Shown here: positions 1 through 47,721 of the stretch, one piece after another | Layout of the letters: each line of letters opens with the position of its first letter | How positions within the stretch are numbered: position 1 is the first letter of the stretch | Source: an uncultured Gammaproteobacteria bacterium | GTDB lineage: Bacteria > Patescibacteriota > Patescibacteriia > UBA1558 > S5-K13 | Direction: 5' to 3' | DNA length: 47,721 bases | NCBI GenBank assembly: GCA_964634645.1 | Contig: CAZWKI010000002.1 | Location: forward strand, 266 to 47,986 | Position numbers and translations under genes: made by a program | The notes under the pieces: model-generated | Databases searched by the model: none | Seen by the model: the letters and a program-made list of their open reading frames with translations, nothing else | Told to the model about the DNA's origin: nothing

Positions 1-22
1 TGTGGATGGATCACCTCCTTTC
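1..22 (+). rRNA. rrs: 3' terminus of 16S rRNA (partial, continues upstream of window)
   Basis: GGATCACCTCCTT anti-Shine-Dalgarno tail at 8-20. Confidence 0.8.
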
Positions 23-226
23 TAAGGAGTAAAAAATTGATTCTCACGAATCAATTCATCGATCATCTGATTACATATCGGGTGAAGTTTCTACCACTAT
101 CTAGTTGTTAAACAAAAACAGTCTTTGTGACTCCATTGATTTTACAATAATTATGATGTATTATATTTATTGTTTAATGGGGTCGTTTTTTTTAAATATT
201 AGTTTCTAAATTTGTCTTTCAAAATT

Positions 227-247
227 ACCTGCTTGCCGGTAGGCAGG
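227..247. repeat. 21-nt GC-rich palindromic mini-element ACCTGCTTGCCGGTAGGCAGG flanked by AAAATT/AAAATT
   Basis: Palindrome with identical 6-nt flanks at 221-226 and 248-253. Similar copies lie at 12882-12898 and 37138-37158. Confidence 0.7.
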
Positions 248-286
248 AAAATTGAAAATTGAAAATAATAAATAGAAAATAGCTTA

Positions 287-541
287 GGGCGTGTAGCTCA
301 GTTGGTTAGAGCGCAACACTGACCCGCCTCCCGAAGTACAAACACAAATCAATTAAATTGAAAACTTTATTATCTATTGTTGGAGGGCGCATAGCTCAGT
401 TGGTTAGAGCGCAACACTGATAATGTTGAGGTCCCAAGTTCAACTCTTGGTGCGCCCACCAACAGTTGATAATACTGTTGTCCTTCGTACGGAGGGCAGG
501 TAATGTTGAGGTCCCAAGTTCGATCCTTGGCACGCCCACCA
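287..541 (+). tRNA. tRNA-Ile(GAU) interrupted between anticodon positions 35/36 by a 178-nt insert (323-500)
   Basis: Halves 287-322 and 501-541 join into a perfect 77-nt cloverleaf with encoded CCA. The ends of the insert are complementary to each other. Confidence 0.6.
385..461 (+). tRNA. tRNA-Ile(GAU), complete, lying inside the insert of the outer tRNA-Ile
   Basis: Hand-folded cloverleaf: GGGCGCA/TGCGCCC acceptor, anticodon loop CTGATAA, TTCAACT T-loop, CCA end. Confidence 0.9.
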
Positions 542-648
542 ATAGACACTTTAGAATAATGAATTTATAATGATGAATAAATTCAAGAATTTATTAATTA
601 ACTAATTTATTCAAAATTCAACATTAATAATTCAAAATTAAACTTCCG

Positions 649-723
649 CCGAAGTAGCTCAGCGGTAGAGCGAAGGACTGAAAATCCTTGCGTCGGCAGT
701 TCGACTCTGCCCTTCGGCACCAA
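649..723 (+). tRNA. tRNA-Phe(GAA)
   Basis: Cloverleaf: GCCGAAG/CTTCGGC acceptor, loop CTGAAAA, TTCGACT T-loop, CCA. Confidence 0.9.
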
Positions 724-826
724 AAACAATAATGAATTTTGAATTATGAATAATGAATTAAATTTTTAAATTCGATAATTAAATAATTTATTCAAAATTC
801 TAAATTTATAATTCAAAATTAGACTT

Positions 827-903
827 CGGGGTGTGGCGCAGTTGGCTAGCGCGCGTGCTTTGGGAGCATGAGGCCGTGGGTTCGAGTCCCACCACCCCGA
901 CCA
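827..903 (+). tRNA. tRNA-Pro(UGG)
   Basis: Cloverleaf with C1:G72, loop TTTGGGA, TTCGAGT T-loop, CCA. Confidence 0.9.
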
Positions 904-967
904 GTATAAACAGATAAGCTCTGTTTTTTATTTTTATATAATTTATATAATTAAGCTTACTTTAAAT

Positions 968-1032
968 GGTGGGACGATAAGTTTATCCCGCCGAAGCTTT
1001 AGTGAAGGCGGGAAGTCCCACCACCCCGACCA
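968..1032 (+). pseudogene. tRNA-Pro 3' fragment (T-arm, acceptor 3' strand and CCA) with a 28-nt GC hairpin (986-1013) inserted in the T-loop
   Basis: 1014-1032 AGTCCCACCACCCCGACCA is identical to the 3' end of tRNA-Pro(UGG). GGTGGGA at 968-974 pairs with TCCCACC. Confidence 0.7.
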
Positions 1033-1087
1033 TTCGACTCATCCCACTTTGTAGGATTCGCTCATGGTCTTCGACCAAAATTGAAAT

Positions 1088-1135
1088 ACAGATTAAATCT
1101 GTTTTTTTATTTACCAAAAAATTATAAAGTGATAA
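1088..1135 (+). repeat. 48-nt direct repeat (left copy) bracketing the TPR insert
   Basis: 44/48 identical to 3397-3444. Contains a weak ACAGA..TCTGT hairpin followed by a T-run. Confidence 0.8.
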
Positions 1136-1156
1136 TATTATATTAATTATATTAAT

Positions 1157-3109
1157 ATGAATAAAATGCGCCTAAATAATAATGAGTTTCATTTTGGAGA
1201 TCAACACAAATTTGAAATTCAATCGACCATAAATCAAAAACCCTTTGAAGATCCAGTCGTGAGATCTTTCTTTACTAGGTGGTGCGAAATTAACGACTCT
1301 ATTGATCCACAAGTTGTAACTAGAAAAGAATTTAACAATCGGGGGATGCAAGGAATTTTGGAAAAAAAACCAGGCGGCAAGCAAACATTGTTTATCCCAG
1401 AGGACCTACAACTTTGGGAAATGATTGGTGTCATGGAGATTATTGATAAAGACACTTTTGCCGCAAAACAGGAAAGAACGACTGAAATAAAAGAAAAAGT
1501 GCTTGCACTTGGGAAAATTTTTGAAAATGCCGGAGTATATATTGCCGAACGACTTGATGGAATTGAGGATGGCAAAGAAATAGCCGAAGCGTTAGCATTA
1601 GAATTTTACCAGTATGGACAATCTATTACTCACGGTAAAGCCCAAAAAACACCACAAATTGATAAAATCTCTTCAAAAAGTCTCACGCCTCAAGAGACCG
1701 AAGCGATAGATCAATTTTTGGCCGGAGACAATTTGTATAAATCTCGAAAGCAAAGAATTAAAAAATTAACTACCGAAGATATAGCTCAATTTTTTGGCGG
1801 AGACAATTTATATAGATCACAAAAACAAAGAAATGAAAAATTAAACTCTGAAGATCAAGTAAAAAATGATGAGTTGTATGAAAAAGAACGTCAAAAAACC
1901 CTAGTCCAATTTTTCGCGGTAGCCGAAAAAGCATTTGCGATTGAAAGTAAAAATCTTGATGGAGCACTAAGAGAAAGTCCCACGAAACTAAAACCTTGGC
2001 AAAGTGACACCCCTATTCACAGCGCTTTTTTGAAAAGAATTAATAGGGCACTGACAAAACAAATTGAAACTCCAAAACGAGAATTTCAGACCTCTATATT
2101 TAGGCGTGGCATGGAACTGCTACAGCGCAATATGCCTTTTGACAAACTCCCTAATTGGGTTAAATATAGTTATCTTCACTGGCGGAATGGTGAAACCACA
2201 CTCAGAGAGGCTCTTAAGATTGACGAAATGGCAGCAGAGTTAGATCAAATACGTAAAACGGGAAATACTACACAAATAGCAAAAAAAGAACAAAAAATTG
2301 CCGACAAAATTCAAGAAGCCGTTTCAAATTTTTCTTATCAAAATCAATCAAATAATCCGTCAGAGATGGTTGCCAGCCAATGTATCAACTGTGTTGGCGC
2401 TTCAATGCTTGGAGGTGCACTAATGAAAGAAGCCGGTCTGAACTATTTAGTTGGACAAATACCTGGTCACTCTATACTTTTACTTGTGATGAGTGATGAG
2501 CGGGTTGAGTGGCGCGATATGCTCCATACTTCATTCAATGAACACATAACTGATGAAATGATAAGTGGTCAAAGAAAAGATGGCAAGCCATTGACCGTCA
2601 ATGATATTGTCGAATTTAGTCAGAAGCCGGGCTCTGAATCGCTAATATTTGATAATAACCCAAAAAAGTTGCGCTATCAATTATATTGTTTTAATAAGGG
2701 GCACCAACGTATAAATATCTTTGAACCGGAATACGGACAACAAATTCAGGTATTGAATAATACAGGCTACACCCTTAATTCGCTCGGCCGCTATGAAGAA
2801 GCAATTGAAGCGTACCGACAAGCAATTGAAATTGATCCAAAATATGCAGATCCCTACTTTAATTTAGGTATCAATCTTCATCATCTCTATCGCTATGAAG
2901 AAGCAATTGAAGCGTACCGACAAGCAATTGAAATTGATCCAAAGTTTGCTTATGCCTACTTTAATTTAGGTATCGTTCTTAATTATTCGCTCGGCCGCCG
3001 TGAAGAAGCAATTGAAGCGTACCAAAAATTTATTGAATTAGCAGATAATAAAAACGACTATCCTTTAATAGTCAAAGCCAAACAGATGATTGCGGATTTA
3101 AAAAAATAA
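1157..3109 (+). CDS. TPR-repeat protein with a possible transglutaminase-like Cys/His/Asp core
   Basis: Three C-terminal 34-aa TPR units (EEAIEAYRQAIEIDPK). Candidate catalytic motif QCINCVGASML...GHSILL...WRD. Internal repeat GDNLY(K/R)S(R/Q)KQR appears twice. Confidence 0.75.
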   Translation: MNKMRLNNNEFHFGDQHKFEIQSTINQKPFEDPVVRSFFTRWCEINDSIDPQVVTRKEFNNRGMQGILEKKPGGKQTLFIPEDLQLWEMIGVMEIIDKDTFAAKQERTTEIKEKVLALGKIFENAGVYIAERLDGIEDGKEIAEALALEFYQYGQSITHGKAQKTPQIDKISSKSLTPQETEAIDQFLAGDNLYKSRKQRIKKLTTEDIAQFFGGDNLYRSQKQRNEKLNSEDQVKNDELYEKERQKTLVQFFAVAEKAFAIESKNLDGALRESPTKLKPWQSDTPIHSAFLKRINRALTKQIETPKREFQTSIFRRGMELLQRNMPFDKLPNWVKYSYLHWRNGETTLREALKIDEMAAELDQIRKTGNTTQIAKKEQKIADKIQEAVSNFSYQNQSNNPSEMVASQCINCVGASMLGGALMKEAGLNYLVGQIPGHSILLLVMSDERVEWRDMLHTSFNEHITDEMISGQRKDGKPLTVNDIVEFSQKPGSESLIFDNNPKKLRYQLYCFNKGHQRINIFEPEYGQQIQVLNNTGYTLNSLGRYEEAIEAYRQAIEIDPKYADPYFNLGINLHHLYRYEEAIEAYRQAIEIDPKFAYAYFNLGIVLNYSLGRREEAIEAYQKFIELADNKNDYPLIVKAKQMIADLKK

Positions 3110-3396
3110 AACGGCAACCAGTTTTGCTAGCACGTAATTATACGACGACAAAAACGAGAGCAAGACGTAGATTCCTTTTTCCTCCACCCACATCCTTCTC
3201 GTCCCGCTAAGCGGGATCGCCCCGACAATTCTTCGTTCCGTGAAGCGGAACTTCGAATGGCGCGCCACTCCTTTGAAACTTTAAGTGAAAAAGGAAGCTA
3301 TTCGACTTTTCGAAGAAGAAGAAAGAATGGTCCACCGAAGATTTCTTGTTTATCGTAACTTTAGTGGAGATAGAAGCGAAGGTGGACACGCAACAA

Positions 3397-3444
3397 ACAG
3401 ATAAACTCTGTTTTTTTGTTTACCAAAAAATTATAAAATGATAA
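3397..3444 (+). repeat. 48-nt direct repeat (right copy)
   Basis: See 1088-1135. A third partial copy lies at about 910-935. Confidence 0.8.
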
Positions 3445-3467
3445 AATCTATAAATAACATATATAAG

Positions 3468-3545
3468 CAGGGTGTAGCATAGCTGGTCCAGTGCGCAGGG
3501 CTGGGGGTCCTGAGATCGAGAGTTCAAATCTCTCCACCCTGACCA
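3468..3545 (+). tRNA. tRNA-Pro(GGG)
   Basis: CAGGGTG/CACCCTG acceptor (C1:G72), loop CTGGGGG, TTCAAAT T-loop, CCA. Confidence 0.85.
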
Positions 3546-3730
3546 TTTTCAAATAAATCGTTTTTATTGTGTCTAAAATATATAAATATTAATAACATTA
3601 TAAAATATTTTATATAATTAAAGTCCTATTATATGGAAAAAAATATTAATAAAAGCATCCCTCCAAATGATGTGCAAAAAATCGATTATTACACAACAAA
3701 AAAGAAAAAAACATTGATCTTTTTTTAGGT

Positions 3731-3973
3731 ATGTTAATAACAATCACTTGTTATGTTCTTTGGTTTTTTATAATCCCGAAATTTCTACTTTTAGGACCAT
3801 ATATTTTTATTGACTGCATAGCATTATTAATAATATTTTTTTTAAAAAGTAAAAGAGAATATATTAAAAAGGGTGTGATAATATTATTTACCTTAACTGC
3901 GGGGTCGGTTGTTATTTTTATGATAATTATGTTTATTTATATGTTAATAACCAAAACGTCTATTGTTGGCTAA
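3731..3973 (+). CDS. small hydrophobic membrane protein (hypothetical)
   Basis: 80-aa ORF with 2-3 predicted TM stretches. No homology recognised. Confidence 0.4.
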   Translation: MLITITCYVLWFFIIPKFLLLGPYIFIDCIALLIIFFLKSKREYIKKGVIILFTLTAGSVVIFMIIMFIYMLITKTSIVG

Positions 3974-4113
3974 TAAAATCTTGAAATTTCCTAGCAAATT
4001 TAAATAGACAAAAACCCTCATTTCACAAAACCCTCTATTTATCATATAATTTAAAAGTGCTATAATAAAAGTGCCTATAAACAAAGGGCAAACTAATCAT
4101 TAATTAAAATAAA

Positions 4114-4395
4114 ATGGCAAAGATGACAAAATCTCAGCTAATGACAATGTTGGCTGAAAAAACAGGTTTATCTAAAAAAGATGTAGTAAACTTCATGGAT
4201 GTGCTTGTTGACGTAGCATACAAAGAAGTAAAAAATGGTGGCGAATTCGTTTTACCAGGATTTGGTAAAATGGTAAAAGCAAGAAGAAAAGAAAGAATGG
4301 GAGTAAACCCAGCAACAGGAGAAAAAATTAAGATTGCAGCAAAAACTGTTGTAAAATTCAGATTGGCAAAAGCAGCAAAAGAGGCTGTATTATAA
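4114..4395 (+). CDS. hup: HU/IHF-family DNA-binding protein
   Basis: MTKSQL...FGKMVKARRKERMGVNPATGEKIKI beta-arm motif. Terminator follows. Confidence 0.9.
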   Translation: MAKMTKSQLMTMLAEKTGLSKKDVVNFMDVLVDVAYKEVKNGGEFVLPGFGKMVKARRKERMGVNPATGEKIKIAAKTVVKFRLAKAAKEAVL

Positions 4396-4416
4396 ATCAA
4401 AACTCTCGACACAAAA

Positions 4417-4443
4417 ACATCCCGTTTTGCGGGATGTTTTTTT
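4417..4443 (+). terminator. rho-independent terminator after hup
   Basis: ACATCCCG-TTTTG-CGGGATGT followed by a T-run. Confidence 0.8.
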
Positions 4444-4533
4444 ATTGCTAGATAATTGTTGTTCTGCTAAAATTATATAGAAATATAAATTATTGGCATT
4501 TTCTTATACATTGAATACTCTCAAAATCTGCCA

Positions 4534-4562
4534 TTGACACTATATTGATTTGCCCCTATAAT
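4534..4562 (+). promoter_or_regulatory. consensus sigma70-type promoter TTGACA-N17-TATAAT
   Basis: Exact hexamers at 4534-4539 and 4557-4562. Confidence 0.7.
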
Positions 4563-4592
4563 TTCTTTATAAAATTTAAAGAAAATAAGACT

Positions 4593-4955
4593 ATGAATAA
4601 AAAAACACTTAAACAAATTAAAGAAAATTTATTAAAGGAAAAAGAAGATTTAATAAAAGAATTAAATAGTTTCGCAAAAAAGAACACAAATGTTGAGAAT
4701 GAATATGATGCTAAATTTCCAGATTATGGAGATGACGAAGATGACAATGCATCTGAGGTAGCTGATTTTGAAAGCGATCTTTATTTAGAAAAGACTCTTG
4801 AAAAATCTCTTGAAAAGGTTGATGAGGCTCTAAAAATAATTGACAAAGGAACATATGGAAAATGCATTGTATGTGGAAAATCAATTCCAGAAGAAAGACT
4901 AGTAGCATTCCCTACTGCAAACAAATGCATGGACTGCAAAAAGAAAACTTTATAA
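4593..4955 (+). CDS. DksA/TraR-family C4 zinc-finger protein
   Basis: C-terminal CxxC-N17-CxxC (CIVCGKSIPEERLVAFPTANKCMDC). ATG at 4593 was chosen because the tracked TTG at 4545 lies inside the promoter. Confidence 0.8.
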   Translation: MNKKTLKQIKENLLKEKEDLIKELNSFAKKNTNVENEYDAKFPDYGDDEDDNASEVADFESDLYLEKTLEKSLEKVDEALKIIDKGTYGKCIVCGKSIPEERLVAFPTANKCMDCKKKTL

Positions 4956-4959
4956 AAAA

Positions 4960-5436
4960 ATGAAACAAAAAATTATCTCTATATCACTATTTTCTTTTTG
5001 TCTATTTATAATAGATAGAGCATCAAAATATTTAGCTTTAAATAAACTTCCATCTTATGGGGTTTATTTTTTTGAAAAAATAATTTATCTTAAATTAGAA
5101 AAAAACCTCGGCATTGCTTTTGGAATAGCTTTACCAAAAATATTTATAATTACTTTGACAATTATAATAATATTTTTATTGTTTTATTTTTTTATTAAGT
5201 ATTATAAGAAACAAAATAATCTTATTTGTTTATTGATTTTAATAGTTATAATCGGGGCAATAAGCAATCTCTTAGATAGGTTGTTTCATGGATATGTAAT
5301 TGATTTTATAAATATTTCAATTATTCCTGTCTTTAATTTGGCTGATTTTTATATATTTGTTTCTATGGTGATCTATATAATCTTGGAATTTAAACACAAA
5401 AAAACACCCCTCGAAGAATCAAAAGGTGTTTCTTAA
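4960..5436 (+). CDS. lspA: lipoprotein signal peptidase II
   Basis: Four-TM layout with NLGIAFG and NLLDRL...GYVIDFI...FNLAD motifs. Confidence 0.85.
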   Translation: MKQKIISISLFSFCLFIIDRASKYLALNKLPSYGVYFFEKIIYLKLEKNLGIAFGIALPKIFIITLTIIIIFLLFYFFIKYYKKQNNLICLLILIVIIGAISNLLDRLFHGYVIDFINISIIPVFNLADFYIFVSMVIYIILEFKHKKTPLEESKGVS

Positions 5437-5438
5437 AA

Positions 5439-6392
5439 TCATTTCTTCTTTGTAAATAGTAGGCTCAGTATAGAAACGATTACAACAACAGACAACAGGC
5501 CTATTCCTATAATTTTGTTTTTGTTTTTCTTATAAATTTCTTCAAAAATTCCGTTTCTGCTTTGTTTTTCGTTTTGTAAATCTTCTACCGATACTTCTTC
5601 TGTGACTATATTCTCAGCTTCTTTTGTTATTTCGCTATTCTTATTCACTTCTTCGCTTTTGCTTTTATCCACGACAAGCATATTTTCCTCAATTTTATTA
5701 ACACTTACACTAACATCATCTATTCCACTTTCTGAAACAACAACGCTTTTGTCATTGTCTTGCATACTAATTTTAATACCGCTGACTTTCTCTTCTTTTA
5801 TAGAACTTATGTCACTATTTTCTTCCGTTAAATTGCTTTCTGTGCTTGTTGTGGTGGCTTCTTTTTTTGTAGAGATTTCTTGGTTTATAGACTCACTTGA
5901 CCTAATTATGTTTTGCTCTTTTGTTTTTATTATAAATGTATTTTCTACAGAGACAAAGCTTCTTCCCCATTTATTCATGGTCCAAGATATGACAGACCAT
6001 TTATGAGAACCAATTTCAATGTTTTTATTAACTTTAAAATAAAAATTTGCTGTTCCGCTTGCATCTTCATTTACCACTGCTTCCCCCTCATAAACTCCAT
6101 CCACATAAATACTAATTCTAGTTTTATTTGGAGTAAGTCCAGTAAGATAAATATCTTCGCTTGAAAAATATTCATCATTTTCTGGTTTTCTTAGAGTTGG
6201 AATTGTAACCATACAGTGTTTGACGCTACATTCCTTTTTGTACTCTAAATTGTAATCAATTTCCTCCTCTTGTCCATACGCATTATAGGCAGAACAAAAT
6301 AAAAACAAAATCCCCAAAAAAAGCCCGAACAAAATTTTTCTTTGTTTCATAAGCTTTTTTATCCAGCTTAGCTGGATGCATTTAATTTTCAA
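5439..6392 (-). CDS. hypothetical secreted protein with a C-terminal membrane anchor
   Basis: Signal peptide (start may be the internal MKQRKILFG), Ser/Glu-rich linker, C-terminal TM segment. Confidence 0.6.
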   Translation of the reverse strand: MKIKCIQLSWIKKLMKQRKILFGLFLGILFLFCSAYNAYGQEEEIDYNLEYKKECSVKHCMVTIPTLRKPENDEYFSSEDIYLTGLTPNKTRISIYVDGVYEGEAVVNEDASGTANFYFKVNKNIEIGSHKWSVISWTMNKWGRSFVSVENTFIIKTKEQNIIRSSESINQEISTKKEATTTSTESNLTEENSDISSIKEEKVSGIKISMQDNDKSVVVSESGIDDVSVSVNKIEENMLVVDKSKSEEVNKNSEITKEAENIVTEEVSVEDLQNEKQSRNGIFEEIYKKNKNKIIGIGLLSVVVIVSILSLLFTKKK

Positions 6393-6478
6393 ATTACTAT
6401 GTTTTGTAGATATACTTTATTACATTGAAAATAAAAGTCAATATAGCCAAATAGTTATTTTTGTGGCATATAAAAATA

Positions 6479-6832
6479 CTAATATTCTAGTATTTTTATG
6501 CTTGCTTTTTTGCTTTTTAAATCAAGAAACACAAATACAAACAAAAGTTCGAAGTCGTTATCAACATCTCTATCCATTAAGTAATACAAAATTGATTTTT
6601 CAAGACGTTGTAATTTATAATATGAAATTGAGTCTTCCAAATCACCGTATTGAAAATTCGTTCTTGTTTTTACTTCTATAAAATATAATATTTTATCTTT
6701 TTCTGCCAAAACATCTATTTCGCCATAGCGAAAATAAATATTTCTATTCAAAATTTTATAACAGTGCTTTTCTAAATATCTTATAGCAATATCCTCCCCA
6801 AGTTTTCCTGTCTTTTGATTATATTTTTTCAT
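6479..6832 (-). CDS. yraN: YraN-family (UPF0102) endonuclease
   Basis: GKLGEDIAIRYLEK...GEIDVLAEKD..LYFIEVKTR motifs. Confidence 0.85.
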   Translation of the reverse strand: MKKYNQKTGKLGEDIAIRYLEKHCYKILNRNIYFRYGEIDVLAEKDKILYFIEVKTRTNFQYGDLEDSISYYKLQRLEKSILYYLMDRDVDNDFELLFVFVFLDLKSKKASIKILEY

Positions 6833-6876
6833 ATTGCTTATTATAAAATCTTGTTTTTTCTGTCACTCTAAACTTG

Positions 6877-6907
6877 CCTGCCCGCCGAAGCCTTGGCGAA
6901 GGCGGGA
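6877..6907. repeat. GC-rich hairpin element CCTGCCCGCCGAAGCCTTGGCGAAGGCGGGA
   Basis: Member of the recurrent TCCCGCC...GGCGGGA family. Intergenic. Confidence 0.7.
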
Positions 6908-6981
6908 AAATAAAAAGTCGCTCATTGCGACCCTTATCTTAAAACCCTAAAATCTAAAACCTAGACCCTAAACCCTAAACT

Positions 6982-7386
6982 CTAATCTATATATTTCTCA
7001 TACATTTTTCTCTTTGCATCTTCTTGCCTTAACTTTGGAACTTTTACAAGATAGTGCTGAATAGCTGTAATAAGCCAAGATAACATTATTATCCACCACA
7101 AAATAAGTACAAACCTCATCTGGAAATATGGAATTCTTACTTTTCTAAAAAATATCAAAAATAAATTTATTACACCAGTTGTTATAGCAATGTCTGATAT
7201 CTTTATAATAAGAGATTTCTGGTATCTATCAATTTTCTTTCTAAACCAGGATTTTTTTATTAAATACTCTTTTATTATAAGAGAGAAAACTAGTAAAAAA
7301 ATAGAGGTCGAAATAATAACAACAAAAGTGCTATTTTTTAAAATGGGTGGATAAGCGTCAAATAAATATTGAAAATATATGTCCAT
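6982..7386 (-). CDS. hypothetical integral membrane protein
   Basis: 134-aa ORF with several TM segments, abutting the methyltransferase gene. Confidence 0.6.
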   Translation of the reverse strand: MDIYFQYLFDAYPPILKNSTFVVIISTSIFLLVFSLIIKEYLIKKSWFRKKIDRYQKSLIIKISDIAITTGVINLFLIFFRKVRIPYFQMRFVLILWWIIMLSWLITAIQHYLVKVPKLRQEDAKRKMYEKYID

Positions 7387-7947
7387 TTATTTTTTCTTAA
7401 ATATTAATCCAAAATGATATTGACCGGCTTGAAACTCTTTTAAAAGACTTAGATTCAATGCGTCAGAAAGTCCCTTGATATAATTTGGGTCAACACGCTT
7501 GCTCCCTTGTGGTCCAAGTGGTGTTCCAATTCCCATCCAATCAATTATCAAAATTTTTCCTTCTTTTTTTATAAGTCTTGTAGCTTCCTTTAGTATATTT
7601 GGAATATTTGCTGACTGATAAAGCACATTTATAAGCATTACTAAATCAATTGAATTCTCTGGAATTTTTGTTGCTCCATATATCTCTAAATCACTCCAAA
7701 TTGTTTTAACATTATCAAATCCATTTGATTTGGCGTGACTCTCAACAGATGACAAAACTTCTTTTAGGACATCAACAGCATAAACAAGGCCTTTGTCTCC
7801 TACTATTCTTGCAGCCTGAAAAGAAAAATATGCCTTGGGTCCACATCCTAGTCCTGCTACGGTCTGACCATAACTCAATTCGGCAATTTTCTCCAAAATA
7901 TCTTTTGGATTTAATAATTGATTTCCACCCGCTTGTTTATCGTACAT
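7387..7947 (-). CDS. class I SAM-dependent methyltransferase
   Basis: Motif I VAGLGCGPK and a D-V acidic loop. Confidence 0.8.
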   Translation of the reverse strand: MYDKQAGGNQLLNPKDILEKIAELSYGQTVAGLGCGPKAYFSFQAARIVGDKGLVYAVDVLKEVLSSVESHAKSNGFDNVKTIWSDLEIYGATKIPENSIDLVMLINVLYQSANIPNILKEATRLIKKEGKILIIDWMGIGTPLGPQGSKRVDPNYIKGLSDALNLSLLKEFQAGQYHFGLIFKKK

Positions 7948-8123
7948 AAAATTGTATAATTAGATTATTAAAAATTTTATATTATGTCAAGCTAGCTATA
8001 GAGCCACATAGCTACGTAGATCATATATTTTTAATAATGAAAAACCAATACACCAACTTGCTAACTTGCTAATATCATTATATTATTTACTTATAAAAGA
8101 ATCAATCTAATTTATGAATTTTT

Positions 8124-8759
8124 ATGAATTTTAATTTAGGAATTTTGATTATTACAATTGCTTTTTTGGGATATTTTAGCAATTTTTTAAATGGAAAATA
8201 CTTAAATTTTTTTCCAATAAACTTATTGTACTATCTTGGATCTCTTATTCATGAAGGTTCTCATGCAATTGCCTGCATTATAACTAGGGCAAAAATAAAA
8301 AGAATATCAATATTTTCAACTCAACCACAAGTAACACACAATAAATCCAAAATTCCAATCATTGGACAAATGCTAATATCTCTTGCACCAATTGCGGGGG
8401 GTGTAATTTTTCTTTATTTTATAAATCATTTATTATTAAAAGATTATGTTCGTATAGAAAACGTGTCTTCTTTTATTGATGTTATAAAATCTCCTTTTTT
8501 AATTATTTCTCAAATAAATATATTGGAGTGGGAAGGCATAATGCTTATTTTATTGTGTCTCAATATTGGCTCTATGATTGGTCCGTCAATACAAGATTTG
8601 AAAAATATTTGGTTGATATTAATTGTAATGTTTTTTATCAAATGGGCACTCTTAACAAAAATATTCTTAATAATTATAACTCTAATAATAACAAACATAA
8701 TAATTCAACTTACGCTTATTGTTATAAAAAGTATTATGTCTCCAAGAAAAAAATACTAG
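8124..8759 (+). CDS. membrane protein with an HExxH motif (putative zinc metalloprotease)
   Basis: HEGSHAIAC within a polytopic protein. Confidence 0.55.
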   Translation: MNFNLGILIITIAFLGYFSNFLNGKYLNFFPINLLYYLGSLIHEGSHAIACIITRAKIKRISIFSTQPQVTHNKSKIPIIGQMLISLAPIAGGVIFLYFINHLLLKDYVRIENVSSFIDVIKSPFLIISQINILEWEGIMLILLCLNIGSMIGPSIQDLKNIWLILIVMFFIKWALLTKIFLIIITLIITNIIIQLTLIVIKSIMSPRKKY

Positions 8760-9031
8760 TCCAAGTGAATAATTATGGCTCCTTCACCTCCTTCGTTTAT
8801 CTTTGCGTTTGAAAACACGTATCCATTTTTGAGTAAAAAATCCTCAACGTGTTTTTTCAAAATTCCTATTCCATCTTTTGAATGAATTCCTCGCCCAGTA
8901 ATGATTTTTAATTTTTTGTAATTTTTTGATTTAGAATAAGACAAAAAATCTACAATTTCTATTGTGGCTTCTATTTTTGTTTTTCCGTGAAGATCAAGTT
9001 CGTCATCAATTGGTTTCAAGTATTTGTTCAT
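8756..9031 (-). CDS. Smr-domain protein
   Basis: LDLHGKT...ITGRGIHS motifs. Confidence 0.8.
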   Translation of the reverse strand: MNKYLKPIDDELDLHGKTKIEATIEIVDFLSYSKSKNYKKLKIITGRGIHSKDGIGILKKHVEDFLLKNGYVFSNAKINEGGEGAIIIHLD

Positions 9032-9038
9032 AGCAATA

Positions 9039-9067
9039 TTGACAAATATTTTTGAGTGTGCTATACT
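9039..9067 (+). promoter_or_regulatory. sigma70-type promoter TTGACA-N17-TATACT
   Basis: Hexamers at 9039-9044 and 9062-9067. Confidence 0.6.
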
Positions 9068-9073
9068 CCCTAG

Positions 9074-9221
9074 TTAAGTAAAAAACAAGGAAATCTCTAC
9101 ATTTCTGCATCCACGACAAGCATGGGAATTCCTCTTAAGATATTTTCCGGCGATTACCTAGTAATTCGCTTGAAAAGTTCTTAAAGTAATTTTCTTGGAT
9201 GCAGTAATATGGAGATTTTTA
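9074..9221 (+). ncRNA. candidate structured ncRNA: about 130-nt rod-like hairpin, identity unknown
   Basis: 9091-9097 pairs with 9212-9218, and 9105-9113 pairs with 9196-9204 (9 bp perfect). Inner helices lie at 9134-9146/9173-9186 and 9150-9157/9061-9069-type apical stem. Ends in a T-run. Confidence 0.4.
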
Positions 9222-9355
9222 TTGACTTATTATATAATTATGATATTATGTAATTAGGCTAGTATATTGTTATTATACTAGTTTTTTTAAAAATTAATAG
9301 TTATTATTAAATTAATTGGATAGCTAATAAACTAAATAGCTAACCCACTAACAAT

Positions 9356-10594
9356 ATGTTTGGAAACATAGAAGAAATAAAACAAGCAATACAAAATATT
9401 TGTGAAGAAAAAAACATCTCAATAGAATCCGTTATTGAAGGTATTGAAGCTGCTCTTGCGGCTGCTTTTAGAAAAGATTTTGGAGACAAAAATCAAAACT
9501 TAAAGGCAAAATTTAATATCGAAACTGGTGATGTTGAAATATATGACATTAAAACAGTTGTAGAAGATAGGGATGTAGAAAAAGAAAATGAAGAATACAT
9601 GAAAATAAAGGAATCTCTAAAAGAGGGCGAGGAAATGCCAGAAAACATAAAAAGGTTCAATCCAAAAACCGAAATTATGTTAAGCGATGCAAAAGAGCAT
9701 AATAAAAAATTAAAGCTTGGGGATGAATTAATAATAAAATTAGAAATTCCTGATGATTTTGGAAGAGTAGCGGCCCAAACAGCAAAACAAGTTATAATTC
9801 AAAAAATTAGAGAAGCAGAAAGAGAAACAATAATAAGCGAATTTCAAGGAAAAGAAGGCGAGGTTGTAAACACGACTGTTCAACGTAGAGAAGGACCAAA
9901 TATCATAGTTGATCTAAATAGAGCAACCGGCGTACTTCCACAAGAAGAGCAAGTAAGAACAGACAATTATTCAATTGGTTCAAGACTAAAAGTTATAATA
10001 TTAAAGACAGAAGACACTCCAAGAGGGCCAAGAATTGTTGTCTCACGTGCTCACCCTGAAATAATCAATAAAATATTTACAATTGAAGTTCCAGAAATTG
10101 CAAATGGAATTGTTGAAATAAAGGCAATATCAAGAGATCCTGGTTTTAGAACAAAAATTGCAGTATCAAGTAATCAAGAAAACATTGACCCCGTTGGGTC
10201 CTGTGTCGGACAAAAAGGATCAAGGGTTCAAACAATAATTGCTGAGCTTGGTGGAGAAAAAATAGATATAATAGAATGGAATAGTGACCCGCTTACATTC
10301 ATAAAAAATGCTCTTTCTCCTGCAAAAATATTAAACATTGAATTAAATAAAGACGAAAAAACAGCTATTGTAAAAGTAGAAGAAGATCAACTCTCTCTTG
10401 CAATTGGAAAAGAAGGTCAAAATGTAAAGCTTGCGGCTAAACTAACTGGATGGAAAATTGATATAGAGGGTGCTGAAAAATTTATAACACCAAACAAAGA
10501 TGAAAAAAATGAATCAGAAATACAAGTCGATGAAAAAGCCGATGTCGATGAAAAAGCCGAAAAAAAATCAAACAAAAAAAAGAAGAAGGAATAG
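9356..10594 (+). CDS. nusA: transcription termination/antitermination factor NusA
   Basis: N-terminal domain, S1 domain and two KH domains (GSCVGQKGSRVQ, AIGKEGQNVKLA). Confidence 0.9.
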   Translation: MFGNIEEIKQAIQNICEEKNISIESVIEGIEAALAAAFRKDFGDKNQNLKAKFNIETGDVEIYDIKTVVEDRDVEKENEEYMKIKESLKEGEEMPENIKRFNPKTEIMLSDAKEHNKKLKLGDELIIKLEIPDDFGRVAAQTAKQVIIQKIREAERETIISEFQGKEGEVVNTTVQRREGPNIIVDLNRATGVLPQEEQVRTDNYSIGSRLKVIILKTEDTPRGPRIVVSRAHPEIINKIFTIEVPEIANGIVEIKAISRDPGFRTKIAVSSNQENIDPVGSCVGQKGSRVQTIIAELGGEKIDIIEWNSDPLTFIKNALSPAKILNIELNKDEKTAIVKVEEDQLSLAIGKEGQNVKLAAKLTGWKIDIEGAEKFITPNKDEKNESEIQVDEKADVDEKAEKKSNKKKKKE

Positions 10595-10814
10595 TGGCCT
10601 ACATAAAAAATAAACTTTTAAAAAACATGGCATGTTTTATACCCATGTTTTTTGTTTGATTTTTACTATTTAATAACTATTTATTATGACAAATTTGAAA
10701 GCAAGAATCAAGTTGACATGAGCCCTATTAAGCCTTAAAATTATGTTAGTAATTGTCGAGCTTGACTCGACTTAGACACTAAATACTAATAACTAAACAC
10801 TAATAAATAATTCT

Positions 10815-11234
10815 ATGTTTAAAAAAGAAGATATGCATAACGTAAAAAATACCGAAACAATAATCGGCGAATCTGTTGTTGTAGAAGGAGATTTCAATGG
10901 TCACGGAAATGTTGTTATAGATGGCAAATTGATAGGTTCGTTTGTAACTGATGGTCACGTCTTAATAGGGGACAAGGCAGAAATAAATGCAAATATAGTG
11001 GCAAATAGTGCTTTTATTTCTGGTGCTGTAACTGGAAATGTTGATATAAATGAGGCGCTTGATATTGCTAGTAATGCAAAAATAAAGGGGGATATAAAAG
11101 CAAGCTCTATTGCAATTGAGGCCGGATGCGAAATAGATGGTCACGTTAATATCAACAAAAAACACCGCAAAGAAAATCCAAATCAAATTGAAATGGAAAT
11201 AAACACAAAAAACAAAAAAGAAGATTTAAAATAA
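10815..11234 (+). CDS. bactofilin-family polymer-forming protein
   Basis: Repetitive beta-helix pattern (G.V.G. units), typical of the CcmA/DUF583 family. Confidence 0.75.
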   Translation: MFKKEDMHNVKNTETIIGESVVVEGDFNGHGNVVIDGKLIGSFVTDGHVLIGDKAEINANIVANSAFISGAVTGNVDINEALDIASNAKIKGDIKASSIAIEAGCEIDGHVNINKKHRKENPNQIEMEINTKNKKEDLK

Positions 11235-11279
11235 TTTTCTACACCTTATATTTTTCAAAATCCATGACCAATTAAGCTT

Positions 11280-12020
11280 ATGTATTTATATATATATGAT
11301 TCTTGCCTAAAAGATAAAAAATACAAAAAGATTCTTAACAAAATTGAGAATTCAATTATTGATCTTGATATAAAAGGAAAAATATTTCAACTAAATCTTC
11401 TAAAAAATATATCTGAATTTATAAAAGATGAAATGAAGCGGGGCGCACACACCGTAGTAGCCGTTGGTAACGACAAAACATTTAGTCACACCCTAGAAAA
11501 TATTATATCCAAAAATATAGCAATAGGATATATTCCAATTGATTCAAAGAGCAGATTTGCGAATTTTTTTGGGATTCCTTGTGAAGAATTAGCGTGCAAT
11601 GTTGTAAGCGGAAGAATAATAAAACAGATAGACGTGGGTCAAATAAATCAAAAATTTTTTCTACACTCTGTTGTTTTAAACAGCACAAATAACATTGTAA
11701 TAAAAATAGATAAATTTAAAATTAAAGCAGAGTCTGGCGATAAAATTACAATAAAAAATATTGACCTAGAAAACGATGACGAGGTGTGTAAATCGAACCC
11801 AACAGATGAAACTCTTGAAATGCTAATAGAAAAACCCGGCAACATATTTTCAAAAAACTCTACTCACAGTTTGTTCAAAACAAAAAACATATCTATAATA
11901 TCTGAATCAGAATCTATTCCAATGATTTTTGATGAATATCAATCAATAAATACGCCAGTAAAAATTTCTGTTGCAAAGGAGAAGTTAAATATAATAGTTG
12001 GTAGTAATAGAAAATTTTAG
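11280..12020 (+). CDS. diacylglycerol/lipid kinase-like (YegS/BmrU family) protein, divergent
   Basis: VVAVGNDKTF and GYIPIDS resemble the DAGK catalytic-domain motifs. Confidence 0.55.
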   Translation: MYLYIYDSCLKDKKYKKILNKIENSIIDLDIKGKIFQLNLLKNISEFIKDEMKRGAHTVVAVGNDKTFSHTLENIISKNIAIGYIPIDSKSRFANFFGIPCEELACNVVSGRIIKQIDVGQINQKFFLHSVVLNSTNNIVIKIDKFKIKAESGDKITIKNIDLENDDEVCKSNPTDETLEMLIEKPGNIFSKNSTHSLFKTKNISIISESESIPMIFDEYQSINTPVKISVAKEKLNIIVGSNRKF

Positions 12021-12108
12021 TGTTTAGATTTTAAGATTTAGTATTTATTTAAAGAACACCTAAAAAAGGTGCTTTTGTTTTTATGTTTGAAATTCTAAAG
12101 CCTAAACT

Positions 12109-12858
12109 CTACTTCACATCAATTACTTCTGGTGCCTTAGTGTTTTTTTCCATATCTCTATTTACAATATATTGTTCTAATGCACCAAAAAGAGTCATAA
12201 CAAACCAATAAAGAGCGAGTCCGCCTGGAAGAGTTGCGCTAATTACAACTGTTATAATTGGCATTGTATACATCATTTGTTTATTCATTGTTTCCATCAT
12301 TCCTGGTTCTTTTTTCTCTTCATTAACTTTATGAATTTTCTTTTTTGACATCAAAAGTCTTGTTTGCCAAAATTGCGCTATACCAGCTAGAACACCTAAA
12401 AATATCTGTGGTTTTGAAAGATCAAGCCATGACAAACCAAACATTGTAGTATTTATTGTTCCTGGATTTGCAACAAAACTATATAATTCTTGAAAATCAT
12501 TTGTCCTAAGACCGCTTCTAAGAACCTGATATACGGCTATTATAATAGGAAACTGTATCAAAAGGGGAAGACACGATGAAAATGGACTAATTTTTTCTTT
12601 TTTATATAGCGCAAGAGTTTCTTGGGCTAATTTTTCTTTTTGATCTTTGTATTGTTCTTTAATTGCTTCTATTTTTGGCTGTAGTGTTTGAAGTGCTCTT
12701 TGAGATTTTGCTGATTTTCTTGATAGTGGGTGCAAAATAAGTTTTATGATAACTGAAATTATTATTATAGCAATTCCAATATCTGGAATTAAATTATAAA
12801 AAAATATCAATAGATTAAATATTGGTTGATAAAGTAGGTTGTGAAACAAAGTACCCAT
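12109..12858 (-). CDS. yidC: membrane protein insertase YidC
   Basis: Short Gram-positive-type YidC. Conserved rpmH-rnpA-yidD-yidC context. Confidence 0.85.
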   Translation of the reverse strand: MGTLFHNLLYQPIFNLLIFFYNLIPDIGIAIIIISVIIKLILHPLSRKSAKSQRALQTLQPKIEAIKEQYKDQKEKLAQETLALYKKEKISPFSSCLPLLIQFPIIIAVYQVLRSGLRTNDFQELYSFVANPGTINTTMFGLSWLDLSKPQIFLGVLAGIAQFWQTRLLMSKKKIHKVNEEKKEPGMMETMNKQMMYTMPIITVVISATLPGGLALYWFVMTLFGALEQYIVNRDMEKNTKAPEVIDVK

Positions 12859-12881
12859 ATTATTTTATTTATTATTTATCT

Positions 12882-12898
12882 ACCTACCGGTAGGCAGG
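12882..12898. repeat. 17-nt palindromic mini-element ACCTACCGGTAGGCAGG
   Basis: Flanked by TTATCT and TTATTT. Overlaps the yidD stop region. Confidence 0.6.
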
Positions 12899-13165
12899 TT
12901 ATTTTAAAGGATCGTAACCACCACGAGACAATGGATTACATTTGATAATTCTCTTTATTGATAAGTATGAACCTTTGAAAATTCCGTATTTATCAATCGC
13001 ATCATATGAATATTTTGAACAATTTGGATAATATCTACAGCAACCAGCCGGATATTTGTAAGAAAACCATCCGGAATCAGGAGAAAGCGTTTTTTGATAT
13101 AATTTTATTAGGTATAGTGCAAATTTTTTCAACCCGTTAAATATTATTTTTTTATATGGAATCAT
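12899..13165 (-). CDS. yidD: membrane protein insertion efficiency factor YidD
   Basis: CRYYPNCSKYSYDAI motif and gene context. Confidence 0.85.
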   Translation of the reverse strand: MIPYKKIIFNGLKKFALYLIKLYQKTLSPDSGWFSYKYPAGCCRYYPNCSKYSYDAIDKYGIFKGSYLSIKRIIKCNPLSRGGYDPLK

Positions 13166-13209
13166 AAAATCATGTTTTAGTCCGTTAAGTATAAATTATT
13201 TAACGGATT

Positions 13210-13551
13210 TCATTTGAATAATTTTGATCTTTTTATAATAAAAATTAATTCTTCTTGTATTTTTATGTAATCTAATTTCAAGACGCCCGATTTAGCAAAA
13301 AAAATAATGTTATAGCCCGATTTAATATTTGAAATATTTTTTCTTATTATTTCACTCATTCTTCTTTTTATCAAGTTTCTGTCTACCGCTTTCTTTGAAA
13401 CCTTTTTTGATATTACAAAAGCAAATTTACTATTCTCTTCATTGTTTTTAATATAACGCAAAATAAAATTTATGCTATAAAACTTATGTCTTGATTTGAA
13501 TATTGCATCAAAATCCTTCTTGAATCTTAATCTATATTGTTTTGCAAGCAT
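13210..13551 (-). CDS. rnpA: ribonuclease P protein component
   Basis: Basic 113-aa protein lying between rpmH and yidD. Confidence 0.8.
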   Translation of the reverse strand: MLAKQYRLRFKKDFDAIFKSRHKFYSINFILRYIKNNEENSKFAFVISKKVSKKAVDRNLIKRRMSEIIRKNISNIKSGYNIIFFAKSGVLKLDYIKIQEELIFIIKRSKLFK

Positions 13552-13559
13552 AATAAAAA

Positions 13560-13697
13560 TTAAGCGCTAAGTTTTTTTCTGCCCTTTGCTCTTCTTTTAC
13601 TTATTACTCTTTTTCCGCCCTTACTAGACATTCTTTTCATAAAACCATGTCTCCTTGCTCTTTTTTTCTTTTTTGGTTGATAGGTTCTTTTTGGCAT
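13560..13697 (-). CDS. rpmH: 50S ribosomal protein L34
   Basis: Hand translation gives [45 protein letters not shown] (45 aa, below the ORF-track cutoff). Confidence 0.9.
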
Positions 13698-13794
13698 ATT
13701 ATTTATAAATTATTTACTTATTAATTTTGTATTCTAATTACACTTCAATATAACAATAAAATCTACTTTGGTCAACATATAAACAAACGCGTCG

Positions 13795-14487
13795 CTAATA
13801 TGTTTTAAGGCTTTTAATGACGGAAATCAAATTTTCGAAATATCTATTTTCTTCCATTTTTGGGCTTTGCGCATTTAATATATATAAATCTTTATCAATA
13901 TTTAAATAATACTCTTTAATTTTTAACGTTTCATCTAATATTTCTTGCCACCAAAAAATAAAACCATCTATTTCTTCTTTATTCAATTTTTGTAGATCAT
14001 GATTTTTATTTAACCAATCATTGAATGTCTGTTTGACTAATTCTTGTTTCGAAATACTCAAATTCGTATCTTTGTTATCTTCATAATACAAATAAATTTC
14101 CTGTTTTTTGCTATCATAATTTTTTTTCATTATAGAATCGTAGCTAAACTCTATTTTCCATGGCTCGTGTTGATAGGAAACACTGTTAATTGTAGATGTG
14201 GCAAAGTTTATTCTATTTATTACTTCTTCAATTGCTTTTTTTTTGATTTCTTCTTCTTTTTGTAATTCACCTATGGTTTTGTTTTTTAGTTCGTCTATTT
14301 TGTTTCCAATTATATTTTTAATAGATACCCCTTTAAAACTATTCTCTAAGTCTTCTTTCACACTATAGATTTCTTCTCCCAATCCAAAATTTAATTTGTT
14401 TTTTTTAAAATTCAAAAAAAACCATAAAAACATTATTATTATAAAAAATAATAAAACAAAAAATACTAGTTGAAATTTATTTTTCAT
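13795..14487 (-). CDS. hypothetical membrane-anchored protein
   Basis: N-terminal TM segment. Overlaps the upstream gene by 4 nt. Confidence 0.6.
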   Translation of the reverse strand: MKNKFQLVFFVLLFFIIIMFLWFFLNFKKNKLNFGLGEEIYSVKEDLENSFKGVSIKNIIGNKIDELKNKTIGELQKEEEIKKKAIEEVINRINFATSTINSVSYQHEPWKIEFSYDSIMKKNYDSKKQEIYLYYEDNKDTNLSISKQELVKQTFNDWLNKNHDLQKLNKEEIDGFIFWWQEILDETLKIKEYYLNIDKDLYILNAQSPKMEENRYFENLISVIKSLKTY

Positions 14488-15125
14488 TTTTGCCTATTTA
14501 ATATAACCAATTTAAGCTCTTCACTTGAAAAATTGTCTTTACTTGCCTTAAATTCATCTATATTTTCTGGATTAAGACTTATTTTTTTTATAAAATTATC
14601 TACACCGTCTAAATCTATCTTAATTCCTGGAATCTTATAATGCATTGGTATTACAACCCTTGGTTCTATATCGCTTATTATTTCGCTTGCATTTTCTGCA
14701 TTTATTGTATATTTTCCTCCTATGGGAATAAGTAAAACATCGACATCATCAAGAAATTCAAGTTGTTCATCTGTAAGTTGTTTTTGGCCTAAATCACTTA
14801 GGTGTGCAACTTTTATATTATCTTCTTCTATAAGATACATTGTAATCATTCCTAGTTTCAAACCATTTTGATCATCGTGATAAGCTGTTTTTCCATAAAT
14901 AAAAACTCCTTTTTTTTCAAATTCTCCGGGACCATCAATTACGAGCGGATCCCCACTTATAGCCCTTAAATTATTATGATCTTCGTGTTTATGTGTTATA
15001 AGCACAACCTCAGATTTCATTTTCGGCAATTTTAATCCCGTTGAATCATCATATGGATCAATAATAATGTCCATTTCTTTGCATTTTAATTTGAAACAAG
15101 ATTGCCCGTACCAACTTATTTTCAT
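14484..15125 (-). CDS. metallo-beta-lactamase-fold hydrolase (UPF0173-like)
   Basis: THKHEDH motif. Confidence 0.8.
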   Translation of the reverse strand: MKISWYGQSCFKLKCKEMDIIIDPYDDSTGLKLPKMKSEVVLITHKHEDHNNLRAISGDPLVIDGPGEFEKKGVFIYGKTAYHDDQNGLKLGMITMYLIEEDNIKVAHLSDLGQKQLTDEQLEFLDDVDVLLIPIGGKYTINAENASEIISDIEPRVVIPMHYKIPGIKIDLDGVDNFIKKISLNPENIDEFKASKDNFSSEELKLVILNRQK

Positions 15126-15137
15126 ATTGTTTATTTA

Positions 15138-15163
15138 TCCCACCAAAGCTTGGCTCGGCGGGA
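15138..15163. repeat. GC-rich hairpin TCCCACCAAAGCTTGGCTCGGCGGGA
   Basis: Member of the hairpin family. Intergenic. Confidence 0.55.
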
Positions 15164-15225
15164 ATAATTAGTTATTAAAAAATAAATATTTAATATTTAC
15201 AATATAATACACAATGAATTAGAGA

Positions 15226-15537
15226 TTAGTCAAAAACATTTCGAAGATTAATTGGTTTTCTGATATTATTTTTTGAATTCAAAATTTCACTTATGTTTTT
15301 TATTTCACTAAAAAAATTTTGTAGCGTTGCCCCATCAGTATCACTAAGTTTATTTTCATTTTTTCTTTTGTCTATCAACAATTGTTCGTTTTCCATTAAA
15401 TCGTATACATTATTTTTTATGATTATTCCGATGTACACAAAGAAATAACTAAAAATCAAAAAAATTACAATATATAAATATATTTTTATTTTTTTTAAAG
15501 AAAATAATTTTTTAAATTTTTTATTATTTTTTTTCAT
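15226..15537 (-). CDS. small single-TM protein, last gene of the pilus operon
   Basis: Overlaps the pilO-like gene by 14 nt. Confidence 0.55.
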   Translation of the reverse strand: MKKNNKKFKKLFSLKKIKIYLYIVIFLIFSYFFVYIGIIIKNNVYDLMENEQLLIDKRKNENKLSDTDGATLQNFFSEIKNISEILNSKNNIRKPINLRNVFD

Positions 15538-16144
15538 ATTCTTTCAAATATACATCTAATAATATTGTTGTGTTTATATTTGTTTCTGTATTTAGGGTAT
15601 TGGTAATGAATTCAATATTGGAAATAGAATTTGAACCAGCGGCATTGGCTGATGATTTTATAAGCTCTATTGATCTAATATTAATATAATATTTCATTGA
15701 TTCTAATTCCGATATGTAGTTAATCGTATTTTTAAAATTTCCAGAAGAATTTAATTTTATAGATAATTTTTGATATTTATCAGTGCATATGTTGTCATAG
15801 TTTATATTGGATTTTTGATCAATCTTATTTCTAATTGCAAGATCTTCTAAATCTTTTATAAAATCAACTAATCCTTGGTCTTTTTTTATAAAAAATCTGT
15901 CTATCATTGAAAGTTCATTTTCTATAGAATCAAGATCTTTTTCTAACTTTTTTTCCATATTCATATTTTCAAAATACTGGTCTGTTGCAATCCTTTGATC
16001 AATTATTGAAATGCTCGTTTTTTTTATGTAATCTATTGATGGAATTATAACAAAATATATCAAAACTATAGTTACAACAATGTAAAATAATATCGAAAAG
16101 ATAATTGCATTATTTGTGTTAGTTTTTTTTGTATCTTTTTTCAT
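15524..16144 (-). CDS. pilO: PilO-like pilus assembly protein
   Basis: N-terminal TM plus coiled coil. Position after pilM-pilN. Confidence 0.6.
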   Translation of the reverse strand: MKKDTKKTNTNNAIIFSILFYIVVTIVLIYFVIIPSIDYIKKTSISIIDQRIATDQYFENMNMEKKLEKDLDSIENELSMIDRFFIKKDQGLVDFIKDLEDLAIRNKIDQKSNINYDNICTDKYQKLSIKLNSSGNFKNTINYISELESMKYYINIRSIELIKSSANAAGSNSISNIEFITNTLNTETNINTTILLDVYLKEYEKK

Positions 16145-16662
16145 AAGAATTTAATATTCATTTTCGCATCAAAATTTATATTTTCTCTATCTGATAAATT
16201 TTTAATTGGAAAATTCAAATTAGAAAAATCCTGAGATTCTTCTAATAATTTTTTGAAATCCAATAAATCTTGCCTTGTTTTGGCAATTCCCTTTAGTGTT
16301 AATTCGTTGCTGTCTTTATTTAATTGCATTGAAGACAAAGAAATATTTGGATTAATACTTGAAATAATATTTTCTAAATTTTTTGTCCAATTCACTTGAT
16401 CGGCTTGTATTTGTTTTACTTGTTCAACTTCAGTTAAAATATCTTTGAGTTCTCCTGAAGAAGTTTGTGTTTTTTGTATTGATAAATTATTACTTGTCGC
16501 ATTTGCTTGTAATTCTAGTATGATTCTAGATAAAAAAATAATGGCCGACAAAATTATTGTAAGAAAAAATAGCAAAGAGCTTATCCTTTGTATAAATTTA
16601 TATAATTTTATACGCTTCAGGCTGTTTTTTAATTCTTGTGGTAATATATTTATATTTAACAT
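16141..16662 (-). CDS. pilN: PilN-like pilus assembly protein
   Basis: INILP N-terminal motif plus TM segment. Follows pilM. Confidence 0.7.
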   Translation of the reverse strand: MLNINILPQELKNSLKRIKLYKFIQRISSLLFFLTIILSAIIFLSRIILELQANATSNNLSIQKTQTSSGELKDILTEVEQVKQIQADQVNWTKNLENIISSINPNISLSSMQLNKDSNELTLKGIAKTRQDLLDFKKLLEESQDFSNLNFPIKNLSDRENINFDAKMNIKFL

Positions 16663-16663
16663 A

Positions 16664-17797
16664 TTATTCTATAAATAAATTTCTAAGCGCAAGGCCAATT
16701 GCTGTTGTATAATTTACACTTGTATTTTTTGGTATCAAAACTACTTCTTTAGGATTATCAGCTCCCAAATCAATGCTAAGCCTATATCTTTCCAAAAATT
16801 TGTCAGGTAATTGTTTCTTTGGGTCGTGTATATGAATAAACGGATCGGCAACAACAACTGGAATTCCTATATTTTTTTCCAAAATATCATTTATATTTCT
16901 TATGTTTGCTCCACCTCCTGACAAAAATATTTTATTAATATCTCCAAATTCTTCAAAGCGACTCTCCTGAAAAGCAATAATTTCTTTTGTTCCTTCTGAA
17001 ATCTTTTCTATCATTTGAGATAGGCTTTTTTTGACAATACCCTTTGCAAAACTCGCATCAAGACCCATTGTAATTTTTGCTAGTTCTGCTTGATCTCTGT
17101 CTAGATTTAATTCCTTAGATATATTTAAGGTTATTTCATCTCCTGATAAAGGAATGCTGATGTCAAATAATATTGCATTTTTTGAATAAGCGAAAACACT
17201 TGTGCGACTTGCACCAATATCTATTATTACATAATTATTTTTCTCTTTGTGCTCATGAAATGGATTCTCATCCATCAAAATTGCTCTACTTATTGCCATG
17301 GATTCTAATTCCGTAGCAATTACGGATATTTTTGCAAATCTCAAAATCTCTATGTAACCATCTATAATATCTTTTGGACAGGCTGCAACCAAAATATAAA
17401 AAACATTATTTTCTTCAAAAATAATCTGATAATCATAGTATGTGTCATCGAGCGACATTGGGAAACATTTTGAAATTTCTTCTGTTACACCATCTTCTAA
17501 ATTATCTTTGGAATTTTCTACTTTAATAAGTTTTATAAATGACTGTTCTTCTGGTAGACAAATCACCGCTTCGTTTGATAATGCTTTTCCAAAAATTGGC
17601 TTGTCAATCATTTTCTTCAAAGAACTTATAAACTCCTCTGGTTTTTTTATTTCTCCGTCTTTTATAATACCTTTTTCGAGATCTATTTTTGAAAATCCCT
17701 GCATCAAAATTTTATCCCTTGATTTGCCCAATTGAACAAATTTTAGAGATAAATCAGAAATATCTAATCCTATTGGATATTTGGATTTGTTTATCAT
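16664..17797 (-). CDS. pilM: type IV pilus assembly ATPase-fold protein PilM
   Basis: Actin-like fold motifs (GLDISD..., IDIGASRTS, LSGGGA). Confidence 0.85.
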   Translation of the reverse strand: MINKSKYPIGLDISDLSLKFVQLGKSRDKILMQGFSKIDLEKGIIKDGEIKKPEEFISSLKKMIDKPIFGKALSNEAVICLPEEQSFIKLIKVENSKDNLEDGVTEEISKCFPMSLDDTYYDYQIIFEENNVFYILVAACPKDIIDGYIEILRFAKISVIATELESMAISRAILMDENPFHEHKEKNNYVIIDIGASRTSVFAYSKNAILFDISIPLSGDEITLNISKELNLDRDQAELAKITMGLDASFAKGIVKKSLSQMIEKISEGTKEIIAFQESRFEEFGDINKIFLSGGGANIRNINDILEKNIGIPVVVADPFIHIHDPKKQLPDKFLERYRLSIDLGADNPKEVVLIPKNTSVNYTTAIGLALRNLFIE

Positions 17798-17853
17798 AAA
17801 AAATATACGTTAACTCTAGAATAAATTATAACACGTATTTGCTGAATTTTGAA

Positions 17854-19344
17854 TTATTGTTCTTTCCAAGAAACAATTCTGTACTCACCTGTTGTTGGAA
17901 AATTTGGTGGTGGACCAAATATTTGAAAGCTTTCATCATAAATCAAATATATGCTTTGAAAACCAGAACCAGTGTCTGGAAATGACAAGCCGTATTCTCC
18001 ATAACTAGCCATTGATCCTAATATTTTTATACTATTCTTTTGATAATCAGGACCACACCCGCTTGGATAATTTATTCTTCCTATTCTTCCTGTCTTCGCT
18101 ATAATTCCCGAAGCAATCTCAATATCATTATTACAACCATAACCAATATTAATATTGCCTTGAGCTATAAGACCAATTCCCCTGTCTCCAATAATTTCAG
18201 AATCTTTATAGGTAAAATTATCATTAATTGTTATGTCTGCTAATTGACCGGCCAATGGTTCTTTGAATGCTAATAATGTAACCTTTGGATCGTGCTCTGA
18301 TCCGGGGTTTTTTCTTTCTACCCAAATATTATCTTGAACAAATATTATTCCTGCTTCTGGAATTGGTTTATTGTTTAAACCTATTTGATTTTTCTTTTTT
18401 ACCGTGTATTTTTCATAAGAATCATCACCAACAATACATGGTGTTTCTAGCTCTGTTATAATATATACAGTATATGTATTTGGCATAAGCTCAAAATAAT
18501 AACCCTTGGCATTTAAATTATAATCGGTAGATGGTCCATAAAAAGTGTATTGGCCATTACTTGGATCGTGTTCCCCTTCGGCCAATACAAACATTTCTTG
18601 CACATAATCACCCAATTCATGACCAAAATTAATTTTTGGCACAGGGGAAAATTTTCCGTTAAAGAAAACTAAATTTCTATTATTTGGTTCAGAGGCTCCT
18701 GGATGTGCTATGTCCGGATATTCAGTGCTTGTGACGTGTGTATGAATACTAAAATCAACTAAACTATTTAAATCATAGGGGTCTTCATCGCTTTGATCAA
18801 AATAACTTGGTACTCCAGAAGAAAAAGAACTGCTTGCACTCGCTACTCCGTCAAATCTTATACCGCCATTTGAATGAATGTTTCCACTAATAGTTGTATT
18901 TGCTGTAATTCTCAAATCTGAATTTGAAATAAGCAAATAATCTGACCAAGAAATTGGTGCTAATTCTACTTCTATGGTTCTTTTTAAATTTGGATACGCG
19001 TCAACGCGACCAACAGACTTAACTATGAAGCCACTAGATGAAGTTGGCGTAACTGTTAATTCATAAGATCCTGATATTTTTCCATCTGGGTCAGAATAAT
19101 TGTAATTAAATACACATGGTGGTGTTGTGCTACAATGATTACTATCATGATAAAGAATCCATCTATAATAGTCTATTCCTGCTTCGGCAATATTAAAAGC
19201 CTGAGTACTTGCAATTTTCATTTTATTAAATTTTTGCTTTATCAATCCATAAGAAATTGCCGATGAAAAAATTACAAAAAATACTCCGGTTGCCACAAGC
19301 ACCAAAACCATAGATGATCCATTTTTGTTTTTTTTAATTTTCAT
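17854..19344 (-). CDS. PilX-like / large minor-pilin-like protein
   Basis: N-terminal hydrophobic helix GSSMVLVLVATGVFFV. Operon context. Confidence 0.6.
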   Translation of the reverse strand: MKIKKNKNGSSMVLVLVATGVFFVIFSSAISYGLIKQKFNKMKIASTQAFNIAEAGIDYYRWILYHDSNHCSTTPPCVFNYNYSDPDGKISGSYELTVTPTSSSGFIVKSVGRVDAYPNLKRTIEVELAPISWSDYLLISNSDLRITANTTISGNIHSNGGIRFDGVASASSSFSSGVPSYFDQSDEDPYDLNSLVDFSIHTHVTSTEYPDIAHPGASEPNNRNLVFFNGKFSPVPKINFGHELGDYVQEMFVLAEGEHDPSNGQYTFYGPSTDYNLNAKGYYFELMPNTYTVYIITELETPCIVGDDSYEKYTVKKKNQIGLNNKPIPEAGIIFVQDNIWVERKNPGSEHDPKVTLLAFKEPLAGQLADITINDNFTYKDSEIIGDRGIGLIAQGNINIGYGCNNDIEIASGIIAKTGRIGRINYPSGCGPDYQKNSIKILGSMASYGEYGLSFPDTGSGFQSIYLIYDESFQIFGPPPNFPTTGEYRIVSWKEQ

Positions 19345-19347
19345 AGA

Positions 19348-19905
19348 TTAGTTGTTTTTTAAATTTCTTATCTGAACATCTGATTGAATATCATACGTCC
19401 TTGGAGATTGTTCTGGATTTACATCAATTTTTAATAAAATATTTATAAGTGTTATGCTGTTTATATCCGTGGTTGTGACACCATTTGAATCATAATACTT
19501 GAAAACTGGTTCTGTATAATTATTTAGATAGCTGGCAAGAACAGCCGTGGTTGTTGGGCTGGAGGAATAAGGTGGTCTTACAAAATCCCTTTTCAAATCT
19601 GTGCCACCTATATAATACTTCACCCTTTCAATAACCCCATCTTTATCTATATCACTATAAAAGATAAGGGTACTTGTTGAAATTTGCAAAATTGGATTTC
19701 CTTGCTGTAGACTATTCATTCCACGAATTTCAATTGTCATTGTCTCCATTGCTTTTCTGGCATTTTCTACTGCATCTTCTAGCTCCTGGTTAAAAGAAGC
19801 GGATCTAAATCCTGTTATCAAAAAATTATTAACAACCAAAACAATAATAACCGTTATAGCCATTGCAACCAATATTTCTATTAATGTAAATCCTTTTTTT
19901 TGCAT
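19348..19905 (-). CDS. prepilin-type N-terminal cleavage/methylation domain protein (pseudopilin)
   Basis: MQKKG/FTLIEILVAMAI class III signal. Confidence 0.85.
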   Translation of the reverse strand: MQKKGFTLIEILVAMAITVIIVLVVNNFLITGFRSASFNQELEDAVENARKAMETMTIEIRGMNSLQQGNPILQISTSTLIFYSDIDKDGVIERVKYYIGGTDLKRDFVRPPYSSSPTTTAVLASYLNNYTEPVFKYYDSNGVTTTDINSITLINILLKIDVNPEQSPRTYDIQSDVQIRNLKNN

Positions 19906-19909
19906 TATA

Positions 19910-22045
19910 TTACTCTAAATAAAAAATGATTTCTTGACTATCTCCAGCAAGAAGCTTGACAGTATTAGATGGTTGTAGTTCTATCATTTCTATGGTTCTG
20001 CCGGGTATTGTAATAACATATCCAATTGAATCCCATTCTAGATCCAAATTAATCTCTCCTAGAGAATTAGATGTTGATGTGCCACTATAATTATATACTG
20101 GTCCATTATTATCATAACCTATTCTCTTTGAGCTATGAATATTTACTGAAACATTGTTCAAGGGATTGGGAATATTTATCTGACGGACTTCTCCAAAATA
20201 AATATTTTTTGTGTCATCCCAAGAAGCAATAAATTTATCGTTATTTTCATCAAATGCTAAATCAGAGCTTTTGTGGTCTAATCCTGTTGAATCTATATTT
20301 ACTCTAGAATCGTGACTCCAAAAAGTACCACTTATCTTTTGAGAATATATATCTTCGTTTCCGTTTCTCTTATCTGTCCATGTTATATACACATTACTTC
20401 CATTGCCGTATATACTTGAAAGAGATTGACTATAATTATAATCTACACTTGCATGTCCTTCTGATTGATTTAGAGACCCATTTGATGAGTCTAGTATCTT
20501 AAAATATATATTTGAAATTCCATTTCTCTCATCTGTCCAGGCTATATACAAAAAATCATTATCATCGTCTAAATAAATAGCTGGATGATATTGCCTATAT
20601 GTATTATCAATATTTACCTTTTTGGTCCAAGATAGAATTCCATTTTCATTTACTTTTTGAATATGTATATCTAAATCATAGTCTGGTATAGAAGAATCGT
20701 ACTGGGTCCAAACAACATAAGAATTATTATTACTGTCAACAACAATGTCTGGACTAACCTGTTCAAATGAATTATCTGTTAATAGTACCTCTGAAGACCG
20801 ATTACCAAATGCGTCGAATTTTCTCCAATAAACATCATAATCATTTCCATTGTGGACCTGAAAAACAGTAAATAAATCTGTGCTTGTAGGGGAGGCAAAA
20901 ATTTTTGCATTTGTAGAACTTGAAGATGAGTTAATCTTATATTCCCAAATAGAAGCTCCATTTTCGTTTCTTTTGTTTAAATAACAATCACCCACAGAAT
21001 CGCACCAACTTACATAAAAAGCATTATTAGAAAAACAAATATCTGGAGATTGTCCATCTGATGAAATTGTCACATCGTTAGCCCAATTATTACCCATAGA
21101 ATCTGATTTTTGAGCATATATGCCCCCCGCTGTTTCTTGCCAAACTATATAAATATTGCCAGAAGCATCAATTGATAATTTGGAGTTTCCTCCATCACCC
21201 GATAACCCTTCATTTATTTTATAATTTTCTGGTAAGCTCGTAGAAACTGTTTTTATTTTTAAATGACCAAGTCTATCTATTACAAACTTTCGAGATGCTT
21301 TTCCATTTTCAATAACCTCTATTGGTTCAAATTCTGCGTTGGGTTCAAATCCTGTCGTCGTAGATGCTTGATAGGTTTGAAAAGTACTAGTCCCAGATCC
21401 GTTTGTAATTTCTATTTGATAATTTTCATCTGGTAGTACGGCTAAAGTATATTGACCATTTTCATCGCTTTGATATGTCACATAAAATTCCGGAAAATTG
21501 GGGTTTGTAAAATTTATATCTGCTCCCGCAACTGGAACGTAATTAGAATTAGTAACATTAATCTCAATAAGACCATATCCCTCTGATGCTTCTTCTGTGG
21601 GTGGTGCAATCTTAGAAGAGAGAAAAAAGTGTTTTTCTCCTCTTTTTGTATTCCAACTCACTTTTATTGTAACGTTTTTGTAATCTGTAAAAATATTATC
21701 TGTTGTGCTTGCCAAACCATCAAATGGATCATCCACAAATTGAATATCTGTTTGAATATTATAAGTACCATTTGTTATAATGGTTTCCTCTGCTAAGATA
21801 GTACCAGTAGGGCTTCCACTTATTGTTCCAATATCTTTATAGGGAAGATTTCTAATTTGTTCTATTTTCTGATTTGCTATAGCGTTTGCTTCTACATAAT
21901 GTTTATTTTCATTTGAAATTTCTAGCGTAAAATTAATCAAAGCATATATACCACTCATTACAATAGAAATTATAAACAAAGCAACAATAGTCTCTATCAA
22001 TGTAAAGCCTTTGCTTTGGTTTTTTTTGATAAATAAAATTTTCAT
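19910..22045 (-). CDS. giant pseudopilin (711 aa): prepilin N-terminus, Ig-like domain, repeated propeller-like units
   Basis: The MKILFIKKNQSKG/FTLIETIV start at 22045 sits next to the pilC stop. Repeats of the type YI.W.D.RNG..(D/N)IY. Confidence 0.8.
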   Translation of the reverse strand: MKILFIKKNQSKGFTLIETIVALFIISIVMSGIYALINFTLEISNENKHYVEANAIANQKIEQIRNLPYKDIGTISGSPTGTILAEETIITNGTYNIQTDIQFVDDPFDGLASTTDNIFTDYKNVTIKVSWNTKRGEKHFFLSSKIAPPTEEASEGYGLIEINVTNSNYVPVAGADINFTNPNFPEFYVTYQSDENGQYTLAVLPDENYQIEITNGSGTSTFQTYQASTTTGFEPNAEFEPIEVIENGKASRKFVIDRLGHLKIKTVSTSLPENYKINEGLSGDGGNSKLSIDASGNIYIVWQETAGGIYAQKSDSMGNNWANDVTISSDGQSPDICFSNNAFYVSWCDSVGDCYLNKRNENGASIWEYKINSSSSSTNAKIFASPTSTDLFTVFQVHNGNDYDVYWRKFDAFGNRSSEVLLTDNSFEQVSPDIVVDSNNNSYVVWTQYDSSIPDYDLDIHIQKVNENGILSWTKKVNIDNTYRQYHPAIYLDDDNDFLYIAWTDERNGISNIYFKILDSSNGSLNQSEGHASVDYNYSQSLSSIYGNGSNVYITWTDKRNGNEDIYSQKISGTFWSHDSRVNIDSTGLDHKSSDLAFDENNDKFIASWDDTKNIYFGEVRQINIPNPLNNVSVNIHSSKRIGYDNNGPVYNYSGTSTSNSLGEINLDLEWDSIGYVITIPGRTIEMIELQPSNTVKLLAGDSQEIIFYLE

Positions 22046-22046
22046 A

Positions 22047-23297
22047 TTAAAATGCTGATGACATTGAATACATTGGCAGTAGAATAGAAAGCGCCATTCC
22101 ACCAACTGCAATTCCTAATACCAAAATCAATATTGGCTCTATTAAAGATGGCAAGTCTGTCATTATTTGATCTACTTCGCCCTCATAAAACTCTGCTAAT
22201 TCCAACAAAATATTATCTAGATCTCCTGTTTCCTCACCTATATTTATCATTTGAACTATTGTTGGGGGAAACAATATTGGATATTTTTCAATCGTATTTG
22301 TCAAAGTATCTCCCTTTTTCAAAGTAACGCTCATTTCAAATACTGCTTTTTTGTAATGAGAATTATTCAAAACATCCGAAGTAATTTCAAAAGCTCGCAC
22401 TATCATTATATCTGTTTTTAACAATAAATTTATATTTCTTGAAAATTTAGCTAAATTAATTTTTTTTGTAATTGGTCCAATTATAGGCGCCTTCAATAAT
22501 ATTTTGTCAAAAAAACTTTTTCCCTTTGGGGTTCTGTGAATTTTTATTAAAATAAAAATAAATATACATAAAACAATTGTAACAATTATCGCGTTGTGTC
22601 TTATCAAATCGCTTACAAATATAAGAATTCTTGTTGGGAGCGGCAATGTCATATTCATTTCTATAAAGTTTTGGGTTATCTTTGGAACAATTGCCACAAC
22701 CATAAATGTTCCTATTCCGAGCATTGCAACAAGTATTACAAGAGGATATGTAAGAGCGCCTTTTACCTTGCTAATAAGTGCGTGCTCTTTTTTCATTTGA
22801 ATATAAAGCTCTTTCAAAACATTTTCTAGTTTTCCTGACAATTCTCCAGACTCTATTGTGTTTATAAAAAGCTCTCCAAAAATATTTTTATATTCTCCCA
22901 GGGACTCAGAAAATGTCCTACCGTTTTCAACGCTATAAGCTATTTTTATCAAAACATATTTGAAATATTTGTTTTGTGCCTGTATTGCAAGGGTTTTAAG
23001 GGCTTTTGAAATAGATATTCCAACCCTTAGCATCAAAGATAAATTTTGCACAAAAAATAATTTTTCTTTTAGTGGTACCCTGGATAATTTCAAAAGAAAA
23101 AAATTGGCTTTTGCCATAAAAGAATCTCCAGAAAATTTTTCCAAAAACTCTGAAAGCTCTATATCGTTTACACTTCTTATTGCTGATTTCTTTTTTGGTT
23201 GCAAACTAATAATCTTTTTTGTTTCTTTTATGTCTTTTTTTAAATCGATGGGAATTGAATCTTTTGTTATGGTTTTTGTTTTTTGTATATCTAACAT
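22047..23297 (-). CDS. pilC: type IV pilus platform protein PilC (GspF family)
   Basis: Duplicated GspF domains, 3 TM segments, follows pilB. Confidence 0.85.
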   Translation of the reverse strand: MLDIQKTKTITKDSIPIDLKKDIKETKKIISLQPKKKSAIRSVNDIELSEFLEKFSGDSFMAKANFFLLKLSRVPLKEKLFFVQNLSLMLRVGISISKALKTLAIQAQNKYFKYVLIKIAYSVENGRTFSESLGEYKNIFGELFINTIESGELSGKLENVLKELYIQMKKEHALISKVKGALTYPLVILVAMLGIGTFMVVAIVPKITQNFIEMNMTLPLPTRILIFVSDLIRHNAIIVTIVLCIFIFILIKIHRTPKGKSFFDKILLKAPIIGPITKKINLAKFSRNINLLLKTDIMIVRAFEITSDVLNNSHYKKAVFEMSVTLKKGDTLTNTIEKYPILFPPTIVQMINIGEETGDLDNILLELAEFYEGEVDQIMTDLPSLIEPILILVLGIAVGGMALSILLPMYSMSSAF

Positions 23298-23337
23298 ATT
23301 AATTTATATAATATTTCTTTAAATATAAAATTATTAT

Positions 23338-25065
23338 TTATTTTTTTGTAACCCTTAAAACTTCTTCTATTGTTGTAATTCCTCTTTGGGCTTTAATGAA
23401 TCCATCTTCCATAATATTAAGCATTCCACTATTTGTGGCTGCTTCTCTTAATTTTTCAGCGCCCGTATTTTTCAAAATTAGATCTTCAATTTCTTGATTA
23501 TTTTCAAGCACTTCATAAATTCCTATTCTTCCTTTATATCCTGTATTTCCACATTTATCACAACCCTTTCCCCTATAAAAAAGCCAGTCCTTGATATTGC
23601 TCCTAACCTGTGATCCTGGACTTTTTTTGCTTATTGCGGCAAAAAGATTCTCAACATTAATTTGTTTTTCAAGTTCTTTTATGGCTGCGTCGTCTAAGTT
23701 GTAACTATGTATACAATTTTGGCATATTTTTCGTACCAATCTTTGTGCAACAATAATATTGAGCGTAGATGCCAACAAGAATGCTGGAACCCCCATTTGA
23801 GTTAACCTTGGAATAGTTGTTGGCGCATCATTTGTGTGAAGTGTTGATAATACCAAGTGCCCAGTCATAGCAGAATGAATTGCAATTTCAGCCGTTTCTT
23901 GATCTCTTATTTCTCCAACCATTATAATGTCTGGATCTTGACGAAGAAGCGACCTAAGCCCCTTTGCAAATGTAAATCCCAATTTCTGATTTGTTTGAGA
24001 TTGATTAATATTTTTCATTCTATATTCAATTGGATCTTCTATGGTTGTAATATTAACTTCTGGGGTATTTAAAATATTTAAAATAGTATAAAGAGTTGTT
24101 GTTTTTCCACTTCCGGTTGGACCAGTTACAAGAATCATTCCATGTGGTTTTGAAATATTTCTTTTAACAACTTCCGGAATCTCTGTTTGAAAACCAAGTT
24201 GCTCTAATGTGAGAATTTGTGCTTTTTCATTCAAAATTCTAATTACTATTTTTTCACCATCAAAAGTTGGTATTATAGATACTCTAAAAGAAACTTTATA
24301 TTTTTCAGAATAAATTTTAAATCTTCCATCTTGTGGTAATCTATGTTCATCAACTTTTAAGTTTGTCAATATTTTTATTCTGCTTATAATTCCCGCTTGA
24401 GCTTCTTTTGGTAAAGTCATCGCGGTTTGTAAAACTCCATCTATTCTATATCTCACTAAAACATCTTTTTCTTCTGGTTCTATATGAATATCTGAGGCAC
24501 CATCAATTATTGCATGCTCAAGTAGCGCATCAACAACTTTTGCAATAGGCAGGTCTTTCAATCCAGTCTTTGTTGTTTTAATTGTTAACTCTGGCGTCTC
24601 ATCTTCTTGGGAAAGATATTTAAATTCTGCCTCAAGACTTTTTGTGTATTTTTTCAAACCCTCTTTTATACAATCCGGGGTTGTAACATAAATTTTCAAT
24701 TCCATTTCCATTTTCTTTTTTATAAATTCAAGAACTTCTAAATTTTCTGGATCTGTTGTAGCTACTCCTATAGAATTAGAATCTCCCTCAAAGGCAATAA
24801 TATTATTTGCAATTGCAACCTTTTCTGGTATTAATTCAAGAATATCTTCTCTTATACTTATGTTTTTCAAATTAATAAATGGCAATTTAAAATACTTAGC
24901 CATATTTTCATAAAAAATATCTAGGGTAAGCACTTTTTTTGAAATCAAATAATCTAAAATATTTTTTTCAGACTTCATTGCTTCTTTTTTGTACTTATCA
25001 AATTCTGAAGAAGACAAAATATTTGTTTTTTCTAATATTTTCTTAATTTGTTTATCATTTGTCAT
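23338..25065 (-). CDS. pilB: type IV pilus assembly ATPase PilB (GspE family)
   Basis: Walker A GPTGSGKTTT, Asp/His boxes, tetracysteine CQNC...CDKCGNTG. Confidence 0.9.
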   Translation of the reverse strand: MTNDKQIKKILEKTNILSSSEFDKYKKEAMKSEKNILDYLISKKVLTLDIFYENMAKYFKLPFINLKNISIREDILELIPEKVAIANNIIAFEGDSNSIGVATTDPENLEVLEFIKKKMEMELKIYVTTPDCIKEGLKKYTKSLEAEFKYLSQEDETPELTIKTTKTGLKDLPIAKVVDALLEHAIIDGASDIHIEPEEKDVLVRYRIDGVLQTAMTLPKEAQAGIISRIKILTNLKVDEHRLPQDGRFKIYSEKYKVSFRVSIIPTFDGEKIVIRILNEKAQILTLEQLGFQTEIPEVVKRNISKPHGMILVTGPTGSGKTTTLYTILNILNTPEVNITTIEDPIEYRMKNINQSQTNQKLGFTFAKGLRSLLRQDPDIIMVGEIRDQETAEIAIHSAMTGHLVLSTLHTNDAPTTIPRLTQMGVPAFLLASTLNIIVAQRLVRKICQNCIHSYNLDDAAIKELEKQINVENLFAAISKKSPGSQVRSNIKDWLFYRGKGCDKCGNTGYKGRIGIYEVLENNQEIEDLILKNTGAEKLREAATNSGMLNIMEDGFIKAQRGITTIEEVLRVTKK

Positions 25066-25243
25066 TTTATTTTATATTAAAAAGAATTAAAAAATATGTA
25101 TTTTCCACATTATAATTTTAACACAATAAATGAAAACATAAAATACGTATCGCTACCCATAAATCGAAAGCGAATAATTTAAAATCTATGGCTTTTTTAT
25201 TTTTTTTCTGTTAAAATTATTTATATAAAAATTAAACAACTTT

Positions 25244-25483
25244 ATGCAAAATATTATTATTGGCTTGATAATTATATTTGCTGGATTCATGCTAACATGG
25301 AAAGCAAATTGGATTGTGGAAAATTTCGGAACAGATGAATGGGCTGAAACAAAATTAAGCGGAGGAACACGTTCAATGTATAGATTCATTGGAGTTATAA
25401 TAATATTTTTTGGAATACTACTTACAACCGGACTCTTAAAAACTTTTTTAAATAGTGTCTTTGGTGGCATTATTAGAAATTAG
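25244..25483 (+). CDS. small two-TM membrane protein (hypothetical)
   Basis: 79-aa ORF with hydrophobic ends. The opposite-strand ORF looks like a shadow. Confidence 0.5.
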   Translation: MQNIIIGLIIIFAGFMLTWKANWIVENFGTDEWAETKLSGGTRSMYRFIGVIIIFFGILLTTGLLKTFLNSVFGGIIRN

Positions 25484-25611
25484 ACTATTATTTTTTTAAA
25501 AAAAGTATTATAATAAACACGTACGAGAACAAACTCGTAATAAAATAAAAAATGAATTAAAAAAATTTATCTCGAGATTAGTCGAGAGGTAAATAGAAAG
25601 GAATAAATAAA

Positions 25612-25746
25612 ATGGCAGCAAAGAAAAAGGCCAAGAAAGCAAAAAAAGTTGCAAAGAAACCTGTAAAGAAAGCAAAAAAAGTTGCAAAGAAACCTGTAAA
25701 GAGGGTAGCAAAGAAAACAAAAAAGACAAAGAAATCAAAGAAATAA
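25612..25746 (+). CDS. 44-aa lysine/alanine-rich histone-H1-like basic protein
   Basis: Hand translation gives MAAKKKAKKAKKVAKKPVKKAKKVAKKPVKRVAKKTKKTKKSKK. GAAAGGA lies upstream. Contains a perfect 33-nt tandem repeat (25635-25700). Confidence 0.65.
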   Translation: MAAKKKAKKAKKVAKKPVKKAKKVAKKPVKRVAKKTKKTKKSKK

Positions 25747-25771
25747 TGATTTCTGTTGCGTGAAAAAAATT

Positions 25772-25822
25772 GCGCAAAACAAAAATCCCTAAACTTGTCG
25801 TGGAGGGATTTTTGTTTTGCGC
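25772..25822. terminator. bidirectional terminator: 19-bp perfect inverted repeat
   Basis: GCGCAAAACAAAAATCCCT ... AGGGATTTTTGTTTTGCGC, between convergent genes. Confidence 0.75.
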
Positions 25823-25878
25823 ACATGCTTATATATTTTTTAAAAAATATTTTATTAATATTAACCTTTAAAAATGGG

Positions 25879-27153
25879 CTAAAATAAACTTTGTTGCTCT
25901 GCTTTAAAATTCTTTATTTCGCCTTCAGAAAAAATATTTATTTTTCCATACTGCCCATCAAATCCTGGAATTAAATTTATTTTATTTTCTCTTACGCGTC
26001 TTATTGCTTCACAAATTCTGATATCAAAATTTTTTAAATCATTTAGATCTGTATTTAATAATATATTAAATTCATTTTTAAATTTTTTTATCATTTCAAA
26101 ATAAAAATTATCCACTCGCTTGCTAGTCTTGCCAACTCCGTATGACTCTGCAATTATTTTTTTTAGTCCAATAAGATTTTTATATGGAATAAATTTATTT
26201 TGTTTTTCTAATTTTGAAATTTCTTCATCATTTCTATCGCTTAATTCACTTACCCTATGCAAAACCCCGAGGGTCAATTCTTTTCTACAAACAGGACAAA
26301 TATTTTTGCTCTTCAATGATTCTTTTGGATTAAAATTTATTTTGCATTTTCTATGTCCATCGTTGTGATACATTCCTTCTTCTGGATAAAACTCTATTGT
26401 GTATAAAAATTTTTCCTTGTCCTTATTTTTTATAATATTATATATCTCATCATATGAAAATTTTTCTAAGGAAATCACATTTGCCTCTCTTCCTAAATTT
26501 TCTAAACTATGTGCATCTGAATTTGAAACAAGCAAATAGTTATCAAGTGATAAAACTTGCCAATTCATTCTTGGGTCAGATGATAATCCTGTCTCTAGCG
26601 CAAAAACATATCTTGAATAATCATCAAAACACTCTTCAATAAAATTAAATCCCGACTTTGAACCAAGTATTGCAAACCATGGAGTCCAAATATGTGCGGG
26701 GATTACTAAGCTTTTATCATTTACACTAAGTGCGATTTGTAAAATATCAATTGCATCCATTCCAAGAATTGGGCGACCATCTGATTTAAGATTTTTTCCT
26801 CTGTTTGTTAATTCTTTGTTAAATTTTTTCACTGACTCTAAATTTGGCATTAAAATACAAATGTGAATTCTTCTTACTTTGTCATTTTTTTTATAAATAC
26901 ATGAAACCTCTGTAGAAAGAATAAAATGAACGTCATTATACTCATCATTTTTCAATTGATACAAACCATTCCCATTATCCCGCATCTCTTCTTCAAACTC
27001 TTTTATCCATTGTGGGTGAGTGAAATCTCCGCTTCCTATAATATCAATGCCTTTTATATGTGCCCATTTTGCAATATTTGAAAAATTCAGCTCTTTTGAA
27101 CAAGCCCTTGAAAAACGAGAGTGAATATGGAAATCAAGTATTGCTTTTTGCAT
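25879..27153 (-). CDS. endonuclease Q (EndoQ)-like PHP-domain nuclease
   Basis: DFHIHSRFSRA, NSDAHS, the zinc finger CPVCRKELTLGVLHRV, and C-terminal PGFDGQYGKI. Confidence 0.8.
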   Translation of the reverse strand: MQKAILDFHIHSRFSRACSKELNFSNIAKWAHIKGIDIIGSGDFTHPQWIKEFEEEMRDNGNGLYQLKNDEYNDVHFILSTEVSCIYKKNDKVRRIHICILMPNLESVKKFNKELTNRGKNLKSDGRPILGMDAIDILQIALSVNDKSLVIPAHIWTPWFAILGSKSGFNFIEECFDDYSRYVFALETGLSSDPRMNWQVLSLDNYLLVSNSDAHSLENLGREANVISLEKFSYDEIYNIIKNKDKEKFLYTIEFYPEEGMYHNDGHRKCKINFNPKESLKSKNICPVCRKELTLGVLHRVSELSDRNDEEISKLEKQNKFIPYKNLIGLKKIIAESYGVGKTSKRVDNFYFEMIKKFKNEFNILLNTDLNDLKNFDIRICEAIRRVRENKINLIPGFDGQYGKINIFSEGEIKNFKAEQQSLF

Positions 27154-27236
27154 AAAATATTATAATTATTTCTCTTTAATACAATCATTATATTACTAAA
27201 AATAATGTTTGACAAAAAGAAAAAAATTTCTTTCTG

Positions 27237-27265
27237 TTGACATTATTGTCTTGATATGATATAAT
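27237..27265 (+). promoter_or_regulatory. consensus promoter TTGACA-N17-TATAAT
   Basis: Exact hexamers at 27237-27242 and 27260-27265. Confidence 0.7.
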
Positions 27266-27284
27266 ATAACTATAATCTAAAAAT

Positions 27285-27482
27285 ATGGAAAATTTGTGTT
27301 CAAAATGTCATATAGATCCTATTTTTCTAGATGGGCTTTGTGAAGATTGCTACAGCGAACAATTTGAAGATGAAAAAAACGATAAAATTCATGAAAAAAT
27401 GCTTGTTCATGGAGCTTCTTTAAAAGACCCTTCTATATTAAATAGAGATATTGATAAATTAAACAAATTAAAACGAAAATAA
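27285..27482 (+). CDS. small Cys-rich (CxxC...CxxC) protein
   Basis: 65-aa ORF directly downstream of a consensus promoter. Confidence 0.55.
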   Translation: MENLCSKCHIDPIFLDGLCEDCYSEQFEDEKNDKIHEKMLVHGASLKDPSILNRDIDKLNKLKRK

Positions 27483-27483
27483 T

Positions 27484-27681
27484 ATGACTTCACCTGAAAA
27501 AATATCTCTTCCTTGCGATTGCGGAGAGTGTAATGAGTGTGTAGCAAGAAAACTGGGTCTTGATATAAATCCAGAAACGCACGAAAAAATACCTGGTCAC
27601 CCACATAAACAATATGGAGAAATCCTAAAAACAAAACCAAAATCAGAATCTGAGCGAATTGATAAAACAAATCTAATATAA
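27484..27681 (+). CDS. small Cys-rich (CxCxxCxxC) protein
   Basis: Starts 2 nt after the previous stop. Terminator lies at about 27693-27725. Confidence 0.55.
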   Translation: MTSPEKISLPCDCGECNECVARKLGLDINPETHEKIPGHPHKQYGEILKTKPKSESERIDKTNLI

Positions 27682-27803
27682 ATTATCTATATAAAATCCC
27701 CCATCGCACATGATGGGGGATTTTGTTACAAAAATTAATACTTGGCATTTAATAAAAATATGCTAAAATAGAAATACTTATAATTTATAATTAAACGAAC
27801 TTT

Positions 27804-29051
27804 ATGGCTACAATCAAAGCATTTAAAGCACTACGTCCAAAACAAACACTGGTAAAAGACGTTGCTTGTGTTCCATATGATGTTATAAACTCAGAAGAAG
27901 CAAAAAAGCTGGTTGAGGGTAATCCTAATAGCTTTTTGCATGTTACAAAAGCAGAAGTTGATTTAGAAGTGGGTATTGATACTCATAGTGAAATTGTTTA
28001 TCAAAAAGGAAAAGAAAATTTTGAAAAAATGATAAGTGATGGAATTTTTTCTCAAGAAGAAAAACCCGTTTTTTATATTTATAAATTAGTAATGGGGGCT
28101 GTCACAGAAATTGGTATTGTCGCTGGTGCAAGTGTAGAAGATTATGAAAACAATATTATAAAAAAACATGAAAAAACAAGAATTGATAAAGAAGAAGATA
28201 GAATAAAACATATTGAAACTTGCAATGCTCACACAGAGCCGGTTTTTCTAACATATCGCGCAAGAGAAGATATGGATATCATTGTAAATGATTTTATAAA
28301 AAACAATGAACCGCTATATGATTTTGTAGCTGATGATGGAATAACACATGCTTTGTGGAAAATTGATGATGATAATTTAATTTCAAAAATAGAAAATATA
28401 TTTTCAAGTATTGATTATCTATATATTGCTGATGGTCATCACAGAAGCGCTGCTGGTGCAATACTAGGAAAAAGGAAAAAAGAGAGAAATCCAAATCATA
28501 CGGGAGATGAAGAATATAATTTTATAATGTCAGTAATATTTCCCCACAATCAATTATTTATTATGGATTACAATAGAATTGTAAAAGACTTAAACAACCT
28601 TTCAAAAAGTGAATTCCTGAAAAAGGTAGAAGAAAAATTTGAAATACAAGAATATTCTAGTGACAAGGCCTTCAAACCAGAACATGCTCATGAATTTGGA
28701 ATGTATTTGAGTGATATGTGGTACAAAATAACTGCAAAGCCAGGAACTTTTGATGAAAACGACGTTATAAAATCTCTTGATGTTTCTATTTTGCAAGACA
28801 ACTTGCTTAATCCAATACTTGGAATAGAAGATCCTAGAAAAGACAAAAGAATTGACTTTGTTGGTGGAATAAGAAGATTAGATGAGCTGAAGAAAAGAGT
28901 TGATAATGGTGAAGCGGTTGCTTTTTCAATGTTTGCAACCTCAATTGAAGAACTTATGAATATCGCTGATGCAGGTGAAATAATGCCACCAAAATCAACT
29001 TGGTTTGAACCAAAATTACGTTCTGGATTATTCGTACACATGCTAGACTAA
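27804..29051 (+). CDS. DUF1015-family protein
   Basis: N-terminal IKAFKALRP and ADGHHR motifs typical of DUF1015. Confidence 0.8.
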   Translation: MATIKAFKALRPKQTLVKDVACVPYDVINSEEAKKLVEGNPNSFLHVTKAEVDLEVGIDTHSEIVYQKGKENFEKMISDGIFSQEEKPVFYIYKLVMGAVTEIGIVAGASVEDYENNIIKKHEKTRIDKEEDRIKHIETCNAHTEPVFLTYRAREDMDIIVNDFIKNNEPLYDFVADDGITHALWKIDDDNLISKIENIFSSIDYLYIADGHHRSAAGAILGKRKKERNPNHTGDEEYNFIMSVIFPHNQLFIMDYNRIVKDLNNLSKSEFLKKVEEKFEIQEYSSDKAFKPEHAHEFGMYLSDMWYKITAKPGTFDENDVIKSLDVSILQDNLLNPILGIEDPRKDKRIDFVGGIRRLDELKKRVDNGEAVAFSMFATSIEELMNIADAGEIMPPKSTWFEPKLRSGLFVHMLD

Positions 29052-29061
29052 TTTTTATATT

Positions 29062-29092
29062 AAAAAAAGACGGATTTTTCCGTCTTTTTTTT
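29062..29092. terminator. bidirectional terminator
   Basis: A-run, GACGGA-TTTT-TCCGTC, T-run. Confidence 0.75.
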
Positions 29093-29093
29093 A

Positions 29094-29642
29094 TTATAAT
29101 ATTTGTTCTATTTTTTTAAAAGCAAAACCAATAAGACTAACATCATCATCAAACATTTCGTTAAAAATAGTATCATGAATTCTACATTGATATTGTCCTT
29201 TTTCTTTTAAAAATCTCATAAAAATCCTAGATCCAAAATATTGGGCAATCTGATACCAAAGAGTAACAATTGTATCTGTCGCATCTAAAATCGCAGCCTC
29301 TCTTGTAATTGATTTATTTACCAATGTTTCGTATTTGCTTACAATTCTATATTGCCACTTAGTATCAATTAATTGTTTTAAATAAATAACTATTCCGTTT
29401 CTATCAAATACGAGCTCCTCTTCTGATTCTAGTATTTTATCAATGAACTTGTGGACGCACTTATATGCCTTTTTACAGGTTGGTATGTTTTCAAAAATTT
29501 TTACATCTTGTATGGGTTCAATATTGTATGATTTTGAAGTCAAAAAAACATTATGACCATTGCCATTTATTTCGTATTCAATTCGGATTTCATATCCTCT
29601 ATATATCTGTGTGTGTCTATTTTTTTTCACTATTTCCTCCAA
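29094..29642 (-). CDS. hypothetical protein
   Basis: 182-aa ORF. No family recognised. Confidence 0.55.
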   Translation of the reverse strand: MEEIVKKNRHTQIYRGYEIRIEYEINGNGHNVFLTSKSYNIEPIQDVKIFENIPTCKKAYKCVHKFIDKILESEEELVFDRNGIVIYLKQLIDTKWQYRIVSKYETLVNKSITREAAILDATDTIVTLWYQIAQYFGSRIFMRFLKEKGQYQCRIHDTIFNEMFDDDVSLIGFAFKKIEQIL

Positions 29643-29756
29643 ATATATAAATTATTTAATTTATAAAATTACTACACAAGAAAATAAAAGTCAATATTAG
29701 CTAAATAACAAAAATCCGATGATAAAATCAGCAGATTTTTGTTATAAAAAATAAAT

Positions 29757-29882
29757 TTACTTTCTATTCTTTTTCTTTTTTGCTTTTATCTCAAGCATGA
29801 CTTTTTTTGCTTCTAGTCTTTTTTTTGTTTTGTGGGAATGAGATTTTTTTCTTTTCCCAATTCCAGTTGCTCTTTTTGCCAT
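29757..29882 (-). CDS. 41-aa highly basic small protein (possibly ribosome-associated; identity not recognised)
   Basis: Hand translation gives MAKRATGIGKRKKSHSHKTKKRLEAKKVMLEIKAKKKKNRK. Confidence 0.45.
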   Translation of the reverse strand: MAKRATGIGKRKKSHSHKTKKRLEAKKVMLEIKAKKKKNRK

Positions 29883-29952
29883 ATTTTTCTTGTCCCGTTG
29901 AATGGCGGGATATAAATATTAAATAGTTTTTTAACCTAATCCTGCAAAGGAA

Positions 29953-30537
29953 TTATTTCTTTGCTGTTTTCTTTTTTGATTTCTTTGCTTCGACAACTTT
30001 TTTCTTTGCGCTTGGTTTGGCAACAACTTTCTTTTCTGTGGTTGCGTTCTTAGCGGATGTCGGTGTTGAAAAATTTTTCAAAATTTTATCTAATTTTTCA
30101 TTTATCACTTGAAACTGTTCTTGAAATTGGGAATTATTATTAGAACTATTACCTCTGTCTTTGCTTCCACCTTGTTTATCAAAACATACTGAGCAAAGAA
30201 CTGGTTTGTCTCCGCTTGGTCTAAATGGTACTTCGCAGGCATTTCCACACTCTGCGCAAGTTGCCTTAAAATATTCTCTTTCACGAGAGCCAGATCTTGA
30301 AAAATTTCTATTGCCCGACCTATTTTCAGAACTATTTGAGTCGGATCTATTTTTTTCTCTGAAACAATCATCACAAAATATTGGTTTGTCGCTACTTGGC
30401 TTAAAAGGTACTTCACAATTTTTTCCACACTTATCACAAACTGCTCTGTGCATTTCTGATCTTTCTCGATTTTCATCTCTTCTATTAAAACTACCCCTTC
30501 TGTCTCTAGATCCGTTGTTTCTATTGAAATTTCTCAT
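29953..30537 (-). CDS. duplicated CxxC-N17-CxxC zinc-ribbon protein with RG/S-rich linkers and a Lys-rich tail
   Basis: Two copies of C(D/A)(K/E)CG..CEVPF(K/R)PS.DKP..C..CF. Confidence 0.75.
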   Translation of the reverse strand: MRNFNRNNGSRDRRGSFNRRDENRERSEMHRAVCDKCGKNCEVPFKPSSDKPIFCDDCFREKNRSDSNSSENRSGNRNFSRSGSREREYFKATCAECGNACEVPFRPSGDKPVLCSVCFDKQGGSKDRGNSSNNNSQFQEQFQVINEKLDKILKNFSTPTSAKNATTEKKVVAKPSAKKKVVEAKKSKKKTAKK

Positions 30538-30686
30538 AATTATTTATGTTTAGTTAATATACTTAAAGTCTAGCTGTTTAACTTATAAAAAGCAAGGTTC
30601 GGTCAAAATTTATATTTTTAAAATAAAAACATCTCCGAAAGAGACATGGTTATTGTAACTAACAAAAAATTTCACCTCAACAAATA

Positions 30687-30721
30687 TGGTATCCCGGCTA
30701 GGAATCGAACCTAGATCCACA
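30687..30721 (-). pseudogene. tRNA-Arg(UCU) 3' fragment (positions 41-76)
   Basis: 35 nt identical to 30788-30822. Confidence 0.8.
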
Positions 30722-30787
30722 ATATATAATTTTAAAAGATTAATAAATTTTATAAATCCAAATGTTTCTTTATTTTTCTCTTACTTA

Positions 30788-30862
30788 TGGTATCCCGGCT
30801 AGGAATCGAACCTAGATCCACAGCTTAGAAGGCTGTTGTTCTATCCGTTGAACTACCAGGAC
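30788..30862 (-). tRNA. tRNA-Arg(UCU)
   Basis: Reverse complement folds as GTCCTGG...loop CTTCTAA...TTCGATT...CCGGGAT-A-CCA. Confidence 0.9.
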
Positions 30863-31042
30863 AACATAAATAAGAGAAAAATTATCAAAGCTTATCCCGC
30901 AAATGTCTACGAGCATTAGCGAGTAGCAACATTTGCGAGGACCCCGCGAAAGTTGAATATAATATTAGTTTTCTTGCGGGACCCCAAAAATAATATTCGC
31001 TTCATTCCGCAGAGCGAAATTTCGCTCATTTATTTTGTGGGG

Positions 31043-31077
31043 GAAGGCTGTTGTTCTATCCGTTGAACTACCAGGAC
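31043..31077 (-). pseudogene. tRNA-Arg(UCU) 5' fragment (positions 1-35)
   Basis: 35 nt identical to the 5' part of the complete copy. Breaks after anticodon position 35. Confidence 0.8.
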
Positions 31078-31215
31078 ATAAACATCTTTAAAAACTTTTA
31101 TAAATATAAACAAAAATCTACAAAAAGTCAATTATTTCGAGTATAATTAAACTTGATTAAATCATTTGATGATGTTAAAATTCAAATACAAAAATTTAAA
31201 AATAACCATAAAAAT

Positions 31216-31587
31216 ATGCTAAAAAAGGTGCTATTATTAGTAATTATACTTTTTTCGCTTACTGCCTGCTCATTGAAACAAGACATTCAAAACAACACAG
31301 AAGCATTGAAAGAAGACCCTAGTGCAATGATTCTTTATTATAGTGAGACTTGTCCTCATTGCAAAATAGTTGATAAATATATTGAAGAAAATAATATTGA
31401 CTCTAGATTAAAAATTACAAAAAAAGAAGTTTCAGAAAGCATAGAAAATTCTTCAGAACTTGCTGAGAAAACTTATTCTTGTGGTTTGGATACAAAAAAT
31501 CTTGGCATTCCATTTCTATATTACAAATCAAAGTGTTATATGGGGGATCAAGATATAATAAAATTACTTGAAAATGAAATAAAATGA
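31216..31587 (+). CDS. thioredoxin-fold lipoprotein (CPHC active site)
   Basis: Lipobox LTAC after the MLKKVLLLVIILFS signal peptide. CPHC motif. Confidence 0.7.
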   Translation: MLKKVLLLVIILFSLTACSLKQDIQNNTEALKEDPSAMILYYSETCPHCKIVDKYIEENNIDSRLKITKKEVSESIENSSELAEKTYSCGLDTKNLGIPFLYYKSKCYMGDQDIIKLLENEIK

Positions 31588-31648
31588 AATCCGTTAAATA
31601 ATAAACTCTAACAAAATAGTGTTTTATAAAAAAAATAAAAAAATTTGT

Positions 31649-32182
31649 ATGGCTTATAAATTTAAAAATGAAACATCTAACGGATTGAAAAAATATTTAA
31701 TTCCATCATTATTAATAGGTTTGTTTTCATTCAAAATCACAAGCGCTTTTTGCCCAGTATGCACAATCGCTGTGGGAGCCGGAATTGGTCTTACAAAATA
31801 TCTTGGAATAGATGATACTATCACGGGACTTTGGATTGGCGCATTGATTGTATCTTTGTCTGGATGGACAGTTAATTGGCTAAACAAGAAAAACAAAAAA
31901 TCTGTTACAGTAAAAATACTCACTTATATATTTTATATTGCTATAATAATTATTCCACTATTTTTTATGAAATCTGTTTTTCATCCATTTAATGCTTTGT
32001 GGGGAATAAATAAATTAATTTTAGGAATAGTAATTGGAGCAATAATTTTTTATATTGATGGTGTTTGGTATGCAAAAATGAAACTCAAAAACGGAAAAGC
32101 GCATTTCCCATTTGAAAGAGTTGTAATTCCGGTTGTGTCTCTAGCAATATTAAGTTTTGCATTTTATTTAATAACAAAATAA
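31649..32182 (+). CDS. polytopic membrane protein with a CPVC motif in the first TM segment
   Basis: FCPVCTIAVGAG. Four to five TM segments. Confidence 0.6.
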   Translation: MAYKFKNETSNGLKKYLIPSLLIGLFSFKITSAFCPVCTIAVGAGIGLTKYLGIDDTITGLWIGALIVSLSGWTVNWLNKKNKKSVTVKILTYIFYIAIIIIPLFFMKSVFHPFNALWGINKLILGIVIGAIIFYIDGVWYAKMKLKNGKAHFPFERVVIPVVSLAILSFAFYLITK

Positions 32183-32194
32183 ACATATAAGTAT

Positions 32195-32743
32195 ATGGCA
32201 GATACAAACAATTCCGAAGATTTATCAAAAAAAATAAACGAATTCGTAGAAAAAGTTGATCACATGAAAAAACAAGAAAAAATGGATCTTTCATCTGATC
32301 AAGATTTGAGCATCGCAATAATGAATCTTATAAGCATTGAAGAGCATTTCTTTTTTTCTGGCGCAAAGACAAGAAACAATGATTATTACGACCTGATAAA
32401 AGATGTTCGCGAAATGAGAAAGGAATTATTAAAAAAAATAATAAAAGAATATGAGGGAGAAGTTTGGTGCATCTCAAAACATCTACTTGCTGCATCAATG
32501 CGACTTATGGAAGTTGGCACAAAACAACTTGGAATGGATAAAAAAGAAGAGGCTTATGAATTATTTGAAAAAGCATACAATCTATATTCTTTGTTCTGGG
32601 GAATAAACATGAAATTATTAAACGTTGGGGACATAAAAAAAATAGATGACGAATCTCTAAATAAAAAAGACACTGAAAAAAAAGGGTTTTTTGGAAAACT
32701 CGGCGCACTTGTAAAAAAAGCCATAGATTGCTGTATTGAATAA
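32195..32743 (+). CDS. hypothetical protein
   Basis: 182-aa ORF. Terminator lies at 32764-32798. Confidence 0.6.
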   Translation: MADTNNSEDLSKKINEFVEKVDHMKKQEKMDLSSDQDLSIAIMNLISIEEHFFFSGAKTRNNDYYDLIKDVREMRKELLKKIIKEYEGEVWCISKHLLAASMRLMEVGTKQLGMDKKEEAYELFEKAYNLYSLFWGINMKLLNVGDIKKIDDESLNKKDTEKKGFFGKLGALVKKAIDCCIE

Positions 32744-32796
32744 ATTAAAATATACAAAAAGTAAAAATCCCCGAATATTACTTCGGGGAATTTGTT

Positions 32797-33108
32797 TTAT
32801 TGAACCCCCAAGGCTTTCTTAACCCTGGGTTTGTGCAGATCTGGGGTTTTTATTTGAAAACCCTCACTTTTCCAATTTAAAATTTTACCTGATCGCATGG
32901 CTCCAGCACCAAATATTCCAGTAACATCGTTCATTTGGGACATAACTATGTTAAGAAGTTTGGCGTGAGTTGAAACACTAGAAGAACAAGTTACAAGCAC
33001 ATCTTTACTTTTTAATTGAAGACACAAAAATTTGTGAACCTTATCAAGGTGTTCTTCTGCTGAATAATTCATGATTTCGGACTCTGAGTCCAAGAAATAC
33101 ACTTCCAT
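32797..33108 (-). CDS. hypothetical protein
   Basis: 103-aa ORF preceded by AAAGGAGGA. Confidence 0.55.
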   Translation of the reverse strand: MEVYFLDSESEIMNYSAEEHLDKVHKFLCLQLKSKDVLVTCSSSVSTHAKLLNIVMSQMNDVTGIFGAGAMRSGKILNWKSEGFQIKTPDLHKPRVKKALGVQ

Positions 33109-33195
33109 GTGGATCCTCCTTTTATAATAAATAAATTACTACTTGTTATAAAATTTGTCAACATAAAAACACTGCTTTAAACAGTGTGCTTTTAA

Positions 33196-33272
33196 TGGTG
33201 GGTCCTATAGGATTCGAACCTATGGCCTTCTCGGTGTAAACGAGACGCTCTAACCAACTGAGCCAAGGACCC
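33196..33272 (-). tRNA. tRNA-Val(UAC)
   Basis: Reverse complement folds as GGGTCCT..., loop TTTACAC, TTCGAAT, CCA. Confidence 0.9.
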
Positions 33273-33310
33273 AAAAGATTTTTAATTTACAATTTACTAT
33301 TTTCAAATAA

Positions 33311-33378
33311 TGGGTCCAACTGTCGTAGTTAAACGGAGATCCCGCATAAGTGAAACGCTTGCGGGAAGCCAAGGACCC
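33311..33378 (-). pseudogene. tRNA-Val 5' fragment with a GC hairpin (33340-33366) inserted after position 12
   Basis: 33367-33378 equals tRNA positions 1-12, and the same upstream spacer is present. CAGTTGG follows after the insert. Confidence 0.7.
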
Positions 33379-33387
33379 AAAATATTT

Positions 33388-33648
33388 TTAATTTATTATT
33401 TTCAATTTACAATTTATCAAATTTTCTTTTTCAATTCTTGATAATTTTTTAATTTGCCTCTCCCTTTTCATTGCATCTATTTTATTTTCAAATTTTTCAT
33501 AATATACAATCTTAACGGGCTTTCTATATTTTGTATATTTTGCACCGCCTCCGGTATTGTGTTTATTTTCTCTTGATTTCAAATCTTTACAATATCCAGT
33601 ATATAATGTTTTGTCACTACAAAGGGCTATATATACATAAAATATCAT
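33388..33648 (-). CDS. GIY-YIG nuclease-domain protein (single domain, 86 aa)
   Basis: FYVYIALCSDKTLYTGYCKDLKSRENKHN ... RERQIKK. Confidence 0.85.
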   Translation of the reverse strand: MIFYVYIALCSDKTLYTGYCKDLKSRENKHNTGGGAKYTKYRKPVKIVYYEKFENKIDAMKRERQIKKLSRIEKENLINCKLKIIN

Positions 33649-33683
33649 AAATAATTTTATTTTATAATATCTAAATAGAATAA

Positions 33684-33705
33684 ATGGTGGACTTGGTGGG
33701 AAACC
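33684..33705 (-). pseudogene. tRNA-Ala(UGC) 3' fragment
   Basis: ATGGTGGACTTGGTGGGA is identical to the 3' end of the complete gene at 34519. It is followed by AACC after a 4-nt gap. Confidence 0.7.
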
Positions 33706-33823
33706 ATTGGAGATATATTATCATGGAATTAAAGCTTTGGCAAGAATTAAAATTAATAAATTGAATAATAAAAAACGATGATATTTCTAAAAACATCATC
33801 GCCTAATTTTGCCATTCCTTGTT

Positions 33824-34027
33824 TTACCATTTCATACGACTCATAAGATCGGCTATAATATCGGCTGGTGTTATACGTTGAAGTCCTTTTTCAGTCATAA
33901 CATAAACTTCTTTGTTTAGACAGCTAATATCATATTTTGTTTCTTTCGGTTGCCCCCGTGTTGAGTCGTCTATTGGTTTTTGCTCTGAATCACCTTGTAA
34001 TTTTTCATGATTACTTTCTGTAACCAT
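33824..34027 (-). CDS. hypothetical 67-aa protein
   Basis: GGAGGAG Shine-Dalgarno sequence. Terminator lies downstream at about 33775-33810. Confidence 0.55.
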   Translation of the reverse strand: MVTESNHEKLQGDSEQKPIDDSTRGQPKETKYDISCLNKEVYVMTEKGLQRITPADIIADLMSRMKW

Positions 34028-34109
34028 ATCTCCTCCTAAAACTTTCTAGACTTAATTATTATTTATCCTATCACTTATCTTAATTTTGTAAATAGACAAA
34101 CAAAAAACA

Positions 34110-34352
34110 CTAAATTAATCTTTTTTTCATAAACGCTATTCCTGAGCCACTCTTCAAATATTTTTCAAATCCTACGGCTTTTAATTTATCTTCAAACACA
34201 GCATAAAAAATTATTTTTAGTGGTTTTATATTGCGCGTTGAACCTACCTTACCAGAATTATGATAGAATATTCTTTTTTTCAAATTCGTAGTAAAACCCT
34301 TATAAATTCTATTGTTATATTTTTTACTTCTTAAAATATAGACGTAATACAT
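34110..34352 (-). CDS. GIY-YIG nuclease-domain protein (single domain, about 80 aa)
   Basis: MYYVYILRSKKYNNRIYKGFTTNLKKRIFYHN. Confidence 0.85.
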   Translation of the reverse strand: MYYVYILRSKKYNNRIYKGFTTNLKKRIFYHNSGKVGSTRNIKPLKIIFYAVFEDKLKAVGFEKYLKSGSGIAFMKKRLI

Positions 34353-34518
34353 AAAAATAAAAATCACTTATAAAATAAGCGACCCTTTGATTAATTTTAA
34401 ACTCCTGTGATTCACTACTTGGGTACACCATCCGAAACTCAAAATTAATATGTATATATAAAATCAGATTGATGTCCTTCGCTAAAGCTGCGGACATCAT
34501 CTTCACTAAAGTGAAGGA

Positions 34519-34595
34519 TGGTGGACTTGGTGGGATTCGAACCCACGACCCTCTGCTTGCAAAGCAGATGCTCTAACCAACTGAGCCACAAGCCC
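34519..34595 (-). tRNA. tRNA-Ala(UGC)
   Basis: G3:U70 pair, loop TTTGCAA, TTCGAAT, CCA. Confidence 0.9.
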
Positions 34596-34669
34596 ATAGT
34601 TTAATTTAAAATTAAATATTTCAAATTACAAAATAAATTTTAATATTCTTGACTCTGACGAAGTTAGTT

Positions 34670-34720
34670 TAACCAACTGCCTGTCCGCCATAGCGTAGCG
34701 AAGGCGGAAGCCACAAGCCC
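34670..34720 (-). pseudogene. tRNA-Ala 5' fragment (positions 1-22) with a 29-nt hairpin insert (34680-34708) after position 12
   Basis: AGCCACAAGCCC and TAACCAACTG match the real gene on either side of CCTGTCCGCCATAGCGTAGCGAAGGCGGA. Confidence 0.75.
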
Positions 34721-34765
34721 TTAATATTTTTATATTAATTTACTAATTTTAAATATTACTAAATT

Positions 34766-34850
34766 TGGTGCCCGGAAGAGGACTCGAACCTCCAAGCCAC
34801 AAAGGCACATGCACCTCAAGCATGCGCGTATACCATTCCGCCATCCGGGC
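34766..34850 (-). tRNA. tRNA-Leu(GAG)
   Basis: 85 nt, long variable arm, loop TTGAGGT. Confidence 0.9.
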
Positions 34851-34865
34851 TTGGATTTTCAAAAA

Positions 34866-35195
34866 TTAAATAGAAATTTTTTTAAGTCTTTTCTTGTAAT
34901 TTCTAAGATAATATAGCTTTGATTTATTGGATTTTATCTTGCTTTTTATTTCAATTTTCTCTACTAATGGAGAATTAATTGGATATATTTTTTCAACACC
35001 AACTCCATTTGAAACTTTTCGAACTGTAATTGTTGCTCCAAATTCTTTTCCGTGTTTTCTTGCAATTACAATGCCTTCAAAAATCTGTATTCTTTGTTTT
35101 TCTTCTCCCTTTGCATTTTTCTCTTTAATTTTTTCATGAACCCTTACAACCATACCTGGTTTTATATCAAGTTCTTGCTGTTTTTCTTTTGTCAT
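34866..35195 (-). CDS. rplS: 50S ribosomal protein L19
   Basis: [15 protein letters not shown]....TITVRK...[11 protein letters not shown]. Confidence 0.9.
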
Positions 35196-35256
35196 AAATT
35201 TAAAAATAAATATTATACTTTACAAATATTAAAGGAAAATGGGAATTATGTCAAGA

Positions 35257-36015
35257 TTATTTAATATTATTATATATATTTTTTGCTATTTCTAGTTCTT
35301 CCTGTGTATTTACGCCTATCATTTCAAGATTGTTTGAAACAATCAAATTGTTTAATTTTATCCCCTGTTTATGTGAAAGCTCAACAAGCTCTGTAATATA
35401 ATACTCTTTTTGATTATTGTTGTTATTTATATAATCTAAATTATCCCAAAGCCAAGAATCTTTAATACAATAAATAGAAGGATTCACTTCTTTGATGTTT
35501 TTTTCTTCTTCGCTAGCATCTTTGAATTCTTGTAATTTAACAATTTCTTCTTTTTCATCTCTTATTATTCGTCCAAAGTTGTAATAATTTTTATTTATAT
35601 TTTCAAAATCATTTAATTTTAGTGTTGCCATTGTAAAAATAGAATTATCTTTATCGTGAATTTCTAAAATTTTATTTATCGTTTCAATCGATACAAAAGG
35701 CAAATCACCACACAAAATTAAATAATTATCATATTTTCCTTTTAAAATTTCTTTGCACTGTTTTATGGCGTGTCCCGTTCCAAGCTGTTCTTTTTGCAAA
35801 ATATAATTGTATTCATTGCCAAGTTTGTCTATAACATCTTCACCCTTAAAACCAATTACTATGTAAACATCCTTTGGTTTTTTTATTTTCTTAATAGTGT
35901 TTAATAAATTTTCGATTAAAGAAATTCCATTGAGCTTTGTCAAAACCTTTGGAATATCTTGGTTCATCCTCTTTCCTTTTCCAGCGGCTAAAATTATCAA
36001 AGCAGTCTTTTGCAT
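35257..36015 (-). CDS. sugar-phosphate nucleotidyltransferase (GlmU N-terminal-like)
   Basis: ILAAGKGKRM ... LGTGHA motifs. Confidence 0.8.
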   Translation of the reverse strand: MQKTALIILAAGKGKRMNQDIPKVLTKLNGISLIENLLNTIKKIKKPKDVYIVIGFKGEDVIDKLGNEYNYILQKEQLGTGHAIKQCKEILKGKYDNYLILCGDLPFVSIETINKILEIHDKDNSIFTMATLKLNDFENINKNYYNFGRIIRDEKEEIVKLQEFKDASEEEKNIKEVNPSIYCIKDSWLWDNLDYINNNNNQKEYYITELVELSHKQGIKLNNLIVSNNLEMIGVNTQEELEIAKNIYNNIK

Positions 36016-36046
36016 AATTTGATTTTATTTTTTATATGTAAAGAAA

Positions 36047-37078
36047 TTAATCTTCAAGTAAAAACATTCTTGCTGTCTCTTCCGTTATTAACTCATTTTC
36101 ATAAAGTTCTTTGATTGATTGTTTCATTGTAACCATTCCTCTATCTGCGCTTGTTTGCAATACCGTTTTTATTTGTGGGATTTTGTTTTCTCTTATTATA
36201 TTAGAAACAGCTGGTGTATTTATCAAAATTTCTCTTGCCGCAATCATTCCTCCGCCAATCTTTGGCAATAACAATTGAGCAATAACACCCGTTAAAACCA
36301 TTGAAAATTGAAGTCTTACCTGATCTTGCTGATGAGATGGAAAAACGTCAACAATTCTATCTATAACCTGTGCTGCGTCGGGAGTATGAAGTGTTGCCAA
36401 AACCAAATGTCCTGTTTCAGCAAGTGTAAGTGTTGAAGCAATTGTTTCAAGGTCTCTCATCTCTCCAACCATGATAACATTTGGGTCTTGTCTTAAAACA
36501 CGTTTCAAACCTTCTGCGAAACTAAGCATATCAGAACCAAGCTCTCTTTGAACTATAAGACTCTTTGATTTTGGAAATAAATATTCTATTGGATCTTCAA
36601 GTGTAATGATTGAGCATGCCTTGTTGTTATTTATATAATTTATCATCGCGGCAAGACTAGTAGACTTTCCACATCCAGTTGGACCTGTTACCAAAATAAG
36701 TCCCTGCTTTTGCATTATCATTTTTTTTATAATCTCATCTCCTAAACCAAGGCTGTCTAATTCTGGAATATCTTTTATAATTATTCTTGCAACCAAACTT
36801 GCATTATCTTTTTCCCAAAATAAATTTATTCTAAATCTTCCTAACTTGTTTATCTCATAAGAAATATCTAATTCTTTTTTTTCTTGAAATTCTTTTTTCT
36901 GACCAATAGTTAAAATACTATCAATCATTTTTTTATTTTCTGTAGAGGAAATTTCCTCACAGTCTTCTATTCTTACTAATTCTCCGTCAACTCTTATAAT
37001 TGGTTTGTGTCCTACTATAAGATGTAAGTCAGATGCTTTTTGTTCAACAGAAATTTTTAACAGTGAATTTAATTCCAT
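36047..37078 (-). CDS. pilT: twitching-motility/retraction ATPase PilT
   Basis: ASDLHL, Walker A GPTGCGKST, VGEMRD, ATLHT. Confidence 0.9.
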   Translation of the reverse strand: MELNSLLKISVEQKASDLHLIVGHKPIIRVDGELVRIEDCEEISSTENKKMIDSILTIGQKKEFQEKKELDISYEINKLGRFRINLFWEKDNASLVARIIIKDIPELDSLGLGDEIIKKMIMQKQGLILVTGPTGCGKSTSLAAMINYINNNKACSIITLEDPIEYLFPKSKSLIVQRELGSDMLSFAEGLKRVLRQDPNVIMVGEMRDLETIASTLTLAETGHLVLATLHTPDAAQVIDRIVDVFPSHQQDQVRLQFSMVLTGVIAQLLLPKIGGGMIAAREILINTPAVSNIIRENKIPQIKTVLQTSADRGMVTMKQSIKELYENELITEETARMFLLED

Positions 37079-37137
37079 TTTTTTATTTTTAATTATTTTA
37101 ATTATTTAAAAAACCTATTAACAACATACTGAAATCT

Positions 37138-37158
37138 ACCTACCTGCCGGCAGGCAGG
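37138..37158. repeat. 21-nt palindromic mini-element ACCTACCTGCCGGCAGGCAGG flanked by AAATCT/AAATCT
   Basis: Perfect 6-nt direct repeats at 37132-37137 and 37159-37164. Confidence 0.7.
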
Positions 37159-37311
37159 AAATCTGAAAACTAAGCTACTAAGATTATTGTATCATTTTTT
37201 TGTAAAAAAAGTAATCGCATTTTAATTTTAAAAAATAAAAAACATTATTTCTTAAAAAGTCTGTGTTTTACCAAAAATTATTTTAACCTGTTTTTAATTT
37301 CAATAAAAGAC

Positions 37312-37416
37312 TTATCAACATGTTAAATTTTTATTAAAGACATCAAAAACGAATAAAATAAGCGTTCTATAATAGTTATCCACAGAATAAACAACATATG
37401 CACAGGGTTATCCACA
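37312..37416 (+). promoter_or_regulatory. DnaA-box cluster (candidate oriC or DnaA-regulated region)
   Basis: TTATCCACA at 37376-37384 and 37408-37416, TTATCAACA at 37312-37320, ATATGCACA at 37396-37404. All share one orientation. An AT-rich tract follows. Confidence 0.5.
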
Positions 37417-38005
37417 GATATACTTGACTATATGATTATATTATGTTTTAATATATTTACATTATAAATCAATTTTTTATTTATTTTAAGCCAAAAAATA
37501 AGAACTATTAGCACTATTGACCCCGTTGATAAAAAGTGCTATAATTATTATATATAGAAAAATATTGCAAATTATCCTTCTTGTCGAAAAACAAAAACAA
37601 AAACATAAAAAGTTTATTTCCTGCCAAAAAGGTGAGAATAGACAAAATATCGAAAAAGAAAGACAATTTGCATGGAGAATGCTTCTCGCCTAAGAATGAA
37701 ATTGGTAATTATTAAGCTAAAAAGCTTGATAATAGGCCTAAAGTTGGGGAGTGCAACTCCCTAGAAAAAAACCTTCTGGGGAGTTTTTGTTTTGATACTA
37801 TAATTACCAAACATCAAAAAGTCTAAAAATAAAGCGCTTTTAAATAAAAACGTAAATATACAGACATGAAAAAACAACACTTCGGGGCGAGATTATAAAC
37901 TTTAAAATCTAAATATTAGTTTATTTAAGCCAAAATATAACAAAATTTTCATGACCACCATGACTCTTCGCTAAATTTGACAATAACTATTCAAAAATGA
38001 TCAAT

Positions 38006-38021
38006 TGTTCCACGTGGAACA
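38006..38021. promoter_or_regulatory. 16-bp perfect palindrome TGTTCCACGTGGAACA (operator-like)
   Basis: An identical copy lies at 38635-38650. Confidence 0.6.
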
Positions 38022-38095
38022 TTTTAAAAAATTCAAACAAAGCGAATAAAACATTTTAAAAAATAAAAGGATCTATTATATTACAAATAAATCCT

Positions 38096-38527
38096 CTATC
38101 TTACCTTGAATTTTTTTCTCAAAAAATCCATTATGATTCCATATGGATAACCAACAAATGCATTTCCCAATATTACAACTCCCAAAGCTTTTGCTGCTTG
38201 ATTTGCATTAACCCCTGATACGTATAAAACTATTAAATATAAAGATCCTCCTATAAAAACTGAACTTAGCGTATTCAAAGCCCAATACTTAAAGTTTTCG
38301 CCTTTTTTATATTTAAATAATTGCAAAACCACGTCTCTTATCATACCGTATGGTCTAGATGTTATAAGCCTAACAAGTAAAGCCAGAAATCTGGAGCTCA
38401 ATATTTGCTCAAATGACATTTGTGCTACAAACATTTCATTAAATATTCCTCCTGATATTGAAATAAAAACCCCGGGAAGAGTATCTGACAAATATATCTT
38501 AGCATTGTAAATTAATTTACTATTCAC
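38096..38527 (-). CDS. alaE: L-alanine exporter AlaE-family membrane protein
   Basis: MSFEQ..SSRF...RPYG..RD pattern resembling E. coli AlaE. GTG start preceded by TAGGAGGA. Confidence 0.7.
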   Translation of the reverse strand: MNSKLIYNAKIYLSDTLPGVFISISGGIFNEMFVAQMSFEQILSSRFLALLVRLITSRPYGMIRDVVLQLFKYKKGENFKYWALNTLSSVFIGGSLYLIVLYVSGVNANQAAKALGVVILGNAFVGYPYGIIMDFLRKKFKVR

Positions 38528-38634
38528 TTAATCCTCCTAAATATTTTTATTTGACACATATTAACATATTGATAACGATAAAACAATACATTAAAAACCT
38601 TAATTGTTCCACCTGCCTCGCCAATGCCACAAAA

Positions 38635-38650
38635 TGTTCCACGTGGAACA
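38635..38650. promoter_or_regulatory. 16-bp palindrome TGTTCCACGTGGAACA in the alaE upstream region
   Basis: Half-sites AATTGTTCCAC (38602-38612) and GTGGAACAATT (38706-38716) are also present. Confidence 0.6.
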
Positions 38651-38759
38651 TTTCTATTATATAAATAAAACTATATAAAATTTCTGTGGCTTAGTCATTA
38701 CGGGCGTGGAACAATTGTATTTAATTTAAGTAAAAAATATTTGGGCTATTTTTAAAAAT

Positions 38760-39011
38760 TTATTTTTTACCTTTTATTCTTTTTGAAATCTTTGCAATTG
38801 TACGAGAACTAATATTTATTTGTTTTTGTATTTTGATATAAGAAATATTTTGTTTTAATAATTTTGAAACATAAAATCGATTTGCAAATTCGTTTATTTC
38901 ATTTTGTGAAAAAAATTTATCAAAAAATTGCCTCAGGTCTTTTTTATTTTTAAATTTTAGAAAATTTTTATAAAAATTATTTATTTCTATTTTTTTATTA
39001 TTCTTTTGCAT
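38760..39011 (-). CDS. TrpR/YerC-like small helix-turn-helix regulator
   Basis: EINEFANRFYVSKLL..NISYIKIQKQINISSRTIAKISK. Confidence 0.65.
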   Translation of the reverse strand: MQKNNKKIEINNFYKNFLKFKNKKDLRQFFDKFFSQNEINEFANRFYVSKLLKQNISYIKIQKQINISSRTIAKISKRIKGKK

Positions 39012-39124
39012 ATTTGTATCACTTTACCTAAGTAAAGTATAGCATATTAAAACAAAAACTAGAATATTTCTTTATATTATGTTAATTTTAAATTATATTT
39101 ACACTAATAAATTAATTTAAAAAT

Positions 39125-39994
39125 ATGAAATCTTTTGAAACAAATGATCTGAATTTTAAAAAATCTTCTCAAAAAGAAATTCACATAAAGGCAAGAATAG
39201 AGTATCCATCAATATATCCAAAAAGATTTGAAGTACCTGATGAAAAAGTAGCTTGGGAAATAAATTACCCTGAATATAATCCAGAATATTTTGTAGCTCC
39301 AAAAGTTTTGGAAAATGATTATAGCAAAAAAGAAAACGGCTGGGCAGAACCAGAAGAAATTCCAAAAAACAAAATATCAGAATGGATTAATAAAAAAATA
39401 AATATTGATTCAAATGGTAGACCACTAAACCCATATGGAAGAACTGGTATTTGTGGAAGAGGATTGCTGGGTAGGTGGGGAGAAAACCCAGCAGCAGACC
39501 CAATAATTACAAGAATAAATCCCGATAATAAGGAACTTGAATTATTGGTCATCCAAAGAAAAGACAGTAAAGAAATAGCTCTTCCTGGCGGAATGGTAGA
39601 TAGAGAAGAAGATGTTATAGAAACCCTTCATAGAGAATTGTGGGAAGAAACGGGAATAGATTTAAAAAAAGAAAATATAAGCTTTAAGGATGGTGATCTT
39701 ATATATGATGGCTATGTTGATGATAGAAGAAACACTGATAACGCTTGGATGAAAACCACGGCAGTTCATTTACACATACCAAATGAAATAATAAGTAAAA
39801 TTATTCCAGTGGCTGGTGATGATGCTCAAGAAGCATTTTGGCTATCTTTAAAAAAAGAGTCAGTAGATAATTTTTATGCTAGTCACAGTGAATTAATAAT
39901 TAAAACATTGGAAAAATTTTATAATGATAAAAAAGATCCTTTAAGCGATAATATAAAAAAACAAATTGAGAAAATTTTAGAAGAAGCCAAATAA
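39125..39994 (+). CDS. NUDT9-like Nudix hydrolase (ADP-ribose pyrophosphatase type)
   Basis: GRTGICGRGLLGRWGENPAADP and the Nudix box GGMVDREEDVIETLHRELWEETG. Confidence 0.8.
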   Translation: MKSFETNDLNFKKSSQKEIHIKARIEYPSIYPKRFEVPDEKVAWEINYPEYNPEYFVAPKVLENDYSKKENGWAEPEEIPKNKISEWINKKINIDSNGRPLNPYGRTGICGRGLLGRWGENPAADPIITRINPDNKELELLVIQRKDSKEIALPGGMVDREEDVIETLHRELWEETGIDLKKENISFKDGDLIYDGYVDDRRNTDNAWMKTTAVHLHIPNEIISKIIPVAGDDAQEAFWLSLKKESVDNFYASHSELIIKTLEKFYNDKKDPLSDNIKKQIEKILEEAK

Positions 39995-40145
39995 AAATCA
40001 AAACTTAATAAATCTATTTAAATAAAGCCCCATTAAGCAGGGGATTTTATTTATAAACAGGGCACACTAAAAGAGTTGGAACATGACTTGACTAAAATAT
40101 TTTTTTGTTATATGGTTTCATATTAAAAATCAAAAGGAGGATATC

Positions 40146-40526
40146 ATGAAACTTACATCTGAAAAAGTTGAAAACGTTTTTAATGATTGTCTTTTTAGGG
40201 AAGACGAGAACACAAGTAACCACATCAAGGCTGAGGGTATAATGCAAAGTGTCGGATTTCATCCCGACAGATTAAATAGTCACAAAGAAGAAATTATTGA
40301 ACTGCTCAATGAACTTCCGGAAGAATTTAAAAGATCTCGCGGTGGAGGTTGGTCTTTCTTGCAGGCATGTGTCGATAGAAATGGAAACCAATGGACAGAT
40401 CTACACTTAAGAATGGAGCAACTTTTCTTGCTTGGAATAGCGATTGGAATGGTTGTGTGCCAAACGCCTCGTTCAATATGGAAGGTTATGCCAGGTGGCA
40501 TGCCCCACTATGTTATTGAAAATTAA
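40146..40526 (+). CDS. hypothetical protein
   Basis: AAAGGAGGA Shine-Dalgarno sequence. Terminator at about 40538-40568. Confidence 0.6.
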   Translation: MKLTSEKVENVFNDCLFREDENTSNHIKAEGIMQSVGFHPDRLNSHKEEIIELLNELPEEFKRSRGGGWSFLQACVDRNGNQWTDLHLRMEQLFLLGIAIGMVVCQTPRSIWKVMPGGMPHYVIEN

Positions 40527-40630
40527 TTAAAACAATCTACCGCTAGTCTAAGGGCTAGTGGTTTTTTATAAAAAATTATTTTATATAAGATTCTAAATTT
40601 TAAAGTAAAAAATTATACATTGAAAATACT

Positions 40631-40705
40631 TGGTACCCTCGCTAGGAATTGAACCCAGATTTTATCCTTAGGACGGATCTGTTCTATCCGTTGAACTACG
40701 AGGGC
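40631..40705 (-). tRNA. tRNA-Arg(CCU)
   Basis: Reverse complement folds as a cloverleaf with loop GTCCTAA and TTCAATT. G1:U72 wobble. Confidence 0.8.
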
Positions 40706-40740
40706 ATATTGGTTTCAAATTTAAAAGGTCAAATGTAAAG

Positions 40741-40809
40741 TGTTCTATAAACAAACTTCTCGTCCCGCCGAAATTTTAATGAAGGCGGGATCCGTTGAAC
40801 TACGAGGGC
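40741..40809 (-). pseudogene. tRNA-Arg(CCU) 5' fragment (positions 1-27) with a 42-nt insert in the D-loop containing hairpin 40763-40790
   Basis: TCCGTTGAACTACGAGGGC and TGTTCTAT match the real gene on either side of the insert. Confidence 0.75.
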
Positions 40810-40914
40810 AATGTTAATTTCAAGTATTGAATTTTGAAATTTGAATTAATTGTACAATAAACTAATTATAAATTTAAATTCATCATTCGAAATTCATATT
40901 TCAAAATTGTTTAA

Positions 40915-40991
<77 letters not shown>

Positions 40992-41068
40992 ATAATGAAT
41001 TATCTAATTTAAAATTTTGAATTTTGAATTAAGTTCATCATTCGAAATTCATATTTCAAAATTATTTA

Positions 41069-41144
41069 ATGGTGGACTTGAGGGGACTCGAACCCCTGAC
41101 CCCCTGCATGCCATGCAGATGCGCTACCAACTGCGCCACAAGCC
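41069..41144 (-). tRNA. tRNA-Ala(GGC)
   Basis: G3:U70 pair, loop ATGGCAT, TTCGAGT, CCA. Confidence 0.85.
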
Positions 41145-41411
41145 CAAAATGTTTACTATTTTCTATTTTATAATTTTCAATTTCATAATACTAATATACA
41201 TTATATCATTTTCAAATCTATATCAATACTAAAAATTTGACTCTATTTGTAGAAGAGTTATAATTACGGGTGATGTTTTTCTTCTCGTTGAATGATTCAC
41301 CCAAAAACGTGAATCTGAGTTGAAAGGTGTCGCTATAAAGTCTTCTCTCACTTGCCTCCAGAAAAATTAATTCATTTAATTTTTCAAATAGGTGAGCGGG
41401 GGAAGATTTTT

Positions 41412-44333
41412 TTACTTTATATTTACTTTGTTCTTTATAAATGTAAAAAATTTTGTTAATTTAGAAAAAAGAGAAGAGAATGTTTTTTCTAAAACAAGAA
41501 ATGTATTATTTTTTTTGGATTGATTAAGCTTGACTGAAGATGTGCTGGATAATTCTTGTATACCAAGAACTTGTTGCTTAACAATGTCATTATTATTTCT
41601 TGGAATTAAAATAAGTTGTTCGTTGTATTTTTCCAAAACACCATAAACAAAAATGCTATCTTCTAAATTAATATTATCTAGATTAATCTTACTATTATAA
41701 ATTTTGATCCTAAAAACAATATCATCTATTTTTAAATCAAAGCTTTTCTTATTTTTTTTCTTTACAACACCAGAAACTCCCAAAACATTTCCTAGCAAAT
41801 CATCATTTACATCATCAATATCTAAAACTTCAATTTCTGATAAACTATATTTTTCCAAAACCAAAACATCTTCTTTATTTTTTATTTTCACTTTATTAAT
41901 GTTTTTTGTGATATAAATATTTCCATAAATTTGAACAATTGATCCATAATCTATTTTTGGAAATTCTTTCGAATAAACATAAACACAATTTTCATAATTT
42001 GTACTTTTTGAAAATATATCAAAATCGCAAACAAGAATCATATTTTTATAAAGCTCATCTTGTAGTGCTGTGACAATTCCTGTTACAAAAACTGTTTGAT
42101 TTTTATCAGCACTTTTTATTAAAGATATGTCTGTAACCTGTGCTTCGTCCAATTCTTTTTGTAGTTTATCCTCTAAATTTTCTTCATAAGTATTTTCTTC
42201 TCCGGGACTTATTTCATTTGTCCAAAAATAATTCTTATTACTTGTCTCATATGAATAAGACTTATCTTCAAAACTTTTGTCATAAAATATTTTCCATATC
42301 AAATTTCCCGCGCAATCAAATAATTTAACCTCTTCATTTGAATTATTAAGAGAAATTTTTGAAATATTTTTTTCTATTACTAAATATTCCCCTGTTTTTA
42401 AAACACCGCCCAATTTATAAAAAGTTTTGCTTGTATCATTCAGTTTCCAATTTGTAATATCAATATCGCTGGAATTTGGATTGTATATTTCTATAAACTC
42501 CCCGTCATCTTTGCCTTTTGGATTTGGAAAAATCTCTGAAATAATAATTTTGCCCTCTGTGCTAGTTGAAAAACAATAATCCCCTGATTCTGAACTAGTA
42601 CTTGCTGTATCTTTTTTGATTTCAATGCTTTTTATTTCTTCATCTTCTAGACCTTCTGTATTTATTACAACGAGCTTGATTTGTTTTGTTTCTGCTTTAT
42701 TGAAAGTTGAGCTAAATTCTTCAGTTCTTGCTTTTAGAGAATTTCCTATATACCATTTGTATTCAAGATCATATCCGTTTGAATCATATGAATTTGAAGC
42801 AGAAAATAATATTTCTTTATTTACAATCAAATCCCCACTTATATCAATTATTGCTTCTGGTTTTAAAATAATTTCTCTAATATTTTCTGTGCTTGGTGTT
42901 ATTGTTTTTGTCCATTGCCAAGAATTTTCAAATCTTGCGAAAGATTGTGACTCTGGGGCATTTAGATAAAAAGTTTCATCAACTTTATTTCCAGAGCCAT
43001 CAAATAAAAATATTTTTTCACTTGAGTTGTTTAAGGTTATTTTTGAAATAGAGTATTCAACTGTTATAAATTGATCTTCTAATAAAATTAAACTATCAAA
43101 ATTATTTTTTGAAAAAATATATTTTTTGCCAGACTCGTCTTGCAAATACCAATTTTCCAAATTTACACTCATATCCCCTATATTTTTTATTTCAATCCAT
43201 TCTGAATCATCAGATCCTTTTGGATTTGGAAAAATTTCATTCAATACTACTTTTGTGTTATTTGTAATATTTATATTTTTGCTCCAGGTAGAATTATCTA
43301 TTCCATCTCCAACAATTAATTGTACATTGTAATTTCCAATATCAGAATAAACATGGTTCACATTACAATCTGTGGAGCTTGTGTTGTCAGCGAAATCCCA
43401 ATAAAAGTTTAGGCCATCATCTTCTGCATCGCTAGAACTACAAGCATTGAAATTTATAATATCATTTATATTATAAAAATCTTCTACCAAATCAACGTGG
43501 ACGTTTGGAACTGTATTGTAATCTCTTCTTACAACTTCCACAATAAGTGAATCTGTGCTTGATGAAGCTCCATCTGAAACAACAAGATAAACATTGTATA
43601 TTCCTTCTTCATAAAATTCATAAAAGAATGTTTTTTCTGTAGAAATAAGTTCATTTTCTATAAACCAAGAAAAATTCAAAAAATCTCCATCTAAATCACT
43701 GGATAAACTTGCATCAAAAACAATGCTATTTCCTAAAAAAATATTTACATCACTTCCTGCAACGGCTGTTGGTGGATTATTTGGCAAAGGTGTACTTGGA
43801 ACTTCTCCTGGAGTTCCTCCATTTACATAAGACTCTCTCCATGTATTTTCTTCAACGCTAAAATCTTCTCTTTCTATACTTTTGTCGTTGTCGTTTCCAC
43901 CAAGCGTAGAATTATAAGATTGCTCTGTGATTAAATTTGTTCCTTGTAAAAATTTTAATATGCCCGAAGTATTGTTAAGACTGAAAGATGATTCAAATAA
44001 TTGTTTATTGTAATCTGGGTATTTGTTTAAAAAATTATTTTTATTTGAACTTATTACAAAAAAAGTTTCTGCTAATATTTCTCCAGAATTTCCAGAAAAA
44101 TTTATCAAATGATTACTACCATCATTGAATCTCCATGTGGAGTCTATAATTATGCTCGAAGTAGAATTGTTAAAAATTTCAAACCACTCATTTCCTGTGT
44201 CAGTTCCTTGAGGATTATACATTATCTCAGAAAAAATTAATCCTTGCGCTTTGCTCTTATTTATAAAAATTAAAAATATTAAAAAAACAGAAATCAAAAA
44301 AATAAAATAAACCTTATAAATCGCTTTTTTCAT
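41412..44333 (-). CDS. secreted multidomain protein: three lamin-tail domains, PKD-like repeats and a C-terminal OB-fold-like region
   Basis: Signal peptide. (I/L)SEI(M/F)(Y/P)NP.G.D..(E)(W/F)IEI.N appears three times. PKD-like PPTAVAG...FDAS.S.D.DGD. Confidence 0.8.
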   Translation of the reverse strand: MKKAIYKVYFIFLISVFLIFLIFINKSKAQGLIFSEIMYNPQGTDTGNEWFEIFNNSTSSIIIDSTWRFNDGSNHLINFSGNSGEILAETFFVISSNKNNFLNKYPDYNKQLFESSFSLNNTSGILKFLQGTNLITEQSYNSTLGGNDNDKSIEREDFSVEENTWRESYVNGGTPGEVPSTPLPNNPPTAVAGSDVNIFLGNSIVFDASLSSDLDGDFLNFSWFIENELISTEKTFFYEFYEEGIYNVYLVVSDGASSSTDSLIVEVVRRDYNTVPNVHVDLVEDFYNINDIINFNACSSSDAEDDGLNFYWDFADNTSSTDCNVNHVYSDIGNYNVQLIVGDGIDNSTWSKNINITNNTKVVLNEIFPNPKGSDDSEWIEIKNIGDMSVNLENWYLQDESGKKYIFSKNNFDSLILLEDQFITVEYSISKITLNNSSEKIFLFDGSGNKVDETFYLNAPESQSFARFENSWQWTKTITPSTENIREIILKPEAIIDISGDLIVNKEILFSASNSYDSNGYDLEYKWYIGNSLKARTEEFSSTFNKAETKQIKLVVINTEGLEDEEIKSIEIKKDTASTSSESGDYCFSTSTEGKIIISEIFPNPKGKDDGEFIEIYNPNSSDIDITNWKLNDTSKTFYKLGGVLKTGEYLVIEKNISKISLNNSNEEVKLFDCAGNLIWKIFYDKSFEDKSYSYETSNKNYFWTNEISPGEENTYEENLEDKLQKELDEAQVTDISLIKSADKNQTVFVTGIVTALQDELYKNMILVCDFDIFSKSTNYENCVYVYSKEFPKIDYGSIVQIYGNIYITKNINKVKIKNKEDVLVLEKYSLSEIEVLDIDDVNDDLLGNVLGVSGVVKKKNKKSFDLKIDDIVFRIKIYNSKINLDNINLEDSIFVYGVLEKYNEQLILIPRNNNDIVKQQVLGIQELSSTSSVKLNQSKKNNTFLVLEKTFSSLFSKLTKFFTFIKNKVNIK

Positions 44334-44436
44334 ATTTTTTTATTTAATTCTAAATTAAATGTTTATTTTTTAAGTGGGGCGTTTTTCTCCTCATGGGTCG
44401 CGTATGATTTAAAAAATGCCCCAAATAAAAACAGCT

Positions 44437-44823
44437 CTAGTCTTCTACTACAATTTCTTCTACTGCTACTTCTTTCATACTTTCTTCTGCCTTCTTTCCA
44501 CCAAGCATTACAAGGCTTGAAACAATAATATCTGTTTTATAATGTAACTGCTTACTTTTATCTTCCCATTTTTTTGTTCTAATTCTTCCTTCAATGTAAA
44601 CTCTGTCTCCTTTTTTTAAATATTTTGTTACAACAGAAACGAGATGACCACAAAAAAATAAGTTATGAAATTCCGGAATCTTGTTTAATTTTTTTGTCTT
44701 TAGGTCCTTCCAAACATAGTTTGTCGCAATTCCACAGGAGACAATTTCTGTTCCCATCTTTGTTTTCTTACTAATTGGATCATTTGTAAGACGTCCAATC
44801 AAAATCGCTTTGTTTACATCCAT
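44437..44823 (-). CDS. ssb: single-stranded DNA-binding protein
   Basis: VNKAILIGRLT.DP ... GDRVYIEGRIRT..W OB-fold motifs. Acidic tail lacks the canonical D-I-P-F ending. Confidence 0.85.
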   Translation of the reverse strand: MDVNKAILIGRLTNDPISKKTKMGTEIVSCGIATNYVWKDLKTKKLNKIPEFHNLFFCGHLVSVVTKYLKKGDRVYIEGRIRTKKWEDKSKQLHYKTDIIVSSLVMLGGKKAEESMKEVAVEEIVVED

Positions 44824-44912
44824 TTTTTTCTTGTTTAATTATTAAATATAGTCGAAGCGGGCCTCATTTTTATTCTATTGACACAGGAAAATCAATATTA
44901 TAAAATACAAAT

Positions 44913-44988
44913 GAGGCCAATCTCGCTTCAAACGAGACTACGCTTCATAAATCGCTTTTCGCCACGAATCCCGCTTGCGGGATTTTTG
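44913..44988 (+). ncRNA. candidate about 75-nt sRNA
   Basis: TTGACA-N17-TAAAAT promoter (44878-44906). Hairpin TCTCG-CTTCAAA-CGAGA. Terminator ATCCCG-CTTG-CGGGAT followed by TTTTT. Confidence 0.3.
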
Positions 44989-45190
44989 GTTACAATTTAT
45001 TTTTATAACAATTACTTTTTAAAATCAACCAATTAATAAACAACCTTAAAGGCGTCATTTTTAAATGGCGTCATTTTTATAAAATGCTTTTAATAAGTAA
45101 AAAATAATTTATTAGATTTTATAAGACGGCATATTTTGAAACAAAAATAAAAGGGCGCTGAATAATCAGTGCCCCAAAAGTATTAAATAA

Positions 45191-45421
45191 TTAAACAAGC
45201 CCCTCCTTATTCACCATCGCATAACCACGGGGATTTGTTTTTTGCAGCTGAACCATTCTGATGTCAAAAAGCTCAGCGTCAACACTTGGGTCTTCTCTCA
45301 TCCTTTTGATTGTTTCTACACATTCAACCGGTGAAAGAATTGGAAACGGATTGTCAAAAACGTTCGAGCAGCCTTGATTTTGTTCTGATTGAGCTGACTG
45401 AGTTTCGTTTCCTTGTGTCAT
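45191..45421 (-). CDS. hypothetical 76-aa protein
   Basis: AAGGAGGA Shine-Dalgarno sequence. Confidence 0.55.
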   Translation of the reverse strand: MTQGNETQSAQSEQNQGCSNVFDNPFPILSPVECVETIKRMREDPSVDAELFDIRMVQLQKTNPRGYAMVNKEGLV

Positions 45422-45508
45422 TGTTCCTCCTTAATATATTTGACATAAAAAAATATTAACAATCATATTAAGAATTGTCAATACACCTATGTTAATAACT
45501 AACAGCTA

Positions 45509-45919
45509 TTAAAATTTTGATATTTCAAAATTTACAATATTTACACCACCAGAATAATCTACCTCAAATTTTATCTTTGCTTTAAAAGCAATATGACCAT
45601 CTTCATAATCAACTATCAAATTATTATTATCTACAAACTGAATATCTGTAATATAAAATTTTCCACCAAGAACTTCTTTCTCTGGCGATAGTTGTGAAAT
45701 ATTATCTTTTAAATAATCTCTTATTGTTTCTTTGTCGTTTTCTGTAAGAATTTTTGAAACTGGAATGTTATTTTGTTCTAAATCGTTAATGGTTTGGCTT
45801 GTATTTTTTGATGTAAAAAAATAATTTAATAAAACCTGTATTAAAATTAATATAGTTGCTAACAATAAAATTTTGATTATTGTTTCTAGTATTTTACTTT
45901 GTAATTTTTTTTCTTCCAT
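45509..45919 (-). CDS. hypothetical membrane-anchored protein
   Basis: N-terminal TM segment. Confidence 0.55.
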   Translation of the reverse strand: MEEKKLQSKILETIIKILLLATILILIQVLLNYFFTSKNTSQTINDLEQNNIPVSKILTENDKETIRDYLKDNISQLSPEKEVLGGKFYITDIQFVDNNNLIVDYEDGHIAFKAKIKFEVDYSGGVNIVNFEISKF

Positions 45920-46012
45920 ATATTTATAATTTATTTAAAATGTTATAATAAATTTATACTATTAATTATATCATCAAGAACTAAATAACAAAACTACTAA
46001 TAAGCTAACAAT

Positions 46013-46279
46013 ATGGAAAAACAACATTTAGCAACCATTACAATACTTGTCACCAACAGGCAAGTAAATTCTGAAAAGGTGAACAGACTCTTATCAGAAA
46101 ATGGGCATCTAATAATTACAAGACTAGGATTAAACGTAGAGCCTCGATGCGTTTCAAATTGTACGGGACTTATTACAATAATAACAAAAGGAAGTTTGAA
46201 GCAAATAAATGACCTTACAAAAAAACTAAACATTCTCTATGGAATTGTTGCAAAAAATACAATCATAACAAAAAAGTAA
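46013..46279 (+). CDS. TM1266-like ACT-type small regulator (the family annotated as iron-only hydrogenase system regulator)
   Basis: ILV.NR..NSEKVN.LLSE.GHLIITRLG... pattern. Terminator follows. Confidence 0.5.
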   Translation: MEKQHLATITILVTNRQVNSEKVNRLLSENGHLIITRLGLNVEPRCVSNCTGLITIITKGSLKQINDLTKKLNILYGIVAKNTIITKK

Positions 46280-46406
46280 TAAGTATAAAAAATAGAGCGC
46301 GTTTGTATAGCTCTATTTTTTATTATACGAGATATTTAAATTATGGATTGACAAAAATTGCTTAATGGGCTAAATTTGTATGAAAATTAAAAAATAGGAG
46401 GAAATA

Positions 46407-47129
46407 ATGATAAAAAAAATGATAAAAAAATTGTCTTCATGGCTATCTGTGCTTTGGACAGATCTACCAGGAGTGCTTTCAGAAAAGAACATAGCCATAC
46501 TAGACTCTTTTATGAACAATGGTGAACATCTAAAACCAGTATCAAAAAGAAGTCCTGATTTTAATACATTACTCGAAAGAATTTGGGAAAACGGTGCGAT
46601 ACAAGATGCTGTAAAAAAAATACTCACGATGCTCTTACCACTATTAAACCCCAAAAATAATTTCGGGACGGACTTATTTAATGTTATGTCTCCTTACTGG
46701 TGGACACCAGCAATAGAGGGCGTTGCTATCAGAAAACACCCAAAAACAAAAAAGCTCCAGGTGTTTCTTGCGCGCCGTGCTGCTGATGAATCAGCATATC
46801 CAAATAAGTTGCACTGTCCTGGGACAGGATTACGATCTGCAGATGCTTTTAAACTAGCGCCTGAAACTCAATTCGACAGATTAAGGAAAATCGAGGGCTT
46901 TAATGCTAGTGACTACAAATTTATTGGATTAAAATACACGCCAGAAGAAGAAAGGGGGCCATACGTATCTCTTGTATATCTCGTTGATCCTAGTGGATTA
47001 CAAGAAATTGCTGAATCAAGGTGGTATGACTGGGAAACAATAAAAAATGATCCCACGTTAGTGTGTCATCACAGAGATTCAATTATTCCAATGGCAATAG
47101 AAGTATTTCTAAAAGAAGAAAAAATATAA
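46407..47129 (+). CDS. hypothetical protein (possibly a degenerate Nudix-like fold)
   Basis: TAGGAGGA Shine-Dalgarno sequence. No intact Nudix box. Confidence 0.6.
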   Translation: MIKKMIKKLSSWLSVLWTDLPGVLSEKNIAILDSFMNNGEHLKPVSKRSPDFNTLLERIWENGAIQDAVKKILTMLLPLLNPKNNFGTDLFNVMSPYWWTPAIEGVAIRKHPKTKKLQVFLARRAADESAYPNKLHCPGTGLRSADAFKLAPETQFDRLRKIEGFNASDYKFIGLKYTPEEERGPYVSLVYLVDPSGLQEIAESRWYDWETIKNDPTLVCHHRDSIIPMAIEVFLKEEKI

Positions 47130-47176
47130 ATAATAAACCAGCTAGTTAATTAGCTGGTTTTTATAATCAATAAGAA

Positions 47177-47692
47177 CTATTTATTGTTTTTCTTTTTTCT
47201 TTTGGGCGGTTCTGCCGGCTCTGGATTTTTCTTCACTGAAACCAAATGGCTTTTTTGATAAATACTATGCTTTGTTTTTGATACATTTCCATTCTGATCA
47301 TAAAAAATACCAGAAATCCCATTATCAAAAAAATATAGTGCTTGACCTTGGCTTGTTGCTTTAATTCTTGCAACTATTTTTTCACCTTCCCTACCAAGGT
47401 TAACAAAAAGAATATACCAAAACCACTCTGCATTTTCATTTTTTTCATTATTTACAATAGACCCATAATCGTCTTCTAACATAAATTTCTCGTTTTGCTT
47501 TGCCTGTTTTTCACTAATAGGAATGTATTCCTCCTTTGTAGAATCAAAATCGATTTCCTCTGAAAAATCCTCTACTGCTGTGCTACCTATTGCCTTGTTT
47601 TGTTCTTCTTTTTCAAAGATATCTCTTTGGTCATCATCTTTTTTCACTTTTCCTCCTTGTAATTCTGTTGGATTTTCGTTAAAATTACTCAT
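47177..47692 (-). CDS. hypothetical protein with an acidic N-terminal half
   Basis: 171-aa ORF. Confidence 0.55.
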   Translation of the reverse strand: MSNFNENPTELQGGKVKKDDDQRDIFEKEEQNKAIGSTAVEDFSEEIDFDSTKEEYIPISEKQAKQNEKFMLEDDYGSIVNNEKNENAEWFWYILFVNLGREGEKIVARIKATSQGQALYFFDNGISGIFYDQNGNVSKTKHSIYQKSHLVSVKKNPEPAEPPKRKKKNNK

Positions 47693-47721
47693 AACTATAT
47701 ATTAAAATTATTAAATTGTAA

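Follow-up and report, generated by a model that had tools for sequence, protein, structure and literature searches.

The window analysed here, a stretch of 47,721 nucleotides, belongs to the chromosome of a member of the Patescibacteria (CPR) with a GC content of 29%. A phage origin of the window is ruled out by the presence of NusA, YidC, RnpA and type IV pilus genes and of the 3' end of a 16S rRNA gene, and no similarity to phage DNA was found in it. Among the ORFs of the 47.7 kb that were scanned with Pfam, none encodes a transposase, RAYT or integrase. When the window was searched against Rfam 15, tRNAs alone reached the gathering score, a value that a 20-nt hairpin could never attain. Scattered in this sequence are three short palindromes that the initial annotation had described as units of 17-21 nt flanked by 6-nt direct repeats. 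Re-reading of the sequence located all three, with their flanks, exactly as written: copy 1 at 221-253 (AAAATT-ACCTGCTTGCCGGTAGGCAGG-AAAATT), copy 2 at 37132-37164 (AAATCT-ACCTACCTGCCGGCAGGCAGG-AAATCT) and copy 3 at 12876-12904 (TTATCT-ACCTACCGGTAGGCAGG-TTATTT).

All three sites represent aged copies, decayed by mutation, of a single 20-bp palindrome, hereafter PAL20, whose GC-rich, 20-base consensus, CCTGCCTGCCGGCAGGCAGG, consists of two 10-nt arms. The size originally given holds as to its ~20-nt scale; the exact unit is 20 nt in all three copies, none of which is assigned a strand. Copy 1 (228-247; CCTGCTTGCCGGTAGGCAGG) shows two C>T changes relative to the consensus and lies in the spacer between the 16S rRNA 3' end (1-22) and a split tRNA-Ile gene. 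Copy 2 (37139-37158; CCTACCTGCCGGCAGGCAGG) differs by a single G>A change. It borders a 0.94-kb region devoid of ORFs, at a distance of 60 nt upstream of pilT (36047-37078, minus strand), and the two DnaA boxes that are the only perfect ones in the window lie about 220 nt away. The sequence of copy 2 is also present in an independent Logan assembly of SRR8925802. Copy 3 (12879-12898; TCTACCTACCGGTAGGCAGG) carries four GC>AT transitions, including changes on both sides of pair 8-13, which is now A-T. It is located inside the rnpA-yidD-yidC operon (minus strand), where it follows the stop codon of yidD without a gap and precedes the start of yidC by 20 nt. All seven differences from the consensus are GC>AT transitions, and all three settings (16S to tRNA-Ile, yidD to yidC, upstream of pilT) are transcribed spacers. 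The search pattern put forward in the initial annotation matched these three sites of the window alone, with 0.00 matches expected from 100 shuffles, and no further PAL20 copy appeared in the window when three mismatches were allowed.

Sibling hairpins accompany these copies. One of them, HP30 (6877-6906, minus strand; CCCGCCTTCGCCAAGGCTTCGGCGGGCAGG), shares with PAL20 the ends CCYGCC...GGCRGG(CAGG). It is identical at 30 of 30 positions to a hairpin in a viral contig of 60% GC (L154:3032), occurs exactly in six viral contigs and is separated by 36 nt from a heptamer array (AAACCCT, 6.3 units by TRF, 6942-6985). Others reside in tRNA sequences. The tRNA-Ile gene (287-541) is split in the anticodon loop by a 177-nt insert (324-500, plus strand) whose ends, CCCGCCTCCCGAAG...CTTCGTACGGAGGGCAGG, are members of this family of hairpins and which holds a complete, diverged tRNA-Ile(GAT) at 385-461. 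Upstream of the intact tRNA-Ala (34519-34595) is a 5' remnant of this tRNA (34670-34720, minus strand) interrupted between D-arm positions 12 and 13 by a 29-nt GC hairpin (34680-34708, ending GGCGGACAGG); alignment of the two leaves a clean 29-nt gap. A tRNA-Val remnant (33311-33378, minus strand), lying between a GIY-YIG ORF and the intact tRNA-Val (33196-33272), is interrupted at the same D-arm position (GGCT^CAGTTGG) by 44 nt that include a hairpin. Finally, a 5' remnant of tRNA-Arg (GCCCTCGTAGTTCAACGGA; 40756-40809, minus strand), upstream of the intact tRNA-Arg(CCT) (40631-40705), continues into the GC hairpin TCCCGCCTTCATTAAAATTTCGGCGGGA (40763-40790). A group I or BHB intron, considered for the tRNA inserts, seems unlikely: the remnants fall short of a full-length tRNA, and the ends of the inserts are not those expected. 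The GGCAGG terminus said to connect the palindromes to the tRNA inserts is indeed present in the tRNA-Ile insert (GGAGGGCAGG, 491-500) and in the Ala hairpin (minus strand, about 34680-34689). The link between the two repeat classes extends to their location: CCGCC-type hairpins fill the D-arm position in this window, PAL20 fills the same position in the tRNA remnants of other genomes, and hybrid forms exist.

Outside this chromosome, a pattern scan of species-representative genomes yielded at least 120 loci. In most of the matches listed, the four free positions of the scan pattern read GCCT, giving the same 20-22-nt palindrome, so that this exact sequence recurs in most of them. Carriers among the matches listed comprise Bacteroidota (isolates as well as metagenome-assembled genomes), many CPR lineages, Planctomycetota, Nitrospirota, Omnitrophota, Bdellovibrionota and others, a taxonomic range that is a sample taken from the at least 120 loci listed. 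PAL20 was also found in 48 viral-contig stretches, some with 3 to 6 copies. Perfect copies occur in the cultured Bacteroidota Winogradskyella echinorum KCTC 22026, Olivibacter oleidegradans CCM 7765, Flavobacterium orientale, Aquiflexum lacus and Longitalea luteola; complete genomes with PAL20 include WWE3 RIFOXYC1_FULL_40_10 (MEWB01000001), Flagellimonas OZ247584 and Nitrospiraceae CP070737, and the names of some carrier contigs point to long-read assembly. Many of the copies elsewhere sit 0-30 nt past stop codons. BLAST detected no exact copy in 50,697 GenBank phages and none in 72,556 plasmids; PAL20 is therefore no universal technical artefact. The presence of the same 20-mer across phyla calls for horizontal transfer that is frequent or for a sequence under strong constraint. 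Within the library searched, the PAL20 sequence, its variants and the peptide LPAGRQ returned nothing relevant, the keywords leading to mitochondrial and Rickettsia analogues alone.

The initial proposal that each palindrome was inserted as a discrete unit of some 20 nt is borne out by sites whose empty state can be read. Alignment of a tRNA remnant to the adjacent intact tRNA leaves a gap of exactly 20 nt at L055, L070, L169, L004, L083 (twice), L045 and L118, and about nine PAL20 insertions in tRNA remnants beside intact copies show no duplication. A complete phage tRNA-Met (L158) holds PAL20 in its variable loop, again without duplication. In a Daviesbacteria-like TrpRS, PAL20 is inserted in frame as the 7-residue segment GLPAGRQ (net +21 nt, no target duplication), which is absent from PDB TrpRS and from the nine nearest homologues. 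PAL20 contains a stop codon in no frame, and in proteins (TrpRS, FtsK and others) it is read as LPAGRQ. Overall, no target duplication was found at about 15 PAL20 sites with an inferable empty state. As for the window itself, the palindrome is absent from the yidD-yidC spacer of five syntenic relatives, whose spacers are too diverged to define the exact empty site (the nearest relatives show only ~80% amino-acid identity), and the flanks of copy 2, whether filled or empty, matched nothing when JGI metagenomes were scanned for them by pattern.

Two small GIY-YIG nuclease ORFs are present in the tRNA region of the window. The first (34110-34352, minus strand; 80 aa; Pfam PF01541, E=3e-14) is of the ..EKYLKSGxG.. 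clade, which in other genomes adjoins PAL20-bearing tRNA remnants; the second (33388-33648, minus strand; 86 aa; PF01541, E=9e-17) lies immediately upstream of the tRNA-Val remnant. For ~170 loci, the ORFs lying no more than 2 kb from a PAL20 copy were clustered, with crude ORF calling in the fetched loci. Small GIY-YIG genes, located in tRNA-associated cassettes and adjoining PAL20 at L070 and L118 for example, were the only recurrent neighbour family; the other clusters corresponded to phage structural genes common to related contigs, and no recurrent transposase or Y1_Tnp family was seen within this distance. PAL20 is enriched beside small GIY-YIG genes, such a gene being near only ~4% of its copies. 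Starting the search from GIY-YIG genes instead, three of four viral loci combined a tRNA remnant with a PAL-like hairpin, two of the three positive contigs being already in the PAL20 scan and only L180 being independent.

The flanking repeats proved to have a different meaning from the one first assigned to them. With the 20-mer boundaries, all three window copies share the geometry N6-A-[20-mer]-N6. Of the repeats reported as two perfect and one matching at 5/6, the former stand, and the third is with these boundaries a perfect 6-mer as well (TTATTT). Because this geometry is found at 0.47% of positions in the intergenic DNA of the window, its occurrence at all three copies is far beyond chance (~1e-7, by arithmetic). 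The abutting 7-mers match at six of seven positions in every case, the seventh base always being unlike (A on the left; G, G and T on the right). Inspection of the surroundings shows heptamer units on the plus strand at each site. Around copy 1 (221-282) a left unit AAAATTA (221-227) is answered on the right by AAAATTG AAAATTG AAAATAA onward (248-282; TRF: 247-282, GAAAATA, period 7, 5.1 units); copy 3 (12865-12905) is preceded by TTATTTA TTATTTA and followed by TTATTTT (TRF: 12865-12879, TTATTTA, period 7, 2.1 units); copy 2 (37132-37172) stands between AAATCTA and AAATCTG AAAACTA. The 6-nt "target-site duplications" of the window are thus units of period-7 tandem arrays enclosing the palindromes. 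Since any insertion inside a heptamer array shows flank identity automatically, the 6-mers are no proven insertion scars. The initial annotation had allowed that flank identity might turn out no commoner than chance once many copies were compared. Among 154 PAL20 copies, abutting 7-mers match at 6/7 or better in 16 (~10%) versus ~0.5% of controls, a ~20-fold enrichment; nearly all of these copies also lie within arrays of at least three units, and period 7 is the most enriched flank periodicity. PAL20 is enriched in heptamer arrays, and ~85-90% of its copies have no flank repeat.

These data bear on the possibility of a nano-MITE, in which a ~20-nt element composed of nothing but terminal inverted repeats is inserted by a transposase at a 6-7-bp staggered cut, thereby duplicating its target, with repeated rounds of insertion and excision leaving 7-bp footprints from which heptamer arrays could build up. 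The geometry common to the three window copies, the perfect abutting 7-8-nt repeats seen at L063, L116, L130 and L150, and an enrichment whose period is specifically 7 all speak for it. However, the ~15 readable sites are free of duplication, the great majority of copies lack flank repeats, the positive cases fall in arrays of related units where identity comes automatically, and the seventh base differs at all three window copies. Moreover, no transposase-carrying element with these ends was seen and the window itself has no transposase. We consider this explanation unlikely and do not retain the flanks as target-site duplications, although for some insertions the in-register heptamers, seen at all three window copies, could stem from a true duplication at a 7-bp staggered cut. 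A role for the palindromes as RNA was also examined. The plus-strand RNA of copy 1 folds into an 8-bp stem with two G.U pairs (-12.6 kcal/mol), that of copy 2 is more stable on the minus strand (-16.4 kcal/mol) than on the plus strand (-12.0 kcal/mol), and the minus-strand hairpin of copy 3 is predicted at -10.7 kcal/mol. Intrinsic (Rho-independent) terminators were discarded, there being neither a terminator-like site nor a U-tract on the transcribed strand at any copy and one weak antisense match, at copy 3. One could still imagine a non-mobile hairpin kept by selection in spacers as a stabiliser, processing signal or attenuator, in the manner of E. coli REP sequences in 3' UTRs. The stability of the predicted hairpins (-10.7 to -16.4 kcal/mol), the transcribed location of all three copies (copy 3 lying within an operon, right after a stop codon), the fact that in copies 1 and 2, though not in copy 3, the non-Watson-Crick positions are G.U on the transcribed strand, the two-sided change of pair 8-13 to A-T in copy 3 and the frequent position of copies elsewhere shortly after stop codons would all be expected on this account. 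Against it, the orientation of G.U versus A.C agrees with gene direction in 12 cases and disagrees in 9 across loci, which is no signal; the copies have no U-tract on the transcribed strand; PAL20 also occurs inside coding sequences and tRNA remnants and is missing from the same spacer in the five relatives; and convergent selection for a stem would not give exact 20-nt identity across phyla. We thus regard selection for an RNA hairpin as improbable.

Still less probable is that PAL20 serves as the palindromic binding site of a conserved dimeric protein, be it an operator, a parS-like site or an origin-associated element. Its perfect dyad is conserved across phyla, as is that of parS, and copy 2 is close to the two DnaA boxes; yet TrpRS, FtsK and other genes carry PAL20 in frame, tRNA remnants contain it too, several copies can stand side by side, transitions are eroding the copies of the window, and no consistent position relative to promoters is apparent. 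Short palindromes can also arise by chance in AT-rich DNA, here as GC-rich hairpins, and most carriers are metagenome-assembled genomes, in which sequencing or assembly errors might be suspected. Chance and artefact are, however, effectively refuted by the null expectation from shuffles, by the recovery of copy 2 in an independent assembly, by the presence of PAL20 in isolate genomes and in contigs named like long-read assemblies, by the divergence of the window copies from one another, by the in-frame TrpRS insertion and by the lack of an exact copy in the 123,000 phage and plasmid records. A sequencing adapter or linker was dismissed for related reasons: PAL20 is not known to match any adapter, the window copies are diverged, the coding insert is in frame and isolates carry the sequence.

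Altogether, we favour, with some confidence, the view that PAL20 is a non-coding, dispersed insertion module, identical in sequence across many phyla and phage contigs and decayed in the genome studied here. It is apparently an inserted DNA element of extremely small size, hitherto undescribed; it is probably selfish, and we infer that it is mobilised in trans. According to this interpretation, PAL20 would enter DNA as a complete unit, leaving the target unduplicated wherever an empty site is readable, and would persist where it does no harm, namely in intergenic and intra-operon spacers, tRNA gene remnants, the variable loop of a tRNA and variable loops of proteins. The window copies would form GC hairpins of 7-8 bp in RNA or DNA. 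As to how it moves, our tentative preference is that a 20-bp hairpin or duplex is captured or pasted at DNA breaks. One source of such breaks might be the small GIY-YIG nucleases of tRNA-associated cassettes, and the geometry of the break, rather than the element, would determine whether a duplication arises. PAL20 and siblings such as HP30 might conceivably represent a hitherto undescribed class of nano mobile DNA, its 20-bp palindrome being much smaller than any transposable unit known, that travels within and between the genomes of many phyla and their phages. A small nuclease that is itself widely transferred would paste it into breaks or into single-stranded DNA. The candidate would be the tRNA-associated GIY-YIG protein of ~80 aa, in a relation analogous to that of RAYT and REP, and the period-7 arrays would be footprints of the same break-and-repair activity.

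If confirmed, PAL20 would be the smallest dispersed insertion element known to us. Identity of sequence across distant phyla and phages would be unusual, implying either very frequent horizontal spread or a strongly constraining partner enzyme. PAL20 alters tRNA sequences as well as essential proteins, TrpRS carrying seven additional residues and FtsK and others having inserts too; the tRNA fragments left over in GIY-YIG cassettes are marked by it, and it is associated with heptamer tandem arrays, whose origin in bacteria is an old question. A practical consequence is that tRNA and gene prediction in the genomes of CPR and phages can be disrupted by such 20-mers. Cultured Bacteroidota carriers make the mechanism directly testable.

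REP sequences measure roughly 20-40 nt. The 20-nt unit falls below them, in keeping with the exceptional smallness claimed for the palindromes in the initial annotation, and we know of no other bacterial repeat element as small. Like REPs and REPINs, PAL20 is a short, GC-rich, near-perfect palindrome with many dispersed copies and no target duplication; it is mostly extragenic, often just past stop codons or in operons, non-coding and presumably mobilised in trans. REPs are species-specific and strictly extragenic, have a conserved GTAG-type head and accompany, in Proteobacteria, a RAYT (Y1 HUH) gene flanked by REPs. PAL20, in contrast, has the same sequence across phyla and phages, is also found inside protein genes and tRNA sequences, and is associated with no RAYT or Y1_Tnp gene in the 47.7-kb window or among its neighbours, where the recurrent gene is a small GIY-YIG. 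With bacterial MITEs (Correia, ERIC, BOX and others) it has in common that it is non-autonomous and built from inverted ends. MITEs are 50-500 bp long, with internal sequence, terminal inverted repeats matching a parent IS and regular target-site duplications, whereas PAL20 is exactly 20 bp and lacks internal sequence; no parent IS is known for it, and testable sites show no duplication. The neighbouring cassettes, rather than PAL20 itself, resemble free-standing GIY-YIG homing endonuclease genes such as T4 SegB in being small ORFs of tRNA clusters with partial tRNA duplications; to our knowledge, no hairpin insertion in a leftover tRNA fragment has been described for seg genes. SegB has been described in a phage tRNA region (PMC13096335). 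Rickettsia palindromic elements are selfish sequences that occur in frame in essential protein genes, in RNA genes and in intergenic DNA (see also PMC10969869). PAL20 behaves similarly in other genomes, though not in this window, being in frame in protein genes and present in RNA genes; the Rickettsia elements are ~100-150 bp long and confined to that genus, whereas PAL20 measures 20 bp and is found in CPR, Bacteroidota and others. GC clusters, hairpin elements and palindromic microsatellites of mitochondria in yeast, other fungi and sponges are GC-rich palindromes in very AT-rich genomes (for example PMC7218506). Unlike PAL20, they are organellar and lineage-specific and reach greater lengths (about 30-60 bp or more); like these mitochondrial elements, PAL20 is found in spacers, in coding regions and near tRNAs, with homing-endonuclease genes in the same genomes.

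The initial annotation described three palindromes of 17-21 nt in the window, and the three sequences and their flanks are present exactly as reported. Its search pattern matches only these sites in the window, where shuffled sequences are expected to give 0.00 matches, and a window search allowing 3 mismatches returned no additional copy. A discrete unit of about 20 nt was borne out, but not the range of lengths: comparison with other genomes sets the unit at 20 nt, a GC-rich palindrome with two 10-nt arms (PAL20). Copy 1 (228-247, CCTGCTTGCCGGTAGGCAGG) lies in the spacer between the 16S end and tRNA-Ile, copy 2 (37139-37158, CCTACCTGCCGGCAGGCAGG) 60 nt upstream of pilT, and copy 3 (12879-12898, TCTACCTACCGGTAGGCAGG) between yidD and yidC, abutting the stop codon of the former and 20 nt upstream of the latter. 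They depart from the consensus, CCTGCCTGCCGGCAGGCAGG, at seven positions, all GC to AT transitions (7/7), which gives them the look of decay in a 29% GC genome. Predicted folding energies range between -10.7 and -16.4 kcal/mol; a terminator tail is absent from the transcribed strand at all three copies, and an Rfam search of the window returned tRNAs only. In an unbiased viral set, the unit is bordered by a purine in 77% of cases, so the functional unit may extend to 22 nt. Directly upstream of copy 1, in the spacer between 16S and tRNA, the segment 217-227 (TGTCTTTCAAAATT) is similar to the boxA antitermination motif of rrn operons, which in Firmicutes is TGTTCTTTGAAAACT. TTCAAAATT also turns up ahead of tRNA-Phe and tRNA-Pro, near positions 612, 642, 790 and 810.

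The 47.7-kb window begins with the 16S rRNA 3' end (GGATCACCTCCTTTCT), has a GC content of 27-36% and carries 11 tRNA genes along with genes for NusA, YidC, YidD, RnpA, ribosomal protein L19, SSB and all the components of a type IV pilus. Judged by YidC homologues, it falls in the Patescibacteria (CPR), the closest relatives sharing only 80-82% amino-acid identity. The segment 31119-39044, which includes copy 2, is identical in an independent Logan assembly (run SRR8925802). No transposase, integrase or RAYT was detected among the window ORFs scanned, and nuclease-like genes are limited to two small GIY-YIG ORFs and one for a UPF0102/NERD protein. About 220 nt separate copy 2 from the perfect DnaA boxes of a 0.94-kb ORF-free region (37160-38095), a candidate replication origin or DnaA-regulated region. 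It holds the window's only two perfect boxes (TTATCCACA; 37376-37384 and 37408-37416), in the same orientation, and one with a single mismatch (37312-37320).

The pattern, with four positions left free, was then scanned across one genome per GTDB species, yielding at least 120 loci; we estimate that about 600 Gb would contain of the order of 1,000 matches by chance alone. Most of the matches listed nevertheless have GCCT at the free positions, giving the identical palindrome, often as 22 nt (A...T). Carriers among these matches include Bacteroidota, both MAGs and isolates (Winogradskyella, Olivibacter, Flagellimonas, Flavobacterium orientale, Longitalea, Flavivirga, Aquiflexum), many CPR lineages (Saccharibacteria, WWE3, Daviesbacteria, Doudnabacteria, Uhrbacteria, Peribacteria, Parcubacteria, Absconditabacterales), and Ignavibacteriota, Planctomycetota, Nitrospirota, Omnitrophota, Bdellovibrionota and Thermodesulfobacteriota. 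Those in high-GC Proteobacteria and Actinobacteria lack GCCT and look like chance. Among IMG/VR viral contigs, 48 stretches also have the exact 20-mer, and some of these have 3-6 copies. No exact match occurs in 50,697 GenBank phages or 72,556 plasmids, which speaks against a universal technical artefact. A literature search for the sequence, its variants and the encoded peptide gave no match.

Evidence that PAL20 inserts as a unit comes from loci (numbered L) in other genomes and viral contigs. At several of them a 5' tRNA fragment lies just upstream of the intact copy of the same tRNA, providing natural filled and empty pairs. Alignment of fragment and intact tRNA leaves a clean 20-nt gap in L055 (GGTAGA^GCAGCGG), L070 (ATGGATA^GTGCATC), L169 (TTGGTA^GAGCGG) and L004 (GGCGGA^ATTGGTA), as well as in L045 and L118, and two such gaps within one fragment in L083. 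In L158 (2239-2330; IMGVR_UViG_3300033148_008720) a complete phage tRNA-Met has PAL20 in its variable loop, where it would form a class-II-like long variable arm; with the 20-mer, ARAGORN still calls it a tRNA (92 nt). Having no stop codon in any frame, PAL20 is also read as LPAGRQ in five real-looking genes. The in-frame loci (L019, L021, L084, L094, L100) encode FtsK, a BNR/sortilin-like exported protein, TrpRS, a membrane glycosyltransferase-like protein and another membrane protein; homologues were compared for TrpRS. The Daviesbacteria-like TrpRS of L084 contains exactly 7 additional residues, GLPAGRQ, between FGE and VF; no PDB TrpRS has them, and neither do the nine closest homologues (77-84% identity). 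The net gain of 21 nt leaves the reading frame intact, in line with a real insertion under selection. The L084 contig (CAZFVS010000055.1) is labelled "uncultured Gammaproteobacteria"; as its TrpRS shares 77-84% identity with proteins of Daviesbacteria (CPR), it is probably mis-binned. Within the lineage of the window, five syntenic relatives have no palindrome in the yidD-yidC spacer, the site of copy 3, but these spacers have diverged too far to give the precise empty site.

The 6-nt flanks had been read as target-site duplications. With 20-mer boundaries, all three window copies share the form N6-A-[PAL20]-N6, the left and right heptamers being AAAATTA and AAAATTG (copy 1), AAATCTA and AAATCTG (copy 2), and TTATTTA and TTATTTT (copy 3). 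Any adjacent 6-mer repeat occurs at about 0.9% of the window's intergenic positions, five times the shuffled level, but this geometry at only 0.47%, so its occurrence at 3/3 copies is not chance. Flank identity is likewise far above controls over all loci: of 154 copies among the matches listed, abutting 7-mers agree at 6/7 positions or better in 16 (10.4%) against 0.4-0.5% of control positions, and at 5/7 or better in 16% against 3%. The most enriched flank periodicity is 7 (and 14); z is about 10 relative to random positions and 3.5 (p = 0.0016) relative to intergenic controls. However, the flanks are units of period-7 tandem arrays that extend beyond two copies. TRF places GAAAATA x5.1 at 247-282, beginning at the last base of copy 1, and TTATTTA x2.1 at 12865-12879, up to and including the first base of copy 3; around copy 2 there are three related heptamer units, and three or more occur in nearly all flank-positive cases elsewhere (L063, L116, L150, L157, L159, L136, L075, L088, L128). 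The window contains 19 period-7 arrays (TRF), mostly around tRNAs, tRNA remnants and GC hairpins. They are its commonest short tandem repeat, and one (6942-6985, AAACCCT x6.3) is the complement of plant-telomere-like TTTAGGG. Any insertion point within a period-7 array yields identical flanks, so array cases cannot show target-site duplication, and none is seen at the approximately 15 sites whose empty state is known (tRNA remnants, tRNA-Met, coding genes). Reading the flanks as duplications is thus not supported; the association of PAL20 with heptamer arrays is real. PAL20 may insert preferentially in such arrays, the arrays may expand beside the hairpin, or both may come from one break-and-repair process.

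A proposed link between the palindromes and the hairpins inserted in tRNAs holds: PAL20 occupies the same place in tRNA remnants of other genomes, and hybrids with the family of HP30, a 30-nt sibling hairpin, exist (L147, L156, L118). In the window, a 29-nt GC hairpin that ends in GGCGGACAGG interrupts a minus-strand tRNA-Ala 5' remnant at D-arm position 12/13, a minus-strand tRNA-Val remnant has a 44-nt hairpin-containing insert at the same D-arm position, and a minus-strand tRNA-Arg remnant is followed by a CCCGCC...GGCGGG hairpin. The tRNA-Pro 3' remnant (961-1032, GGTGGGA...AGTCCCACCACCCCGACCA), 60 nt downstream of intact tRNA-Pro(TGG) (827-903), has a GC hairpin, TCCCGCCGAAGCTTTAGTGAAGGCGGGA, where the T-loop would be. 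A 177-nt insert (324-500) with ends CCCGCC...GGAGGGCAGG interrupts tRNA-Ile(GAT) (287-541), separating anticodon positions 35 and 36, and holds a complete but diverged tRNA-Ile(GAT) at 385-461; the insert has the look of a cassette that breaks up the resident tRNA and supplies its own replacement. The insert ends can pair (CCTCC-CGAAG with CTTCG-TAC-GGAGG), and L022 is built in the same way, with an entire tRNA-Met inside a split tRNA. HP30 itself (6877-6906, minus strand, CCCGCCTTCGCCAAGGCTTCGGCGGGCAGG) is identical at 30/30 positions in a 60% GC viral contig and exact in six viral contigs with unrelated flanks. One 29-kb, 60% GC viral contig (IMGVR_UViG_3300037242_000417; L154/L163/L165) has six PAL20 and two HP30 copies, several inside longer repeats that are found in both orientations.

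By crude ORF calling in the loci listed, the only protein family recurring beside PAL20 in unrelated loci is a GIY-YIG nuclease of about 80 aa, typically in the order tRNA remnant with hairpin, GIY-YIG ORF, intact tRNA (L055, L070, L083, L118, L169, L144); about 95% of the palindrome copies in these loci are not near such a gene. The window's two small GIY-YIG ORFs lie beside the tRNA-Ala and tRNA-Val remnants. A reverse search of viral contigs, with the GIY-YIG clade rather than the palindrome as query, found a tRNA remnant with a PAL-like hairpin in 3/4 loci, one of them new (L180) and two on contigs already returned by the palindrome scan. On the minus strand, within 33685-34595, the 3' end of tRNA-Ala (TCCCACCAAGTCCACCA) is repeated at 33685-33701, about 810 nt downstream of the intact gene; the repeats bracket a GIY-YIG ORF (34110-34352) and a small unknown ORF, an arrangement reminiscent of an integrated cassette between att-site repeats.

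The evidence best supports PAL20 as a dispersed and probably selfish insertion palindrome whose window copies are decayed relics in transcribed spacers. As to mechanism, we favor capture of a 20-bp hairpin or duplex at DNA breaks, which we infer. GIY-YIG cleavage of tRNA genes could be one source of breaks and would explain the hairpins in leftover tRNA fragments; break geometry would decide whether a short duplication is present. The earlier proposal of insertion with target-site duplications, cast as the work of a transposase, keeps some probability given the heptamer association, but offers no unambiguous positive case. An effect at the RNA level, such as stabilization or processing, is possible, although the strand test across loci (12 vs 9) gave no signal.

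Among known systems, PAL20 is like REP sequences in size, form and absence of target duplication, and, like the Rickettsia palindromic elements, it invades both protein and RNA genes. What sets it apart from both is a length of only 20 bp and a sequence that is identical across phyla.

Follow-up and report, generated by a model that had tools for sequence, protein, structure and literature searches.

The tRNA-Arg(CCU) gene described here lies in a window of 47,721 nucleotides, the whole stretch of DNA that was analysed, which is part of a metagenome-assembled genome (G000) of 949 kb with a GC content of ~29%, present in 55 contigs and 92% complete. The genome contains bacterial genes for NusA and type IV pilus ATPases and a pilin-type N-methyl signal, a content that fits an ultra-small organism of the CPR/Patescibacteria type. 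The genes for tRNA-Ala(GGC) and tRNA-Ala(CGC) are found upstream of the tRNA-Arg(CCU) gene (ARAGORN, Rfam), which is preceded by a shortened and interrupted copy of its own 5' end. The locus comprises the following features:

40631..40705, minus strand: intact tRNA-Arg(CCU) gene with encoded CCA, the working copy (ARAGORN; Rfam RF00005, 54.4 bits).
40706..40740, minus strand: AT-rich spacer of 35 nt from stub to gene, without significant similarity to tRNA or trailer.
40741..40748, minus strand: resumed tRNA piece, ATAGAACA in the tRNA sense and TGTTCTAT on the plus strand, tRNA index 19-26 (from the sequence).
40749..40762, plus strand: hairpin flank of 14 nt, part of the inserted module; AAACAAACTTCTCG on the plus strand, CGAGAAGTTTGTTT in the tRNA sense.
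40763..40790, plus strand: GC-rich hairpin TCCCGCC-N14-GGCGGGA, in which N14 is GAAATTTTAATGAA (hairpin scan).
40790..40810, minus strand: 5' stub of tRNA-Arg(CCU), positions 1-20 plus one upstream base, identical at 21/21 positions to 40686-40706.
40849..40878, minus strand: promoter-like site TTTAAA-18-TACAAT, ~40 nt upstream of the stub (consensus scan).

Read in the sense of the tRNA, the stub GCCCTCGTAGTTCAACGGAT (positions 1-20) is followed by the hairpin (T)CCCGCC TTCATTAAAATTTC GGCGGGA, its flank CGAGAAGTTTGTTT, the resumed piece ATAGAACA, the 35-nt spacer and the complete gene. The sequence-only reading of this DNA had described a truncated 5' self-copy with a discrete hairpin insert in the D-loop, in an architecture that recurs, and this description is supported, the insert being flanked by tRNA sequence on both sides. 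Its figures required only minor adjustment. The copy of tRNA positions 1-19 that it had placed at 40791-40809 is exact and forms part of a longer repeat, 40790-40810 (20 nt plus one). The piece at 40741-40748 is indeed resumed tRNA, with the AT at index 19-20 duplicated, and corresponds to index 19-26 and not 20-27. The separation of the two pieces, previously given as exactly 42 nt, is within the observed range of 41, 42 or 43 nt, which depends on the assignment of the duplicated A/T, and homology to tRNA-Arg(CCU) stops at G27 (last match 26), one position before the proposed end. It had also been considered that matches as short as these might be expected by chance; both are better than that, with 21/21 identical nucleotides in the repeat (blastn-short E=4.9e-05 for the match of the stub to the tRNA) and an expectation of 0.0038 occurrences of ATAGAACA in an interval of 85 nt. 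The stub is a non-functional remnant, which is interrupted in the D-loop at 19/20, ends at about position 26 and lacks tRNA positions 27-75, and it is the complete copy 35 nt downstream that works.

The two 21-nt direct repeats are separated by 85 nt, and the repeat unit is 104 nt long. Across the whole 949-kb genome there are only 54 exact direct repeats with a length of 20 nt or more and both copies within 300 nt; about 12 of the 54 involve tRNA genes, which account for ~0.3% of the DNA. Since the upstream flanks of stub and gene share no homology (p=0.3), the repeat starts at the 5' end of the tRNA, and a simple slippage (tandem) duplication was rejected for this locus on the same grounds. 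The hairpin was also considered as a terminator, a reading rejected because no T-run follows it and the terminator scan lists none here. A group I intron (~200 nt or more, anticodon loop) does not agree with an insert of this length in the D-loop, and Rfam gives only tRNA, with no other family even at a permissive threshold. No ORF is present between the stub and the intact gene. The flank sequence CTTCTCGTCCCGC, whose recurrence in the window had been pointed out earlier, is found again at 3195-3207, where it adjoins a degenerate tRNA-Pro 3' piece, and the CGAGAAGT tail of the flank is common to the genomes G007 (ACGAGAAGTGC) and G004 (CGGGAAGTAC).

The comparison of fragments with their parent genes, suggested along with the original observation, was carried out with blastn-short for all 36 tRNAs against the genome, and the Arg(CCU) stub turned out to be one case among many. 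At least 12 tRNAs have self-fragments, which are broken at positions 12/13, 19-22, 35-38, 39-41 or 58-61 and each abut GC-rich hairpins. The GC-rich sequence at all junctions starts with CCCGCC or CCTGCC and ends with GGCGGG or GGCAGG. Stubs of 12 nt from the 5' end, followed by related hairpin modules, are present for Val(TAC), Val(GAC), Ala(TGC), Thr(GGT) and a Thr(TGT)-type remnant, and 3' pieces beginning in the T-loop for Pro(TGG), Leu(TAG) and Ala(TGC). The parallels previously drawn with Val and Ala are therefore real: the Val(TAC) stub of 12 nt lies at 33367-33378 and its hairpin at 33340-33366, and the Ala(TGC) stub (34709-34720) is followed by a 29-nt hairpin insert and then by CAGTTGGTTA. 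On contig C14, Arg(GCG) is followed by two 3' pieces of the Arg(CCU) type, which comprise positions 41-75 with 97% identity and are each preceded by a hairpin module. Read on the plus strand, which is antisense to the tRNA, the Arg(CCU) hairpin has the loop GAAATTTTAATGAA, which matches the family loop GAAGCnnTAGnGAAG. The T-loop modules at Pro(TGG) and Leu(TAG) have a similar loop, GAAGCTTTAGTGAA, which places the module antisense in 5' stubs but sense in 3' pieces; in either arrangement, the terminal tRNA piece is faced by the same side of the hairpin.

Four tRNA genes of this genome, Ile(GAT), Ile(TAT), Arg(TCT) and Thr(GGT), are each nested between the two halves of a second self-copy. The breakpoints of these outer copies are exactly or nearly complementary, at 36/37 in both Ile(GAT) and Ile(TAT), 35/41 in Arg(TCT) and 21/22 in Thr(GGT). 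Stem changes that compensate each other link the outer halves in two cases, Ile(GAT) and Thr(GGT), and each pair must therefore once have been one gene. Members of the module family sit in or at the edges of tRNA gene loops, and they are seen only where an intact copy of the same tRNA is present beside or inside the broken one. Several breakpoints are located in stems and not in loops (12/13 and 39-41), which counts against an explanation by entry into loops.

Pattern searches for the Arg junction covered 86 genomes of the order, 401 genomes of the class and a metagenome collection. In the class-wide search, a 14-base pattern was no commoner than its reversed control, and matches were counted only when accompanied by an acceptor-stem match and an adjacent Arg gene. 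The 15-mer GGCGGRACGAGAAGT produced only chance matches against GTDB genomes, all in high-GC genomes, and a metagenome pattern requiring the junction together with the CGAGAAGT tail produced no match. A looser junction pattern had 16 matches in the metagenomes, comprising 11 true tRNA-Arg scars and five chance matches in high-GC coding DNA. The junction ..AACGGA/CCCGC.. (..AAYGGA/CCCGC.., with a slash at the breakpoint) was found in dead tRNA-Arg copies of 16 other genomes and metagenome contigs, including eight genomes (G003, G039, G109 with two loci, G166, G198, G330, G382 and G007) and eight distinct types of metagenome contigs. The GGA/CCCGC junction spans four Arg isoacceptors (CCT, TCT, GCG and CCG), and the copy in G007 lies upstream of Arg(GCG) with the same ACGAGAAGT tail. 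An intact Arg gene is located 15-436 nt downstream of the junction, except in G330 and L196, where the contig ends. Whether such inserts are bounded precisely by tRNA sequence outside the present genome had been asked from the outset, and they are so bounded (..GGA / module / TAGAAC..) in eight genomes and contigs, namely G039, G109, G166, L185, L186, L191, L195 and L196. In G166, the sequence GAAACCAATAT, with which the spacer of the present locus ends on its 3' side, also directly precedes the gene.

In the contig L185, the outer tRNA-Arg(CCU) is complete, and each of its three loops carries an insert. The D-loop carries a module of 46 nt, the anticodon loop an intact replacement tRNA with inverted-repeat flanks, and the T-loop a 20-nt palindrome, CCTGCCTGCCGGCAGGCAGG. 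In G382, the insert at 19/20 consists of an inverted repeat, an intact tRNA and another inverted repeat. The relationship between a stub and its neighbouring gene ranges from 19/19 identity to clearly different lineages (e.g. L192), and some replacements must therefore have come from elsewhere. Searches of the literature revealed no account of nested tRNAs or of tRNA stubs tagged with hairpins from CPR bacteria. The same layout at the same nucleotide in many related bacteria thus marks an apparently undescribed process that breaks tRNA genes but in every case spares one intact copy, for which the junction fixed at 19/20 across Arg isoacceptors and lineages and the three-loop exemplar L185 are new.

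Repeats can be mis-joined in an assembly, and the 55-contig genome might owe the broken copy to such an artefact. However, the same architecture is present in independent assemblies: the G166 type occurs letter for letter in three separate metagenome contigs, L186 equals L193, and the site in G003 (see below) is orthologous with the same 104-nt period. Since identical architectures come from independent metagenome assemblies, these structures are, as a class, no assembly artefacts, and we consider this origin highly improbable for the present locus.

A different reading is that the interrupted copies are expressed and the hairpin is removed from the RNA, which would make them a new type of bacterial tRNA intron or split tRNA. 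The inserts occupy loop positions typical of archaeal tRNA introns, their ends are complementary like the helices of split tRNAs, and a complete outer tRNA is kept in L185. At the Arg(CCU) locus, however, an intron is contradicted by the lack of positions 27-75, and many outer copies elsewhere have disabling changes or truncations. ARAGORN in intron mode revealed no extra tRNAs. The splicing enzymes EndA (PF01974) and RtcB (PF01139) were not found in the 92%-complete genome, and every interrupted copy with readable surroundings has an uninterrupted partner; for these two reasons, the stub is regarded as a dead scar and not as an intron, and we give the splicing reading almost no credence.

The gene order Ala(GGC)-[Ala(CGC)]-Arg(CCU) is conserved within the family, in which empty, filled and decayed sites are found. 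In empty sites, the Ala-Arg spacer has a length of 4 nt (G005 and G008), 11 nt (G011) or 63 nt without a stub (G001). G004, whose tRNA-Arg(CCU) gene is 100% identical to that of G000 (75/75), retains this stub and hairpin in decayed form (TTCATTATTAAAATTATTGCGGGCGGGAAGT) and has, in addition, an older stub whose sequence is of another type. G003, a member of another genus, has a filled site with the sequence GCCCTCATAGTTTAATGGA/CCCGCGCC...GGCGGGG..GGATATAAAA.., followed by a spacer and the gene, and the distance from junction to gene is exactly 85 nt, as in G000. The upstream 100 nt of G000 and G003 are 76% identical (shuffle maximum 65%) and the tRNA-Arg genes 79% identical, and the identity of the 85-nt middle is 61%, just above the best of 300 shuffles (0.59). 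By these sequence comparisons, the filled loci of G000 and G003 are orthologous across two genera.

In both G000 and G003, the stub is identical to its own local gene (19/19), and all three differences between the two genes in the stub stretch are mirrored in the stubs. The resumed piece likewise follows the local gene at position 22, reading TAGAAC in G000 and TA(T)AAAA in G003. Because the site is orthologous and yet each stub matches its own gene at 19/19 positions, stub and gene evolve in concert; a neutral relic would not mirror the differences between lineages. The series of empty, filled and decayed sites among relatives and this evidence of homogenisation between stub and gene are also new.

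The main rival explanation regards the locus as a passive relic, in which a one-off partial duplication (~26 nt) was later joined by an unrelated palindrome and maintained by ordinary gene conversion, with no selfish targeting. Plain gene conversion could indeed suffice for the identity of stub and gene, without any mobility. The absence of an enzyme gene at the locus agrees with this explanation, as does the Val(TAC) stub, which shares ~40 nt of duplicated upstream flank (84% identity, family D17). The Arg site must moreover be old, because it is orthologous in G000 and G003. On the other hand, the Arg repeat begins at tRNA position 1 and its flank is not duplicated, and the junction nucleotide recurs in four Arg isoacceptors, in many families and in metagenomes. 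The outer halves of nested copies are exactly complementary (36/37 and 21/22), the Arg(CCT)-type 3' pieces on C14 adjoin Arg(GCG), and outer and inner copies are sometimes of clearly different lineages, as in L192. On balance, we consider a passive relic unlikely.

The concerted evolution of stub and gene could also reflect selection, if stub and hairpin formed a cis-acting RNA or DNA element with a role in pre-tRNA processing or transcription. The motif TTCAAAAT, which is common 5' of the tRNAs of this genome, is present before the stub and absent before the tRNA-Arg(CCU) gene, and the consensus scan detected no promoter-like site within the 35-nt spacer. The promoter-like site at 40849..40878 probably now drives stub, hairpin and gene as a single precursor. 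A selected leader would be in line with this only promoter-like site being upstream of the stub, with the perfect stub-gene covariation in G000 and G003, and with a predicted precursor fold that pairs the stub with the 3' acceptor strand. However, this fold is no better than those of shuffled sequences (z=-1.17), the pairing would constrain only 7/19 nt, and the hairpin stems are conserved in sequence and not by compensatory change. Furthermore, the site is empty in the close relatives G005, G008, G011 and G001 and decayed in G004 beside an identical tRNA, and a selected leader is accordingly judged quite improbable.

Conventional integrative elements provide another possible source of partial tRNA repeats. 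tRNA genes are well known as targets of integration, and the elements inserted there are flanked by direct repeats of parts of the tRNA; elements are known that carry their own copy of the 3' end and restore the gene with it. The locus shares with them a partial direct repeat of the tRNA beside an intact gene and the preservation of tRNA function, and it might thus be the scar left by the later deletion of a phage or island for which the tRNA gene had served as attB; the T-loop 3' fragments of Pro, Leu and Ala elsewhere in the genome resemble attR remnants. In contrast to these elements, the 5' part of the tRNA and not its 3' part is repeated here, merely 85 nt separate the repeats within a 104-nt unit that has no integrase, and the hairpin lies inside one repeat copy and is followed by resumed tRNA, an arrangement that simple att recombination does not yield. 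A kb-sized integrase-bearing element between the repeats was not seen in 14 family members, and Phage_integrase matches the genome only once, in a broken frame on a different contig, C15. An attachment-site origin is therefore very improbable.

The genome has four small single-domain GIY-YIG frames (68-113 aa, ~85 typical), all four of which adjoin hairpin-bearing tRNA scars:

33388-33648 and 34110-34367, this window: GIY-YIG frames by the Val and Ala scars.
Contig C32: GIY-YIG frame by the Leu(TAG) scar.
Contig C14: GIY-YIG frame by the Ser(GCT) scar.

The best solved relatives of these proteins are the UPF0213 proteins BH0048 and EF2693 (1zg2, 1ywl). GIY-YIG enzymes are DNA hydrolases that are unable to paste DNA, a point against the mobility proposed below. 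In G039, the intact gene is separated by a GIY-YIG gene from a dead Arg(TCT) copy that carries hairpins at 19/20 and 35/36. At the Arg(CCU) locus itself there is no gene for a nuclease, transposase or integrase, and most other Arg D-loop scars likewise have none within ~1.5 kb. The Arg(CCU) locus is thus a nuclease-free example of a hairpin-tagged tRNA scar.

Considering the evidence as a whole, we favour the explanation (with a probability of about 0.6) that the locus contains a dead tRNA-Arg(CCU) copy with a site-specific insert of a small palindromic module, the propagation of which would be triggered by a nuclease. The module may represent a tiny non-autonomous mobile element that inserts into tRNA genes at loop or hinge positions while their DNA is single-stranded, at replication or upon DNA uptake. 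Survival would be limited to insertions that come with an intact tRNA copy, which would account for the self-in-self nesting and the stub-plus-gene pairs. The module, or the whole 104-nt unit, could spread by break and repair in a homing-like gene conversion, for which the ~85-residue single-domain GIY-YIG nucleases, acting in trans, are a plausible trigger. The stub might stay identical to the gene because the unit is lost precisely via the 21-nt repeats and then re-invades or is restored by gene conversion. Such a cycle of gain, loss and regain would fit the patchy distribution of filled, empty and decayed sites, the conserved 85-nt geometry and the concerted evolution of stub and gene. The transcribed 5' leader of the tRNA probably includes stub and hairpin, which RNase P would then remove. 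Two points qualify the proposal: the intact gene of a filled allele would still carry any target site, which counts against homing, and, since the broken copy lacks its outer 3' part here, the structure may be a one-sided partial duplication.

A more far-reaching form of the proposal, which we put forward as a tentative possibility of limited likelihood, is that the cycle is active. The 104-nt unit, made up of the hairpin module, the tRNA piece of 8 nt, the spacer and the 5' repeat, would then be a living non-autonomous selfish element of a new class, which sits at 19/20 of tRNA-Arg genes, is lost via the 21-nt repeats and is regained by nuclease-triggered conversion, so that stub and gene would remain identical over evolutionary time. 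Its drivers would be Ssn-like single-stranded DNA nucleases encoded at other tRNA loci, and CPR-type bacteria would host a family of hairpin mini-elements that target tRNA gene loops in single-stranded DNA and survive only with a replacement tRNA.

The Ssn family and its NTS/SRM hairpin repeats were described by Chenal et al. 2025, Nat Commun (PMC11893778). Ssn enzymes are single-domain GIY-YIG nucleases of ~94 aa that cut single-stranded DNA a few nt 5' of the GC-rich hairpin repeat CGTCATTCCCGCGMAVGCGGGAATCYRG (PMC11893778). The present genome similarly combines small single-domain GIY-YIG proteins (about 85-94 aa in the two systems) with dispersed GC-rich hairpin repeats. The hairpin by the nuclease gene on C14 (TCCCGCGAAGCGGGA) comes close to the NTS core TTCCCGCG-MAV-GCGGGAA, the CGTC 5' flank of NTS is found here in CTCGTCCCGCC, and the module of the Arg locus, CTCGTCCCGCC...GGCGGGATC, resembles the NTS hairpin repeat. 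In contrast, the hairpin loop has 14 nt here and 3-8 nt in NTS, a handful of copies is present instead of hundreds, the nearest solved relatives of the proteins are UPF0213 (1zg2, 1ywl), and an ssn-like gene is absent at the Arg(CCU) locus. The published SRM sequence HGTCWYN(0-2)YYVSBRHN(0-5)WNVSBRGN(0-2)RNCYNB has 0 matches on both strands of the genome (shuffles 0-1), and tRNA genes are never mentioned in the paper (PMC11893778). Thus, Ssn/NTS is the closest known system in view of the likeness of the hairpins, but membership is not established, because the SRM sequence is not matched and tRNA is absent from that work. A relaxed CGTCCCGC...GCGGGA motif occurs at five loci of the genome, four of which are within 270 nt of tRNA genes.

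SegB belongs to the free-standing GIY-YIG homing endonucleases of T4-like phages; its gene lies in a tRNA gene cluster and spreads when the naive allele is cut and flanking tRNA sequence is co-converted (PMC2330249). The lodging of a GIY-YIG nuclease gene among tRNA genes is common to both systems, whereas broken tRNA copies and hairpin modules have not been described for SegB (PMC2330249). The host here is a cellular CPR-type genome and not a phage. Seg enzymes have DNA-binding domains in addition to the nuclease domain, in contrast to the proteins found here, which are single nuclease domains of ~85 aa. A Seg-type homing cassette was rejected for the Arg(CCU) locus, as there is no ORF between stub and gene and the tRNA-linked GIY-YIG proteins are single-domain.

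REP/REPIN sequences (RAYT, Y1 HUH) and palindromes derived from IS200/IS605 are thought to move as single-stranded hairpins. Like the modules, they are short GC-rich palindromes with no coding capacity and no target-site duplication; unlike them, the modules are present at low copy number inside tRNA gene copies and not in extragenic arrays. The genome contains one RAYT-like Y1_Tnp gene, at C5:19693-20049 (E=9e-10). Membership of the modules in a REP/REPIN-RAYT system was rejected, since this gene is flanked by a different palindrome, CACCCGWCGGGTG, and not by CCCGCC/CCTGCC modules. Yeast mitochondrial GC clusters and Rickettsia palindromic elements are GC-rich hairpin mini-elements that spread in AT-rich organelle or reduced genomes, sometimes into genes. 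Neither is known to be linked with the loops of tRNAs or with a replacement copy nearby.

Among short genes, those for tRNAs are the most conserved in any genome, and this lineage seems to break them repeatedly at fixed nucleotides, leaving a hairpin as a mark and always a working copy in place. The stubs and nested copies confuse tRNA finders and predictors of att sites. If correct, the favoured reading would explain how ultra-small genomes tolerate selfish DNA in essential single-copy genes, and tRNA genes as a natural target would add a second biological role and new sequence specificities to Ssn/NTS-like single-stranded DNA nucleases. A further observation from other genomes concerns the palindrome GTTCCACGTGGAAC, which is uninterrupted in G009 and contains a 20-nt GC palindrome in its tip in G006, and which supports the entry of mini-elements into hairpin loops.

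At window positions 3180-3260, a degenerate 3' piece of tRNA-Pro (CCTCCACCCA...CCCCGACAA) is split by a short hairpin, TCCCGCTAAGCGGGA, whose left context, CTTCTCG, is the same as that at the hairpin of the Arg stub, the dead 5' copy of tRNA-Arg(CCU). The interrupted piece is followed by TTCTTCGTTCCGTGAAGCGGAACTTCGAATGGCGC, a sequence which in the related genome G004 (L014) lies immediately behind tRNA-Ala(GGC). The neighbouring tRNA-Ala(GGC) and tRNA-Ala(CGC) genes share a trailer of approximately 40 nt (40874-40914 and 41029-41069), including an exact part of 30 nt (TTCATCATTCGAAATTCATATTTCAAAATT on the plus strand), and the equivalent stretch ahead of the Arg stub shows 76% conservation in the genome G003.

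Elsewhere in the source genome, contig C14 (4810-4949, L026) carries two tandem units, each pairing a hairpin module with a 3' piece of the tRNA-Arg(CCU) type that spans positions 41-75 at 97% identity. These units are located behind tRNA-Arg(GCG), a different isoacceptor, and a homologous module with a 3' piece occupies the same place in the genome G011 (L024).

The palindrome TTGTTCCACGTGGAACAA is repeated in the window (38003-38022 and 38632-38651) close to a Trp-repressor-like ORF (38760-39011), and is also present near tRNA loci in several families (L014, L019, L020, L043, and L049). In G006 (L020), a GC palindrome of 19-20 nt, CTGTCTACCGACAGGCAGG, interrupts two of its copies close to the tip; the copies in G009 (L019) are intact. 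On contig C5 of the source genome (19560-20260, L055), a RAYT/IS200-like Y1 transposase gene (Pfam Y1_Tnp, E = 9e-10) has CACCCGWCGGGTG palindromes on either side, and together they represent a REP-like system distinct from the tRNA-linked hairpins.

Whole-genome searches of the source genome using ARAGORN (with and without intron mode) and Rfam found no genes for tRNA-Met (initiator, elongator, or lysidine-Ile type), Cys, Lys(UUU), or Gln(UUG). Since this assembly comprises 55 contigs with 92% completeness, these genes are probably located in unassembled repeats. Perfect or near-perfect inverted repeats surround an intact tRNA gene in the genome G039 (L029, 1930-2045; TCCGCCTAATTCG / CGAATTAGGCGGA) and the intact tRNA-Thr(GGT) gene of the source genome (C6, 2549-2666; CCTGCCCGCCAGTCGCC / GGCGATTGGCAGGCGGG). 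Thus, each site amounts to a long DNA hairpin whose loop contains a working tRNA.
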